Shown here: positions 1 to 64,000 of the stretch, in pieces
Position numbering within the stretch: position 1 is the first letter of the stretch
Layout: every line of letters begins with the position of its first letter
DNA from: Sedimentisphaerales bacterium
Lineage (GTDB): Bacteria; Planctomycetota; Phycisphaerae; Sedimentisphaerales; Anaerobacaceae
Length of the DNA: 64,000 nt
NCBI GenBank assembly: GCA_963708075.1
Contig: OY970194.1
Span: 6,496,001-6,560,000 of the forward strand
Direction: 5' to 3'
Notes under the pieces: generated by a model
The model's database searches: none
Seen by the model: the letters and a program-made list of their open reading frames with translations, nothing else
Told to the model about the DNA's origin: nothing
Translations under genes and position numbers: made by a program

Positions 1-264
1 GCCCGGTGGCGTCGGCTCTGGCGTCAGCGGATTCAGGATCTGCTGATTGCGACGGTGCAGAACTTGCGAACCCTTCTGCGCCATACGGGTCGGCGCACTC
101 GTGGGGCCTGCTCGCAGGCTCCAGGCCACAGCGCCCCGGCCCCACACACGCTCGGGACCATTCTGGACACGCCGGCAGGACTTCTCCGGACCTTCCTGAA
201 GCCTCTACAGTCGATTCATCGCCGCGGAGCGACCCCTGTGCCTTCCGGCCCCTGCTACCCATGA
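1..264 (+). mobile_element. C-terminal end of an IS1182-family transposase (runs off window edge)
   Basis: Frame 1 reads ARWRRLWRQRIQDLLIATVQNLRTLLRH, matching the R-x-R...Q-x-L-L-x-A-x-x-x-N-L motif at the end of IS1182 DDE transposases. Possible right end near TTCCGGCAACAGCCC (~283-297). Confidence 0.6.
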
Positions 265-465
265 CCGCTCCCTCACGGCTGCTTCCGGCAACAGCCCGTC
301 AAGAGTTGACCCTGTAATCCGCCTTTCTTCTTGCCTTGCTCGGTGTGGCGCGTTATCACCACGGCGGTGGCTGAAGGAGAATCGGATGACCATGACGAAT
401 CCCAATGACATCTTTAAACAATATCTTGAGGAGAGAACCGTTACTAAGTAGGTAGCCACAATCCA

Positions 466-670
466 TCACATGAATTCCTTCAGCCAGAATTTGCCGGACA
501 GGATGCCTGCCTTGCGGCGTGCCGTGCCGGGGGACAGGCCCAGGAACCAGCGTTCGGCCTTCCTTGCCTCTTTATCCAGGGACTGGAACTGGCGGTTGGC
601 GACAATCAGGCGTTTGATCTCTCTCCAGAGATGATCCTGCGGATTCAGCTCGGGACACTGCTTGGGAAAC
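466..670 (-). pseudogene. IS630-family transposase 3' fragment
   Basis: PKQCPELNPQDHLWREIKR resembles the IS630 P-x-x-S/C-P-E-L-N-P-x-E-x-x-W motif. The 5' part is missing, cut at a TGTCCCC motif. Confidence 0.7.
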
Positions 671-672
671 AG

Positions 673-717
673 GGGACAGTCACCTATTATTGCCGACACG
701 AAATAGGTGGCTGTCCC
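673..717. repeat. 16-bp inverted repeat GGGACAGTCACCTATT / AATAGGTGGCTGTCCC
   Basis: Arms at 673-688 and 702-717, one mismatch. Confidence 0.8.
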
Positions 718-1028
718 TAGTATCTTCAATGCCGTCAAGCGAATAATTCCTTATTCAAGACGTGACCCCCCGTTTTTCCTAAACCGCAGATGATCGCTGA
801 TAAACGCCGATGGATGAAGGCCGGGACACGGCTTCGGCGAGAGCCGCTACGGTGGGCTATGCCCACCGATCTCCTGTCCCTCTGGAAGACGCGACCGGAC
901 GTCCGCTGATAATTATATAATCAAAGATGTGACCCCGTCCCCTAACTAGGGTCCGTCCCTAGCGTCCTAGCGTCCCCGCGCCCGTGGTGAAACGCAGCCC
1001 TGAAGATGAAATGGTTCTGACGATCCGG

Positions 1029-1943
1029 TTATATTGCTCTGCGTCTGCGCAGCCAGCCGACAAGACCAATGCCAATGCTGCTCAGCACAATCCCAGCGGG
1101 GGCTGGGACAGACTCATTCCACTCGTAGATGAACCCATAGTTGTCACCATCCCAAGTATTGTTGTAGTAACCGACGATGGTGTTGCCGCTGATGCCTGTC
1201 GCATGAGTACCATAGCTGCCGGGGTAATCCAGAGTAGTCCAGGTCTTCCCGTCATAGAGATAACTAAGAAATCTCCCCGACACGGGGTCGGTATACCAAC
1301 CAATCATGTTGTCGCCCTCGATGTCCATAAGCCCACCGCCACCCCACGGGCTGTCCACGACGGTCCAAGTCGTTCCGTCATAGATAAAGCTGTGGTCCTC
1401 GTACATACCCACTTCGTAATTCCCGGCCACTCTCGTCCCATCGATTGCGCGTAACTCACTCCAAGTGCTTCCAGGATAATCTAAGGTGGTCCATGTCGTC
1501 CCATCGTAAAAGAGCCCATGACGGTGGAAGGGGTCGTCCTCATATAGACCCACCATCCTATTGCCTTCAATGTCGTGCAGTTGCATGGCATTGGCGAACG
1601 GTGTCCAAGTCGTTCCGTCGTAACGAACACCGATACCCACATCGAGGTATCCGACAATGTTCTGGCCGTCAACGCCCTCCAGTATAGTACCGACAAGGCC
1701 AGCCAACTCGGGAACATCGAGCGTGCTCCAAGTCGTCCTGTCATAGAGGAATCCGTGTGATGCCCAGCCGTTGGAGGGATCGAAGTAACACCCGACAATG
1801 TTGTTCCCCTGAATGCCCAAGGCATAGGTATTGGTACTCCCTGGGTACATGATGGTGGTCCAGTCGCCAAGCGCATGACCCGAGAGGCACATTGTGACCA
1901 AAGTGACAATTACAACGGTGAACCGATCAGCCTTCATTTTCAT
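1029..1943 (-). CDS. PEP-CTERM-like (VPAP variant) exosortase-sorted surface protein with GFxYDGxTWxTLDxPG beta-repeats
   Basis: N-terminal signal peptide, about five YDGTTWT repeats, C-terminal VPAPAG + TM helix + RRRR. GGAGG RBS upstream. Confidence 0.85.
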   Translation of the reverse strand: MKMKADRFTVVIVTLVTMCLSGHALGDWTTIMYPGSTNTYALGIQGNNIVGCYFDPSNGWASHGFLYDRTTWSTLDVPELAGLVGTILEGVDGQNIVGYLDVGIGVRYDGTTWTPFANAMQLHDIEGNRMVGLYEDDPFHRHGLFYDGTTWTTLDYPGSTWSELRAIDGTRVAGNYEVGMYEDHSFIYDGTTWTVVDSPWGGGGLMDIEGDNMIGWYTDPVSGRFLSYLYDGKTWTTLDYPGSYGTHATGISGNTIVGYYNNTWDGDNYGFIYEWNESVPAPAGIVLSSIGIGLVGWLRRRRAI

Positions 1944-2334
1944 GTTTCTTCCTCCATGTCACGTGCACAGAGAGACATCCGTAGACCTCAACTGTGCGCC
2001 ATTGAAGCCCTTCTCTATGGCGTCCCAACAGTGTAACCCATCCTCCGTGACATGAGGCCGGACCTCCTAATCCGACCAGCAGATGAAGCCGATTCTACCA
2101 ACGCACGGCAGCGCATATCTATTCGTGGAAATACCTATTTCTGCACCCAGCCCCTCGGTTTCTGAGGGCAGAATATGCACGAACCCGCAAGGTGTAGGTA
2201 TTTCTTGCCCCCCAGCCAGGCTTGTCGCGGCAAATAGAGCCTCGACTGCCGCTCCCTCAATTCCTCACCACCAGCCGCCCCTCAATCTCAACCGCGCCGA
2301 GGTTTTCGGGTCTGCCGACCCCGCCGTCCGACGC

Positions 2335-3114
2335 CTATGCTCTTGCCGGTCCCGGAGGGACCCCAGCCCGCCGCGCATGAAGCCGTTGCCTGAGTCGTTT
2401 CCACTTGGCCGACACTGCTGGTTCGGCCACGATGCCGATGAACTCGCACAGGAGTCCCGGGATGAATTGGCATAGGAGCCCCAGGATGAACGCCAAGGCC
2501 AGTCTCCCCCAGGAGTTCTTCTGCTGGAGGTCCCAAACGGCCCGCAGTTGGGGCCTCTTGACGTTCAAGGCATCCTCGATCTCTCTCTTCTCCTGTTCGA
2601 GCGTCTCGATCTGCTTGGTCAGCCGCTCCACGAGGATTTGCTGCTGGCGAATGTGCTCATCTGTCTCCGCGATGGACCGCCGAGCCTCGGCCAGCGCTCG
2701 TGATACATCCACGGCGGATGGGCTTCGGTTCGGGGTCGCAAGCAGGAATACCAGCAGCAGGAGAAGTACGAGGGATATAACAGCAAGGAAGATGGTGTGG
2801 CTTATCGGGGGGATGTCTGATCTGCCGCCGCCCTGGGTAGAGCGCCGAGGCGACCGTGCAGAGTCAGAGTCGTCATCTCCATCACCTCCACCTTCGTCGC
2901 CTCCCCCTTCGCCGCCTCCACCGCCATCCCCGCCACTCTCGCCGCTGGCGCTATTCTCGCCTGTTGTCCCGCCATCCATATCCGGAGTAACCGTCTTGAC
3001 CCTTTGCCGAGTGTAGTTTCTGTGGAATCCTATGAAGGCGAGAGGGTTCACAATATGCTTCCAACGCACCCGCACCGTCGCAAAAGCCCGAAGGTCCAAT
3101 ACCCTGATGTTCAT
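2335..3114 (-). CDS. Hypothetical membrane protein (Gly/acidic linker, TM helix, coiled coil, TM helix)
   Basis: AAGGAGG RBS before the ATG. Hydrophobic segments and a heptad-like stretch. Confidence 0.55.
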   Translation of the reverse strand: MNIRVLDLRAFATVRVRWKHIVNPLAFIGFHRNYTRQRVKTVTPDMDGGTTGENSASGESGGDGGGGGEGGGDEGGGDGDDDSDSARSPRRSTQGGGRSDIPPISHTIFLAVISLVLLLLLVFLLATPNRSPSAVDVSRALAEARRSIAETDEHIRQQQILVERLTKQIETLEQEKREIEDALNVKRPQLRAVWDLQQKNSWGRLALAFILGLLCQFIPGLLCEFIGIVAEPAVSAKWKRLRQRLHARRAGVPPGPARA

Positions 3115-3535
3115 GTTAGTACCTCCTTTCTCACATGCCGGACTTCGCCATTTTATGGCTAACCATTGTACCGCGTGAGTATCGCCCTGTCAATGTGATG
3201 CTTGCAGGGGGGGGGTGGGGCGAGGGGGCGTTTGAATTGCGGATTTCGGATTGCGGAATGCGGGGCGAGAGACGCGGCGTTTCGAATGCGGAGTACGGCC
3301 TGCAAACTGAGGGTTATGCATGGCCGCCGATTCCATATGCACACGCCACCCATCCGCTATGTGGTATTACCACCTACCGCCGTCCTCTAGCGCCGTGCTC
3401 GTCACACGCTAGGTTGCACCACAACCTAGCGCAGGCAACAAAAGCGTCCTCCGCATGACGCCTCATGTTCCTTCCTCCCTTCTTCCCCTCCTGCGTTCTT
3501 CCTCCATGTCATTCTCTGCGTCCCAGCGGCCCAAT

Positions 3536-3935
3536 GGATTGATTATCGATGATTGATGATTGATGATTGGATCTGCGGAAATCTGCGATATCTGCGGATG
3601 GTGATCAGTAGTCGGTAGGCAGTAGTCGGTTGTCAGTAGTCGGTAGCCGGTTGTCGGTTGAAGGCCTGGATTCCCATCGGGTCGGGAATGACATGAAAGG
3701 GAGATTGCCGCGCTTCGCTCGCAATGACATGAATAAGGAAGTTCTCGCGTGGTTCGTGACCTTCGTGGTGAAGAACAGGGATCGGTGGCAGTCGTGGGCG
3801 GGTTTGAAACCCGCCCCTACGAGGCGCGACCGTGTCCCGGCCTTCATCGCCATTCATCTGCGGTTGCATTTTCTCCGTGGTCTCCGTGACCTCCGTGGTG
3901 AGAGACTCTGGATTCCCGCCTTCGCGGGAATGACA
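3536..3935. repeat. Cluster of heptamer tandem repeats and REP-like palindromes
   Basis: (GATGATT)n at ~3536-3570, (CAGTAGT/CGGTTGT)n at ~3606-3660, GGGCGGGTTTGAAACCCGCCC at 3796, TGGATTCCCGCCTTCGCGGGAATGACA at ~3909-3935. Confidence 0.75.
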
Positions 3936-3979
3936 TGAAGGGAATCCGTGTCGAGGTGCGGGCGAATGAGGATTCGCCC

Positions 3980-4834
3980 TTACCTTGTCTTCCTTCTCTT
4001 CTCTCGCCTTTTCGCTTTGTTTTGGGCTTGCCATGCTTTGGCTTTGGCTTTGCATCGGGCTTGCAGGTCCTTCGTGCTGCGTTTCTCGACTTCGGCGCGG
4101 GCTTGGACGGCTTCGGGACTGTTGTAGAGGGCTTCGCGCTTCTCCTCGGGCCACTCGTCGGGGAAGTTCAGGTAGGCGTATTGGCCGTGCAGCATGATCG
4201 CCATGCGGTCGCGGGCGCGGGCGGCCTCGATCTCCTCGGCGAACAGGCCGATGTGCACGCGGACCCAGCGGTATCCGACGTCGGCGCTCCATTTGTTGCC
4301 TTTGCGGGACACGCCGCGGTATTGGGATGTTCCCTTGCGGGCGCGGGCGTTGAACGCGTTGTGGCGCGGGTCGCAGTTGCGCAGGTTGCTCCGGCGGTTG
4401 TCGGCGCCGTTGTGGTTGCTGTGGTCGACGACCTCGCCCTTTCGCGGCTCCATGATCTCGCGATGCATGAAAATGACTTTGCCGTTTTCCTTGCGGAAGG
4501 CGTAGACCGTGTTGTCGGAGACCATGGCGAGCCAGTTGTGCTTGCTGAGCCATTCGTAGTCGGCGGCGTCGACGATGGCGAAGTGGCCGCGGGTGAGCGG
4601 GATGAAGCGGATGTCGCCGGTCTGCGGCTCGGGGACGGGGAGGCGGTAGGAGGGGTCGTGGCGGGGGGCGAAATTCCGGCAGGTGCCGCCGGGGGACACC
4701 GCCCGCAGCCGGCCCGGGGCCTCCGGGGTGTTGACGCACATCAGCGTGTTCGGCCAGCCGAAGGTCACCTGCCGCATCCAGAACGCCGGATCGCACACGC
4801 CGTACGCACATTGGGAACAGAGTCGCTTCTTCAT
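3980..4834 (-). CDS. HNH endonuclease with AP2 DNA-binding domain and Cys-rich N-terminus
   Basis: VDHSNHNGADNRRSNLR..N (HNH_3 type) followed by SQYRGVS...KWSA...IGLF..EIEAARARD (AP2). GGAGG RBS before MKKRLCSQC. Confidence 0.88.
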   Translation of the reverse strand: MKKRLCSQCAYGVCDPAFWMRQVTFGWPNTLMCVNTPEAPGRLRAVSPGGTCRNFAPRHDPSYRLPVPEPQTGDIRFIPLTRGHFAIVDAADYEWLSKHNWLAMVSDNTVYAFRKENGKVIFMHREIMEPRKGEVVDHSNHNGADNRRSNLRNCDPRHNAFNARARKGTSQYRGVSRKGNKWSADVGYRWVRVHIGLFAEEIEAARARDRMAIMLHGQYAYLNFPDEWPEEKREALYNSPEAVQARAEVEKRSTKDLQARCKAKAKAWQAQNKAKRREKRRKTR

Positions 4835-4878
4835 ATGACCTCCATCTCTCGCCGTCGGGTGGCACGGGCAAACTCGTT

Positions 4879-5033
4879 GGGTTCGTCCCAAGTTGTTGAG
4901 TTTTGGGTGGCAGCGTCAAGCGCAGCTTGGCGATGGTCTTGCCCATTCGCCATCGCCAAGGCCTTCGGCCTTGACGCTGCCACCCGACTGCGCAGCTTGC
5001 ACAGGCTCGATCTCAAGGATTTGGGACGAACCC
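4879..5033. mobile_element. 155-bp MITE-like element with 22-bp terminal IRs and 8-bp target duplication AACTCGTT
   Basis: GGGTTCGTCCCAAGTTGTTGAG ... CTCAAGGATTTGGGACGAACCC; AACTCGTT at 4871-4878 and 5034-5041. Confidence 0.8.
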
Positions 5034-5208
5034 AACTCGTTTGACGGTGCTCGTTCGATGTAGCCTGCCCAGTCGAAACCCCACGGGCCAACGAGTTTGC
5101 CCGTGCCACCCGTGGCTATGCTTGTTCAGGCGACACCTGCTGTCGCCCGCCTGTTCGCCGCCGGGCACACGCCCAGGGTCAACGCGCCGTTTCTCCGGCG
5201 GTGGTTGT

Positions 5209-5237
5209 ATAATAAACCATCTAACAAACTCTGGCAA
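5209..5237 (-). promoter_or_regulatory. sigma70-like promoter upstream of the HNH-AP2 gene
   Basis: TTGCCA-17 bp-TATTAT on the minus strand. Confidence 0.55.
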
Positions 5238-5681
5238 CCAAAAAATGTCTAACATGGCAGTGCACAACTGCTTGTGACGGCAGGGGATAGGAACATTCAG
5301 CAAAGAAACCCGCTTTTTTCCAGTTGTGGAGGCGCGGAATCTTGCGATCCTGCAAGAATGCCCTTGCAGCCACTATGCCGTGGTGCATCCTCAAGCTCCG
5401 GCTGGCAGGGGCAAGCGGAGCCGTTCATGGGCCTTGGCGCACCCGAAGAGGATGAAACTGGCATGCTCTTCGTAGGTCGTGCGTCCTCGCACGACTCTGG
5501 GCGAGCGGGGACGCTCGCCCTACGCGGAGATCTGTCCGGCGTATTTTCAGAGGAGTCTTCGGAGCTTGCCGATGGTGTTGACGCACATCCCACGAGCCAT
5601 CGGCAAGCTGCGCTTGCCGCTGCCACCCATCATAAGTCTGGAATCCGAGACAGCGTACACCCATCGTGACAGGCGTGCTTC

Positions 5682-7811
5682 TTACCTTCGTATCTTCCTG
5701 CCTTGTGTTGCCGTGATAGCGCCGGGGCGGGTGTTTTGGGCGGTGCGCGTCGTGGCCGGCGGGGTGGTCATGGCCACGCGGATGCCGGGGTAGTCACAGC
5801 GCAGGTGTGCGGCGAAACGATGGCGGTGCGTGGTCCGGCAGTACTCCGGCGGGAAGCACCAGGCGCCGCCGCGCAGGACCCGCAGGACGCCGGGCTTGGG
5901 ACCCTCGTGCTCGTCATCGTCCCTGTAGGGGTAGGGCAGGAACGCGGAACTGGTCCATTCCCAGGCGTTGCCCGCCATGTCGTACAGGCCGAGCGCGTTC
6001 GGCGGGAACCGGCCGACGGGGGAGGTACAGTCCCATTTGTCCGAGTCCGCCACGCCGCGCACGTTGGCCAGTGCGTGACTGATCGTCCCGGTCTGGGTCG
6101 GGTATTCGGATGTCATCCCGGCACGGGCCGCGTATTCCCATTCCGCCTCCGTGGGCAGGCGAAGGCCGGCCCACCGGCAGTAGTCGTCGGCCTCACGCCA
6201 CGTCACGCCCACGACGGGCTGGTTTGGATCGCTGTAGTTCGGATCGTCCGCGTGATAGGGCCGGATCGCGCCCTCGGCTTTCCGGAACTTGCCGTACTGC
6301 TCGTTCGTTACCTCGAACTTGCCCAGCCAGAAGCCGCCGACAGTGACCTTGTGGGCGGGCCGCTCGTCGCTTTGACCCCCATCGCTGCCCATCGTGAACT
6401 CGCCTCCGGGTATCCAGATGAGCGCGGAGCCATCGGCTGGATTGACGTACTCGTCCCCCGGCCGCGGCTCTCCCAGCTTCGGCGTCCACTGGCGCCGCTG
6501 AAGCGGCACAAGGTGGGGCGTAGCGGAGGGGGCCGCCCCGTCGGGTTCGGATGATTTCGGGCTCTTGTTCGCTTGTGTTGTTGCCGCCGCCACAGGAATG
6601 GATGGGGGTTCTTCGTGCTCGGTGAGTATGACCGATACGGACGCCTCGTCGGAGACTTTTGTGGCGAACCACTGCGGCTCCTGGATCCAACCCTGGCGGT
6701 ACAGCGTACCGCTTCCTGTGTGGCCGTCCAGCGAGCCCCTGAACACGACCTTGTCCTCGCCCTTGGCGCTGTCGATTCTGATGCTGCGGCCCCAGAGGTA
6801 GAACGCATCACTGGTGGTGCTGTCGTTGCAGAGGTACCTGGCGGCGGTGATGTCGCCCTTGCGGCCGATGGAGATCGTGCCGTTGAGGGAGGGGCAGGCC
6901 GGCACATCGAGTTCCCACGTGCCGGACAGGTCCGCCGGCTGTCGCTTCGCCGTCCACGGTTGTATGCCGGGAGAGGAATCACCGAGTTGCTCCTGAGTGC
7001 CGCGAATCTCGTCGCCCTCGGCAAGGCCCTCAAATCGCAGCTTCATCTGCCGGCCCTGGATCTCTCCGTCGAGCGTCAGGGCCACGCGCCTGCCGGAGAT
7101 CGACGCCTCGACGCGTTGGGTCACGCCCAGGTCGGGGAAGTGCGCTGCGCCGGCGATGGTCTGAAACTCCTGGCCCATATGCAGGACCGTTCGGATTTCG
7201 CCCTGCGAGGTGGTCGTTGTCCATTCCCAGATCCCGCTCACGCGCGCGGGGATGATCCACAGGTACACGACTCCGCCGCGGGCGCGCAAGTGGCGGGCCG
7301 CGCGGTCGGCCCCCCAGTCGTCCATGTGAAATGCGTGGGACACGACGCGCGTGCCGGGCCGCAGCTCGCGAAAGAGCTTGGGCCGGACCATGAGATTCAC
7401 CTCGTTGAGCAGGTACATCGTGACAACATTCGCGTCGTGGATGGGCACCTTCATGATGTCGCCGATCTTGAACTGGACGAGGTGGCTCACGCCGGCGTAC
7501 GATGCGTTGTCGATGGATTCGCGGATGCGCTGGCCATCCAGGTCCACGCCGAGGCCGCGGGCGCCGAATTCCTTCGCGGCGGCGATGACGATTCGGCCGT
7601 CGCCGCACCCGAGGTCCACGACGTAATCGTTGCTCGTTACCTCCGCGAGCCTGAGCATGACATCGACGACCTGTGCGTGTGTCGGCTCGTAAGGCACATC
7701 AAGATCCGACGGCCGGACTTCATCACCGGCAAGGGGGGCGGCGCACAGACCGATTATCAGAGAGATCAAGACAGGCCGGCCAACGCACACCTGTGTCCGC
7801 CCCGTGTTCAT
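5682..7811 (-). CDS. Exported fusion of a class I SAM methyltransferase and a formylglycine-generating-enzyme (SUMF1)-like domain
   Basis: DVPYEPT...VVDLGCGDGRI (SAM motif I); FTMGS...RLPTEAEWEYAAR...NALGLYDMAGNAWEW...RGGAW (FGE-sulfatase). AGGAGG RBS before the ATG at 7811. Confidence 0.88.
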   Translation of the reverse strand: MNTGRTQVCVGRPVLISLIIGLCAAPLAGDEVRPSDLDVPYEPTHAQVVDVMLRLAEVTSNDYVVDLGCGDGRIVIAAAKEFGARGLGVDLDGQRIRESIDNASYAGVSHLVQFKIGDIMKVPIHDANVVTMYLLNEVNLMVRPKLFRELRPGTRVVSHAFHMDDWGADRAARHLRARGGVVYLWIIPARVSGIWEWTTTTSQGEIRTVLHMGQEFQTIAGAAHFPDLGVTQRVEASISGRRVALTLDGEIQGRQMKLRFEGLAEGDEIRGTQEQLGDSSPGIQPWTAKRQPADLSGTWELDVPACPSLNGTISIGRKGDITAARYLCNDSTTSDAFYLWGRSIRIDSAKGEDKVVFRGSLDGHTGSGTLYRQGWIQEPQWFATKVSDEASVSVILTEHEEPPSIPVAAATTQANKSPKSSEPDGAAPSATPHLVPLQRRQWTPKLGEPRPGDEYVNPADGSALIWIPGGEFTMGSDGGQSDERPAHKVTVGGFWLGKFEVTNEQYGKFRKAEGAIRPYHADDPNYSDPNQPVVGVTWREADDYCRWAGLRLPTEAEWEYAARAGMTSEYPTQTGTISHALANVRGVADSDKWDCTSPVGRFPPNALGLYDMAGNAWEWTSSAFLPYPYRDDDEHEGPKPGVLRVLRGGAWCFPPEYCRTTHRHRFAAHLRCDYPGIRVAMTTPPATTRTAQNTRPGAITATQGRKIRR

Positions 7812-8119
7812 GACAAACCTCCTGTCGATGCCGATGATAGACATGCAAAGACTCTCCCATTCGAAACTGCGCATGTAGATCCATCACTCTTTCGCGTCCG
7901 TCGAATCCAGTTCCTATCTTCCTCTCTGTGGGCGCATCCCGCTCGTCAGGTTTGTGCCTAAACCCCAATTGGCAATTGCCCGTCAGGACGTAAGGAAGCT
8001 GCGAGAGGACCGGCTGAATCGCTGCGGGATTTCCGGGATCGTTAGTGCGGGGGGATCGATGAGGGGGACTTAAGAGTCTGCGCGGATACTCACTTAATGC
8101 GTTGATGCCTGTGCTGGTG

Positions 8120-11100
8120 CTACTCAGCGCCCTGTTCACGGTATAGTGAGTCGAGAGACTTCAGTGGCTCCACTGTCTCCGACAGTCTTGGGGATACATC
8201 GTTGGGGTCGCGTATCAAGCTCGCCGTGACGAAGACCACGAGTACTCGTTTGGAGTTGTCCTCGTTCTTGAAGCCTATATGCGGCCCGAGCCACGAGAAG
8301 AAATCTGTTATGGAAGCACGCTGCGCGCTTGCCTCTGATCTGATCACGTCCGTCATTGCCAAGGCTACAGTACCGCCATCGTGGACCAGAATCCTATTGC
8401 TCGGTCGATCCAGTCTTACGGTCGGATGGTTGGCACCTCGAACGAGTGGCGTACCGCGCGTGACGCCATAGGCAAGCTCAAGGCTGACCTCGTTTTTGTC
8501 GCCGACAGACGGAATCACCAACACGTCAAAGGACCCGTCTTTGTCTACCAGGCCCACAGGATTGGTGCTACAGGTGGTCCAGGTGATGACTGGGAACTTC
8601 GATTCGTCGCCTTCTCTCCCCCTTATTTGCGGGTCCGCTACCATATCCAGCCGATTAGCCTGCTCAAGTCGGTCCAACTCTGCCATGAGTAGATCCGAGG
8701 GCACTCGGTCCGATAGACGACCTGCCCGCAGGTTGAGATCCAAGAGAATGTCGTCTTGGCGAATGTGATCTCTACTTCCGGGAGTCCATTCGATGCCGAG
8801 GTTCTGCAGATCGCGGGGTTCCATCGCGACGATGCGCGTGTCCAGCAGGACGAGGCGCTTGCGTGTGTCGTCTGTCTGTGGACTGCCGGATGCGCTCGAA
8901 TCACTCTGTGTTTTTGATTCGGGGGATGTCTTCTGTCGAGTGACTTCGTAATGGTCCGCCTTTTTCTTGACGACGTAGGGCGTGCCCGCCGTGACCATGC
9001 GGAGGGCGGTCTCCAGGGGCACGGCGTTCAACTCAACATCGATTTCTCCCGTGACATCTTCATCGACAGCAATGGATACTTCCGCGGCTGCCGCGAGATC
9101 CATCAACGCCAGTTGACGACTGACGCCACTGAATAAATTGCTGATCGGGCGGTAGACGAGATAGGTGCCTTGCGGCCAGGGGGATGTATTCGACTCTTCC
9201 TCGAAAGTACGCCGGCCCCTCGAAGCGACGAGATAGTAGTCTGGCGTCTTCCTGATGACGTAGGGTTTGCCGGCCAGGACCATCTCCAGAGCCGTCTCCA
9301 GCGAGACATCCTTCATGTCCGCATATACCGATCCGGTCACCGTCTCGTCGGTGATGATCGGCACGCCGGCCATGGTGGCAACATCCTGAAGGACCAGGCG
9401 CAACTGGTCGCCCTGCCATACGTTGGTGATCCGAGGCCGTTCCTGTCGGGCAATTGTGCTCTCCCCGATCTTCTTGAACACGTACGGCGTGCCTGCCAGA
9501 ATCCGGCGAAGCGACTCCTCGACGGAAACGCCGGCGAGTTCGGCCGTAATAGCCTGGGGCTTGACCGTCTCATCAACCGCAATCCTCACCCCCCCGCGTC
9601 TGGATATCTCCGCCAGCACTTCTCGCAGGTCCACGTTGGCGAATGTTGCGGTGATCGGGTCGCCAAAGATGCGGGTAGTGACTTCCCCGGATGATTCTCT
9701 GAATCCTCCCATTCCGCCCATCCCGGGGGCGATCTCATTCGCACCGGTGTCGTCGATAGGGCCCTCCAGGATGGTCGGCATCGCCATGATGTATACGGAC
9801 TCCTCGTCCTTGCCCGGCGCCGGCATATTCCACTCGGTCGTCCCGGCAAGAGTGATGCACTGGCCGCTATATACGGTGGCGGCTGCCTGAACGATTCTCC
9901 GCCGCACAACCGGCACGTCCGCGCCGGCGGAAGGCCGAAGGACGTCGGTCGTCCCGACCACGATCTCCAGGGTGACAGCATTGTGGTCACCAATGTGCGG
10001 GGTCAGGTCTATTTTGACCCCGGCCTCGATTCTCTCCAGCTTCCCGGGCTCTGAGGAGCCGTCGGCAGGCGGTGCGGCACGAATGTACTCGTCATGACCG
10101 ATTCTAACCTGGCACTCCGTTCCGTCTCGTGCCACGACCCGCGGGCTGGACAGGACCTCCACGTCCTTAAACAACGGAAGGAGGGCGTCCATCGTCTCGC
10201 CCGGCAGTGATTCCTGGACGACATGATCGCGGAGGACCTCGCCGACGGTCAGGTGAAAGCGAGGCCCGAACTCGCCGGCTCGTCCCTCAGGCCGGACCCG
10301 CTTGCCGAGGATCTCCTCTATCTTCAGCACGGTCTCGCGGTCCAGCTCGCTGCTGTCGACCGCCTTGACGACCTTGATGCCCACTTGAACATAGGCCTTG
10401 TCTGCCTCTGCGTCATTGGGGTCAGACGCGGACAGTTCAGCGACCTCGGCGGGTGCTGTTATCCCAGGCCCGTTGATCGTCGGCCGTACGAGCAGGATGT
10501 GCAGACGCTTACCGGCGGTTCTCGTCCTCCTGCTGCGGCGTGCCCCTCACGAAGACTGCTGAGTATTCATTGTTTCGAGCAATGAGCATCCATGCCATTT
10601 TTGTCGCAATCATTCGTTCGTTGGGGTCGGCGGGGTCGTCGACCAGATGGGTGAGAGCCAGTTTCGCATCAATCACTACCGCGTTCGGATCGTTCGGTAG
10701 AGAGACTGTGGTTTCCAGTCTCATGGAGCCGAGTCCATCCTCTTCCGAGGCTGCTTGAGGCACAGGAGCATTCGCGTCTTGTGCCTCGCCGATCATGATA
10801 GCCCCGGGTTGCCCCGGGAGCAGCAGAATTGTCGGATTGCTCACTATGCGAGCGTAACCGCGGGACACGAGGAGGTCCACGAATTCCTTGTCCTTGTCGC
10901 GTGCGAGCATGACCCCGGAGAGGGCATCCGCCAGAGGCCGCTGGAGTTGCTCAAGGCTTGGCTGGGGCAGGGGCCCGATGACGCGGCCGGAATTTCCTGC
11001 CGGCCTGCGCAACAGCAGGGTTCTCGCTTCCGCCGCCGTCTGCGGGTCGAGCGTACGGTCGGCGGAAACCTCGACGAGAGTGTAGCTGACCATGACCGGT

Positions 11101-12275
11101 GTGCGTGCCGGATCATTCGGCTCTACTTCGGCCTGCACAGCATCCGCCAACGCAGCGAGATCGTCGGCCGCGGGACCAGGCGGACGGGCATCTGCCCTCG
11201 CCAGGGCGAGAGCCGCAGGGATTGCGACGCCGGCGACGAGCAGCAGGGTGATCAGGCCGGGCAGCCAGGCGAAGCGTCTGTCATCGGCTGTGGGTCGGCC
11301 GAGCAGGCGGGCGATGCGGTCAAGCAGGCTGCCGCCGGTGGCGGCGATGGCCAGCTCGGCCTGGCTGTGGCGGATTTCCTCCAGGCAGGTCAGCGCCCGG
11401 GCATATCGCACGGAGTCGCCGCAGACGCACACGGCCATGTCGTCACAGCAGTTCTCCCGCTCGATGCGAATGCGGTGAGAGACCCACCAGACGGCCGGAT
11501 GGTAAAAGCCGAGGATCTCCACGACCGTCTGCAGCACGTTCACGAGGTAGTCGTATCGGCGGATGTGCGCCAGCTCGTGGGCGAGAATTGCCTCCAGTTG
11601 CTCGGGGCTCAGGCCGGTCAAGGCGCTGGCGGGCAGCAGGATCACCGGGCGCAGCCAGCCGACGACCGTCGGGACCTCGACGAGGGCCGACTCAAGCAAT
11701 GTCACGGCCCGGTGAACGCCGAGCCGGCCGGCGATCTGCGCGAGTCGCCGCTGCAACGCATCGCCAACTCGGTGGACCATGCGGCGTTTCAGCCGCTGCA
11801 ATTGCATCCACCCGCCGAGATGCCACGCGGACAGGCCGAACACGCCGACCAGCCAGCCCAGCACGGCATACGGCAGGGCGGGTTCAAGCGCCGACGTGAT
11901 TCGCTCGTTCCAGGGGACGGGAATAGCCACGTCCACAATTTCCAGCGGCACATCAGAGAGCGTGAATGGCTCATCGGGCATCTGGGCGACGGTCGCAGGC
12001 GCTGCAGTGGTCACTAATGGCTCGGGCTCAGGGCCCGCCTCCGCGGCAGGCCCCCGAACCTCGATAAACTGCATCGTTGCGATGGGCAGCACGACCATCA
12101 GTGTCAGGGCTGCACAGGCGGTCAGGTATCGCACGTTTGCGCTGCTTCTTCGCAGCAGCCGCAGGAAGCCCGCCAGGAGCATTGCCACGACCGTCGCTTG
12201 CCAAAGGAAATGCACCAGCATCCAGCCCAGCCGCTCCACCGTCGCTTGGGAAAGCAGGTTCTCCAGCCACAACAT
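8120..12275 (-). CDS. BlaR1-type M56 metallopeptidase fused to secretin-like and STN-like domains (split by a +1 frameshift at 10517-10523)
   Basis: HELAH + RENCCDD M56 motifs; secretin-type LSSPRV...GVKIDLTPHIG...VTLEI; STN-like FANVDLREVL repeats. Removing one base joins ...EDE-TAGKRLHIL... into one ORF. Confidence 0.8.
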
Positions 12276-12658
12276 TATTGTCCCTCCAAATCATCGAGCA
12301 TTTGTCGGATTCGCTTCAATTCCTTCGGCGAGACCTTCTTGGCGGACAGGGCTCGCAGGACGAGCTTCTCCGCCGAGCCGGCAAAGACCCGGTCGAGCAG
12401 GTCGCCGATCAGTTGCTTCTGCGTGCGTTCCTCCGAGACAGTCGGTCGGTAGATGTGCTTGTGTCCGCCGGTCTCGCGCACCAGCAGGCCCTTGTCCACC
12501 ATGATCTGCATCAGTTTCAGCGTCGTGGTGTAGCCTGTCTCTTCCTCCTGCTTCAGGGCTTCGTGCACGTCCCGGACGGTGCTGGGACCCTTGTCCCACA
12601 GCACGCCCAGGATCGCCAGCTCCCGATCCGTCGGACCCGATGTCTTCTTTCGCGCCAT
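12275..12658 (-). CDS. BlaI/MecI/CopY-family repressor
   Basis: PTDRELAILGVLW...TVRDV...GYTTTLKLMQIM..KGL; translationally coupled to the M56 gene. Confidence 0.95.
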   Translation of the reverse strand: MARKKTSGPTDRELAILGVLWDKGPSTVRDVHEALKQEEETGYTTTLKLMQIMVDKGLLVRETGGHKHIYRPTVSEERTQKQLIGDLLDRVFAGSAEKLVLRALSAKKVSPKELKRIRQMLDDLEGQ

Positions 12659-12702
12659 GACTTTTCTCCTTAATCTCTCCCCGCCTTTTCCATATCGGCA
12701 GG

Positions 12703-12743
12703 TTACGAATGAATTCGTAATAAATCAACGAAAAAATTCGTAG
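12703..12743. promoter_or_regulatory. Putative BlaI-type operator pair
   Basis: Perfect palindrome TTACGAAT-GA-ATTCGTAA (12703-12720) plus an imperfect copy at 12726-12743, directly upstream of the repressor. Confidence 0.7.
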
Positions 12744-12984
12744 TAGCATAAAAATTTCTCGCGGGCAAGGGAAGAACTTCTGACGGGAGAGCCGGCAAGT
12801 ACCACTGGAATGTCATTCCCGTGCAGGCGGGAATCCAGGAACCTGTCGAATGGTCCTCGCTTGGCGAGTCGGGTGACAATCCTGCTCATACTGTTGCAGG
12901 CTCTTGCCGGGAAGAGAGCCTTCGCGATGCACTGCGAGGGCCTCTGCTTCAGTGGGTCTCTCCTGCCTGGCGGGCATTTGCGAA

Positions 12985-15501
12985 TCAGAGGTCTTCTCTC
13001 TCCTCCGTCACAAACCAGACCTCCGCCGGCTGCTTCTCGACTCTGAATTGAAGGCCGGTCTGTCTTGCGAGGTTGTTCAGCAGCGCGGGCAGGTACGTCT
13101 CCTTGTCGATGACTCGTTCCGGGTAGGTGTCCATGAGAGCATCGCAAGACAGGTACCGGATCTTCCCGGTCGGTACCGGATCGGTTCTGTCGTCGATGGC
13201 GATGTTGATACCGTCCGCAAGTTGACGAAGCAGGTCAGCCAGAGAATCCGCTTCGCCTGTGTCCCCGTCCTCGGACAGAGGTGTGTCTCTGGTGATGCGC
13301 AGACAGAACTGATTCGGATCCTCGTCAGGCAAGGGCGTTGGAGTGTAGCGACCCGTCACGACGATGGTGTCTCGCTCGACCGTGCGTTTCTCAAAGCGGA
13401 TCGACCGGCATATCTCTGTGCGGAGGATCTCCTCCAGGGCCCGGAGTTTCTCTTCGACGGAACACCCGTCGCGGATGATCCAGTCGCCCTTCGGAAAAGG
13501 CACACCCCGGAGCTCGTTGGGGACGACGAAATCGTAGTCGGGGATGCCTAGCACCCAGTTCAAAACGCTTCGGGCTCTGGGCAGATTCACGCCCCCGTAC
13601 CAGGCGCCTCGCTTGAGTTGACCGTCCCAGCGAAACCCGCCGCAGATGTACCAGGCATCGACGAGAAGCACGTTGAGCCCACCCTGGCCAAGGCACATGT
13701 CGACCATATAGTCCTGATGCTCGGGCATGAAGGGCGGCTTGACAAGTTTCACCACTTCGCCTTCATCAAGGCGGTATGTCTTGTCGAAGGGTTTCCGCCA
13801 CTCCGTGCGTTGTGGCCAGTCATCGGCGATTGGCCTGACCGGGTCCTGCGGCTCCAGTACCGCCGTGCCCACGTCGATTGTATCCTTGCCTGTCTCCGAC
13901 GCGGCCAACGGGACAGTCTTCATCACGTAGTCGGGGGCGAGAAATCGCAGTCGATACGCATGGTCACGTGGCAGCGCACTAAGCCTGAACTTACCTTCGC
14001 CATTTGCATACCCCGCGGAGATGGGGGTCTGAGGTTGGGGCGGGTCGTCGAGGAATACAATGACGAGAGACTGGGGGATCGGTTGACCGTTGGAATCGAG
14101 CAGGCGCCCCTGAAGTGTGAGACCAGGCTCGAGCCTGACTACGGCAAGGGACGCGGGATCTTGGACTTCCACCATGGCGGCCAAATTCTTATGTCTTTCC
14201 TGCACGACGAGGCAAGCGTTGGTTCCTTCAGCCACCCACGTCGGCGACCAGGGCACTTCGAAGTACCCCTGCCCGTTCGGCTCAACTGCATAACAGGTCA
14301 TGGGCAGGGCGGTCACGTGCACGGGACTGTGACTGAGAGGGTCATTATTCGGGTCCAGCACCTGGCCTCGTATCGTGACGCCCAAGGCGAGCTGCTCGAC
14401 GCACGCGCCGTGGCCGATAGTGCTCTTGACGAATTCCATCGCCTGCACAAACCTCGTCTGAGCGAAGGCGAGGCCGACGGTGATGCAGGCGGTCAGGCCA
14501 ATGGTAGCAAGCGTCCAACGTGGGCCGCTGCAGGGGTTGCTGCATTCGTCCCGGACGATGCGGCGGATGCGGCCGGCGAGTCGCGTCCTGGTGGTCACCA
14601 CGGCGGGGATCAATGCCGCCTGGCCCAGAGCGGTCAGACCCAATAGCGTGCGTGCATAACGCGTGCCCACCTGGCCGGAGGCGATCACCCAATCGTCGCA
14701 GACCTCTTCGCTCAGGTCCGCCAGCCGCCAGCGAACCAGCCAGGAGAATGGCTGCCAGGGCAGCAGGCAGATCATCAGCTCGGCAAGCAGCGCGCTGACG
14801 TGATCGTGCCGCTTCCAATGGGCCAGTTCATGACACAGGACGCTCGACCAATCGAGGCGTGCGTCGCCGCGGGAGCCGCTCGGCACGAGCAGAACCGGCC
14901 GTCGGCCCCAGCACCAGATGACCGGGCTGCGCGCGTGGCCGCTGGCACGCACGATCACATTGTCTTGGACTCCCAGCTTGGCCTTTGCACTGTCGAGGGC
15001 CTCCACGATTGGAGCGCTCTGTGCCGGCGCAGAGCGTCTGACGAGACTCAGACCCAGGAGCAGCCGAGCCAGTAATCGCAGCAGCAGAGTCGAGGTTGCC
15101 CCGAGCCACAGCAGTGGCAGGGCGGTTTGCCACTGGAACCTGGGCGTCACAGGTGCAACCGTCCTTGACAGCGTCACGCCAGCGCCGGCTGGCTCAGCGG
15201 CCGTGTCGCTCACCGGGGCTGGAGCGGTCGTTGCAGGGTCAGTCTCTACGAAGAACGGCTGAGCTTCGCGGATGGAGATTGTTCGCTCCGCCACGAACAG
15301 TCCCCATTGATTCTGTCGCACCGCGTGGCTCAGTGCGGGGATCAGGATCGCCGCGAGCAGCGACAGCAGCAGCAGTTGATGCGCGCGGACCGGCCGGCGC
15401 CGCAAGAGAATACTGCCTGCAAGTCCCGCCGCCAGGCAAGCTGTGCTCTGCCAGGCCAGCGGCCAGAGCCACGGATGTTGTGTGAAGACTTCGCTGATCA
15501 T
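12985..15501 (-). CDS. BlaR1-type M56 metallopeptidase with carboxypeptidase-regulatory-like (Ig-fold) sensor domains
   Basis: HELAHWKRHD, EEVCDD; GQVLDPNNDP and GRLLDSNGQPI repeats. Confidence 0.9.
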   Translation of the reverse strand: MISEVFTQHPWLWPLAWQSTACLAAGLAGSILLRRRPVRAHQLLLLSLLAAILIPALSHAVRQNQWGLFVAERTISIREAQPFFVETDPATTAPAPVSDTAAEPAGAGVTLSRTVAPVTPRFQWQTALPLLWLGATSTLLLRLLARLLLGLSLVRRSAPAQSAPIVEALDSAKAKLGVQDNVIVRASGHARSPVIWCWGRRPVLLVPSGSRGDARLDWSSVLCHELAHWKRHDHVSALLAELMICLLPWQPFSWLVRWRLADLSEEVCDDWVIASGQVGTRYARTLLGLTALGQAALIPAVVTTRTRLAGRIRRIVRDECSNPCSGPRWTLATIGLTACITVGLAFAQTRFVQAMEFVKSTIGHGACVEQLALGVTIRGQVLDPNNDPLSHSPVHVTALPMTCYAVEPNGQGYFEVPWSPTWVAEGTNACLVVQERHKNLAAMVEVQDPASLAVVRLEPGLTLQGRLLDSNGQPIPQSLVIVFLDDPPQPQTPISAGYANGEGKFRLSALPRDHAYRLRFLAPDYVMKTVPLAASETGKDTIDVGTAVLEPQDPVRPIADDWPQRTEWRKPFDKTYRLDEGEVVKLVKPPFMPEHQDYMVDMCLGQGGLNVLLVDAWYICGGFRWDGQLKRGAWYGGVNLPRARSVLNWVLGIPDYDFVVPNELRGVPFPKGDWIIRDGCSVEEKLRALEEILRTEICRSIRFEKRTVERDTIVVTGRYTPTPLPDEDPNQFCLRITRDTPLSEDGDTGEADSLADLLRQLADGINIAIDDRTDPVPTGKIRYLSCDALMDTYPERVIDKETYLPALLNNLARQTGLQFRVEKQPAEVWFVTEEREDL

Positions 15502-15902
15502 TGTTTGCCCTCCTCTTTTGTTTCCCGCTCTTTCTGTTCGATCAGGTGTTTCAATTCGCCGAGTTCGTCGGCGCTCAAATTGCCCTCGCGGATCAGATGC
15601 TGGAACAAGGCGATCGCGTTGCCGGCGAAGATGCTATTGAGGAACTGCCGGACCGAGCCGGCGCCGGCCTGGTCGCGCGTCTGTGTGGGCAGGTACACGT
15701 AGCTCTTGCCCTCGGCCCGATGCCGGAGCCAGCCGGCCTTTTCCAGCTTCTGCATAGCCGAGAGAACCGTCGTATAGGCAAGCTGTTTCTTCTGGGCGAG
15801 CCGATCCCGGACTTGGTGCACGTTGGCCTCGCCCAGTTTCCACACGGCTTCCAGAACTGCCCGCTGAAGCTCCCCCAGATCGTCCAATGGTTTGCGTGTC
15901 AT
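15498..15902 (-). CDS. BlaI/MecI/CopY-family repressor
   Basis: LGELQRAVLEAVW...LAYTTVLSAMQKLEKAGW; overlaps the M56 start (ATGA). Confidence 0.95.
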   Translation of the reverse strand: MTRKPLDDLGELQRAVLEAVWKLGEANVHQVRDRLAQKKQLAYTTVLSAMQKLEKAGWLRHRAEGKSYVYLPTQTRDQAGAGSVRQFLNSIFAGNAIALFQHLIREGNLSADELGELKHLIEQKERETKEEGKQ

Positions 15903-15951
15903 AGGCTTATCTCCATGCGAAGAAGGACACCAACCGTTGCTACTCCAGTAC

Positions 15952-15980
15952 ACAGTACTACGCATCGTAGTAGATTGCAA
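15952..15980 (-). promoter_or_regulatory. Promoter with embedded operator palindrome
   Basis: TTGCAA-17 bp-TACTGT; TACTACG-CAT-CGTAGTA (15956-15972) lies in the spacer. Confidence 0.7.
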
Positions 15981-16153
15981 GCGAAAAATGTGAAAATAGG
16001 CAAGAATTTCTATGGAACGCATGGGGCGGTAGCACCATGCCGTGTGAGAATAAAGAAACGAGCCCGGCATCGCGTGATTGCCAGGCCCGTCGTAAGTCTT
16101 GGAGCTTGTAGGGGCGGGTTTCAAACCCGCCCGTACGGACGCCCGATGCGTCT

Positions 16154-18190
16154 TTACTCTTCCTCTTCCTCCTTCTTCTTGCCGTACTGGGCGACGATCT
16201 GCTGCTGGACGTTCGGGGGTACAGGCTCGTAGTGGCTGAGGGTCATGGTGTAGCTGCCCCGGCCGCCGGTGACGCTTTTGAGCTGGCTGGTGTACTGGGC
16301 CACTTCGGCCAGAGGGACCTGGGCTTTGACGATGATGTAGTTGCCCGGCAGCATGTCCTGCCCGACGACGCGGCCTCGCTTGGAGGACAGGTCGCCGGCG
16401 ATATCGCCCACGTTTTCAGCGGGGATCGTGATTTCGATGTTGACGATGGGCTCGAGCAGGACCGGCTTGGCCTTTTTCACCGCGTCGATGAATGCGCCCT
16501 TGCCCGCTGTGCGAAAGGCCACTTCCTTCGAGTCTACGGGGTGATACTTGCCGTCGGTGACGGAAACCTTAACGTCCTGCATCGGGAAGCCCGCGATGGG
16601 GCCGCTCTGCATGACGTCATTGACGCCCTTGAAAACGGCCGGCTCGTACTGGCCCGGGATCGTGCCGCCGTAAATGTCCCAACTGAACTGCAGCGGCGGG
16701 TCGCTGCCGCGATCGGCGGGTTCGACATTCAAGTACACCTCGCCGAATTGGCCGGCGCCGCCGGTCTGCTTCTTGTGACGATAGTGCCCTTCGGCCTTGC
16801 CCGTGATCGTTTCTTTGTACGGGATCTTGGGCTCCTTTGTGTTCACGGACAGCTTGAAGCGGTTCTGCATCTTCTCGATCATGACGCGAAGGTGCAGATC
16901 ACCGAGCCCCTGGGCCACCAGCTCCTTGGTCTGCATGTCGCGGGTGGTCCGGAAGCACGGGTCTTCCTCGCGCAGCCGGTCCAAGGCGCCACCGATTTTC
17001 TGCTCGTCGCCGCGGGAGGCCGGCTCCATGGCCAGGGCGAACATCGGCTCCGGGAACGCGGGCATATCGAACTTGCCCGACACCCGGCCGTCCGAGACGA
17101 GGTCTGCGATTCTCAGCTCCTCGACCTTGGCGAGCGTGACGATATCGCCCGCGACGCCAGTGTCGATTTCTTTGATCTCGCCACCCTGGGATTTGAGGAT
17201 ATGCCCCGGCCGCACGCCCTTCTTCTCGTCGTTGCGAATGAGGTTCGTATCGGACTTGAGCGTGCCGCTGAAAACGCGGATGCTCGAGTATTTCATGTTG
17301 GATCGCGGATCGAACGCCACGCGGAAGACGATTCCCGCCAGCGGCCCGGCAGGATCGGGTTTCAACTCGGATGCGTTCTCGTCGCCGACCAGCTTCACCG
17401 GCCCGGCCTGGAGCGGGGAAGGCGTGTACTTCGTGATGAAGTCCAGCAGCTCTTTCACGCCCATCTCATGCTTGGCGTCGGTGAAAACGATGGGCACGAG
17501 CGTTCCCGCAGCGAGGGCTTTGACGAACCCGGAGGCAATCTGCCCGGCGGGGATCTCTTCGCCGCCAAGGTATCGCTCCATCAGGGCGTCGTCCGCCTCG
17601 ATGACGCTCTCGATCAGTTGCGTATGAGCCTCGGCCACGTCCATCACAGGGGAGCTACCGCTGCTGTTGACGATGCAGTCGATGACGGAACTCTTGTCCG
17701 CCGAGAGCAGATTGGCACAGCGGCACTGCGAGCCGAAGGTCTCCTGAATCATGTGAATCAGCTCGGGCAGCTCGAGGTTCTCGGCATCGACCTTGTTGAT
17801 AACGATCACGCGGGGCTTCTTCTGCTCCCCGGCGAGCTGGAACATCTTTCGGGTATTGGTCTCGATGCCGGCGGCGGCCCCGATAACGATGATCGCCGTC
17901 TCGGCGGCCGGGATCGCCGCAATCGCCGGACCGACGAAATCGGGGTATCCCGGCGCATCGATAATATTGATCAGTTTGCCGTCGTACTGGGCGAACATGA
18001 CCGACGCCAGGATGGAGTGCTGATGCTCCTTTTCCTCGTCGTAGTAGTCGCTGACGGTGCTCTTCTCGTCAACGCTTCCCAGCCGGTTGATCGCCCCGGT
18101 GAGGTGCAGGATCGCCTCGGCCAGCGAGGTCTTGCCGCTGCCGCCATGTCCTAACAGAACCACGTTCCGAATGTCGCCCGTTGCCGTCAC
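16154..18190 (-). CDS. Elongation factor G paralog (EF-G II / FusA2-like)
   Basis: GHGGSGKT, DAPG, NKVD, KKQTGGAGQFG, YHPVDS, LLEPI. Switch I is QHSI rather than RGITI. GTG start with GGAGG RBS. Confidence 0.93.
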   Translation of the reverse strand: MTATGDIRNVVLLGHGGSGKTSLAEAILHLTGAINRLGSVDEKSTVSDYYDEEKEHQHSILASVMFAQYDGKLINIIDAPGYPDFVGPAIAAIPAAETAIIVIGAAAGIETNTRKMFQLAGEQKKPRVIVINKVDAENLELPELIHMIQETFGSQCRCANLLSADKSSVIDCIVNSSGSSPVMDVAEAHTQLIESVIEADDALMERYLGGEEIPAGQIASGFVKALAAGTLVPIVFTDAKHEMGVKELLDFITKYTPSPLQAGPVKLVGDENASELKPDPAGPLAGIVFRVAFDPRSNMKYSSIRVFSGTLKSDTNLIRNDEKKGVRPGHILKSQGGEIKEIDTGVAGDIVTLAKVEELRIADLVSDGRVSGKFDMPAFPEPMFALAMEPASRGDEQKIGGALDRLREEDPCFRTTRDMQTKELVAQGLGDLHLRVMIEKMQNRFKLSVNTKEPKIPYKETITGKAEGHYRHKKQTGGAGQFGEVYLNVEPADRGSDPPLQFSWDIYGGTIPGQYEPAVFKGVNDVMQSGPIAGFPMQDVKVSVTDGKYHPVDSKEVAFRTAGKGAFIDAVKKAKPVLLEPIVNIEITIPAENVGDIAGDLSSKRGRVVGQDMLPGNYIIVKAQVPLAEVAQYTSQLKSVTGGRGSYTMTLSHYEPVPPNVQQQIVAQYGKKKEEEEE

Positions 18191-18290
18191 TTTTTGACCT
18201 CCAACGACGTTTCCAGAATTACACTTACCTTTGAAAACTGCCAATACTACTACGTTTCCAGGGGATACTCAAGGGCCTTTTTCTGCGAAT

Positions 18291-19093
18291 AATTGGCTTT
18301 GTTTCGCACAACGGCGCCTGCCTGTAGGGGCGGGTTTGAAACCCGCCCGTAAAGCCAAGGCGTTCTTCCGGAGAGTGTGAAGTGTGAAGTTTGAAGTGTG
18401 AAGCTGGGTAGTTCCATGGCTGGCCCCTCCTGCCTGACGCCTGCAACTTCAAACTTGCAACTCCCGACAAATTGGCTTTGTTTCGCACAACCCATTCTCC
18501 ATCCGCCTGCGGGCTCTCGGAATTGGCTTTGTTTCGAATGGCCGGGGCTACGTCATTCAGTAGCATAGGCTGCGCCCACCGCTCGTCCGGCAGGACCAAT
18601 TGGCTTTGTTTCGCACGACCGATCCTCCTGCGAGCCGGCATGCTCTCGAAATTGGCTTTGTTTCACACAGTCCGTCGTCTGACTCCCTGCTGCCTGTCTC
18701 CCGGCAATTGGCTTTGTTTCGCACGGTCGGGCACACGGAAACCTGCACGTCTCGTAGGCGGCTGTGCCCACCGGCGGCCCCATCGCCGCAGAATTGGCTT
18801 TGTTTTCGCAGACGCGCCCTCACCATCTTGCTCCCATAACCTTTTCCCAGAACAGGACTTAGCGCCTATCCCGCCCTCCACGAATTGGCTTTGTTTCGTA
18901 CGGCATGGCCTTCGCTTGACACTTCACACTTCCAACTTGAAACCTCTTTCCGATTGGCTTTGTTCCACACACCTGCATACGCCTGTCATCACACAGCCCG
19001 GCTACGCATCCTCCCGTCTTTCAATCCGCAGTCCGCAATCAACAATCCGCAATCTCCAGGGCTCCCAGCCCCGCGATTGGCTTTGTTTCACAG
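18291..19093 (-). repeat. Array of 10 interspaced ~19-bp direct repeats (AATTGGCTTTGTTTCGCAC on +)
   Basis: Copies start at 18291, 18470, 18521, 18598, 18650, 18706, 18792, 18883, 18952, 19075; spacers are unique, ~32-160 bp. Confidence 0.92.
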
Positions 19094-19158
19094 AATCGAT
19101 CCTTCCGCCAAGCCTGTTTCTTCTCCGCCGGTAGAATCCGCCGGAACTCGGGGGAACC

Positions 19159-19410
19159 TGCCGACGGGGCGTCGGCAAGCGAGTTTTTCGCATTGAGGCC
19201 ACCCGCATGATAGATCGCACGCACCGCTGGTCACCTGTGCCCTGGAAAAGGACGCCAGCCCGAACCATGCTGGAGGCCATGAAGCGGCAAACTCCCATCG
19301 CGAAGCGACGGAACCAACAGTCCCGTCTCACGAACATAGGACACAAGCCATCCGCCGGACCTTGCGGGGAACAAGTTCGGCTCGCTTGTCACAACTCGCT
19401 ATTCAATTAT
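19159..19410 (-). ncRNA. Candidate structured non-coding leader RNA (family not recognised)
   Basis: Follows a near-consensus promoter. 8-bp closing helix 19393-19400 / 19178-19185, GNRA-capped stems (CC-GCAA-GG, TC-GTGA-GA), hairpin CCGTCG-CTTCG-CGATGG, 3' hairpin TGCCGACG-CCC-CGTCGGCA. No convincing ORF. Confidence 0.55.
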
Positions 19411-19416
19411 TCAGGA

Positions 19417-19445
19417 ATTGTACAAACGACCATATTTTCTGTCAA
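19417..19445 (-). promoter_or_regulatory. Near-consensus sigma70 promoter firing into the leader and repeat array
   Basis: TTGACA-17 bp-TACAAT. Confidence 0.8.
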
Positions 19446-19650
19446 GCGAAATCCGGAAGAATGCCGAGAAGTTTCCCGGCCGGAACCGAGATCGACGTCC
19501 CGGAAGAAACCTGTAGCCCAGCCGCCCTCGGCTGGGGGACTCCTCTTGCCCTTCCGGCCTGTCCGAAGAGGGTGAAAAGTGGCCCGGGCCCGCTCGTAGG
19601 GTGGGTCCTTGACCCACGCGGTTGTCTTCCCGGAATTCTCGCTTGTCCGC

Positions 19651-19679
19651 TTGACGTGCGCGACCGGACAAGCTACAAT
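19651..19679 (+). promoter_or_regulatory. sigma70-like promoter (divergent from the array promoter)
   Basis: TTGACG-17 bp-TACAAT. Confidence 0.6.
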
Positions 19680-19954
19680 TGCGGGTGGCATTTGGAGAGA
19701 ATCGCGTGGTGGCAGTACAGGAGACGGACAATCTTAGGGACTCGCCCGGTGCGGACGCGGCAGTGGTCGGTTCACGCGTGGCGGGGGGGGGGGAATGACA
19801 TCCACAAGCAGCCTGAAGTTGTTGGATCCCCCGCGCGAGGCGCTGCGGTCACGTTATGGTCGCCGGCGTGTAGTATCAGGACGACAGAAGAAATAGGTAT
19901 GACGTCCCCCGAATTCGGACATCATGTGTTGCATCTAAATTCTGAGCTGATTAC

Positions 19955-20623
19955 ATGAGCAAGTGTAAAGGAATAAATCGAAAAGGAAAAGGCTGTGGAA
20001 GTGATCGCATGCCTGGGTCTGAATACTGCGAGGCGCATCAGGACCAAGCGCCAAAGCGCGGAAGGACAGATAACCACAACACTATACAAGAAGAAAAGGC
20101 ACAGGTTCCGACCAAAGTCGGCAGAGTATCGCGTGTTATAAAGTTAGCATGTAGTCTAATTGGCCTCTTATCTGTCCTACTCAATTTCTGGCTAGGTTAT
20201 TATTTCATATTACCTAGGGTAACAGCGTCCATAGAAATGCCCAGCAACAGTAATTTCCCATTTGAATCGCACATAAGTATTGCGAATAACGGCAACTTTG
20301 CAATCACGAATGTTGTCTGCTCCTTGGAGGACAGCAAATTGAGTGCAAGTGTTAGTACTCCCCTTACAATGTATACACATGACCGCGAGGGCAAATTGGC
20401 TGGCAAGCGGGTTGTGCGATTTCCTGAGATAAAGGCAGGACATTCTGAACCATTGGAGCTTGCAAAGATGTTAGGCCTTGTAGGGAGTAGAGCTGACTCC
20501 GCATCCTTTTCACTGAAGATCAGTTATAAGCCTGCGTTTCTGTCTATAAAGACTCAGGTCTTTAGATTCAAGCTCTTCAAGACCGTAGATGGAAATTATA
20601 ATTGGCTTGAGTCAACAATCTAG
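19955..20623 (+). CDS. Low-GC hypothetical membrane protein with N-terminal Cys/His motif
   Basis: CKGINRKGKGC...YCEAH, then one TM helix and a beta-rich domain. Visibly AT-rich compared with the flanks. Confidence 0.75.
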   Translation: MSKCKGINRKGKGCGSDRMPGSEYCEAHQDQAPKRGRTDNHNTIQEEKAQVPTKVGRVSRVIKLACSLIGLLSVLLNFWLGYYFILPRVTASIEMPSNSNFPFESHISIANNGNFAITNVVCSLEDSKLSASVSTPLTMYTHDREGKLAGKRVVRFPEIKAGHSEPLELAKMLGLVGSRADSASFSLKISYKPAFLSIKTQVFRFKLFKTVDGNYNWLESTI

Positions 20624-21273
20624 TGCTCTTTCCAGTAGGGGAGAGCAAGATCAGGGGTCAACTCTTGACACTTGACAGCCCGCGTGGAATCGCGGGGCAT
20701 TCGAGGTCAACTCTCAGTGCTTGACCATCGGCATAGACGCGGGTGGGGTCTGAGTCACGGCCAGACCGATACGAGTGGAGTACGCGGATGCGGTGGACCC
20801 TCGAATCGAGAGGTTGTGGTGGAAAGCCACAACGGAATGAAATCCGAAACAAGCACGAATGCCTGAAGCCCGAAATTTGAAACGGGCATGTCGGCCTGCG
20901 GCCGCGTTTCCGTCATTCAGATTTGGGTCGTTAGGGTTTGTTTCGGATTTCGCGCTTCGTGCTTTCTGCCGTCGCGTTCCTTGCTTCAGATTTCTCCGGC
21001 GATTACCTGACGGGCGGGACAATTCTCGAATAATTTTTGCCGGGGGACATCGTATTTGGCGGGGGGGATTTTATGGGGCGATTGATGCAGGTGCGGACGG
21101 GCGGCGGGGGAGGGGACTACAGGTTGTGGGTTGAGGCGGGGGCGGGGTTGTCTATTGGGGGTTGGGTTATGGGGCATTGGGGGCGGCGGCGTCGCGACAT
21201 TAAAGTGGCGACTGTTTTCTGCCGATATGGCGGCAAGTCTGGGGTGAAGATTTAGAGTCACTAGGAAGGACGC

Positions 21274-21429
21274 ATGAGCATGGATAAGAAGGAACTGATC
21301 GACCGGATCTGCGAAATCAACAAGAGCGCCAAGCCCGAATTCCTTGCCAAGTTTTCCGAGCAGGAGTTGAACGCCTATCTGGAGCATTTGGCGGGGGCGG
21401 ATCTGGCCACGGCGAGCGTTTCCGGCTGA
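21274..21429 (+). CDS. Small hypothetical protein (51 aa, not in the ORF track)
   Basis: AGGAAGG RBS; MSMDKKELIDRICEINKSAKPEFLAKFSEQELNAYLEHL... with host-like codons and an amphipathic helical pattern. Confidence 0.7.
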   Translation: MSMDKKELIDRICEINKSAKPEFLAKFSEQELNAYLEHLAGADLATASVSG

Positions 21430-21583
21430 CAACCACTCGCCGCGGTCGCGCTGTCCCATGCCCGGCGGCGCAACCTGTCACGACGTCTGTCTTCGGCGCA
21501 GGCGATCCGTTGAAGTCGCGGCATGCACGACGACAGGCACTCACCTCGGAGGGGGGCCCGCCAGGGGAGAGCACGTCACAAGG

Positions 21584-22813
21584 TCACTCTTCGCCCAGGG
21601 AAGTGCCCGACAAACCCTCCACTCGCTCCTTCGTCCTGTCTCTGCCCTTCTTGCCGTTCTTGCCATTTGGCGAAGGCGAAGGTGAGCCCGGTGCGGGCTC
21701 GGGGGCGGGGGCCTGCGGCGACGCAGCCGCCTCGGAGGAACCGGATGAGCCGAATGGCACCACGTCCAGCGCCTCTTCTCGCGAGGCCGGCGTGGGGACC
21801 TGCACGACGTCGTTGCTTTTGAACTGCAGCAGCAGCGGCGTCAGGCTGCCCGGCACCGCGAAGGCGAGATCCATCTTCACGGCGTCGCCGGTGGTGCTTT
21901 CTGCCGTGATGATTTCGCCGAGTGGCTTTCGCTCCAGTCGGCCCTTGCCACCTATGTATCCGAGGGGATAGACGGCCTGGCCTGCCCCGGTCAGCAGCGA
22001 CTTGCCGGCGTTCCTTGCTCCGCAGACCAGCCGAAGCTGCGAGAGCGTGAACTTGCCGGCGTCCCTCAAGCCGCGAGACGCCAACTCGACGCGAACGAGC
22101 ATCAGGTTCTCTCCCCCTGAAATCGAGATCGGTTTGCCCTCGGCGTCCCGCAGGCTGTCCGGCGCCTGTCGGACCCCGCCCTTAGGCACGTCGATTGTCG
22201 TCATGCTCGTCATGAGCGGGACCTTCTCGTTGATCTTGTGACGGTTCAGGTAGAGCTGATCCACATAGCCGGCGTGCAGAACGGCAAAACTCTTCGGCTC
22301 GCCGATCGCGCTGAAACTGCCCCCGCTGACGGTGGCGAACAAGCTCGTGACAAAACCGTCCGGGCTGAGGACCGGTTTGCTCGGCCGGGACGGGTTCGGA
22401 TTGCGTGTGTCGAATCGCGGGTACGGGTACTGGCTGGGCAGGGGGGCCATGGACGCCGCCACGAGCACGTAGCCCGTGATCAGGTAGCCGAGAACCACGC
22501 CGCACACCGGACGGCCGATCTGCTCGGGCAGCTTGCCGAGATCGGTCTTGCCCTTGATGAGCTGCATCGCCCCCGTCTGAAGAAGTGCGAACGCCAGGAT
22601 GAGCAGCAGCGCGAAACAGATCAGCGGCGCCCACACGGCAATGCCCGGCGAATACTTGATCAGCAGGCGGGACAGGATCTCGAAGAAGCCGAACGCGACA
22701 AAGCCCGCGATGACCGCGTTGAAGACCATCGTGATGCCGTGCACCAGCGTTCCCTTGAGAAAGAGGAAGACGGCGCATCCGGCCATAATGGCGAGCATGA
22801 CTAAAGGAACCAT
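21584..22813 (-). CDS. CvpA-like membrane protein with C-terminal soluble domain
   Basis: Four N-terminal TM helices in a CvpA-like arrangement; downstream of the pilus ATPases. Confidence 0.6.
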   Translation of the reverse strand: MVPLVMLAIMAGCAVFLFLKGTLVHGITMVFNAVIAGFVAFGFFEILSRLLIKYSPGIAVWAPLICFALLLILAFALLQTGAMQLIKGKTDLGKLPEQIGRPVCGVVLGYLITGYVLVAASMAPLPSQYPYPRFDTRNPNPSRPSKPVLSPDGFVTSLFATVSGGSFSAIGEPKSFAVLHAGYVDQLYLNRHKINEKVPLMTSMTTIDVPKGGVRQAPDSLRDAEGKPISISGGENLMLVRVELASRGLRDAGKFTLSQLRLVCGARNAGKSLLTGAGQAVYPLGYIGGKGRLERKPLGEIITAESTTGDAVKMDLAFAVPGSLTPLLLQFKSNDVVQVPTPASREEALDVVPFGSSGSSEAAASPQAPAPEPAPGSPSPSPNGKNGKKGRDRTKERVEGLSGTSLGEE

Positions 22814-22941
22814 TGCATTTCTCTCCGAAATATATCCTTTTCCCGAAATCCTCAGCAGGGGAAGGTGTGCGATGCACACCCTACGCATATTGCGCGCCAC
22901 GTTGGGGCCTGTAGGGTGTGCAATGCACGCCGTTCATCTTC

Positions 22942-24594
22942 TTACTGGGACGCCTCAGCGGCCTCTTTCTTGCCTGCGGCCAGCACGCGGAGCATCTCGT
23001 TGATGGCGGTGGTGCCGGCGATGACCTTTCGCAGCGACTGCTCCTGCAGGTAGAGCATCTTGGCCCGGCGGAATTGCATGCCCAGCTCCGGCAGTTGCTT
23101 GACCTGCCGGACGGCCTTGCGCAGCTCGTCGGTCAGGACGATCATCTCGAAGACCCCGGTCCGCCCGACAAATCCGGTGCCCTGGCAGTTCTGGCACATC
23201 GAGGGCTTGCCCCGCTTGTCGAAGATCTCTTTGCCGGGGCGGTACAGGACTTTGGCCTTCTCCGCGGGCAGATTGAATTTCTTAAGCAGCTCGGCGTTCG
23301 GGGCGTATCCCTGCTTGCACTCGTCGCAGAGCTTGCGAAGCATCCGCTGGTTGCTGATCCCGACGAGCGTCTCCGCCACCAGCTTCCTGTCGCCGACCAT
23401 CTTGAGCCACTTGCCCAGCGCCTGCAGGACGCTGTCGGCGTTCATCACGATGTAGACGATCTTGCCGTCCTTGGCGGCGGCGCTGGCAACCTTGGCGGTC
23501 TCGTCATCCTCGCACTCGCCGATGCCGACGATGTCCGGCCCCATGCGAACGATGGTCTGCAATCTCTTGGCGTAGGTGGTGGTGCCCGTGTCGGTGAGCG
23601 AGTACACGACCTGCGTGACGTTGAGCAGCTTGGACGAGGGCACCTTCTCGATGGTGTTGATGTTGTTCATGAACGCGTCGTGGTTTCGCACGAGGGCGTA
23701 CATGGTGGTGGTGATGCCGCTTTTCTTGGGCCCGGTGATGAGGAACAGGCCCTTGCCTTCCTGCCGCAACCGCTCGAGCGGCTCCACTTGATCCGGGCCC
23801 ATGCCGAGGTCGGGCAACCGCATCGACTCGCTCTTGGTGACATGTTTGAGCCGGACCTGCTCGCCGGCCGTCGAGCCCGCCGTCTGAATCTCCCAGTCGG
23901 TGTTCTCCTTGCTCTGACGCGTGCGGAACTTGCCCTTCTGGGGCTTGCGCTTCTCCTTCACGTCGAGTGCGGCCAGCTCTTTCATGAAATGGATGAGAAA
24001 GTCCATTTGCTCGCGCTGGATCGCCGGCTGCTTGGCCGGCGCGCCGTCGATGCTGTACGTCACCTCGTAGCTCTCGCTCTTGGGGGCGAACATGATCGTG
24101 TCGGCCCGGCGCCACTTGGCGTCGCTGAGGACCTCATACGCCGTCCGGTAGCCGAAGAACGTGGGCGTCCGGGGCTCGGGCAGCGGGACCTCGTTGTTGT
24201 TGGTCGTGATGAACATGAAGCCCTGCATCGCCTCGAGCTTGTCCGACGTGCTGAAGAGGCTCTTGGCGTGCTCGACCGTGAGTACGCGATCGAAGTCCAG
24301 GACGCGCGCGTTGCGATGCTTGACGTAGGCCAGGGCGGTTGCGCCCCCGATGACGATGAAGGCCAGTAATCCGACGGGGAAGATGGGGATCAGCCACCAG
24401 AGCAGGATGCCGGCGGCGCCCGTCCCCAGCAGCAGTCCCATCCACGGTCCGATTTTGGTTTCTACGGCCTTGGCGTCCTTGTACGCCCAGCCGATCAGCA
24501 GGAGCCACAGGAGATACATGACGAGAAACACGACCAGCTTCACGGCCGAGATGTAGCCGCCATACTCGATGGCCATCAACAGGAAGTCCGGCAT
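22942..24594 (-). CDS. GspE/PilB-family ATPase-like protein with N-terminal TM helices and degenerate Walker A
   Basis: YSIDG, EKRKPQKG, GPKKSGITTT, MGPDIVGIGE, QRMLRKLC..C, C..CQGTGFVGRTGVFE. Confidence 0.88.
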   Translation of the reverse strand: MPDFLLMAIEYGGYISAVKLVVFLVMYLLWLLLIGWAYKDAKAVETKIGPWMGLLLGTGAAGILLWWLIPIFPVGLLAFIVIGGATALAYVKHRNARVLDFDRVLTVEHAKSLFSTSDKLEAMQGFMFITTNNNEVPLPEPRTPTFFGYRTAYEVLSDAKWRRADTIMFAPKSESYEVTYSIDGAPAKQPAIQREQMDFLIHFMKELAALDVKEKRKPQKGKFRTRQSKENTDWEIQTAGSTAGEQVRLKHVTKSESMRLPDLGMGPDQVEPLERLRQEGKGLFLITGPKKSGITTTMYALVRNHDAFMNNINTIEKVPSSKLLNVTQVVYSLTDTGTTTYAKRLQTIVRMGPDIVGIGECEDDETAKVASAAAKDGKIVYIVMNADSVLQALGKWLKMVGDRKLVAETLVGISNQRMLRKLCDECKQGYAPNAELLKKFNLPAEKAKVLYRPGKEIFDKRGKPSMCQNCQGTGFVGRTGVFEMIVLTDELRKAVRQVKQLPELGMQFRRAKMLYLQEQSLRKVIAGTTAINEMLRVLAAGKKEAAEASQ

Positions 24595-24656
24595 TTACTG
24601 CTCCGTTATCAAAGCTATGCTATTGTGACGCACGGCGGGCACGCTCTCGACAGGCA

Positions 24657-25790
24657 TCAGAGGATTCCTTCGGCGGTGGTGCGAATGCCCTTGAGCGCCA
24701 TCTTGAGTTCGTCCGAGTTCGGGGCGTGCTTGTAAGCGTCTTTCGGATCGATCCACCCCTCCTGGACGAGCCTGCAGAGGTTCTCGGTGAGGTCCAGCAT
24801 GCCATCGCGTTGCGAGCCGCGGATGACGCTGGGCAGGTCGGCCTCGCGGCCCTCGGAGATGAGCTTTCGCACGCCGGGGCTGGCCAGCAGAACCTCCACC
24901 GCCGGAATGCGGTCGATCTCGTCCCTGATCGAGGGCAGCAGGGCCTGACTGATGATGGCGCGGATAGAGATCGCCAGGGCTTGGCGGACCAGCTCGCGCT
25001 CGTTCTGGGGAAACAGGTCGAGCAGGCGGTGGACGGCCTGGGAGGCATTGGACGAGTGCATGGTCCCCATGACCATGTGCCCGGTCTCCGCCGCCCGCAT
25101 GCCGGCTGTTACAGTCTTGGAATCGCGCATCTCCCCGACGAACACGACGTCCGGGTCCTGGCGCATCAGGAACGTCAGGGCGTCCTCGAAGGTGGGCACG
25201 TCGATCCCGATCTCTCGTTGCGAGACGATCGCCTTGTTGTCCTTGAACAGATACTCGATGGGGTCTTCAATGGTCACGATATGGCAGGATCGGGTCCGGG
25301 TGATGTAGTCCAGCATGGACGCGATGGTCGTCGTCTTGCCGCAGCCCGTGGGGCCGACGACGAGCACCAGGCCCTGGCGGGACTCGGCGATCTTTTCCAC
25401 GATAAGTGGCAGGTGCAGGCTCTCGAACGACGGGACGTAGGTACTGACCCGCCGGGCCACGAGACTGACGACGCCCCGCTGGCGGAAGACGTTGATTCGA
25501 AAGCGGTTCTCCCCGCCGACCTCGTGGGCAAAATCCAGAGTCCCATTTTTCTGGAAGAACTCCCTCTGGGCCGGGCTCATGATTTCGAAGACCAGCTCTT
25601 CCATTCGCTCAGCGGTCAGAACCTCACCCGTGGTGTTTTTCAATTCGCCGTACAGCCGCAGCTTGGGCGGTTGGCCGACCTTCAAATGAATGTCATTTGC
25701 CTGCGTCTTGATCGCGACCCTGAAGTACTTGTCCAACTGGGGCTCGCCCTCAAGGGCCTTGCGGGCATCGAGAGGTTGTTCAGGGGTCAT
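24657..25790 (-). CDS. pilT: PilT/PilU-family type IV pilus retraction ATPase
   Basis: NDIHLKVG, RFRINVF, GPTGCGKTTT, TIEDPIE, RQDPDVVFVGEMRD, AAETGH..GTMH. Confidence 0.92.
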   Translation of the reverse strand: MTPEQPLDARKALEGEPQLDKYFRVAIKTQANDIHLKVGQPPKLRLYGELKNTTGEVLTAERMEELVFEIMSPAQREFFQKNGTLDFAHEVGGENRFRINVFRQRGVVSLVARRVSTYVPSFESLHLPLIVEKIAESRQGLVLVVGPTGCGKTTTIASMLDYITRTRSCHIVTIEDPIEYLFKDNKAIVSQREIGIDVPTFEDALTFLMRQDPDVVFVGEMRDSKTVTAGMRAAETGHMVMGTMHSSNASQAVHRLLDLFPQNERELVRQALAISIRAIISQALLPSIRDEIDRIPAVEVLLASPGVRKLISEGREADLPSVIRGSQRDGMLDLTENLCRLVQEGWIDPKDAYKHAPNSDELKMALKGIRTTAEGIL

Positions 25791-25908
25791 ACTCCCACCA
25801 ACTCCAAAAACGAAAAGATCAGCCCTGCATGCCGGCATGCCTTTCGCCGGCTCGTTTGTGACCGACCATTCAGCGGTAAGATTTGCAGAAACAAACCTTT
25901 ATATCACC

Positions 25909-25937
25909 ATGATACCGGCGTGTCGGGCTATTGTCAA
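25909..25937 (-). promoter_or_regulatory. sigma70-like promoter of the pilT cluster
   Basis: TTGACA-17 bp-TATCAT. Confidence 0.65.
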
Positions 25938-26146
25938 GCTCGATACTTTGTCCGGCGGCGGGAATCTCCGCCTGTCTTAACACCGCGCCATGCGGATCTC
26001 TGTGTCCCTTCGCCGACAAGGTAATGCCCTATAATATTCCTTGCCGCCGAGCCTTTCAACTCTTTTGCTTTAGTTTCGACGTTCACCTATAATAGTCCCT
26101 GATTGAGCCCTGTGCGTTACACGTGATCCATTCCGCACAGCGAATC

Positions 26147-26926
26147 ATGGGGAAATCTATGTCTATGGCACACGGCCTGTTTTATAACCTGGGCAGGAAA
26201 CTGGGGCCGAAGGTCCGCAAGGTCCGGTGGATGTGGGAGTCCCTGGCCGGCACGGAGGCGGACGCCATCCGGCTGGAGCATGGGGTAGGGCTGGACCTGG
26301 CGCACGAAGCCGAGCTCCAGCTTACGATGGATCCGGACTCGAAGGCGGCCGAAACGCTGCAGGAGATTGGCGGCCGGCTTTCTGCTTGTGTGGCAAACCG
26401 GCTCAGGTTGTTCCGATTCGACGCCTTCCAAGGGGGGCAACCCAATGCGTTCGCTCTGCCCGGGGGGTTCATCTTTGTCGGCCGGCCCATCCTCGAGCTA
26501 TGCCGGTGGGACAAGGATCAGATTGCCTTTGTCCTGGCCCATGAGATGGCCCACGTCATCCGCCGTCATGCCATCGAGCGCATCGTGACCAACTCGGCGG
26601 TCTCCATGGCGGCTCGCGCAGCTCCAGTCAGCGGAGCCCTCGGTCCCTGGCTGCGCAATGTTGGCCTGCGCTTCCTCGAAACCGCCTATTCGCGCGACCA
26701 GGAGCTGGAGGCCGATAAACTGGGCGTGCGGCTCGTAATGGCCGCGGGCTACAAGCCCGATGCCTCCGCCGAGCTGTTTTCACGCCTGGCGGAGCTGAGC
26801 AAGTCGTCTGATCCTGCGGCCCTGGGGGAGTATTTCTCCACGCATCCGAGCGCGGAGGTCCGCATCCGGAGCATCCGCCGGTACCTGCAACACCGCCCGG
26901 ATGGGCCTGCGGAGCGAAGAGCGTAG
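26147..26926 (+). CDS. M48-family zinc metallopeptidase (start uncertain)
   Basis: PNAFALPGG, AHEMAHV, YSRDQELEAD, YFSTHP. Confidence 0.92.
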   Translation: MGKSMSMAHGLFYNLGRKLGPKVRKVRWMWESLAGTEADAIRLEHGVGLDLAHEAELQLTMDPDSKAAETLQEIGGRLSACVANRLRLFRFDAFQGGQPNAFALPGGFIFVGRPILELCRWDKDQIAFVLAHEMAHVIRRHAIERIVTNSAVSMAARAAPVSGALGPWLRNVGLRFLETAYSRDQELEADKLGVRLVMAAGYKPDASAELFSRLAELSKSSDPAALGEYFSTHPSAEVRIRSIRRYLQHRPDGPAERRA

Positions 26927-27272
26927 CGATGGACTTAGTGGACTGTGTGGACGGAGTGGACGAGGTGGACGCTTCGCCGGCTTCGCGCCGTCCACTGCGT
27001 CCGCATCGTCCATAACGGACACGTCGTCCATTTGCGGCGACGCAGTGCGATCCCGTGTCCCTTGCCTGTCTGATGCTCGATGGCCGCACAATTTCCTCGA
27101 TTTAGAGCCTGCCATCTGCTATACTAAGGATGGGTGTAGCTTGCGAGGAGGACCGGAAATCGGCAGGGGGCCCAGTCCGGGTCTCCGGCGCTCTGCATCG
27201 CTCCTCGGCATGGATGGAGGGCCGGGAAGGACCGACCCGTCAACATAGGACAACCTGGAGTTGCAGACCGCG

Positions 27273-30200
27273 ATGAAAAGAGCAAGGCCGTCGTCTGTTG
27301 TCACCATCTTCTTATATGCATGCCTTACGTCCCTGGCCATTTCGCCCCCGGTCCTGAGTGATGAGCCGGTCGCAGAGCAGCCGCTGCTTCGCATCAATGA
27401 GGTCATGGCCTCCAACGCCACGAGCCTGGCCGACCCACAGGGACAGTTCGACGACTGGCTCGAAATCTACAACGCCGGGGACGTGGCCGTGGACCTGGCA
27501 GGCATGTGGCTGACCGATGACCCGGCCGAGCCGACCCAGTGGAAGTTCCCCGCCAAGGCCGCGGTCGTGGCTCCCAAGGGTTATCTGGTTGTCTGGGCCG
27601 ATGGGGATGTCGGTGACACCGGTCTTCATGCGTCCTTCCGGCTGAGTGCCCCCGGAGAGCAGGTGTGTCTCTTCGCGGCGGACGGCCGGACCCTGATCGA
27701 CAGCCTCACCTTTGGCGAGCAGACGGCGGACATCTCTTACGGCCGATTCCCGGATGCGAACGATGCGCTGCTGTTCTTCTCAGAACCGACGCCCGGCAAG
27801 GCGAACAAGGAGGCTTACCTGGGCGAGGTGGCCCCGCTGGCGTTCAGCCACGAGCACGGCTTCTACACCGCCCCCTTCGATCTGACGATCACAACAGATA
27901 CAGCGGATGCACAGATCATGTACACGACCGACGGGAGAGATCCGGACGACATGAGCTACCGGTTCCGGCCCGGTCGCCCGTACACGGGGCCGCTGCGAAT
28001 CAGCAAAACCACGTGCCTCCGCGTCGCAGCCATCAAGCCGGGCTGGAAATCGACCCGGCTCTGTACCCAGACTTACGTCTTCGACACCCGCGCACAAGTG
28101 ATGTCTCTGCCCATGGTCTCCCTCGTCGGTGATGCGGCCAAGACCTTCTACGAACCGAGCGGTGTCATGGCCATCGTCGGCGGTGCGTACAGCGGCGGCG
28201 TCTGGACGTCTGCTGGCGTCGGCAGCTATAACAACATGCTGAATCGCGAGTTGGAATGTCCGGTTTCCGCCGAGTGGATTCTCCCCGATAACAGCGAAGG
28301 CTTTCAGATGAACTGCGGGCTGCGCGTGCACGGCAGCGACTACACGCGTCCTCGCTACGTGCGCCAGAATGGCTATTGGTCGACGTATACGGGCAAGATC
28401 GGCCTGCGCCTGTACTTCCGGGGTGAATATGACGAAAAGCGGCTCGAGTACCCGCTGTTCCCGTCGTCCAATGCCCAGGAGTACGCCACAGTTCTCCTCC
28501 GCGCCGGGCACAATGACCCGTACAATCCGTTCGTCAAGGACGAGCTGCTTCGCCGATTGAACAGGGATATGGGGCAGGTCTCCTGCGCCGGCACGTTCGC
28601 CAACCTCTTCATCAACGGCGAATACAAGGGTTACTACAATCCCACGGAACAGGTCACCGAGGAGTCCTGCCAGCAATGGTTCGACAGCGACCAGCCGTGG
28701 GATGTGATGACCATGAGCGGCGTCCGCGACGGCGACTCCATCTCGTGGAATGAAATGCTCAACTACGCCCGCAATCACAACCTGGCGGACCCCGTCTTCT
28801 ATGCCGAGATGTGCAAGAGACTGGATGTGGTGTGTTTCATCGATTACCTGATCATCCGCTTGTGGCCGAATGACTGGGACTGGCCTCAGAACAACTGGTC
28901 GGCCGCCTGCGAGCGATCTCCGACAGGGCAGTGGAAGTTCTTCCTCTGGGACGCCGAGGGCACCTTCGAGCGCAACCAGGAAGTACTCGACAGATTCGGC
29001 GAGTTGAACAGCCAGGGGAGTGCGAACAGCGTGGTCTATCGTGCGCTGAAGGCGAACAAAGACTTCCGCATGCTCTTCGCGGATCGTCTCTACAGGCATT
29101 TCTACAACGGCGGCGCGCTGACAGTAGGGAACGTCCAGCGGCGATTCTACGAAATGCGGGATCAACTGCGTGGCGTCATCCCCTCCATGGACACGTACAT
29201 TCCCGCCACCTGGGTGCCCGCGCGCAGCCGATCTTCATCAACGCCTGCACGCGCGAGGGCGTGTACACCTTCGACGGCCCGCAATTTACGGTCAATAGCG
29301 TCCCTCAGCATGGAGGCCACATTGCCGCCACCGACTCCGTGGGGATGCTGCCCGGCCGGCAGGGTACGATCTATTACACGCTGGACGGCTCGGAACCCTC
29401 GCAGACCACGCCGCCGCAGCCTGTCGGCACGACCCTTGTCACCGCGGGTGCGCCGAAACGCGTACTTGTCCCCTCAAGGACGAACATCGGCGACTGGCGG
29501 GGGGCCAGACCCTTCGACGACTCGGCCTGGATCGCCTCCTCCGGCGGCATCGGCTACGAGCGCGGCATAGGCTACCAGGGCTACATCGGCACAGACGTCG
29601 GCGCGCAGATGTACACGATCAACTCCTCCTGCTACATCCGCATCCCTTTCACGTTCAACGGGGACAAGAGCACGCTCACACTGATGACGCTCAAGATGCG
29701 GTATGACGATGGTTTCGTCGCGCACCTCAACGGCATGGAAGTGGCGAGGAAGAACTTCGAGGGCAATCCCGCCTGGAGTTCCGCCGCTGTGACGGATCGG
29801 CCTGATGCGGACGCTCTCGCCTTCGAGGCGATCGACATCTCACAGCACATCGGCCTGTTGCAGCCGGGCGCCAATATGCTTGCCATCCACGGGCTCAATA
29901 TCTCACCGGCTGATTCGGATTTCCTCATCGCCGCGGAGCTGTTCGTCAGTTCCAGCGCCACCGGCGACACACCCGCCGGCCCGTCGACGCTCACGAGTCC
30001 GATTCGCCTGACGCGCAGCACGCTGGTCAAGGCCCGGGTCCGTGCCGGCGCGACCTGGAGCGCGCTGGCGGAGACCACGTTTGCGGTCGGGCCGGTGGCC
30101 GAGAGCCTCCGGATCAGCGAGATCATGTATAATCCCGCCGATCCCAATACTGAGTACATCGAGCTGACGAACATCGGCGGCGAGACAATCGACTTGAGCC

Positions 30201-31591
30201 TGGTCCGATTCACCGACGGCGTCAGCTTCGAGTTCCCCGCCTATGAGCTCGCTCCCGGCGGCCGCTGCCTGGTCGTCCAGGATGCGGCTGCGTTTGCAGC
30301 CAGGTACGGCGAGGGCCTGCCATGTGTGGGGCGGTACGAGGGGAGTCTCAACAATGCCGGCGAACGCATCGGGTTGCAGGACGCCGCCGGGATGTTCGTC
30401 CAGGCCTTCGAATACCGTGATGACTGGTATGACATGACCGACGGCGGGGGCTACTCCCTGACCGTGGGCGATCCTGCCGCGGCTGATCCGAATGCTCTGG
30501 CCGATGCGAGCGCGTGGCGGCCGAGCGCCCGCCCTGGCGGATCACCCGGGACTGACGACGGCGCCGGCGTCGTGGAGCCGGGCGGCGTCATAATCAATGA
30601 GTTGCTGGCCAATGCCTCGCGCGGGAGCTCCGACTGGATCGAGCTGTATAACCCGACCGACCGGCCGGTGGACGTCGGCGGCTGGTATCTCAGTGACAAC
30701 GCCGACAATCCCGCCAGGTATGAGATCGCCTCCGGCACGGTCGTCGAGCCGAACGGCTACCTGGTTCTCACAGAGGACGGGCAGTTTGGCAACGCCGCCG
30801 ATCCGGGTTGTCACACGCCGTTTGCCCTCAGTCAGAACGGCGAGACGCTGTATGTGTATTCGGCCTCGCAGGGGGCCTTGACCGGCTACAGCGACAAGGT
30901 GGAGTTCGGCGCTTCCGAGCCCGGCGTCGCATTCGGCCGTTATCTCCTGAGCACAGGTGTTTCGGACTTCCCGGCTCTGCTCGAACCCACTCCCGGCGAG
31001 GCCAATGCCGGCCCGCAGGTCGGGCCCATCGTGATCAGCGAGATCATGTATCATCCTGATAATCCTGGTGAGGCCGAGTACGTCGAGCTGTTCAACGCCG
31101 GTGACACGGACGTGACGCTGTATGACGTTACTGCCGCCTCGCCGTGGCGATTTGCGGGTGACGTGGCTAATCCCGGCATCGAGGTGCTCTTCCCGAGCGA
31201 CCCGCCGATCACCCTTGCGCCGGGCGGATATCTGCTCCTTGTCGCGGACCGGCTGGCTTGTGAGGCGCGGTATGCCATCGCGGCGGATGTTCCTGTTCTG
31301 GAATGGGGCTCGGGCAAGCTCAATGACGCGGGCGATACAATCACACTCAGCCGGCCGGGCCAGACGGATGATGAGGGGACTCGCCACTGGATCTGTGTGG
31401 ACCGCGTCTCCTTCAGTGACGGCGCCCATCCGGAGAGCTTCCCGAGCGGGGTCGATCTGTGGCCTGTCGAAGCCGGCGGCCAAGGCTCGTCCTTGACGCG
31501 CATCTCTTCCGGCCGTTACGGCAACGACCCGAATAATTGGCAAGGGGCGCTCCCATCCCCCGGCACTGCCAAACGCCGCGCCGGTCGGTGA
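27273..31591 (+). CDS. Large secreted lamin-tail-domain / CotH-kinase protein (one-base frameshift near 29225)
   Basis: RINEVMASN...DDWLEIYN LTDs, CotH motifs (NGEYKGYY, DWPQNN, WDAE), IYYTLDGSEP. The two ORFs join as ...WVPAR-QPIFINA.... Confidence 0.85.
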
Positions 31592-31805
31592 CATCTCTCC
31601 TGGTCTTGCCGGACATGTAGCAGAGGCATGAGTCCGGGCGATTCACCTCCGCCTGAAATGATCGGTACTGATCTCTCACATCTTCAGGAACAGGTCTCAA
31701 GGTGGCCGCGAGCGAACCCACCTGAGATCCGCTTGTCGGCAAAAACGGCCGTGAAGCGGAGGTCACGTCACCACGGAGCCCGTCAACGCTCTCGCTCACA
31801 CGGCG
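31587..31805 (-). ncRNA. Candidate free-standing structured RNA (~220 nt; 6S-like or unknown)
   Basis: Upstream promoter; nested long-range stems 31765-31772/31587-31594 and 31754-31763/31645-31654; internal hairpin 31695-31727. No credible ORF. Confidence 0.45.
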
Positions 31806-31811
31806 AATGGC

Positions 31812-31840
31812 ACGATATGAACCGCCCCTGACGCTGTCAA
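31812..31840 (-). promoter_or_regulatory. sigma70-like promoter
   Basis: TTGACA-17 bp-TATCGT. Confidence 0.6.
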
Positions 31841-31866
31841 CAGGAAAATCCCTTGCCGCAAGTGCG

Positions 31867-32028
31867 GGGTGTACGACAAGATTGTGGCAGAGCGAGGATG
31901 AGACTCTTGGGTGGCAGCGTCAAGCGCAGCTTGGCGATGGCCTGCCTCGGACGCAGCATAACCATCGCCAAGGCCTTCGGCCTTGACGCTGCCACCCGGA
32001 TCGAGTGCCACTTTTTTGTCGTGCACCC
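31867..32028. mobile_element. MITE-like cassette 1 of tandem array
   Basis: IRs GGGTGTACGACAAGATTGTGGCA / TGCCACTTTTTTGTCGTGCACCC; flanked by CAAGTGCG at 31859 and 32029. Confidence 0.8.
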
Positions 32029-32036
32029 CAAGTGCG

Positions 32037-32506
32037 GGGGTGCGGTCGGCATACGGTGGCGGATTCGGATTCCAGCCGACACAAGAGCGCAGCCCAGTCT
32101 TCTTTCGCCCCTACGGGGCTTTGAGATAGGATTGACTATCGTACCCACCGTTGAAACGGTGGGCTAGTGTCGATCGCCCCCGTGGGGCGGACGGGCCGAC
32201 GCAAGAGGACTGGAGCGAAGCCCAAGCCCGCAGGGCGATAGAGAATAGCTGCAACACCTGCGGGATAGTGATCGACCCGTCCGGGTGCTGTCCAAGCCCG
32301 GAGGGCGATAGCCAATAGCCGCAACGCCTGCGGGATGGTAATCGACCCGTGCAGGCGCAGTTCAAGCCCGGAGGGCGATAGAGAATAGCCCAGCGATTTA
32401 TCGCTGGGGAACCGGGGCCGAGGACAAAAGCCAGTCCCGTAAGGGACGAAAGAGGCGCAGTCTGCACACGGTGGCTACACGCCGCCACCGAATTCCGACC
32501 ACACCC
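32037..32506. mobile_element. MITE-like cassette 2 of tandem array
   Basis: IRs GGGTGCGGTCGGCATACGGTGGCGG / CCGCCACCGAATTCCGACCACACCC; flanked by CAAGTGCG at 32029 and 32507; three internal AAGCCCGnAGGGCGATAGnnAATAGC repeats. Confidence 0.8.
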
Positions 32507-32514
32507 CAAGTGCG

Positions 32515-32710
32515 GTGTGCGACTACGCTTCGGGGGAGCTATCCGGATTTGTCATGCTGAGCGAAGCGAAGCATCTGGCCCACGAATGAAACCAACGCTT
32601 GTTCCCATGCACAGCGGAGATCCTTCGCTGACGCTCAGGGCCTGCCCTGAGCATAGTCGAAGGGATGACAGGATGGATGCACGGCCCCCCCACGAAGCGT
32701 AGTCGCACAC
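32515..32710. mobile_element. MITE-like cassette 3 of tandem array
   Basis: Perfect 18-bp IR GTGTGCGACTACGCTTCG / CGAAGCGTAGTCGCACAC; flanked by CAAGTGCG at 32507 and 32711. Confidence 0.85.
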
Positions 32711-32775
32711 CAAGTGCGTCGGATGCCTATCATCTCTCTCACGTCGGCACGTGGCGCTGGGGCGGCGACAACGTC

Positions 32776-33909
32776 CTATATCTTGATGAAGGTGCGTTTG
32801 CGGTACATGGAATAGAGGATGAACCAGAGGATGGCCATGCCTGCGACGGCGCGGACGAAGTCGTGCCAGTCGCCGGTCCATTGGGCCAGGTTGCGCACGA
32901 AGATGTCTCCGAGAACACGGAAGTCGAACACGTGCGTCGCCATGTACACGGCGATGGCGTTCATGCCGATCACCACGAAGAAAGAGGTCAGAAAGCGAAA
33001 CTCAAGCACGTCGATGGCCAGGTAGAACAGGCCCAGCAGCAGGAGGCTCCATCCACCGGCGTACAGCACCATCGAGCTTGTCCAGATGTGCTTGATGATC
33101 GGGAAGATCTGTCCCCATGCCCAGCCGAGGAGGACGCATGCGACGCCGGAGATCAGCAGGACCACCACTTTCTCGGTCTTGGTCCGGTCCGACCGCAGCA
33201 ACTGGCCCGCGAGCGCCCCGATCATCACCGTCGCGCCGAACGTCATGCTGCTCAGAATCCACGTATAAGGCGGGTTCGTTCCGTCCTGGAAGCGGCCGAG
33301 AATGAGCGTGTCGATGTAGAATGCAAGGTTGCCTTGCTCGGTCAGTTGCCCCGCGCCGTATCCCGGGACCGGCACGAGCGTGAGCAACGCCCAGTATGCC
33401 AGGAGCAGGCCACCCGTCGCAAGAATCTGCCACTGCAGCGCCAGGTTCAGCAGGATCAGCGAGGCGATGAGATACCCCGCCGCAATCGCCTGAAGGGTAT
33501 TGCTGTACAACTGCAGCTTGGACAGATCGTACTCGAGCAGCCGGCCCTGAGCGATCATCCCCAGAATCCACAGAATAAACACCCGGTACAGGATGTGGCC
33601 GTAGAGCTGGGCCTTGTTGTCATCCGGTCCGAGCCGCTTGGCGAAGGAAAAGGGCATGGCTGCCCCCACGACGAAGAGAAACAGGGGCATGATCAGGTCC
33701 CAGGCGACGAAGCCCTCCCAGCGGACATGATCGGTCTGCGGCAGGATGTACTTGTTGAACCACAGGTTGTCCAGCCCCTTGGCCAGACCGCCCACGATCC
33801 AGTAGCCTCCGATAATCCAGAACATGTCGAACCCGCGCAGTGCATCGAGCGACATCAGCCGCTCCCGGGTGGCTTCCACTGGCTGTTCCACAGGTGCATC
33901 CATCTTCAT
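32776..33909 (-). CDS. Heparan-alpha-glucosaminide N-acetyltransferase-like / DUF5009 membrane protein
   Basis: RLMSLDALRGFDM, WDLIMPLFLFVVG, PIIKHIWTSS, GMNAI. Confidence 0.9.
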   Translation of the reverse strand: MKMDAPVEQPVEATRERLMSLDALRGFDMFWIIGGYWIVGGLAKGLDNLWFNKYILPQTDHVRWEGFVAWDLIMPLFLFVVGAAMPFSFAKRLGPDDNKAQLYGHILYRVFILWILGMIAQGRLLEYDLSKLQLYSNTLQAIAAGYLIASLILLNLALQWQILATGGLLLAYWALLTLVPVPGYGAGQLTEQGNLAFYIDTLILGRFQDGTNPPYTWILSSMTFGATVMIGALAGQLLRSDRTKTEKVVVLLISGVACVLLGWAWGQIFPIIKHIWTSSMVLYAGGWSLLLLGLFYLAIDVLEFRFLTSFFVVIGMNAIAVYMATHVFDFRVLGDIFVRNLAQWTGDWHDFVRAVAGMAILWFILYSMYRKRTFIKI

Positions 33910-34367
33910 ATTTCTACAATCCCCATGTCGGAGCAGGACCCCCGTACTGACGAGCCCGCGCCCATTCGCCATATTCTCCGGCATCACCAGCCTGATTCAC
34001 TCAGAGAATAGCACCTCGTGTCGACAAGTGCAAACCCACTTTTGCCTCTGATCAAACCACATACTTGCAGCAAGTTGTAACCGCGATATAATCACTGCCC
34101 ACTTAATAGTATTAAGGCAGGAGTTTAGGGACCGGTGGCAGGAAACGGTGATTTCGATGCAATGAGCCCGGCGTTCGAAACGTCTACAGTGTACTTGGTG
34201 GCGTCGTGCCGACACGTGGCGGCGGCTCACAAGGCAACTGTGCTCTGCATCTATGACGGTGAGCAGCACATTGCGGGCAGGCTCGCAAGCCCGCAACACG
34301 GTCGGCGCGACCGGCCACCACGTGAATCTGCGACGATACTGGATGGGATCAGGTGTTAGGCGTGTTC

Positions 34368-36264
34368 ATGAAACGACATTCTTCACAGGCAGGTCTACAG
34401 ACGTTTGGCTCAAGCAAGTGTCTCGTTTCCCTCATTCTCCTCGTGTGCATTGCTCTGACCTTCTGCGGTTGTCGGACGCCCACGGAGCATCGGGAGAAGG
34501 CTGATGAAGTGGCCGATAAAATCATCGAAGCCAAGCAGCAGGAGGCCTTGGGCAAGACGGAGCCGCTGAGCATCGAGCGGCCCAGCGATATTCTGCGTCG
34601 GCGGCTGATCGAGGAGCAGGGCCTGCCCATTTCGAGCGAGGCATCGCTGGGCACGGACAAGCTCAAGCCGGTCGCTCACTGGCCGGACGAGGAGTACCCG
34701 CCGGAGGTATCCTCCCCGGATGCGAATATCCCGATCGAGCCGAACCAGGCCCTCCAGCTCTCTCTGATGGAAGCTCTGCAGATCGCGGCCCGCAATAGCC
34801 CCGACTACCAATCCCGCAAAGAAGATGTTTTCAGGTCGGCGCTCGATCTTGACCTTGCGAGAAACGCCTTCCGCAACATCTTCGCCGCAGGGGCCGACAG
34901 CCAGATCACCACGGACACGGTGGGAGACGAGAACCGTCACGACGCTGGACACGAGCGCTTCGGCCGGGGTGACGCGGACCTTCAAGAATGGGCTCGACGT
35001 CAGTTCACTGATCGCCGTCGATCTGCTGCAATTATTGACCCAGGGCGGGGCCTCGACCCTCGGGCTGACTGCCGATACGTCGGTGTCGCTGCCTCTGCTT
35101 CGGGGCTCCGGTCGGTGGATCGTCGCCGAGCCTCTGACGCAGGCGGAACGCAACGTCATTTACAGCCTATGGGACTTTGACCGCTACCGGCGGACCTTCG
35201 CGGTGGGTGTTGCCCAGGACTACTATGCGGTTCTACGCCAGTTGGACCAGGTGAAGAACGCCCGAGACAACTACGGCAGTGCAATCCGGTCGGCCCGCTG
35301 GTCCCGCCGCCAGGCCGATGCCGGGCGAATCCCGGAAATCCAGGTGGACCAGGCGGTTCAGCGGGAATTGAGCGGGCGCAACGGGTGGATCTCCGCCCAG
35401 GAGCAATTGGAGAATCGTCTGGATGCCTTCAAGACGGGATCGCTCGGGCTGCCGACGGATGCCCTGATCAAGCCGGACCCGAATGACATGGTGCAACTAC
35501 GCCAGCGTGCGGAAGAGTACGTGAAGATGATGAGGGAGGCGTCGCAATCCGGGTCGGTCCAGGCAGTTCCTCCGGCCGATGCCAACGTGGTGTTGGCCCC
35601 GGCGAGCAAGGAAGATGCCGGACCGTATGAGATCGACGAGGACGTGGCGGTCAAGCTGGCCCTGGAGAATCGCCTTGACCTGCGAGCGGCAAACGGCGAG
35701 GTCTATGATGCACAAAGGCAGGTGGTCGTTGCCGCCGATGCCCTGCGGGCAGGCTTGAACCTGGGCGGCTCGGCCCGGTTCGCCGATAACGATGATGATG
35801 GCGCCCTGAGCTTCGAGGAGGGGCGTTACGCGGCTCTGCTCTCGCTTGATCTGCCCATCGAGAGGACCAGGGAACGAAACGCCTACCGCAGCAGCCTGAT
35901 CAATCTGGAACGGGCGACGAGAAGCGTGCAGGACCTGGAGGATCAGATCAAGCTGGCCATCCGTGGTGAGTTGCGAACGCTCCTGGAATCGCGGGAGAGC
36001 CTCAAAATTCAAGCGCAGTCGGTCGTCGTGGCCGAGAAGCGAGTTGCCAGTGCCCAGTTGTTCCTGGAGGCCGGCCGGGCACAGATCCGCGATTTGCTCG
36101 AAGCCCAGGATGCGCTGCTGTCGGCGAGGAACCAGTTGACCTCGGCCGTCGTGAACTACCGCGTCGCGGAATTGCAGCTCCAGCGAGATCTGGACCTGCT
36201 GACGATAACGCAAGAGGGGTTGTGGCAAGAGTTGTCACCTGAGGAACTTAGAAATGGCATCTAA
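34368..36264 (+). CDS. TolC-family outer-membrane efflux lipoprotein (+1 frameshift at 34929-34935)
   Basis: Lipobox-like TFCGC; LSLMEALQIAARN; VKLALENRLDL; RDLLEAQDALL. Removing one A joins ...VGDE-TVTTLD.... Confidence 0.85.
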
Positions 36265-38284
36265 CAAGGGTATAAGCAAGAGCGGCGGCGCCAAGCGGCC
36301 GTACAAAATTGCCGGCGTGGCGATTCTCATCGTGGCCATCGGCATAGTTGTGGTCTGGCTCAAAGTGGTCCGGGGCGGCGAGGATCCCATGAGCGCCATG
36401 GCGACCTTCGAGGCCATACGGGGCCCCCTGATCATCAGCGTTCTCGAGTCCGGGGCGATCAAGGCCAAAGAGCAGGAGGTCATCCGGAACGAAGTGGAGG
36501 GAAGGACGTCGATCATCTGGATCGTTCCTGAGGGCACGGCCGTCAAGAAAGGCGATGAGTTGGTCCGGCTGGATGTCAGCGCGATGAGTGACAAGCGGAT
36601 CGACCAGGAAATCAGCATGAAGAACGCCGAGGCCGCCCTCATCAATGCCCAGGAGACTCTGAAGATCACGGAAAGCCAGGGCCAGAGCGACGTCGACAAG
36701 GCCGAATTGACTCTCATTTTCGCCGAGCAGGACCTGAAGAAGTACGTCGATCCCAATGGCGGGCAATACGCGAATCTGCTGGCTGCCGCGAAGAACAGCA
36801 TCACCATCTCTACTGAGGAAAAGGCCCGAGCCGACTACACGCTGGAGTGGTCCGAGAAACTGGCGAAGGAGAAATATCTCTCGGAGACAGAACTGCAGGC
36901 GGATAAATTGAAGGTGACACAGTCACGAGTGAAGCTGGATCTGGCGAGAAACGATCTCAAGTTGCTGGAGAACTTCACAAAGCAACGCCAGGTTGTCCAG
37001 CTCGAAAGCGACGTCAAGCAGGCGAAGATGGCCCTGGAGCGTGCCTGTGCCAAGAAGAACGCCAATGACGTCCAGGCCAAAGCGGACCTGGAGGCCAAGG
37101 AGCAGGAGTACAAGCGTCAAGTGGCCAAGCTGACCAAGATCGACGATCAGCTCGGCAAGGCCACGATCCTGTCGCCGGCGGATGGCATGGTGGTGTACGC
37201 GACCAGCTCCCGCGGCGGCTTCGGCCGTGACGACCGCCGACCGCTGGCCGACGGTGTCGAGGTCTTCGAGCGACAGGAGCTGATCTATATCCCGAAGTCC
37301 GCGTCGTCTGTGGCGGAGGTGGACGTTCACGAGGCGAGCCTTGAGAAGGTCCGTCCGGGACTGCCTGCGATTGTCAAAGTGGACGCCCTGCCCGGCAAGG
37401 CGTTCATGGGCACCGTGGCCCGCATCGCTCCGCTGCCCAACGCGCAGAGCATGTGGATGAACCCCGATCTGAAGATCTACACGACGAACATCAACCTGGA
37501 AACCATGGACATTGGACTGCGAAGCGGCATGAGCTGCAAGGCGGATATCATCGTCGAGCAGTACACGGACGTCGTGTATGTCCCTGTCTGGACGGTCATA
37601 CGAGTCTCGGGGCAGCCGACGGTCTATGTCGTCAAGGATGGCCAGATCGAGCCTCGCAAGGTCGAGATCGGCTTGGACAACAACAGCTATGTGGTGATCA
37701 AGAGCGGGCTCAGCGAGGGAGAAATGGTTCTGATGGCCCCGCCTCTGAAGGAAGCAACCCTGGAGCCCGGGGCCAGGCTTGCAGGGGCCGGTGCGGACGG
37801 CAACGATCCTATGGCCCAGCGGATCAGTGAGAAACTCAAGGCAGCCAATGGGACGGAGGCCGGCTTACCACCCGCCGGTGCGGCAGGTCCGCAGACAGGC
37901 CCGCAGGCCGGTGGACCAGGGGAGGGACGGCAGGGCGGCCAGGGCTTCCAGATGCCTTCGCCCGAGCAGATACAACGCCTCCAGAACATGACTCCGGAAG
38001 AACGCGAGAAGGCGATGCAGGAACGCCTCAAGAACATGACTCCCGAGGAGCGCGAGCAGGCGGAAAAGATGCGTCAGCGCTTCCAGAACATGTCGCCGGA
38101 AGAACGGGAGCAAATGCGGCAACAGCGTCGGGGCGGGCAGGGCGGCGATAGCGCCGGTCCCGGCTCCGGCGGTCGTGGAGACGGTGCAGGTCCCGGCTCC
38201 GGCGGTCGCAGAGGCGGTGCAGGTTCCGGCGGCCGCGGGGACGGCGCGGGTTCCGGCTCCGATCGACCGGAAAGGGAACAGTAG
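36254..38284 (+). CDS. MacA/HlyD-type periplasmic adaptor with repetitive C-terminal tail
   Basis: PEGTAVKKGD.LV.LD, ILSPADGMV, LRSGMS, SGLSEGE. Tail has NM(T/S)PEERE x3 and GPGSGGR repeats. Confidence 0.92.
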   Translation: MASNKGISKSGGAKRPYKIAGVAILIVAIGIVVVWLKVVRGGEDPMSAMATFEAIRGPLIISVLESGAIKAKEQEVIRNEVEGRTSIIWIVPEGTAVKKGDELVRLDVSAMSDKRIDQEISMKNAEAALINAQETLKITESQGQSDVDKAELTLIFAEQDLKKYVDPNGGQYANLLAAAKNSITISTEEKARADYTLEWSEKLAKEKYLSETELQADKLKVTQSRVKLDLARNDLKLLENFTKQRQVVQLESDVKQAKMALERACAKKNANDVQAKADLEAKEQEYKRQVAKLTKIDDQLGKATILSPADGMVVYATSSRGGFGRDDRRPLADGVEVFERQELIYIPKSASSVAEVDVHEASLEKVRPGLPAIVKVDALPGKAFMGTVARIAPLPNAQSMWMNPDLKIYTTNINLETMDIGLRSGMSCKADIIVEQYTDVVYVPVWTVIRVSGQPTVYVVKDGQIEPRKVEIGLDNNSYVVIKSGLSEGEMVLMAPPLKEATLEPGARLAGAGADGNDPMAQRISEKLKAANGTEAGLPPAGAAGPQTGPQAGGPGEGRQGGQGFQMPSPEQIQRLQNMTPEEREKAMQERLKNMTPEEREQAEKMRQRFQNMSPEEREQMRQQRRGGQGGDSAGPGSGGRGDGAGPGSGGRRGGAGSGGRGDGAGSGSDRPEREQ

Positions 38285-39010
38285 ATGCGCAAGGTAACGC
38301 TGCCGGACAACGAGCGGGAAATCGTCAGACTCGAAAACGCCTCTAAGATCTACCAGATGGGAACGGAGGAGGTCCATGCGCTTCGCAGCATCAACATAAC
38401 CTTTGAGAAGGGCGATTTCTGGGCGATCATGGGGCCCAGCGGCTCCGGCAAGAGCACGATGATGAATGTCCTCGGATGTCTCGACCGGCTGACCTCGGGC
38501 TCGTACTACCTTGACGGCAAGGACGTCAGCCAACTGGACGACGATTCGCTCAGTGAGCTTCGGCTGCGATACCTGGGGTTCATCTTTCAGAGCTTCAACC
38601 TGATTCCTCAGTTGACAGTGCAGCGAAACATCGAGTTGCCGCTCTACTACTTAGGCTGGGACGCGGCCCGCAGCGCCCAGCGGGCGAAGGAACTTGCAGA
38701 GGAGGTCGGGTTGGGCGACCGCCTGGGCCATCGGCCCACGGAGCTGTCCGGCGGCCAGATGCAGAGAGTGGCCATCGCCCGCGCCCTGACCAACGACCCG
38801 CAGGTCATCTTCGCCGACGAGCCCACGGGTAACCTCGATTCGGCCACGGGCGTCCAGATCATGGAGGTCCTGACCCGGCTGAACGAGCAGGGCAAGACTG
38901 TCGTGATGGTCACCCACGAGCCGGACATCGCCGCCTATGCCCACCGCCGGCTCCACATGATCGACGGTAATATCGACAGAATTGAAGAACGCGCCCATGC
39001 GGCAAACTAA
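38285..39010 (+). CDS. ABC transporter ATP-binding protein (MacB/LolD type)
   Basis: GPSGSGKST, LSGGQMQRVAIAR, FADEPTGNLD, VTH. Confidence 0.96.
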   Translation: MRKVTLPDNEREIVRLENASKIYQMGTEEVHALRSINITFEKGDFWAIMGPSGSGKSTMMNVLGCLDRLTSGSYYLDGKDVSQLDDDSLSELRLRYLGFIFQSFNLIPQLTVQRNIELPLYYLGWDAARSAQRAKELAEEVGLGDRLGHRPTELSGGQMQRVAIARALTNDPQVIFADEPTGNLDSATGVQIMEVLTRLNEQGKTVVMVTHEPDIAAYAHRRLHMIDGNIDRIEERAHAAN

Positions 39011-40265
39011 GATTGCACGAAACATACTCCTGGGCATCGAGAACCTGCTGCTGCACAAGCTGCGCTCGTTCCTGACGATGCTCGGCGTCGTCTTCGGGGT
39101 CGGCAGCGTGGTGGCCATGCTCTCCGTCGGCGAGGGCGCCAGCAAGGAGGCGCTCGCCCAGATCCGAAAGCTCGGCAGCAACAATATCATCGTCTCGACA
39201 GTCAAGTCCGTGGAGGAGGAACAGGCCAGCACGGTGCATTCCCATATGAGCATCTACGGGCTGACGGTGGACGACCATCGCCGGATCGCCGAGAGTTTCG
39301 CGAATGTGCAGCAGACGGCGCCCGCAAAGCTGATGCGAAAGGAATCCCGCCTGCGCGAGAGGGCGATGGAACTCCGCGTCGTAGGCGCGACTCCCGAGTG
39401 GTTCAAACTCGTTCCACGGGAGGTCGTCGCCGGCCGCGTGCTCCTGCAGGGCGACGAGGACAAGAGGTCCCCCGTGGCCATCCTGACGGAATTCGGCGCC
39501 CGGAAACTGCTGGCGACGGAGGGCTCCGTCGGCGAGACCCTTCGCATCGGCGGAAGTGAGTTCGAGATTATCGGCATCATCCGCAGTGAAAGCGGGCAGG
39601 CCGGCAACATTCAGATCCCCGACCAGGACATCGACGTCTATATCCCCCTGGAGGTGGCCCGCAGGTATTTCGGGGACATCTTCGCCAAGCGGACGGCGGG
39701 CTCGGAGGAGCGGGAAATGGTCCAGCTCCATCAGATCATCGTTCAGGTGGATGATCCCCGGCACGCGGAGACCGTGGGCGCCGGGATCGAGAGGATGCTG
39801 GAGCGGTTCCACAAGAAGAAGGACTACGTGGTGAGCGTGCCCCTGGCGCTGCTCAAGCAGGCGGAGGCGACAAAGCGGACGTTCAATATCGTATTGGGTT
39901 CCATCGCGGGCATCAGCCTGCTCGTCGGCGGCATCGGGATCATGAACATCATGCTCGCCTCCGTCACGGAGCGGACCCGCGAGATCGGGATTCGCCGGGC
40001 CATCGGCGCCAAGCGAAAGCAGATCATCTACCAGTTCCTCATCGAGACGGTCGTGCTTTCCATGGCCGGCGGCCTGGTCGGCCTGGGCATCGGCGTGCTG
40101 ATCCCGTACATGATCACACATTTCTCCCGCATGCCCACGGTCGTTACCGTGCGCGGCATCCTGCTGCCGCTGTTCATCAGCATGGCCATCGGAATTCTCT
40201 TCGGGCTGTATCCGGCCATGCATGCGGCGAGGGTAGACCCCATTGTGGCATTGAGGCACGAGTGA
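38997..40265 (+). CDS. MacB/FtsX-like ABC permease (copy 1)
   Basis: KLRSFLTMLGVVFGV, GGIGIMNIMLASVTERTREIGIR, DPIVALRHE. Confidence 0.95.
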   Translation: MRQTKIARNILLGIENLLLHKLRSFLTMLGVVFGVGSVVAMLSVGEGASKEALAQIRKLGSNNIIVSTVKSVEEEQASTVHSHMSIYGLTVDDHRRIAESFANVQQTAPAKLMRKESRLRERAMELRVVGATPEWFKLVPREVVAGRVLLQGDEDKRSPVAILTEFGARKLLATEGSVGETLRIGGSEFEIIGIIRSESGQAGNIQIPDQDIDVYIPLEVARRYFGDIFAKRTAGSEEREMVQLHQIIVQVDDPRHAETVGAGIERMLERFHKKKDYVVSVPLALLKQAEATKRTFNIVLGSIAGISLLVGGIGIMNIMLASVTERTREIGIRRAIGAKRKQIIYQFLIETVVLSMAGGLVGLGIGVLIPYMITHFSRMPTVVTVRGILLPLFISMAIGILFGLYPAMHAARVDPIVALRHE

Positions 40266-40270
40266 AAGGA

Positions 40271-40390
40271 TCTACGATTTACGAATTACAATTTACGATT
40301 TTGGGCTCACGCCGGATGCGAAGGCACAGAAGGAGCGAGAGCTTTGTGTATCCCATCAATCGTAGATCGTAATTCGTAAATCGTAAATTG
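40271..40390. repeat. Inverted pair of heptamer tandem repeats (TTTACGA)n / (TCGTAAA)n
   Basis: Four degenerate heptamers on each arm around a ~65-bp centre. Confidence 0.8.
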
Positions 40391-40392
40391 CC

Positions 40393-41661
40393 ATGAGACA
40401 AACGAAAATCGTACGCAACATCTGGCTCGGCATCGAGAACCTGCTGCTGCACAAGCTGCGCTCGTTCCTGACGATGCTCGGCGTGGTCTTCGGGGTCGGC
40501 AGCGTCGTGGCCATGCTCTCCGTCGGCGAGGGCGCCAGCAAGGAGGCGCTGGCCGAGATTCGCAAGCTGGGTAGCACGAACATCATCATCTCCTCGATCA
40601 AGCCGGCGGAGGATGAGGCGACGAGCTCGATGCGCAGCATGATGAGCGTCTTCGGCCTGACATACGAGGACCATCGCCGGCTGGCGACCAGCTTCGCGAA
40701 CGTCCGCCAGACCGCGCCCGTCAAGCTGACACGCAAGGACTGCCGTCTCCGCGAGCGGTCGATGGAACTTCGCGTGGTGGGCACGACCCCGGAATGGTTC
40801 GACCTGGTGCCGCGAGAGGTCCTGGCCGGCCGGGTCCTCCTGCCCGCGGACGAGCGGAACCAGGCCCCTGTGGCGATTCTCACCGAGTTCGGGGCCCGAA
40901 AGCTGCTGGCTACGGAGGGCACGATCGGCCAGACGCTCCGCGTCGGAGGCAGCGAATTCGAGATCATCGGCATCATCAGGAATGAGAGCGGACAGGCGGG
41001 CAATATCCAGATCCCGGACCAGGATGTGGACATCTATATCCCCCTGGAGGTGTCACGGCGCTATTTCGGGGACATATTTTCGAGAATGACTTCCGGCTCG
41101 TTCCAGCGGGAGCGCGTGGAGCTGCACCAGATCATCATCCAGGCGGACCAGACAGAGCACGTGGAGGCCGTGGCGGCGGGCGTCGAGCGAATGCTGGAAA
41201 AGTTCCACAAGAAGAAGGAGTACATCGTCAGTGTCCCGCTGGCCCTGCTCAAGCAGGCCCAGGCCACCAAGCGCACGTTCAATATCGTCCTGGGCTCCAT
41301 CGCCGGCATCAGCCTGCTCGTCGGCGGCATCGGGATCATGAACATCATGCTCGCCTCCGTCACGGAGCGGACCCGCGAGATCGGGATTCGCCGGGCCATC
41401 GGCGCCAAGCGAAGGCAGATCGTCTACCAGTTCCTCATCGAGACAGTCGTGCTTTCGATGGCCGGCGGTCTGGTGGGCCTGGGTATCGGCGTGCTCATCC
41501 CTCTGCTCATCACCCACTTCTCGGAAATGCCGACGGTCATTACCGTCAACGGCATTCTGCTGCCGTTGTTCATCAGCATGGCCACCGGGATTCTCTTCGG
41601 CCTGTACCCCGCGGTGCACGCCGCCAAGGTCGATCCCATCGTCGCCCTCCGGCACGAGTGA
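40393..41661 (+). CDS. MacB/FtsX-like ABC permease (copy 2)
   Basis: Same motifs as copy 1; obvious paralog. Confidence 0.95.
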   Translation: MRQTKIVRNIWLGIENLLLHKLRSFLTMLGVVFGVGSVVAMLSVGEGASKEALAEIRKLGSTNIIISSIKPAEDEATSSMRSMMSVFGLTYEDHRRLATSFANVRQTAPVKLTRKDCRLRERSMELRVVGTTPEWFDLVPREVLAGRVLLPADERNQAPVAILTEFGARKLLATEGTIGQTLRVGGSEFEIIGIIRNESGQAGNIQIPDQDVDIYIPLEVSRRYFGDIFSRMTSGSFQRERVELHQIIIQADQTEHVEAVAAGVERMLEKFHKKKEYIVSVPLALLKQAQATKRTFNIVLGSIAGISLLVGGIGIMNIMLASVTERTREIGIRRAIGAKRRQIVYQFLIETVVLSMAGGLVGLGIGVLIPLLITHFSEMPTVITVNGILLPLFISMATGILFGLYPAVHAAKVDPIVALRHE

Positions 41662-41663
41662 GA

Positions 41664-41787
41664 GGATTTATGATTTGCGATTTTTGATTTATGATTTGGG
41701 CTCCCGCCGAGACAGTAGCTCGAGGCTGCAAGTGAGGCACGTCTCCCACCTGCAATTGTAAATCATAAATCGCAAATCATAAATCCG
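41664..41787. repeat. Inverted pair of heptamer tandem repeats (TTTATGA)n / (TCATAAA)n
   Basis: GGATTTATGATTTGCGATTT ... AAATCGCAAATCATAAATCC long stem directly after the stop codon. Confidence 0.8.
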
Positions 41788-41932
41788 CAAATGGTCCTCC
41801 CACCTCTGGTTCCCGCCAATAAAATTCTGCCGAGTTGTAACCGCGGCTTGGGCGGGCTCACTATGGTAGTGAAAAAGCGTCAGGGGATATCTGCAACCAG
41901 CCGCTCACAGCGGTCTTTGAAAGGAGCAGGCA

Positions 41933-42862
41933 ATGGCAAAGAAGATCACGATTGCAGTGATGGGAGTAGCACTGTTGACCACGGTCGGCCTGATTCTGGC
42001 CCAGGAGGGCCCACAGGGGCAGGGCGGCGGGCAGGGCAATGCCCCGCGCATGGGCCCCCAGGGCGGGCCGATGGGTCCGTGGCTTGACGATCTTGAGAAG
42101 GCGTATGAACAGAAGAACATGGACAAAATCGGAGAACTCATCAAACAGATGAGGGAGCGGCGCCGGCAGTTCCCGGGCCGGCCCGGGGAACCGGGCCTCG
42201 GCGGTCCGCCCGAGGGAATGCGGGGTCCCGGCGGCGGCCGGTTTGGCCCGGGGGGTGAGGCGTCGTCGCAGCTCCTCAAGCCGCCTGTGCCCAAAGGGGC
42301 TTCGGAGAAGGCGATTCTGGCTGTGCTCGACGAGATGAATGCCGGTCAGCGAAGGGGCATGATGAACGTGCCCCCGGAGGGCGGCCGGTTCCTGCGGCTG
42401 CTCGCCGAGGCGATAGGGGCGAAGAGCATCGTCGAGATCGGCACGTCGAATGGCTATTCAGGGATCTGGCAATGCCTGGCCCTCAAGGCCACCGGCGGCA
42501 AGCTCACCACTTTTGAGATCGATGCCCAGCGGGCCGCCCTGGCACGCGAGAACTTCAAGAAAGCCGGCGTCGCCGATATCGTCACCCTGGTCGAAGGAGA
42601 CGCGCACCAGAAGGTCACGCAGGTAGAAGGCCCCGTGGATATGGCCTTTGTCGATGCCGACAAGGAAGGCTATATCGATTACCTGAATAAGCTCCTGCCG
42701 AAGATGCGGCCGGGCGGACTGATCGTCGCGCACAACATCACGCCGGGCATGGCCGATGCAAGGTACCTCGAAGCCATCACGACCAACCCGGACATCGAGA
42801 CGCTCTTCTTTTCCGAAGGCGGCGGTATCAGCGTGTCCATGAAGAAACATGACCTGAAATAG
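41933..42862 (+). CDS. Exported class I O-methyltransferase (caffeoyl-CoA OMT-like) with Gly/Pro-rich N-terminus
   Basis: Signal peptide; IVEIGTSNGYSG, FVDADKEGY, PGGLIVAHN. Confidence 0.9.
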   Translation: MAKKITIAVMGVALLTTVGLILAQEGPQGQGGGQGNAPRMGPQGGPMGPWLDDLEKAYEQKNMDKIGELIKQMRERRRQFPGRPGEPGLGGPPEGMRGPGGGRFGPGGEASSQLLKPPVPKGASEKAILAVLDEMNAGQRRGMMNVPPEGGRFLRLLAEAIGAKSIVEIGTSNGYSGIWQCLALKATGGKLTTFEIDAQRAALARENFKKAGVADIVTLVEGDAHQKVTQVEGPVDMAFVDADKEGYIDYLNKLLPKMRPGGLIVAHNITPGMADARYLEAITTNPDIETLFFSEGGGISVSMKKHDLK

Positions 42863-43192
42863 ACGTGTCGCCCCCCATGGGCGAGCGAGTTGTACAAGCG
42901 GCTTCTTACACAAGGGGGTGTCGGTGGATCCTCCTCGATGGATGCGGCGTTAAGACCATCGGCACCCCCACGCATGCCACCCGGCAACGGAATGCGATTC
43001 AACAACACGCCGCCCTTGGCTGTGGAACGTCCGGAAAAATCTCGCTCCTTTTCACGGAAACTCCGTTACGTTTCCGTGGCGGTGGGGGACTAATTATGGA
43101 TGAAAAAGCCACGGGACCCGCAGGTGTCGAGGCTGACCCGGATGCCCTTCGCCCGGTAAGGCCATCGAAACAAGCCTGAGGGGACGTATGCC

Positions 43193-45371
43193 ATGGGGAG
43201 GTGTGTCATGAGAGCAAGAGCCTGTCTGAGTCTGTCGATTGGGATCGTTGTGTGCTGGGTGAGCCTTGCTGCCGGGGGCGATCTCTATGATGAAACCGCG
43301 ATCCCCGTCCTGCAGTTGAAATTCTCCCAGACCAACTGGTGGCAGCAGTTACAGACCAACTATCAGTCCAGGACGAATCTCCCCGCCACGCTGACGGCCG
43401 ATAGAGTCGTCTATGAGAGCGTGGGAGTCCGCTTTCGCGGCAATACGTCCTACCAGATGACCGGGACCTCCCAGAAGAAGTCCTTCAACATCGAGATCGA
43501 CCACGCGATCCCGGGCCAGAGCCTCATGGGCTACGAGACGCTCAACCTGATCAACTGCGCCGGCGACGCCACGTTCATGCGGGAGGTGCTCTACTCCAAC
43601 ACATGCCGGCAGCAGGTCCCCAGCGCCAAGGCGAATTTCGTCAGGCTTGAAATCAACGGTGAGAACTGGGGCATCTACGCCAACATACAGCAGCTCAACG
43701 GCGAGTTCATCCGGGAATGGTTCCTCAGCAACGACGGTACGCGCTGGCGTGCCCAAGGGGATATGGGAGGCGGGGGAGTCCCCGGCGGCCGCACCCCGCC
43801 CGGCGGCACTACGCCCGTGACTCCGGTCGGACCGGATGTGCCACCGCGTGCGACTGCTGGAGAGATCACGATCGCTGAGGCCCCCGGAGGCGGCGGGGGC
43901 GGTGTCACGAACGGCGTGGCGGCCCTCACCTGGCAGGGTACTGCTTCGACCGCCTACGAACGCGTCTATGAGTTGAAGAACAGCGGGCAGGCCGATCCCT
44001 GGGTCAGCCTGATCCACGTGTGCGACGTGCTGAACAACACACCGTTGGCCCAACTGCCGGACAAGCTGGAGCCCGTGCTCAACGTGGACCGTGCCTTGTG
44101 GGTCTGCGCATTCGAGATCGTCTTCCAGGATGACGACGGGTACGTGAACAAGCGCGGCAGCGATTACTGCCTGTATTACGAGCCTGAGAACCGGCAGGAC
44201 GCACCTGATGCAGTATGATGGAAATGAATCCATGAATATGACTGGGGCGGGGTGGTCCATCTTCTACCGGGCGGATGATCCGGTGGTGCCTGTCATGTAC
44301 CGCCTGATGGCTGTTCCTCAATATCGCCAGAGGTACCTTGCCCACGTCCGCACGATTCTGGATTCCTTTTTCACGGAAGAAGGCCTTTCCACGAAGATCG
44401 ATGCCTATCGAGCTCTCATCGAGAATGAGGTGAAGGCCGATACGAAGAAGCTGTACACCACGCAGGCGTTCACCAGCGGCATCGAGACACTGAAGAGTTT
44501 CGTTCGAACGCGGCGCAGCGCCATCCTGTCGAATCAGGAGGTGAACCGGCCGGTCCCCAAGATCCTCGCCGTCACTCAGGAGACCACCCAGCGTGAAGCC
44601 GGACAGACTATTACGGTGACAGCTCATCTCAGCAGCGCGGTGGCTGTCTCCGGCGTCCAATTGTTTGTCGCGCCGGGTCCCTTTGCCCTCTTTACGCCGA
44701 TGCCCATGACCGACGAGGGCCACCAGGGCGAAGGCGAGACAGCCGAGCACATCTTCAGTGTTACCCTGCCGGACTATCCCGCGGGCACGGTGCTGCGCTA
44801 CTACGTTCAGGCTATGACGGACGATGGGCTGGGGACTGTGGCATTTGATCCTCCCTGCGCGGAACATGAGGTCTATGCCTACGTGGTGACCTACCCGCAC
44901 GGGGCTTCCTCCGCGGTAGTTGTTAACGAGGTCATGGCGAGGAACCGGTCCGCCGTTGCCGACCCGCAGGGCGAGTACGATGACTGGATCGAGCTGAAGA
45001 ACATCAGCGACCAAGCTATCGACCTGTCCGGGATGTATCTGAGCGACAATCCGATCAACCCGCTCAAGTGGCAGTTCCCACAGGGGACTCAGCTCGGACC
45101 CGGCGGGTATCTGATCGTCTGGGCCGATGAAGACGGCGGGGATGAGCCGGGCCTGCACGCGAATTTCAAGCTGTCGTCGGACGGCGAGACGGTCTGGTTG
45201 TATGACACCCCCGCCAAGGGCTACGCGCTTCTGGACTCCGCGACATTCGAAGACCTCGCGGCGGATCGATCCTGCGCCCGATACCCCGACGGCACCGGTC
45301 CCATGCAGACAGCCTCCGCCCCTTCGCCCCTGGGCCCCAATGCAACCCCGGTGACGTCCAAAATCAAGTGA
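43193..45371 (+). CDS. CotH-family kinase with C-terminal lamin-tail domain (+1 frameshift at 44186-44192)
   Basis: VGVRFRGNTS, KKSFNI, NGENWGIY, DDDGY...DY.LY, QYDGNE; LTD VNEVMARN...DDWIEL. Removing one A joins YYEPE-TGRTHLMQYD. Confidence 0.88.
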
Positions 45372-45549
45372 TGGCAGAAGACAGACGTTAAACGATCATG
45401 CTTGAGTTTCCCATAGGACATCACCAAGCCCCGGGTGGCAGCGGCGATAATCTTTGCCACCATGCGTCGCACCTGTTCTTCCTTCATGATAGCATCTCCT
45501 TTCTGCATTCGCCGCCGCCCGCCTCCGTGTCATGGGGGCCGTGGCGAGC

Positions 45550-46248
45550 CTACAGATGGAAATCCCGTGCGCCTTCAGGCTGGTACACGAGCCCGTCGAT
45601 GCGGATGCGGTTGGCGATCAGATGTCCAACTCTTCGCCCAAGAATCGCCAGACCCATCGGTGTCAGGATCGAGACCTTCCTCGTCTCCTGATCCCCGTTG
45701 CGCGCTGCGTCTTTCGGGAACACCAGGGCTACGGTCATCTCGGCGTCGTGCTTGTCTCTCAGGCGGACCTTGGAGTTCATCGTCACCACGTTACCCGCCA
45801 CATCGTGAGGCGGAACCGTATCCGCCGTGTCCAGCAGTCGCTGGAGCCTGTCGAGGTAGCTATCCCGAACCGACCCTGATGCTTTGGCGTCAGCCAGCAC
45901 CTTACGCAGTCGCGTCGCGTCGAAGTCCGTCACCTGCGCCGTCTGACCGGAAATGCCGGCGCCGCGTTCGGAGTTCATTTGTCCCGCGCAGGCGTCCAGC
46001 TCGATGCGTCGCCTGTGGCAGAAATCCGTGATCCTTTCCGTCAGGAGTTTCCACTGGTAGGGGGACAGCCCCTCGATAAAGACCTGTCCGGGCGCACTGT
46101 AGAAGGCATCGTGCACCTCCTTCGTATGGCGCGCATGAAGACACTGGAATTTGTCCTCCCACCAGCATACGTGGTAGTATTTCTCTCGGTACAAAGGGGT
46201 CTCCGCAATTGCCTGCGCCACGATGTTCTGCACTTGTTTTTCGGTCAT
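45550..46248 (-). CDS. Rnk/GreA-GreB C-terminal domain protein with unknown N-terminal domain
   Basis: VVTMNSKVRL, LVFPKDA, KVSILTPMGLAILG, YQPE (Rnk-like). AAAGGAG RBS. Confidence 0.85.
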   Translation of the reverse strand: MTEKQVQNIVAQAIAETPLYREKYYHVCWWEDKFQCLHARHTKEVHDAFYSAPGQVFIEGLSPYQWKLLTERITDFCHRRRIELDACAGQMNSERGAGISGQTAQVTDFDATRLRKVLADAKASGSVRDSYLDRLQRLLDTADTVPPHDVAGNVVTMNSKVRLRDKHDAEMTVALVFPKDAARNGDQETRKVSILTPMGLAILGRRVGHLIANRIRIDGLVYQPEGARDFHL

Positions 46249-47065
46249 CGAATCATCTCCTTTGCGGACTGTGTGCCGCCATTGTCTGGTGATGCTTTCA
46301 TCGCGTGGACTTCCCTCGCGGGGAGAGGCCGCGATTTCATGCCCACGGTGAATTGCGTTTTCGTGTTTCGAAGAGCGTGATGTCGGCCGGCCGACACATC
46401 CTGGACAGAGTATGAACGCCATCAACCCGGCGCCCGGGTTACCTTTTGGATGGAAAGCTGGCCGATACGATCAGATGGAGCAGAGGGGAGGGTCGTTTCG
46501 GGCGCAGTGGGGGCGTTTGTTCCCACGAGAGCGCGTCAGGGACGCGGGCGCGCGAGAAGCACAGATACGCATGCTACCAGCGAAACCGACCGTGGCGAAC
46601 AAATTGTGATGGGTGGTAGCCATTGTTATCTTCATGCGTTTTGCCTGGATCGTTTACACAACCGACGCATTCACACGATTGCATCCCTCTTGTATACGTC
46701 TAATATAGCAGATGGTTTCCTTGCGTCAACCCCTTAGGGCGAGGAAATCCCTCATCGGGTGTGGTCGGCATCCGGTGGCGAATTGGGCCGCAATGTAGGG
46801 CAAGCGAGGGCGCTCGCCTCCTTGTCGTGCGTCTTCGCACGACGATCCGAGCCATGGCGAGTCTTCACAATGGGCGGGCGGGGACGCTCACCCTACAAAA
46901 GCCGTAGGTACCGCTACCGTATTCGGACCGCACCCCCTCATCAGGACGATGCTTGCATCCACATGACGCATTGACACTCCTTCCCACCGGTGGATACTAT
47001 AGAAGTTGGCGGCAGATTCAGTGTCCTGCAGAGGAACGGCATCTGATGGTCAAGGAGACGAGTAT

Positions 47066-47773
47066 ATGGGTGGACCGAAGGCGTGGCTGTTGTTGATGCT
47101 CTCCGCGTGTGCTGTCACCTCGACATATGGTGGCGCGCCGGCGGACCCGGACCCGAATCGGTTTGCCGGGGAGATCAAGGCGTTTGCGGAGTGGGACAGC
47201 AAGAACGCCGTGCCTGCGGAGCCCGTGCTGTTCGTCGGCAGCTCCAGCATCCGCATGTGGCGGACGCACGATTGTTTTCCCAGTCTGCCCGTCGTCAATC
47301 GCGGCTTTGGGGGCTCGCACATCTCGGATGTCCTCCACTTTGCAGATCGTCTTGTATTCCCCTATAGATCGCAGGTGATTGTCTTCTATGCCGGGGATAA
47401 CGATATTGCCGCGGGCAAATCCGCCGAGCGCGTCTTCGAGGACTACCGCAAGTTTGTGGGGATCGTTCGCGCGAAGCTGCCGGAGGCCCGCGTTGTGTTT
47501 CTTTCCATCAAGCCGAGCGAGTCCCGCTGGTCGTTGTGGCCCGAAATGAAGAAGGCCAACGAGCTTGTGCAGGACCTGTCCCGCAAGGATGACCGCCTGT
47601 TGTTTGCCGATCTGGCCACGCCTGTTTTGGGCGTCGACGGCAAGCCTCGCAGCGAGCTGTTCCTCGGGGATAAGCTGCATTTGAGCCCCGCCGGATACGC
47701 TGTCTGGACACAGGCTCTTGTGCCGGTGCTCCGGCAGGCCCTGGCCTTGCGTCGCGACACAAGTTCTCCCTGA
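47066..47773 (+). CDS. SGNH/GDSL hydrolase family protein
   Basis: FVGSSSI, NRGFGGS, YAGDND, DKLH; signal peptide; upstream TTGACA-18 bp-TACTAT. Confidence 0.92.
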   Translation: MGGPKAWLLLMLSACAVTSTYGGAPADPDPNRFAGEIKAFAEWDSKNAVPAEPVLFVGSSSIRMWRTHDCFPSLPVVNRGFGGSHISDVLHFADRLVFPYRSQVIVFYAGDNDIAAGKSAERVFEDYRKFVGIVRAKLPEARVVFLSIKPSESRWSLWPEMKKANELVQDLSRKDDRLLFADLATPVLGVDGKPRSELFLGDKLHLSPAGYAVWTQALVPVLRQALALRRDTSSP

Positions 47774-47998
47774 GACACGCCTGCTTGTTCGCCCGCCATA
47801 CAGACCTGAAGACACCGATCGTCCAGTAGGTCAGATAATATCCGCGTTTTCTGCGTATTTTTTTTCTCGCTTGCAGTTGGACGGAACATCCTCTATAATA
47901 AGCGCATCCTCTATAGTGTGGCGCCGACGCAAGGTCCGCCCGGTGCCGTTTCGGGATGCAAAGTAAGAAGCTTTCATAAGAGGAGAACGGAGAGCGTC

Positions 47999-48757
47999 AT
48001 GGCCCGCCATTCAAAAGCATTCACATTGATCGAACTTCTTGTGGTTATAGCTATCATCGCGCTGTTGATGTCCATTCTCATGCCCGCGATGTCCAAGGCG
48101 AAAGAGAGCGCCCGCGAGATCGTCTGCAAGTCTCACCTCAGCAGCGTAGGGCTGGGGATGATGATGTTTCTGCAGGACAACGACATGAAGGCGGCGGACA
48201 ACAGCAAGTCCAACGGGTTCTTCTGGTATGATGCGGCCCACAACATTCGGCCCGTGACGGACGGGGATGCCTACTGGGGGGTGGCGTACATCAGCTACAT
48301 CAAGGAACCGAAGGTTTTTGGCTGTCCCAGCTATCGGGCCGTGGCGGAACTGATTTATCCGGATGAGCCCAAGCTGATTTTCCAGGCGGCGTATTCTCTC
48401 AGTCAGTGGGTCTACTGGGACCTGGATACGAACAAGGAGCGAGGCACGCTCAGCAGGATCAAGAACCAGTCGGAGTTCATCGTTGCGCATGACCACGTCG
48501 AGCCCAAGATCGAGCAGGGCGCCAATGACATGTTCCACAATAACGGCGCCGGCACCATGAACCTGACCCACTATCGCCAGGGCGGCGGTCGTGCAAAATT
48601 CTACCGCGGCATCTTCCGCCACAATATTCGCTCGAACGAGGCCTTCGAGACGCAGGGACGGGCGAACATCCTCTGGCTGGATGCCCACGTCACCACGCTG
48701 CAAGAGACCACCGGCGATGATGTGCCGAAGTGGTGGTACAGCGGCAAGAAGCCCTAA
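47999..48757 (+). CDS. Prepilin-type N-terminal cleavage/methylation protein with H-X9-DG-like C-terminus (DUF1559-like)
   Basis: KAFTLIELLVVIAIIALLMSILMP, FGCPS, RH...ANILWLDAHV; upstream TTGCAG-17 bp-TATAAT. Confidence 0.92.
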   Translation: MARHSKAFTLIELLVVIAIIALLMSILMPAMSKAKESAREIVCKSHLSSVGLGMMMFLQDNDMKAADNSKSNGFFWYDAAHNIRPVTDGDAYWGVAYISYIKEPKVFGCPSYRAVAELIYPDEPKLIFQAAYSLSQWVYWDLDTNKERGTLSRIKNQSEFIVAHDHVEPKIEQGANDMFHNNGAGTMNLTHYRQGGGRAKFYRGIFRHNIRSNEAFETQGRANILWLDAHVTTLQETTGDDVPKWWYSGKKP

Positions 48758-48925
48758 CAGGCGCAAACGATTTCATCGAAGGCTCTGACAGCCGTCGGCG
48801 CCACCCCCGCAGGCAGCATCGCCGTCGGGCCCAAGAATATCGCAAATCAGTCGCAATCGCTCCAGCCATTTGTTATCCTCTGCAGACTGCTTGAAATTCA
48901 GGGATTGAATAGGCTTTTGGGGTCA

Positions 48926-50704
48926 ATGATGAGAGCAGTCTCACTGTCTTTACTGTTCGTTCTTTTGCTCTCGGTGAGTGCACCTGCCGCCCAGACGCCG
49001 GAACTGCGGGGCGTGTGGATGCATGCCACGGCGATCAAAACGAGTGCGGAGGCGGATGCCGCCGTTGCCAAAATTGAGCAAGCCCGCTTCAACGCCGTCT
49101 TTCTCCTCGTATGGTACTGGGGCGGCCAGGCCTTTTTCCGCAGCGACCTGGCCCCCATGGGCGACGGCGTCGAGCCCGGCTATGACCCCCTCGCGTACAT
49201 GATCGAGCGTTGCCACAAGCGAGGCATCCAGGTCCATGCGTGGTTCGTCAACGGCTCCCACGGGGCGTCCGAGCCCAGGAATATCCTCAGCCAGCATCCG
49301 GATTGGGCCGTCAGGGACGGCGCGGGCTGGACCACCTGGTATGATTTGGGCAAGCCGGAGGTCCGCCGCTTCCAGAGCGACCTGATGATCGAGTGCCTCA
49401 GCAGGTACAACGTCGACGGTATCCACTTCGACTACATCCGCTATGGCCCGCATCAGTGCTACTGTGATTACTGCCAGGGCGAGTTCGCCATGCGCTACGG
49501 CGGCATGCTGCTGACCGACGAGCAGCGTAAGACCTTTCCCACCGGTGCCGGAATCACCGCCAACCCGCTGACGAACCCGACCACGGCGACGGTCCTGGCC
49601 ACGCTATCCGACGGGACGCCCGCCATCGCACTGAACGCGCTCGGCAAAGGGGCCGTGCTGCTGCTCAACTGGCACGCCGAAAATGAGATGCCGCCGGCCG
49701 TCGCGGAGACCGTCAAGGTCATGCTCGATCTGTGGACCGTCGCCGGCACCTGGCCGGTCCACATCACCACGACGGAGGAGAACCGCAGCGAGTACGGGAT
49801 GGAATCGTTCGAGGCGGCCCGGGCGTCGCTCCGCCGGCTTGGCCACACGATCAAGGCGATCCCCATCGAGCAGGTCAAGTCTCTGCCGCCCGGCAGCACC
49901 CTCGTCCTGCCCGCCGTGTACGTCATTTCGCCCACAGTGGCGGGGGACCTGGAGCAGTACGTCAAGAGGGGCGGCATGATGCTCATGATCGACGGCCCCA
50001 CAAAGTCCATGCACCTCGGCCCGGTCCGGCACATCACCGGTTTCTCGCAGACGGGCAAGTACATCCATCGCGACGACGTCATCCAGTCCACCGGCCGCAG
50101 CCCGATCGTGCTCCGCGGCGCCCACCAGCTCGACGTGCTCCAGTGGAAGTACCGCATGCAGCGATGGGCCGAGTTTCGCAAGTCCGGCGTCACCGATCTC
50201 GTCCGCGACGTCTACCGCCGGGCCAAGAAACTCAAGCCCAAGGCCCAGGTGACCGCCGCCGTCATGAGTTCCTTCGAATCGGCCAACTCCGCCTACCAGG
50301 ACTGGCCCCGCTGGCTCCGCGACGGCACCATCGACTACGTGATCCCGATGGCCTACACGGAGGATATGATCGAGCTGCAGCAGCAGATCGCCAGTTGGAA
50401 GACCCTGGACCGCCAACTCCAGCGGATCATCCCCGGCCTGTCCATCTACCAGAAAACGGGCAGCCAGACCACCACGCGCAGGCTCGACCTCATCCGCGAC
50501 CAGCAGCGCCTCTGCCGCCAGCAGGGCGCCGACGGAAACATGTATTTCTCCCTCCAGTATCTGAGCGATCCCCTGATCACTCTCTTTCGCACGGAGTTGT
50601 ACCCGACCGCCGCCCCCGCCTACGCGCCGCCGAGCCGGAGTTCCTCGCCGCCACCGCGGCCGGAAGCCGCGAAATCCGAAACAAATCCGAAAACCAACAA
50701 CTAA
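48926..50704 (+). CDS. Glycosyl hydrolase-like 10 (GHL10/DUF187) family protein
   Basis: ELRGVW, YDPLAYMIERCHKRGIQVHAW, YNVDGIHFDYIRY, QDWPRW...DYVIPMAY. Confidence 0.9.
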   Translation: MMRAVSLSLLFVLLLSVSAPAAQTPELRGVWMHATAIKTSAEADAAVAKIEQARFNAVFLLVWYWGGQAFFRSDLAPMGDGVEPGYDPLAYMIERCHKRGIQVHAWFVNGSHGASEPRNILSQHPDWAVRDGAGWTTWYDLGKPEVRRFQSDLMIECLSRYNVDGIHFDYIRYGPHQCYCDYCQGEFAMRYGGMLLTDEQRKTFPTGAGITANPLTNPTTATVLATLSDGTPAIALNALGKGAVLLLNWHAENEMPPAVAETVKVMLDLWTVAGTWPVHITTTEENRSEYGMESFEAARASLRRLGHTIKAIPIEQVKSLPPGSTLVLPAVYVISPTVAGDLEQYVKRGGMMLMIDGPTKSMHLGPVRHITGFSQTGKYIHRDDVIQSTGRSPIVLRGAHQLDVLQWKYRMQRWAEFRKSGVTDLVRDVYRRAKKLKPKAQVTAAVMSSFESANSAYQDWPRWLRDGTIDYVIPMAYTEDMIELQQQIASWKTLDRQLQRIIPGLSIYQKTGSQTTTRRLDLIRDQQRLCRQQGADGNMYFSLQYLSDPLITLFRTELYPTAAPAYAPPSRSSSPPPRPEAAKSETNPKTNN

Positions 50705-51139
50705 GAACTCGCAAACAGAGGCACTTCCGTAGGGTGTGCATCGCACGCCGGATTCCCTGTCAGCAAAAGTAGGGTGGGACTTGCCCCACCGGTTCTCCCT
50801 GATGAAGCTGCGACAAATTACTTGGAGGCCTATATGGGCCGGACCGATGTGGTGAAGCCGAAATGAGCACGATAACTGCGGAAGTTCGAGGCCAAGAAGA
50901 ACGGGACGGAAAATGGGTGCGTCCTTGGTATTCCCGGGCAGAATCCCGCAGAGCGGTATCGAGAAACTCGGAGGAATACGTGTAAATACGTATTTTGGGG
51001 GGATGGCGATTTTCTCTCTCAAGTACGGCCAGTTGAGTGCCGATGATCGCGCCCATGAGACTGCCCAGTCTTGGGCATCCAGGAGGAAATCTGCGAGAGA
51101 TCTCTTGGATTCCCATGGCGAGCAAGAGGAGACAAGACC

Positions 51140-52411
51140 ATGGACATACCAGTCCAACTTGAGCAAACGAGGGATTCTAGCAGAAGTGAGGGAGAACCGG
51201 ACGCCGCCATGAGCTTTACGCGGGCGCGGCTGAAGATCAAGGATATTCTCAATCCGAATGTGGTAACCGCTTCTCCGGCGGAGACAGTCTTCTGTGCCGC
51301 CAGACGGATGTGCCACTGCCGGGTTTCCTGCGTCGTGGTGGTCGACAGTGGCAACATCGTCGGCCTTTTGACGCAGAAGGACCTGGTCCTGGGTATCGCG
51401 CAGGAGCAGGAGGCCTATGGCCAACTCCCTGTGGCGCAACGCATGTCGAGCCCCGTGCTGGTGGCCTCGCCGGATATGCCCGTGCTCGAGGCGGCCCAAA
51501 TCCTCAGGTCCAAGGGCATCAAACATTTGCCTATCGTAGCTGAAAGGAAGCTCGTCGGCATCGTGACCCAGACCGATATCACCCGCGGCTTGATCTATAT
51601 GACCCCGCTGCAACGCGTCTGTGAGGTGATGAGCCCGCACGTCACGACCATCGATGAGGGAATGACGGTCACGGAGGCGGCGCGGACCATGGCAGCGCAG
51701 AAGGTCTCCTGTGTCGTGGTGACCCGATTCGACGAACCCATGGGGATCCTCACCCAGAAAGACATCCTCATGCGCGTGATCCTGCTGCAACGGGATCCGA
51801 CCTGCACATCGGTGGGCGAGGTGATGTCCGCCCCAATACTGCCCATACCGCCGGACTACCCGGTCTTCGCGGCAAGCCGGGCGATGGACAAGATGCGCGT
51901 GCACCGGCTCGTCGTCACCGAGGCAGGGCACGTTCGCGGAATCGTGTCTCAGACCGACATCCTCCACGCCGTCGAGCGAAGGCTCGCCGAAGAGGAAAGA
52001 CACTGGCTGCTTCTGGTTTGTTCCGACGTCCCTATGTTCATGCTTGACGCCACAGGGGTTGTGACCTATGCCAACGTCGCGTTTCTGAGATTGTTCGACG
52101 CGCAATCACACGAAGAGCTGGTCGGACGCATATTGTCGCAAGAGCGTCTCTGGAGCGGTTCGGAAGACAGAGAACGCCTCTTGGCCATGCTTGAGAGGGG
52201 CCAGTCAGATCTGCTCGAACTCGTCGCGCGGACCGCCGCCGGCAGACCACGGCGTATCGTCGTGCTCCTGGCAGTCACAAAGGACACCGGCGGCGACATC
52301 ATTGGCTGGCAAGGCGTGGCGTGGCCTGTGGCGGGCGCCAGGACGCGCAAGAAAGCGCTCTGTCACAATTCCCGCGGGAACACTCCGGGCTACGTCACGC
52401 CGAACCTTTGA
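51140..52411 (+). CDS. Four-CBS-domain protein with C-terminal PAS domain
   Basis: Four G(L/I)(L/V)(T/S)QxD(L/I) CBS repeats; MLDATGVVTYANVAFLRLF...EELVGR PAS motif. GAGGAG RBS. Confidence 0.9.
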   Translation: MDIPVQLEQTRDSSRSEGEPDAAMSFTRARLKIKDILNPNVVTASPAETVFCAARRMCHCRVSCVVVVDSGNIVGLLTQKDLVLGIAQEQEAYGQLPVAQRMSSPVLVASPDMPVLEAAQILRSKGIKHLPIVAERKLVGIVTQTDITRGLIYMTPLQRVCEVMSPHVTTIDEGMTVTEAARTMAAQKVSCVVVTRFDEPMGILTQKDILMRVILLQRDPTCTSVGEVMSAPILPIPPDYPVFAASRAMDKMRVHRLVVTEAGHVRGIVSQTDILHAVERRLAEEERHWLLLVCSDVPMFMLDATGVVTYANVAFLRLFDAQSHEELVGRILSQERLWSGSEDRERLLAMLERGQSDLLELVARTAAGRPRRIVVLLAVTKDTGGDIIGWQGVAWPVAGARTRKKALCHNSRGNTPGYVTPNL

Positions 52412-52683
52412 CGGCGCACAACCGGCCGGCAGAGTCAGTCGGGCTCTGCGGCCGTAGTGCGATGCATCAAGGCACTTCCTACAGCCCGGACCGACCGAGG
52501 ATCCCGGCACCGGCTCATTGTGTGCATCCTGCGCGATCCCAGGGCAAGACGCCACGGAAACATGCAGGGGCCCGGCCCCATGCCGCTTTGTGATTCCGCC
52601 CTGGCGCCGCGGTGTCGCAGAACACCTGTGATTGGTCAGACGCGCGGGTGTCAGTGGCTGGGGTCTGCTCCTCAAGCCTTTTC

Positions 52684-53058
52684 TTATGTGAGCAGTTTCA
52701 CGGCGGCGTCCGGCCGGACGTTGGCCTGGGCGGCGAGGGCCCCGCTCGAGCCGGACCCGATTTCGCTCGCTACCCAGGACGCAAGGTCCTTGAGCAGGCC
52801 CGGTTTGAGGTCCTCCATGTTCAAGTCTACGGGCGCGTGCCTGAGGTACACTTCGAAGTTCCCGGCGGCTGGTCCCGTGACATCGATGAACCCGTTGCTG
52901 CCGACGACTTGCCTGACGGCCGTCCTGGCCTCATCCAATACGCCGCGACCCAGAGGATCTGGGAACTTGTGCTCAATGCCGGAAACCGGCGCTGATCCAT
53001 AGGATCCCCAGAGTGCGCGGACCATCCCTGTGCTCGTGGGACTTTCGGCCCTGGACAT
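52684..53058 (-). CDS. Hypothetical protein ending in a flagellin-like C-terminal motif
   Basis: GGAGG RBS; C-terminus GALAAQANVRPDAAVKLLT. Confidence 0.55.
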   Translation of the reverse strand: MSRAESPTSTGMVRALWGSYGSAPVSGIEHKFPDPLGRGVLDEARTAVRQVVGSNGFIDVTGPAAGNFEVYLRHAPVDLNMEDLKPGLLKDLASWVASEIGSGSSGALAAQANVRPDAAVKLLT

Positions 53059-53313
53059 AGAATCCTCCACGAATGCACTGGTGTTTCTTAGGAATGATCT
53101 GTTTTCCGGGCCCCCCGATGGGTGCCCTCCGTTTCACAAAGTATAAGAAATAATTCCCGGTAGCAAAAGGGAGATCAACTCAATCCTGAGAGGTGCTGAA
53201 AGCGGCGTGCCTGTCCTTTTCAGGTCAGGTAATTCCCCGTCCTTTTCCATTCAGGTAATTCTGTAGGCACTTACTTTAGGTAAGGCGCGAATCGAGCATG
53301 GTGCATCCAAGGT

Positions 53314-53418
53314 TCACAGGTTCTCCGGTTTGGACGTTTTGCTCAGGTTGACGGATCGGGCGGAGATCATGAAGATACCGTCGCCGCGATAATGGAACGT
53401 CTCGGGGTACTTGGGGGA
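53314..53418 (-). pseudogene. Detached 3' end of a flavin-reductase gene (diverged copy of 58047-58151)
   Basis: Reads PKYPETFHYRGDGIFMISARSVNLSKTSKPENL*. Confidence 0.85.
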
Positions 53419-53944
53419 GGCTGCAATTCCGGGACCGGTGATCTTTGTACCCTGCGCCGTTTCAAGACAAGGCATTCCTTTTTTAAGAAAACAACTTGAC
53501 TGTCAGGATGAACGCCATATCATTGGGGAAGCGATGTTTTGAGGGTAAGTATCGGCGTCTGCTTCGGAACCTGCATGGGGTGAAATGGGGGGCCGGATTC
53601 AGACGGCCGGCGGATGAGACAAAGAAAGGGGGAAAGTGCGATGACAACATTCATTATGACGGGGAGATACTTCGGAGAGGTTGCAACGCGGACCTTGGGC
53701 GATATCGGTCACACCTGCACATTTCAGGTGATTGCGGGGGCAGCATACTCGATGTGAGACCAGGGTAAGAGGATATCACGGAATTAGATCCGATAAATGG
53801 CGTGTTGTGCGGTTGTCGGTTTCGAGCCAATGGCTAACTTCTCGTTTCCCGTTTGGCTGTCGGCGTAACCCTCCGTATACTTTGCAGAACAGTCGAAGTC
53901 TGCCGCACGATAATGCGGCGTTTCGGAATCCAGAAGGGGGGAAT

Positions 53945-55340
53945 ATGAAACACGCCCGAAGTCTCCGGTTCTCGGAACCGGCGCGGCTCAGCGCTGGTCC
54001 TATCGCTCATCTTCCTGGTCATGTTCTCTGCCTTGGCCGTCGCCTTGGCCACTTTCTCCGGCGCCAACGTCCAAATCGCAGAGAATTTCCACCGGGCCGA
54101 TATGACCCGCGGCTGCGCGGAGTCAGGCCTGGAAGTGGTCCGCTACTGGCTCAGCCAGGTGCAGATGTCCGGCAAGATCGACGACAGTCAACGATTCACC
54201 ACCCTGGCGGCCATGCTGCAGAGCAGGCTGACCGCGGCCGACGCCGCGAACATCCTCAATGGGCTGACCTGCACCGAGTCCACCATCACCCTGGTCGATG
54301 TTCCGCTCAATTCGAGCGGCGGCCAGAGTTTCTCCGCGATCCTGACCAGGATCGATGACGACAATGTCCAGTTGGAGGTGACCGGCAGTTATGGCTCACT
54401 CCAGCGGAAGATCCGGTCCATCTTCCAGTACCTCCCGCGGGCGGACAACGTATTTGATTATGGCGTGGCCTCGAGGGGTCCTCTATCGCTATCGGGCAAC
54501 ATCGAGCTCGACGGCATCAACATCGAAGTGGAGTCGAATGCGTACATCGAGTGTACACCACTGCTGGCTTTGGAGATCATCGGCAACTCCATGATTGCCG
54601 GGGACGTGAAGATCGCGAATCCTCTGGCCTACGTCCATCTGCAGGGCGGACAAGCCGGTGTTGGCGGCGTGACCGGCGAGGAGGCCATGGAACACATCCA
54701 AATCGGTGTGCCGCCGACCGAGTTTCCAGAGATGGACCCGGACGATTTCTTAGGCTATGCCACCAATGTCCTGAGCCCCGCGGTGGACTTGGCCGCCAAT
54801 GCCGCGTACGACAACCTGCGGATTCCGGCCAACCGGAACCCGAGTTTCTCCGGACAGACCACGCTCCGAGGGGTCGTCTACATCGAGGCTCCGAATGTCG
54901 TCACCTTTACGGGAGGGGTGAATATCACGGGCATAATTGTCACAGACGGGGATCCGAGTGACAATTCCGGCGCGAGCCAACTGTCGTTCACCGGCAACGT
55001 CATGGGCTATCCCGTGAGCCAGTTGCCCCAGGAGTCGCAGTTCGAGGGCCTTCATGAGAAGACCGGCACGTTCATCCTCGCGCCCGGCTTCCACCTGAGC
55101 TTCGGAGGCAGTTTCTCCATGCTGAGCGGGGCCATCGCGGGCAATGGCATCGAACTCCACGGCAATGCCGGCGGCACGATCAATGGCTCCATGATCAATT
55201 ACTCCTCCTCGCCGATGACGCTCAGCGGCAACTCTGATCTGTTCTTCAATCGGTCCGGGCTCGATGAAGTGCCGGCGGGTTTCGTACCCAGGATTGTTAT
55301 GGTATACGATCCATCGTCATACGTGGAACCCGTGCTCTGA
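53945..55340 (+). CDS. PilX-like N-terminal domain protein (+1 frameshift at 53967-53973)
   Basis: Removing one T gives MKHARSLRSRNRRGSALVLSLIFLVMF (class III signal), then AESGLE and a beta-helix-like body ending YDPSSYVE. Confidence 0.8.
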
Positions 55341-55365
55341 GTCCGTCCAAAGGATACGGAGTCAT

Positions 55366-57038
55366 CCATATAGGGTTCTTGGCAAGTAGAAAACACTCTC
55401 TTTGAACCGAAAACTCTCCCCCTATGAAACATCCGTATTTCGGTCTGCTTGTGTCTGCTGTTGTGCAGCGTGACACTAACCTATCGAAACGTCCGGGTTC
55501 CATCGCCCTTTTTCGCTCCTGCGAAGTTCGTTGGAGCAACGTGTCGAGTCCGCCGGCCGAAGGCAGGCGTCTCTTCCGTGCAGTCATCCATCCGGATCTG
55601 GACCTCAGTCCCTTGGGCCTCTCGGCACAAGGGCGGGCCCCATCCCGACCTCGTCGGGACCAGAACAACGTCAGTACCGCACCGGGTTCAATGGGTCGTC
55701 CATCACACGGGATGGACGGGACACACCTGGTGACTTGCCCCTCATGGGGGCATTCAACCCCGTCTGACTCCTGGCGCGGGCGAAAGAGATTTCAATGGAC
55801 TTGGATCATTTCTCCCGGCAAAAGGTCGAGGCGGCGGCCGTCCAATCACACCTGTGTGGTCTTAGCCAACCCCCAGTCCAAGATCGACCGCCGCACCGTT
55901 TCGCTCATCCGAACACCCGTTTCAGATCGAAGGCCTCCTGTCGCTGCATCATATAATAGGCCGCCTTACTCCACTTAGACGCCAACGCCTTCGTCGCCAG
56001 GGCCCCGTTGCGTTTGGACCGTTTCTTCTCGTAGAAACTCTTGGCCTTCGGACAGACTCGCAACGCATGGTGCACCGCCTCCACGAAGGCCCAGGCCAGA
56101 TAGGCGTTACCGTTCTTGCTGTTGTTCTCGTCCTTGTTCTTGCCGTTGGACGTGTGGGTCGCCCGGACACAGCGGCAGTAGGAGGTATAGTCCCCGACCG
56201 TCTCGAACCGCCCGATGTCCCCCGTCTCCAGCATGATCGTCAACGCCAGGATCACTCCCACCCCGGGCATCGTCAACAGGCATTCGTACGCCGGCTTGAG
56301 CTGCGCGTGCTCCAGGACCTTCTTCTCGAACCGCTTGATCTTCTTGCTGAACTGCTCGACCAGGTCCACCTGCTGCTCCGCCACGAACGTCAGACAGTCA
56401 TGGTCCCCCAGAAGCTCCGTACGCTCCGAAGCACTGAGCTTGCGAAAGGCACGCCACCCGACGCTTCGGCCGCTCTGACGCATCGCGAGGTTCTGAAGGC
56501 TCAGGACGATCCCCGTGCGCTGCTGCACCAGGAGCATCCGACGCCGCAAGAGGTCCCGCACCGGCCGGTCCTGACGCGGATAGATGTACCCGGTCGGCAG
56601 GACCTCCAGTCTCGCCAGGCGGGCCAGGAAGGCGGCGTCCGTCAGATCATCGGCGGCCTTGATCCCCTTGTATTGCTTCATCTCGCAAGGATGGGCGAGA
56701 ACGACAGGATAATGATGATCCATTAATCCGTCCACCAGCCAGTACCAGTTGTAGGTCGATTCGACGGCCACGACCTTGAGCCGCTCGCGGAAGGGCTCCA
56801 GCGACTCTAAGATCAGCGGCAACTCGTTCGGCAACCGTCTTCGCAACAGTGGCTTGTCCCGCCCGTCGGTGATAACATACATCGCATTGTTGGAATGAAG
56901 ATCGACGCCACAGAATAATGTCTTACGCATGTTCGGGCTCCTTTCCTTGAGCGTCAGCAATTCGTGTGCTGTCTCCCATCGGCAGCCTCCTGGTTTCCCA
57001 GTGTAGCTGCCTCAGGGAAGGAACCCTATATGCTTATC
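55366..57038 (-). mobile_element. Complete IS110-family element, IS1111-type
   Basis: Sub-terminal IRs CATATAGGGTTC (55367-55378) / GAACCCTATATG (57021-57032); long non-coding region downstream of the transposase. Confidence 0.85.
55905..56930 (-). CDS. IS110-family DEDD transposase/recombinase
   Basis: CGVDLH, VAVEST, DDLTDA, LLTMPGVG, TSNG, KNGNAYL; GAAAGGAG RBS. Confidence 0.95.
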   Translation of the reverse strand: MRKTLFCGVDLHSNNAMYVITDGRDKPLLRRRLPNELPLILESLEPFRERLKVVAVESTYNWYWLVDGLMDHHYPVVLAHPCEMKQYKGIKAADDLTDAAFLARLARLEVLPTGYIYPRQDRPVRDLLRRRMLLVQQRTGIVLSLQNLAMRQSGRSVGWRAFRKLSASERTELLGDHDCLTFVAEQQVDLVEQFSKKIKRFEKKVLEHAQLKPAYECLLTMPGVGVILALTIMLETGDIGRFETVGDYTSYCRCVRATHTSNGKNKDENNSKNGNAYLAWAFVEAVHHALRVCPKAKSFYEKKRSKRNGALATKALASKWSKAAYYMMQRQEAFDLKRVFG

Positions 57039-57211
57039 ACACCTGCACATCTCACGATTGGGGTGACGAGGTCTCAGGGGGTATCGTGACGATGGAGGCA
57101 AGAGGAGCGGCTGCTACTTCAACCTCCAGCGGGCGTCAGAGGTTCTGAGGCCTGCCCTCGGCCGGGCTCCGTTTGGCCCGCCGATAGGCATGGGCAACGA
57201 TGCGATCTGAG

Positions 57212-57896
57212 CTACAGCCGTGTCATTCCCGAGGAGGAGACCGACTTCACCGCACGGCCTGTCTCGCACAGCTTCCTGTTCAGTTGCTGGATTCGCCAGG
57301 GCCAGTTCCCGCTCCAGCCCTCGGATTGGGCCTGCCTGCACAACTCAATAGCCGGCTCGTAGGCTCCCTCCTGCTCCAGCATGGTGCTCGCCACCAGGTA
57401 GCCCAGATGGACCGGGAGCGAGTCGCCAGGGTGCGTTTGCCGCAGCGCTTTGGCGGCGTCTGGCGCCAAGCGGATCTGCTTGTGACAGGCGGCAAACGCC
57501 AGGTCCCGGGCGTCCGCGAACGCATCCTTCCACCGGCTTTGGAGGCGGATCATCTGATGATACACATAGTACAGTCCAAGCGTGTCGTTCTCCGCCGTTG
57601 CTCTCTGCTCGGCCTTCGCGAGGACTCTGGATGCCAGGCCCCTGTCCTGAGGCTTCTCACTGAGCCGATCCGCAAGGACCGTGAGCAGGTTCGCCGCCGT
57701 CTGGAAAGTCGTCCGTCCTCTGTCTCTCGTCAGAGGTTCTCGATTTGGCGGGCATAGCAGAGGTGCGGAAGGCGGCTTCCATGTACTGCTGCTCGGCGGC
57801 AGAGAACGAGGATATCCACCATCCTGTAAGGCCGAAGTATCCAAGTTCGCCCGTGGACTGAGAGCGTTTTGTAAAGATTCTACTGAGGATGTCCAT
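57212..57896 (-). CDS. Hypothetical helical/TPR-like protein (+1 frameshift at 57735-57741)
   Basis: MDILSRIF...GELGYFGLTGWW... joins ...AKSR-PLTRDRG...HLGY...AIELCRQAQSEGWSGNW when one base is removed. Confidence 0.7.
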
Positions 57897-58046
57897 GTCA
57901 GCTCTTGTCGGCCGCCTGATAAGATCCAAATAAAGCATAATAAGTCGGGCGCAGGAAGCCAAATTGCGCATCGAAAGGCCACGTGAGACTGGGGGACAGA
58001 TCGTGTTTTTATCGGATTCGGCGGCACAATGGCGCCGGACGTCGAG

Positions 58047-58616
58047 TCACAGGTTCTCCGGCTTGAATTTCCTGCTCAGGTTGATGGATCGGCCGGAGAT
58101 CATGAAGATGCCGTCGCCGCGGTAGTGGAACGTCTCGGGGTATTTGGGAGAGGTTGCCACGTGGGCCTTGACCACCTCCCAGATGAAAAGGTTGTGTGTC
58201 GAGATCAGCCGGCCCTCCGCCAGGCGGCATTCGAAGTTCGCGTAGCACTCCTCGATCAGGGGAGCGGCGACCTGGGCGGCGGGGACAGGCGTGAGGCCGA
58301 ACTCCTTGAACTTATCAACCTTGTCGCCCCGGCAGTTGCCTATGCCTACGGTCTCATTGATGAGGTCGGTGGTGGGGAGGTTGATCACGCATTCCCTGCT
58401 CCTGCGGATCATCTCGAAGCTGTGATTTTCGTCCCAGATGAAGCAGCCGAACAGGGCCGGGGAGAATCCCATCATCATGTGCCAGCCCATGGTCATGATG
58501 TTGGTCTTTCCCTTCCACGCCGAGCTGACGAGCACGATCGGCCCCGGCTCCAGGTACCGTCGGATCTCGGACAGCGGAAAATCTCTCTTCCTGAACGTCT
58601 TCATGGCTGATCCCAT
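58047..58616 (-). CDS. Flavin reductase-like (DIM6/NTAB, RutF family) protein
   Basis: LEPGPIVLVSS, NIMTMGW, ECVINLP, APLIEECYANFEC. Confidence 0.92.
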   Translation of the reverse strand: MGSAMKTFRKRDFPLSEIRRYLEPGPIVLVSSAWKGKTNIMTMGWHMMMGFSPALFGCFIWDENHSFEMIRRSRECVINLPTTDLINETVGIGNCRGDKVDKFKEFGLTPVPAAQVAAPLIEECYANFECRLAEGRLISTHNLFIWEVVKAHVATSPKYPETFHYRGDGIFMISGRSINLSRKFKPENL

Positions 58617-58819
58617 TCAAATTTGACTCTACGATGGTACCCTGCCGGTCCCCGGCTCCTGCATCAGACAGTTCCTTGGATCGCCGGAGAAATAAGCCCA
58701 TCTGTTTGAATTGATGATTGATGATTTACGATTGATGATTGGAATTGAACCTGCATTCCGCGGTGTTCCCAGGGGCCATCTCTTGATGGGGGCGACCTGC
58801 GTTTGCGGCGTTCAATGGA

Positions 58820-60517
58820 TCACGCGGCTTCGGGGGCGGGTTGTTGTGCGGGTTGCGGGGCCGGCTCGGTGCGTCGGCCGAGAGCGAGCAGGGCGGCCAA
58901 GATCACGAGGGTTGCGAGGGCAAAGGTCCAGCGGGGGGGCAGGCCGAGGGCGCTGGGGGTGTAGGCGCAGAGCAGGGCGACGGCGGCCACAAGGAGGCTG
59001 TAGGGCAACTGGGTGCGCGTATGCTGGATGAGGTCGCAGGAACTGGCGGAGGCGCTGAGGATCGTGGTGTCGGAGATGGGACTGCAATGGTCCCCGAAGA
59101 TGGCGCCATCGAGGACGGCGCCAAGGCTGATGATCGTGGTCAGGCCGTAGGTGTTGCCGTCGAGGGCGTAGGCGATGGGGATTGCTGTCGGGATCAGAAT
59201 CGCCATGGTGCCGTAGCTGGTCCCCGTGGCGAAGGAGATGACGCAGCCGACGAGGAACAAGAGCGGCGGGAAACAGTATGGGGGGAGCCGGTCGGCCAGC
59301 AGGCCGGCCAGGAATGGGCCTGTTCCCAGGCTCTCGCAGCAGTTCTTCAGGGACCATGCGAGGATCAGGATCAGGCAGGGCAGGATCGCCCGGCGGACAC
59401 CTCGATAGAAGCATCCGGGCACGAGCGAGGCTCGCAGCGAGCGGGTCAGGGCGCCGCACAGGAGGGCGATTGTCGCGCCAAACAAGGCGGCAGATACGAG
59501 GATCTGCTGGCTGTGCTTTGCAGCGCCGATCACGCCCTGCCAATACGTCGGGCTCAGCAGCGAGCCGACACCGGCGAGCTTGGCCGGTCCGCCGCCGTCG
59601 ATCCACAAGCCCGTCAGATGGAACAGGATCAGCCCGGCCAGCGGCAGCAGGGCGGTGATCGCTTTGCCGGGTCGGTCGGAGGTCGCGGCGACCTGCGGAT
59701 CGGCGTTTAGCGGTGCGTCGTTGCGGGCTTGTTCCTCGGCGACTCGCATGGGCCCGAAGTCCCGGCCCATGAGGATATGGGCGTACATGAACGCGAGCAT
59801 GAGATAACAATAGAATCGGTAGCTCAGGGCGTCGAAGAACATGGCGTAGCCGCTCTTGCCCAGTCCGAGTTGGTCGCTGACGCCGGCAAACAGCGAAGTC
59901 TCCACGATGATCCACGTACTGACGATAGCCAGCCCCGAGACCGGGGCGGAGGTGGCGTCCACAAGGAAGGCGAGCTTTGCCCGGCTGACGCGAAACCGGT
60001 CGGTGATCGGCTGCATCATGCTACCCACAATTATCGAGGACGCGTAATCGTCTATAAAGCAAAGCACGCCCATCGTCGCGGTGGCGAGCTGCGCCGATTT
60101 GCCGCTGCGGACTCGCTTCATGAGCCAGACGACGATGCCGCGGAACCCGCCGGCGGCGATGACGATCTCGACCATGGCGAACATCGGGGCGATGAAGGAA
60201 AGGGTGAGCAGGCTCCTTTTGTTCGTGGCCGTGGCGATGACGAGCGAGGCGGCGGATTGGACACCGGCTGCCCACGCCTCAAGGCTCGTCGGGGCCGCGG
60301 GAATCGAGGTCAGCAATCCGCCGGCGACGACCGCGGCGCCCAGACTGAGAAGGACGTTGCGGGTCAGGAAGGCCAGGACAATCGCGAGCAGGGGGGGCAC
60401 GATGCTGTACCACCGGGCCTGGGAATCGGCGCCGTTGCCGACCCACGCCGCCAGAGCGCACAGGGCCGCAAAGATCACCCCCGCCCCGATCTGCCTTGTG
60501 TAACGTCCTGCCTTCAA
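58820..60517 (-). CDS. Na+/H+ antiporter NhaC-family protein (start uncertain)
   Basis: FIDDY, SRAKLAFLVDATSAP, FATGTSYGT, GAIFGDHCSPISDTTILS. Confidence 0.93.
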   Translation of the reverse strand: MKAGRYTRQIGAGVIFAALCALAAWVGNGADSQARWYSIVPPLLAIVLAFLTRNVLLSLGAAVVAGGLLTSIPAAPTSLEAWAAGVQSAASLVIATATNKRSLLTLSFIAPMFAMVEIVIAAGGFRGIVVWLMKRVRSGKSAQLATATMGVLCFIDDYASSIIVGSMMQPITDRFRVSRAKLAFLVDATSAPVSGLAIVSTWIIVETSLFAGVSDQLGLGKSGYAMFFDALSYRFYCYLMLAFMYAHILMGRDFGPMRVAEEQARNDAPLNADPQVAATSDRPGKAITALLPLAGLILFHLTGLWIDGGGPAKLAGVGSLLSPTYWQGVIGAAKHSQQILVSAALFGATIALLCGALTRSLRASLVPGCFYRGVRRAILPCLILILAWSLKNCCESLGTGPFLAGLLADRLPPYCFPPLLFLVGCVISFATGTSYGTMAILIPTAIPIAYALDGNTYGLTTIISLGAVLDGAIFGDHCSPISDTTILSASASSCDLIQHTRTQLPYSLLVAAVALLCAYTPSALGLPPRWTFALATLVILAALLALGRRTEPAPQPAQQPAPEAA

Positions 60518-60662
60518 CCGCTTCTGATCGAAATCTGTGTTTCATCACATCGGCCGGACCCCGGAACGGCCACGCCGTACGGATTCTCCTGCAAACGGCG
60601 CGGAAAGCAAGCAGAAATACAGATTTGGGGCGCCGAAGTGTACGCCGGCCGGCCGCGATCAG

Positions 60663-60869
60663 TTACAGGGGGGCGGGATAGCAGAGGTGGCGGGCCTCAG
60701 CCGCCGTCCGACCACAATACTCGCACTTGAACTGCGGGTCTCGAACGATCGCCCGGAAGCACTGCGGCTCGTGAACATGATAGAACTGCTCGGCAAGCCA
60801 GCACAGGTGCTCGTGGTGCTGGTCCACGGCACATCGCTTCTTCCGCCGGAAAACTCCGCTGCTCGTCAT
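60663..60869 (-). CDS. Small Cys/His-rich protein
   Basis: HHEHLC...DPQFKCEYCGRTA....HLCYP; GAGG RBS. Confidence 0.65.
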   Translation of the reverse strand: MTSSGVFRRKKRCAVDQHHEHLCWLAEQFYHVHEPQCFRAIVRDPQFKCEYCGRTAAEARHLCYPAPL

Positions 60870-61045
60870 ATCTGACCTCTTCGTCGGGCCGTCCGGGTGT
60901 TCGACGGCAGCCCGTCAAAGGCCCCGGCCGCCTTGTCCCCGCATAGGCCCCATAGATCGTACGCCAGTCGGGCCTGCGAGAGGAAGGGGTATTTCCCTGA
61001 CAAGGCAATACGCGGATTCCCCGCACGTAAGTTGAAAATATACCA

Positions 61046-61198
61046 CTACCCCTTGCCGATTGGTGGGGACACGCGCGGCGGCTCGAAGCGATCGGCCATG
61101 CTCTGTTCTACGATCCACTTGGCGAGTTGACTGGGGTCTCGCGGTCGCTTCCCGCGTCCATCCGGCTTCTTCCTCTGTCTTCTCTTCTTCTCAGCCAT
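61046..61198 (-). CDS. Small basic protein, KRPRDP family (copy A, 50 aa; not in the ORF track)
   Basis: MAEKKRRQRKKPDGRGKRPRDPSQLAKWIVEQS...; paralog of 62670-62834. Confidence 0.65.
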   Translation of the reverse strand: MAEKKRRQRKKPDGRGKRPRDPSQLAKWIVEQSMADRFEPPRVSPPIGKG

Positions 61199-61248
61199 AT
61201 TCCCATTGTGCCATGCGGGCGCATCAGTGCACGAAGATCATCGCCTTC

Positions 61249-62045
61249 TCATGCCGGTGGCGGGAGTTCAAACGGCTTCACGCCTTTGGGTAGTTTCTTC
61301 TCTTCAGACTGTAACCTGCGTTCAACCTTTTTCACATCCTCGGCAGGAGGCAGACTCTCCGGGAGAATGCCTCGACCCCTCAAGAGCTTGCGTATCTCCT
61401 CATTGTTCTTAACGTGCTCAAAAGTGATATGGCCCTCAGTCCCCAGGTTCTGCTGTTTGATATTGTAGTTCGTGATCTCGTTTGCAAAATCCTTGGCCTT
61501 GATGGTGATGGTTGGCAGAAAGTCCGCCAACGGCCTGTTGTCAGGGACGCCAAGCCTATCCTTCATCTGCCTGGTTGTCTGTCCCCCAAAGAGGGCCGTG
61601 TCTCCCTTGCTCCTGATTCTGCCAAAGCTATCTTCGTCCCGCAACCGTTCAAAGATTATGCCAGACAACTCCTTCTCCGATTGAGTCAGCTTTCGTCTGG
61701 CGCTGATTCGCTCGGCCTCGGCCAGCCGCTTTTCTATGACTTCCTGCTTGCGGGTCTGTACGGCGAAATATGTCTGGGCGAAAGCGATTTGATCCTTGGC
61801 CGGATCTCCGTTCTGAGCTATGAGATAGCAGGCATATCGCGTCAAGGCGATATCATCAATGGGTCGCTGTGCCCCAGAACCGACACTGACCATTTTCCTG
61901 ATACCAAGAAAATGGTCCTTGGGGTCATAACCTGAGTTATTACAAGCAGTTATGGCCTTATCGACTACCTTTGCGAAGTTCTCCCACTTCGCGTAGCCGA
62001 GAAGCTCCTGAAGGTCGCGTGCACACCAGAACTCGGTGTCACTGT
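61249..62045 (-). CDS. dinD: DNA damage-inducible protein D (Bro-N domain), apparently 5'-truncated
   Basis: EFWCARDLQELLGY..WENF, LTRYACYLIAQNGD, AQTYFAVQTRKQE, SKGDTALFGG, LADFLPT. No clean native N-terminus. Confidence 0.85.
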
Positions 62046-62725
62046 CAGGGAACCCCCTCACTAAGGACGGCATTACATCAGGCTCACTTATCGAATTTGA
62101 TGTCCCTGGCGCCAAAGAAGCCTTCGGGTATGAGGCAACGCTCCTCATTGAGATTTGCGACAAATATGTTCAGGCAGACGAAGAGGGCTTGTTGCGTGAC
62201 AGCCAGAAGAAGCTCGCAAAGCAGGCGTTTGCCATCCTAAGAGCCTGTGCCAAGGTCGGCATCATTGCATTGATTGATGAGGCCACTGGCTATCAGCAAT
62301 ACCGAGCCAAGAATGCCCTTCAGTTGAAGATACAGGCATTCATAGCGGACGAGATACAGGAATGGGCCCGGATGTTCCCGGGAGAATTCTGGTTAGAATT
62401 GGCTCGCCTGGAATCGGTAAGGTACTCCCCGCGAAACAGGCCACTCCGTTGGGGCCGGTATGTAATGATGTTCGTGTATGACGCCGTAGACCCCGATGTC
62501 GGCAAGGCCCTTAGGGAACGAAACCCCGATCCGCACTTCATGCAGAATCACCATCAGTGGCTTAAAGTGCATGGCAAGCAGAAGGTGAACGACCAGATAC
62601 AGCGAGTGATTGCTGTTATGAAGTTATGTCACGACATGGATGACTTCAAGAGGAAGTTTGCCCACGTTTTCAAGAAGACTCCCCTTCAGATGACTTTTGC
62701 CGACATTGATTGGGTTGCGAAGTAG
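62036..62725 (+). CDS. P63C-domain protein, apparently 5'-truncated
   Basis: GYEATLLIEIC, AKVGIIALIDEATGYQ, FPGEFW, HHQWL. Confidence 0.85.
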   Translation: MSLSGNPLTKDGITSGSLIEFDVPGAKEAFGYEATLLIEICDKYVQADEEGLLRDSQKKLAKQAFAILRACAKVGIIALIDEATGYQQYRAKNALQLKIQAFIADEIQEWARMFPGEFWLELARLESVRYSPRNRPLRWGRYVMMFVYDAVDPDVGKALRERNPDPHFMQNHHQWLKVHGKQKVNDQIQRVIAVMKLCHDMDDFKRKFAHVFKKTPLQMTFADIDWVAK

Positions 62726-62834
62726 GATTGGACGTACTCTGATCCACGATCCACTTGGCAAGCTCGTTAGGATCACGCGGACGCTTCCCGCGTCCGTCCG
62801 GCTTCTTCACTGGTTTTTTCTTCTTGTCGGCCAT
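62670..62834 (-). CDS. Small basic protein, KRPRDP family (copy B, 54 aa; not in the ORF track)
   Basis: MADKKKKPVKKPDGRGKRPRDPNELAKWIVDQS.... Confidence 0.65.
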   Translation of the reverse strand: MADKKKKPVKKPDGRGKRPRDPNELAKWIVDQSTSNPTSQPNQCRQKSSEGESS

Positions 62835-62921
62835 GTCAATATTGTATCATATAGGTCGTTGGATGCAATGGTGCTACGGAGGCAAGTTTCAACATTACCT
62901 GATGAGAAACGCTGTGTTCAT

Positions 62922-63950
62922 ATGGGTAAGGGGAAAAGACGCCGTAAGAAGAACAAGCCCAAGAATCCACAACCTACGCCCCCGAAGTTGGAAGCTGGCG
63001 GAAAAGGCGGCAGACCACCGGCTCCGCCGCAGAATGACAAATCATTGCCCGAAGGACAAGAGCACGAAAACCATACCACCGGCAACAAGCATACAGCACG
63101 CGACGAAGATCAACGCCGAGAACAAAATGCAACGTCTGCAAAAAGGACCACGACCCAAGCAATAAATCAGGATGCATGCGCCAGCATAGCCCCCAAAAAC
63201 ACACAGAACCCCAGTGAGCCCCCATCCATAGCCAAGCCCACGACGAGAGAGCAAAAGGCGTGGCGCGACTGTTGCGCGCTCAAAATCAATGCCTTGGCGG
63301 CGGTTGCCAATACACTCTCTTTTATTGCCGCCGTGGTTGCCTTGGTCTTTGTGTACGGGCAGTTGTCCGCGATGCGTGACCAATTGGGGCAGATGAAAGA
63401 CGACTCCAAATCGAGTTCCGAGGACATGAAGAACCAACTTAGCATCATGTCCAAACAGGGCGAAGTCATGGAGAAACAACTGGCACACATGCAAGAAACG
63501 GCCCACTTGGAACAACGACCGTGGGTGGGCCTCGAAAGGGCAAGCCACAAGCCAATTGTCGCAGGCAAGCCGGCCGAAGTCGAACTTAGGTTCACTAATA
63601 CCGGAAGGACTCCGGCCATCATTGACTTCGCCGGGAACACAATCTGTGTTGGTCCATCCACATGTGACATGGAAGCTTATGCAGTTACTCAGATAAAAGC
63701 TTGGATGTCCGATACAAGAAGCCAGGGGCCTCTCGCGCCCAATGCCAGTTTTAAGATAGATGCAGCCACTAATGGGAATGTCGATTCTAGGCTTGCGGCT
63801 ATAAATTCCAAGGCAGCGTGCGTCTACATGATAGGGAAAATTGCCTATCACGACATCTTTGGGGAAAAACACCAGACCCGATTCTGTTACGTCGCCGACC
63901 CCTGCACAACAGACATGACTGAGTACCACCAGTACAACTACATGGACTAA
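62922..63950 (+). CDS. Low-GC hypothetical membrane protein (disordered N-terminus, TM helix, coiled coil, beta domain)
   Basis: MGKGKRRRKK...; EQRPWV, FTNTGRTPA, GKIAYHDIFG.KHQTRFCY. Start inferred. Confidence 0.75.
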   Translation: MGKGKRRRKKNKPKNPQPTPPKLEAGGKGGRPPAPPQNDKSLPEGQEHENHTTGNKHTARDEDQRREQNATSAKRTTTQAINQDACASIAPKNTQNPSEPPSIAKPTTREQKAWRDCCALKINALAAVANTLSFIAAVVALVFVYGQLSAMRDQLGQMKDDSKSSSEDMKNQLSIMSKQGEVMEKQLAHMQETAHLEQRPWVGLERASHKPIVAGKPAEVELRFTNTGRTPAIIDFAGNTICVGPSTCDMEAYAVTQIKAWMSDTRSQGPLAPNASFKIDAATNGNVDSRLAAINSKAACVYMIGKIAYHDIFGEKHQTRFCYVADPCTTDMTEYHQYNYMD

Positions 63951-64000
63951 CCGCCTCCCGGTGCAATGAGACCTCATGTCGGTACTCCCAATTGAAAGTA

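Follow-up and report, generated by a model that had tools for sequence, protein, structure and literature searches.

What kind of sequence is the array of interspaced direct repeats that precedes an EF-G paralog in this Sedimentisphaerales genome? The array lies in a stretch of 64,000 nucleotides (contig OY970194.1, positions 6,496,001 to 6,560,000; hereafter the window, whose coordinates are used unless a genome position is given), and a preliminary description of this DNA had taken it for a CRISPR-like architecture of unknown type with unique spacers, which might be an array whose transcript is processed at the repeats, a multivalent protein-binding RNA or a set of recombination sites capturing short pieces of DNA. 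We assign a probability of about 0.9 to another reading, namely that it is a non-autonomous, gene-less copy of a small dispersed gene-plus-repeat element. In its full form this element comprises a palindromic box, a promoter, a single gene for an all-helical protein of ~180 amino acids and then at least one repeat on the same strand; often two repeats enclose a box, giving a repeat-box-repeat unit of 90 nt. In this lineage the repeats have expanded into arrays of interchangeable cassettes that absorbed other small genomic repeats. Recognition as a known protein-coding repeat or as the end of a known element had been foreseen as another outcome; there was no family match, and no published description of such an element was found in the incomplete collection of literature searched.

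The anatomy first reported is all present. On the minus strand, TTGACA-17-TACAAT (19445-19417; 11 of 12 consensus matches) is followed by a leader of ~320 nt and by ten repeats in the same orientation (Table 1), the last of which lies, as claimed, ~100 nt upstream of the EF-G paralog. Counted from the promoter, the first five 19-mers are at 19075-19093, 18952-18970, 18883-18901, 18792-18810 and 18706-18724, and the last five at 18650-18668, 18598-18616, 18521-18539, 18470-18488 and 18291-18309. The 12-nt core is invariant in all ten copies, and the start-to-start spacings are exactly those given earlier: 179, 51, 77, 52, 56, 86, 91, 69 and 123. From the promoter side onward, the nine cassettes belong to families B, A, C, D, C, none, D, none and A. 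The repeat is neither palindromic nor a hairpin, and its conservation is indeed that of DNA rather than of a peptide. A 407-nt contig of run X1 equals 18490-18896 with zero differences; since it possibly comes from the source sample, it is not an independent confirmation of the array. Joints in metagenome contigs were left out of account, since their sides are short and match other arrays as well. The box within the core cassette is presumably an IHF-like site, judging by the IHF consensus, and three HU/IHF genes are present in this genome. An Rfam scan gave two chance matches below the gathering score, neither of them in the array, the window has no tRNA or tmRNA gene, and folding of the whole putative transcript (with no shuffle control at that length) yielded no interpretable structure.

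Table 1. Features of the EF-G2 locus in window coordinates.
Feature	Position	Strand	Basis or remark
EF-G paralog (EF-G2 type), host gene outside the element	16154..18190	-	NCBIfam PRK12740/PRK13351 above cut-off
EF-G2 host promoter, right after the last repeat	18244..18272	-	sequence; visibly conserved in congeners
Array, 10 direct repeats bounding 9 cassettes	18291..19093	-	
REP-like hairpin (18319-18357) and second heptamer run (18374-18403), in last cassette	18319..18403	.	
Core cassette, conserved 91-nt repeat-box-repeat	18805..18895	-	box scores 25.1 bits, offset 33
Palindromic, IHF-site-like box within core cassette	about 18837-18861	-	
Heptamer run in first cassette (family B)	19022..19054	-	
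Leader, ~320 nt	19095..19410	-	piece of another dispersed repeat; without detected element-gene remnant
Sigma70 promoter block, element-type	19395..19475	-	promoter HMM; conserved flanks
-35 and -10 of that promoter	19445-19440 and 19422-19417	-	
5' flank: REP-like hairpins and a stretch common to the 5' flanks of two other arrays	19500..19790	-	

The 7.5-Mb genome contains 231 exact copies of the 12-nt core, where Markov models predict 0.4-0.6; these copies form 47 clusters, each confined to one strand; a looser repeat pattern has 301 matches, and there are 37 arrays with at least three repeats and 42 with at least two. Since the core is multicopy and clustered genome-wide, the EF-G2 array is one member of a dispersed family. 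Extending the scan to relatives, as had been suggested, we found the exact repeat in 18 of 18 congeners, at 7-794 copies per genome (0-1 for a reversed control). The strand bias of the arrays with respect to the replichores is not significant (16 vs 25, p = 0.21).

Within the EF-G2 array the spacers are unique, as stated at the outset; genome-wide, in contrast, seven of the nine have relatives in other arrays, as do 174 of all 237 spacers, and cross-array pairs share the same orientation in 1126 cases and the opposite one in 37. The spacer families come from unsupervised clustering only, which left 69 of the 237 unclassified. Only six of the 237 are at least 70% covered by a match outside arrays, and such matches are small genome-wide hairpins and heptamer runs; the hairpin and heptamers of the last cassette of the EF-G2 array are also widespread outside arrays. 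On these grounds we reject the idea that spacers are captured unique host DNA. The proposal of recombination sites comes close to the cassette pattern, and a CRISPR-like array of unique acquired spacers is not supported, given the common spacer families, the six of 237 covered outside arrays and the missing Cas1 (no PF01867 match in this genome, which is 92.8% complete).

Cassettes behave as discrete units. Their boundaries are exact, repeat to repeat, and tandem duplications occur within arrays. The family E cassette (87 nt) is 82-90% identical between gene-bearing arrays and two gene-less ones in which its neighbours differ, and no adjacent cassette pair common to two gene-less arrays was found at the score used. 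Of 28 gene-less arrays, 13 begin with family B, where 4.8 would be expected, and none of 5000 draws reached this count. A boxed cassette is found in 18 of these 28 arrays, exactly once in 17, and in none of five gene-bearing ones; the EF-G2 array has one. Its fixed length, together with its single occurrence in 17 of the 28, suggests selection. The box also precedes many element promoters, but it is absent before the promoter of the EF-G2 array. Growth of arrays by addition at the 3' end was considered and is disfavoured, because sibling elements have a common 3' tail and differing inner cassettes.

A search for co-distributed genes, which had likewise been suggested, identified one unannotated gene with a core protein of ~180 amino acids, directly 3' of which lie nine arrays. 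In seven of these nine the frame remains open through the whole array, and in one it stops in the last spacer; the ninth copy is frameshifted and split by a transposase-like gene. The latter, of 393 amino acids, splits a gene-bearing array at G000:C1:4779101-4780283 (G000 being this genome) and presumably resembles ISAs1. Among arrays of at least four repeats the frame is open in 5 of 5 gene-bearing and 5 of 28 gene-less ones (p = 0.001, siblings not being independent). Five of the gene copies occupy unrelated sites with a mutual identity of about 90-95%; a 3' tail is common to seven. For the four closest intact copies we obtained dN/dS ratios of 0.20-0.31, compared with 0.24-0.65 in the remaining pairs. 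The C-terminal tail of the protein is variable and repeat-derived, the latter in 109 of 120 homologs.

The link between gene and repeat extends well beyond this genome. The gene has matches in 16 of the 18 congeners (1-22 per genome), and the draft genomes G006 and G011 have repeats without a gene match. Among 150 genomes of the class, the gene is present in 9 of 9 with at least five exact repeats and in 9 of 141 others (kin not being independent), i.e. in 18 of 150. For a cross-phylum comparison we used the best 80 of 574 GTDB loci, which span Planctomycetota, Bryobacterales (Acidobacteriota), Alphaproteobacteria, Zixibacteria and others. Downstream of the homologs in these best 80 of 574, the repeat is the top de novo 9-mer; where there was enough flank, it was found downstream in forward orientation at 61 of 74 loci and in reverse at 15 of 74, and upstream at only 1 of 64. 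The linkage is kept across phyla at about 35% protein identity. No neighbouring gene is common to more than three of these best 80 of 574 loci, nor is there a recurring integrase neighbour among them; the element has one gene and measures about 1.6-1.9 kb. In other genomes 39 of 97 distinct repeat-to-repeat units have a length of 88-93 nt, and in most of these a palindromic box lies at a constant offset. At E <= 0.001 the element protein matches 23,376 clusters at 50% identity, many of them probably through the N-terminal motif alone.

In some relatives (L001, L002, L004, L007-L009) the repeat also forms inverted, MITE-like pairs whose members are separated by 55-280 nt and which lie either downstream of the gene or on their own; such pairs also occur at 15 of 74 GTDB loci (from the best 80 of 574). 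Three IMG/VR viral contigs (L189, L192, L193) contain element-type genes with downstream repeats and are a possible inter-host vehicle.

How is the EF-G2 array tied to this gene? The preliminary description had listed promoter, leader and array as one architecture. The promoter does travel with the arrays: an HMM built from the promoters of eight other arrays matches that of the EF-G2 array (E = 1.1e-7, 34 bits), so that nine arrays are matched in all, and the best non-family site of the genome reaches only 11.6 bits. The same HMM matches gene-bearing elements elsewhere (L020, 2e-5; L068; L071), and 10 of 32 gene-less arrays keep the promoter or leader of a gene-bearing element (E < 1e-5), a few of them with the first codons. 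The leader, on the other hand, is not unique, being 74% identical over 299 nt to G000:1334107-1333823 and recurring in parts at seven further places in the genome; neither gene-start nor leader models detected a decayed element gene in it. Since the array has the element's promoter family and the 91-nt cassette, we regard it as a gene-less derivative; as it has neither a gene remnant nor a box before its promoter, the tie to the gene runs through promoter, repeat and core cassette. As a separate observation, the middle of the leader is a second dispersed repeat (G000:C1:502409, 4734797, 5172586, 5236384), some copies of which are bounded by a variant of the array repeat and one of which lies just after a tRNA/tmRNA-like 3' end.

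Comparison of orthologous sites suggests that these sequences are mobile or have been so. None of the 22 congeners compared carries the array at the EF-G2 site, and for 19 of them the flank available measured 900 nt or more. The close relative L145, whose EF-G2 is 90% identical, has the same promoter and one repeat there. Identity between the EF-G2 array and L145 starts inside the last repeat, at about 18297, and the junction with host DNA is at AATT; the EF-G2 promoter marks the host side of this 3' junction. The gene-bearing element at arfB is absent in four of five relatives. The clpX site, with 2 repeats here, has 10, 1, 1, 0 and 0 in five relatives; a leuA-like site has six repeats in one of five and comB one repeat in one of five. 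No forward repeat was found in relatives at the typA, flavodoxin and sigma sites, and one array-downstream gene had no ortholog in five relatives. Sibling elements of genome G013 share variable lengths of common flank at both ends (17 loci), i.e. their ends are ragged; no target duplication was seen at five element ends in this genome, and terminal inverted repeats around the gene are missing, the repeat lying upstream in 1 of 64 loci (from the best 80 of 574).

Searches of NCBIfam, Pfam, PHROGs and PDB sequences assigned the element protein to no family, and none of the best 120 longer homologs has a Pfam domain. Fold searches (Foldseek, VIA, ESM Atlas) gave no significant match, the best being TerS at E = 0.28, and the other fold matches are generic hairpins with Z of 8.7 or less, Tas chains among them at Z 6.5-7.5. 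The protein had no match in phage records and three partial ones in plasmids. Its N-terminal 45-residue motif, however, recurs in 60 viral loci. When 33 proteins from motif-bearing viral loci were scanned, six matched the TerS family phrog_9231 and five of the next genes matched TerL (phrog_2), and one motif-bearing viral protein passes the Pfam Terminase_4 cut-off. Profile matches to two phage protein groups reach 99.2% (residues 1-45) and 98.3% (residues 13-69), for phage proteins that had been found with that same motif. An AF2 model (pLDDT 85.8) begins with two N-terminal helices, which are followed by a long helical hairpin and then by the variable tail. In a four-copy model the protein forms a side-by-side oligomer, with a score of 0.75 against 0.13 for the best control, agreement between runs in at least 68% of contacts and pLDDT of at least 74; neighbours pack through two different faces of the hairpin. 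In a two-copy calibration, which is rough for four copies, 20 of 30 solved homodimers scored at or above the oligomer mark, as did 1 of 23 monomers, and a pass can arise from likeness to solved rings. The plan of the AF2 model, with N-terminal helices, a helical hairpin core and a flexible tail, is the one described for TerS, whose C-terminal tail binds TerL in lambda and P22 (PMC9611059). The sequence matches and the model both support the reading of the element protein as a TerS-derived oligomer.

With the odds roughly balanced, a terminase-like mechanism is our best reading, ahead of all four rivals considered below. The TerS-derived protein would form an oligomer and attach to the repeats with the aid of a bend that IHF/HU makes at the box, much as lambda TerS binds R3-I1-R2 of cosB; this binding is suggested by analogy. 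The complex may then recruit a nuclease in trans, most plausibly the large terminase of a helper phage, which would cut near the repeats; such a borrowed nuclease is postulated. The cut DNA would be packaged, or repaired by short-homology recombination. The outcomes are seen in the sequences, namely spread to new sites with ragged ends, duplication of single cassettes and their movement between arrays via repeats, and cutting followed by packaging or repair would be the cause. The gene-less EF-G2 copy would be acted on in trans by the eight intact gene copies. More tentatively, and at odds we would put below even, these may be minimal selfish elements found across phyla, each consisting of a terminase-derived gene and a cos-like repeat-IHF-repeat site and spreading with the help of a borrowed phage terminase, with gene-less derivatives turning into shuffling cassette arrays; the borrowing could equally tentatively take the form of packaging, of lateral transduction or of the cut alone.

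The resemblance to lambda is one of plan and not of sequence. Lambda cosB is laid out as R3-I1-R2-R1, an IHF site separating the TerS sites R3 and R2 (PMC4856287). The element likewise has repeated sites with an IHF-like box between two, and further an N-terminal module in common with phage TerS proteins, a modelled side-by-side oligomer of helical hairpins and a flexible tail. Unlike the phage system, the element has no TerL, capsid or cosN-like site found nearby, and its gene stands alone in many chromosomal copies, not beside TerL in a packaging module (80 loci, the best 80 of 574), with one-stranded sites that expand into cassette arrays. Phage satellites (SaPI/PICI, PLE) combine a mimic of the pac/cos site with a TerS that is either their own or borrowed (PMC11417361; PMC6687093); the TerS-like gene beside a short conserved site recalls them, and it too would need the TerL of a helper. 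Compared with these satellites, the element differs in having no integrase, replication or regulatory gene among its common neighbours (80 loci, the best 80 of 574), in its size of about 1.5-2 kb against islands of 10-20 kb for PICI and PLE, and in having dozens of sites per genome, with gene-less derivatives outnumbering full copies. Several further points count against a terminase: the match to TerS is limited to residues 1-45 (13-69 in the second profile), the tail is variable and repeat-derived just where TerL binding would be expected, and packaging accounts for spread between cells better than for multiplication within one chromosome. This genome has no phrog_2 match for a large terminase, and 53 motif-bearing phage loci contained no repeat arrays, only 18 single fuzzy matches. 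The drafts G006 and G011, with repeats but no match to the gene, also speak against it, as does the lack of a significant fold match.

One may also consider explanations other than a terminase. The element protein could be a new transposase or recombinase that, once bound to the repeats, cleaves at their 3' AAT(T) edge and links them to targets, the element then being an IS-like unit and the arrays integron-like cassette stores. A standalone, multicopy gene without partner and under purifying selection would suit this, as would its near-invariant R, K, H, W, R and Y residues, the exact repeat-to-repeat boundaries, the last repeat meeting host DNA at AATT relative to L145, and the inverted pairs of some relatives (15 of 74 loci, from the best 80 of 574). 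We nevertheless consider it unlikely, since the libraries searched gave no nuclease or recombinase fold or family match (DDE, HUH, serine, DEDD), several copies in this genome have His or Phe in place of the conserved Tyr, and the AATT junction comes from a single comparison. Like IS and MITE sequences the element is multicopy with empty orthologous sites, yet unlike them it lacks terminal inverted repeats around the gene and target-site duplications, and its flanks are ragged. In integrons the IntI integrase is encoded next to attI and the cassettes carry attC hairpins. As in integrons, the promoter precedes oriented, exactly bounded cassettes, which turn up one at a time in various arrays; the arrays differ from integrons in that the gene has no recurring integrase neighbour (best 80 of 574 loci), the repeat is not an attC-type hairpin, and the cassettes, of 32-375 nt, are gene-free. 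Somewhat less probable still is a passive mosaic, BIME-like junkyards arising from slippage, gene conversion and RAYT/Y1 action on REP hairpins, in which the gene only seeded the repeat and no longer acts on it. Cassette interiors are indeed genome-wide REP-like hairpins and heptamer runs, cassettes are duplicated in tandem within arrays, and the genome has 13 Y1-transposase matches (PF01797), a possible route for the hairpin content, one of them (481697-481957) ~650 nt upstream of an array; RAYT can recombine BIMEs in vitro (PMC3333891). As in BIME/REPIN systems, then, a Y1 transposase is at hand. BIME/REP mosaics with RAYT (PMC3333891) and other intergenic repeats such as BOX, MIRU and MITEs (PMC3184786) resemble our arrays in being dispersed, intergenic, modular and variable between relatives, in having GTAG-type hairpins and an IHF-like site, and in that some copies read as ORF tails. 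Our unit, in contrast, is a non-palindromic direct repeat that is strictly unidirectional in this genome, and not an inverted REP pair or a terminal inverted repeat; REP-like hairpins are confined to cassette interiors, the gene to which the repeat is linked does not encode a Y1 transposase, and the array has an element-specific promoter. A passive origin also sits poorly with a gene-repeat linkage that persists across phyla at about 35% protein identity, and with a boxed unit of fixed length present exactly once in 17 of 28 gene-less arrays.

The two remaining explanations we hold to be improbable. An array transcribed and processed at its repeats into CRISPR- or TIGR-like guides, or acting as a multivalent RNA sponge, would make sense of the strong family-specific promoter kept in nine arrays, of an A-rich core predicted to be mostly unpaired in RNA (mean 0.6-0.9) and perhaps of the open frames in gene-bearing arrays (5/5 vs 5/28), which could favour a full-length RNA. 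An unpaired A-rich core is, however, expected from composition alone, the spacers, of 32-375 nt, fall in common families of junk repeats, and there is no Cas1, no Rfam match of useful score and no conserved leader. CRISPR arrays have spacers of near-constant length, unique and of foreign origin, and TIGR-Tas systems a dual-repeat array of fixed period with a Nop-domain Tas protein. Our arrays resemble both in having a promoter, a leader and interspaced direct repeats with polarity (family B first). They depart from CRISPR in their variable spacer length, their common spacer families and the tie of about 40 arrays to a non-Cas gene, and from TIGR-Tas in the lack of a fixed period and of a Pfam family for the linked protein; as the preliminary description had noted, neither system fits, the units being variable (32-375 nt genome-wide, 51-179 nt in the EF-G2 array). 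Least probable of all, by a little, is a domesticated host system, in which the protein would act through its dispersed sites to organise the chromosome or to adjust nearby promoters (those of EF-G2, clpX and typA, for example). Its appeal is that 31 of 42 arrays point toward a same-strand downstream gene (by crude gene calls) and that the clpX site carries repeats in four of six genomes compared; against it stand sites that are mostly not conserved between congeners, exact-repeat counts ranging from 7 to 794 within one genus, and a gene match in only 18 of 150 genomes of the class. As EF-G2 has a promoter of its own (18272-18244), it does not need the array as its leader. For each of CRISPR, TIGR, PICI, classical IS/MITE and BIME, a defining feature is missing from the element.

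The findings tie a specific 14-nt DNA site of fixed geometry to a protein family that is very large, lacks annotation and occurs in Planctomycetota, Acidobacteriota, Alphaproteobacteria and others, which makes the family directly testable with one protein and one 90-bp DNA. Were the terminase reading true, the elements would be among the smallest phage-dependent mobile elements and would offer a route for chromosome-wide transduction in uncultured sediment bacteria; were they selfish elements as well, the gene-less arrays may make dozens of chromosomal sites into packaging start points. The anatomy alone explains a common class of spurious "hypothetical proteins" whose tails derive from repeats, as they do in 109 of 120 homologs, and it cautions against calling such arrays orphan CRISPRs.

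The surroundings of the array deserve a few remarks. Its 5' flank contains a stretch with two genomic relatives, G000:1334375-1334145 (82% identity, 234 nt) and 5316602-5316405 (80% identity, 198 nt). A hairpin and the promoter (19420-19540) look inserted into this stretch, which is contiguous at G000:1334375-1333823, yet in the relative L145 the same promoter is found at this site in front of a different leader. Farther upstream lies an orphan gene of 222 amino acids (19955-20623, plus strand), to which a near-consensus promoter at 19651-19679 (plus strand) points. The N-terminus of its product gives a weak zinc-finger-like match, a membrane segment is probable, and the gene falls in ~2.5 kb that congeners lack upstream of EF-G2. 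At 20800-20970 there is an inverted heptamer-type end repeat with about 14 genomic relatives that holds a word like the array repeat; in L145 two heptamer-type end repeats bracket a different inserted gene. A small conserved ORF at 21250-21410 (plus strand) is syntenic upstream of EF-G2 in most congeners. On the other side, downstream of EF-G2, the region 8120-16124 (minus strand) encodes what are, judging from the translations, probably two tandem BlaI/BlaR-like regulator pairs.
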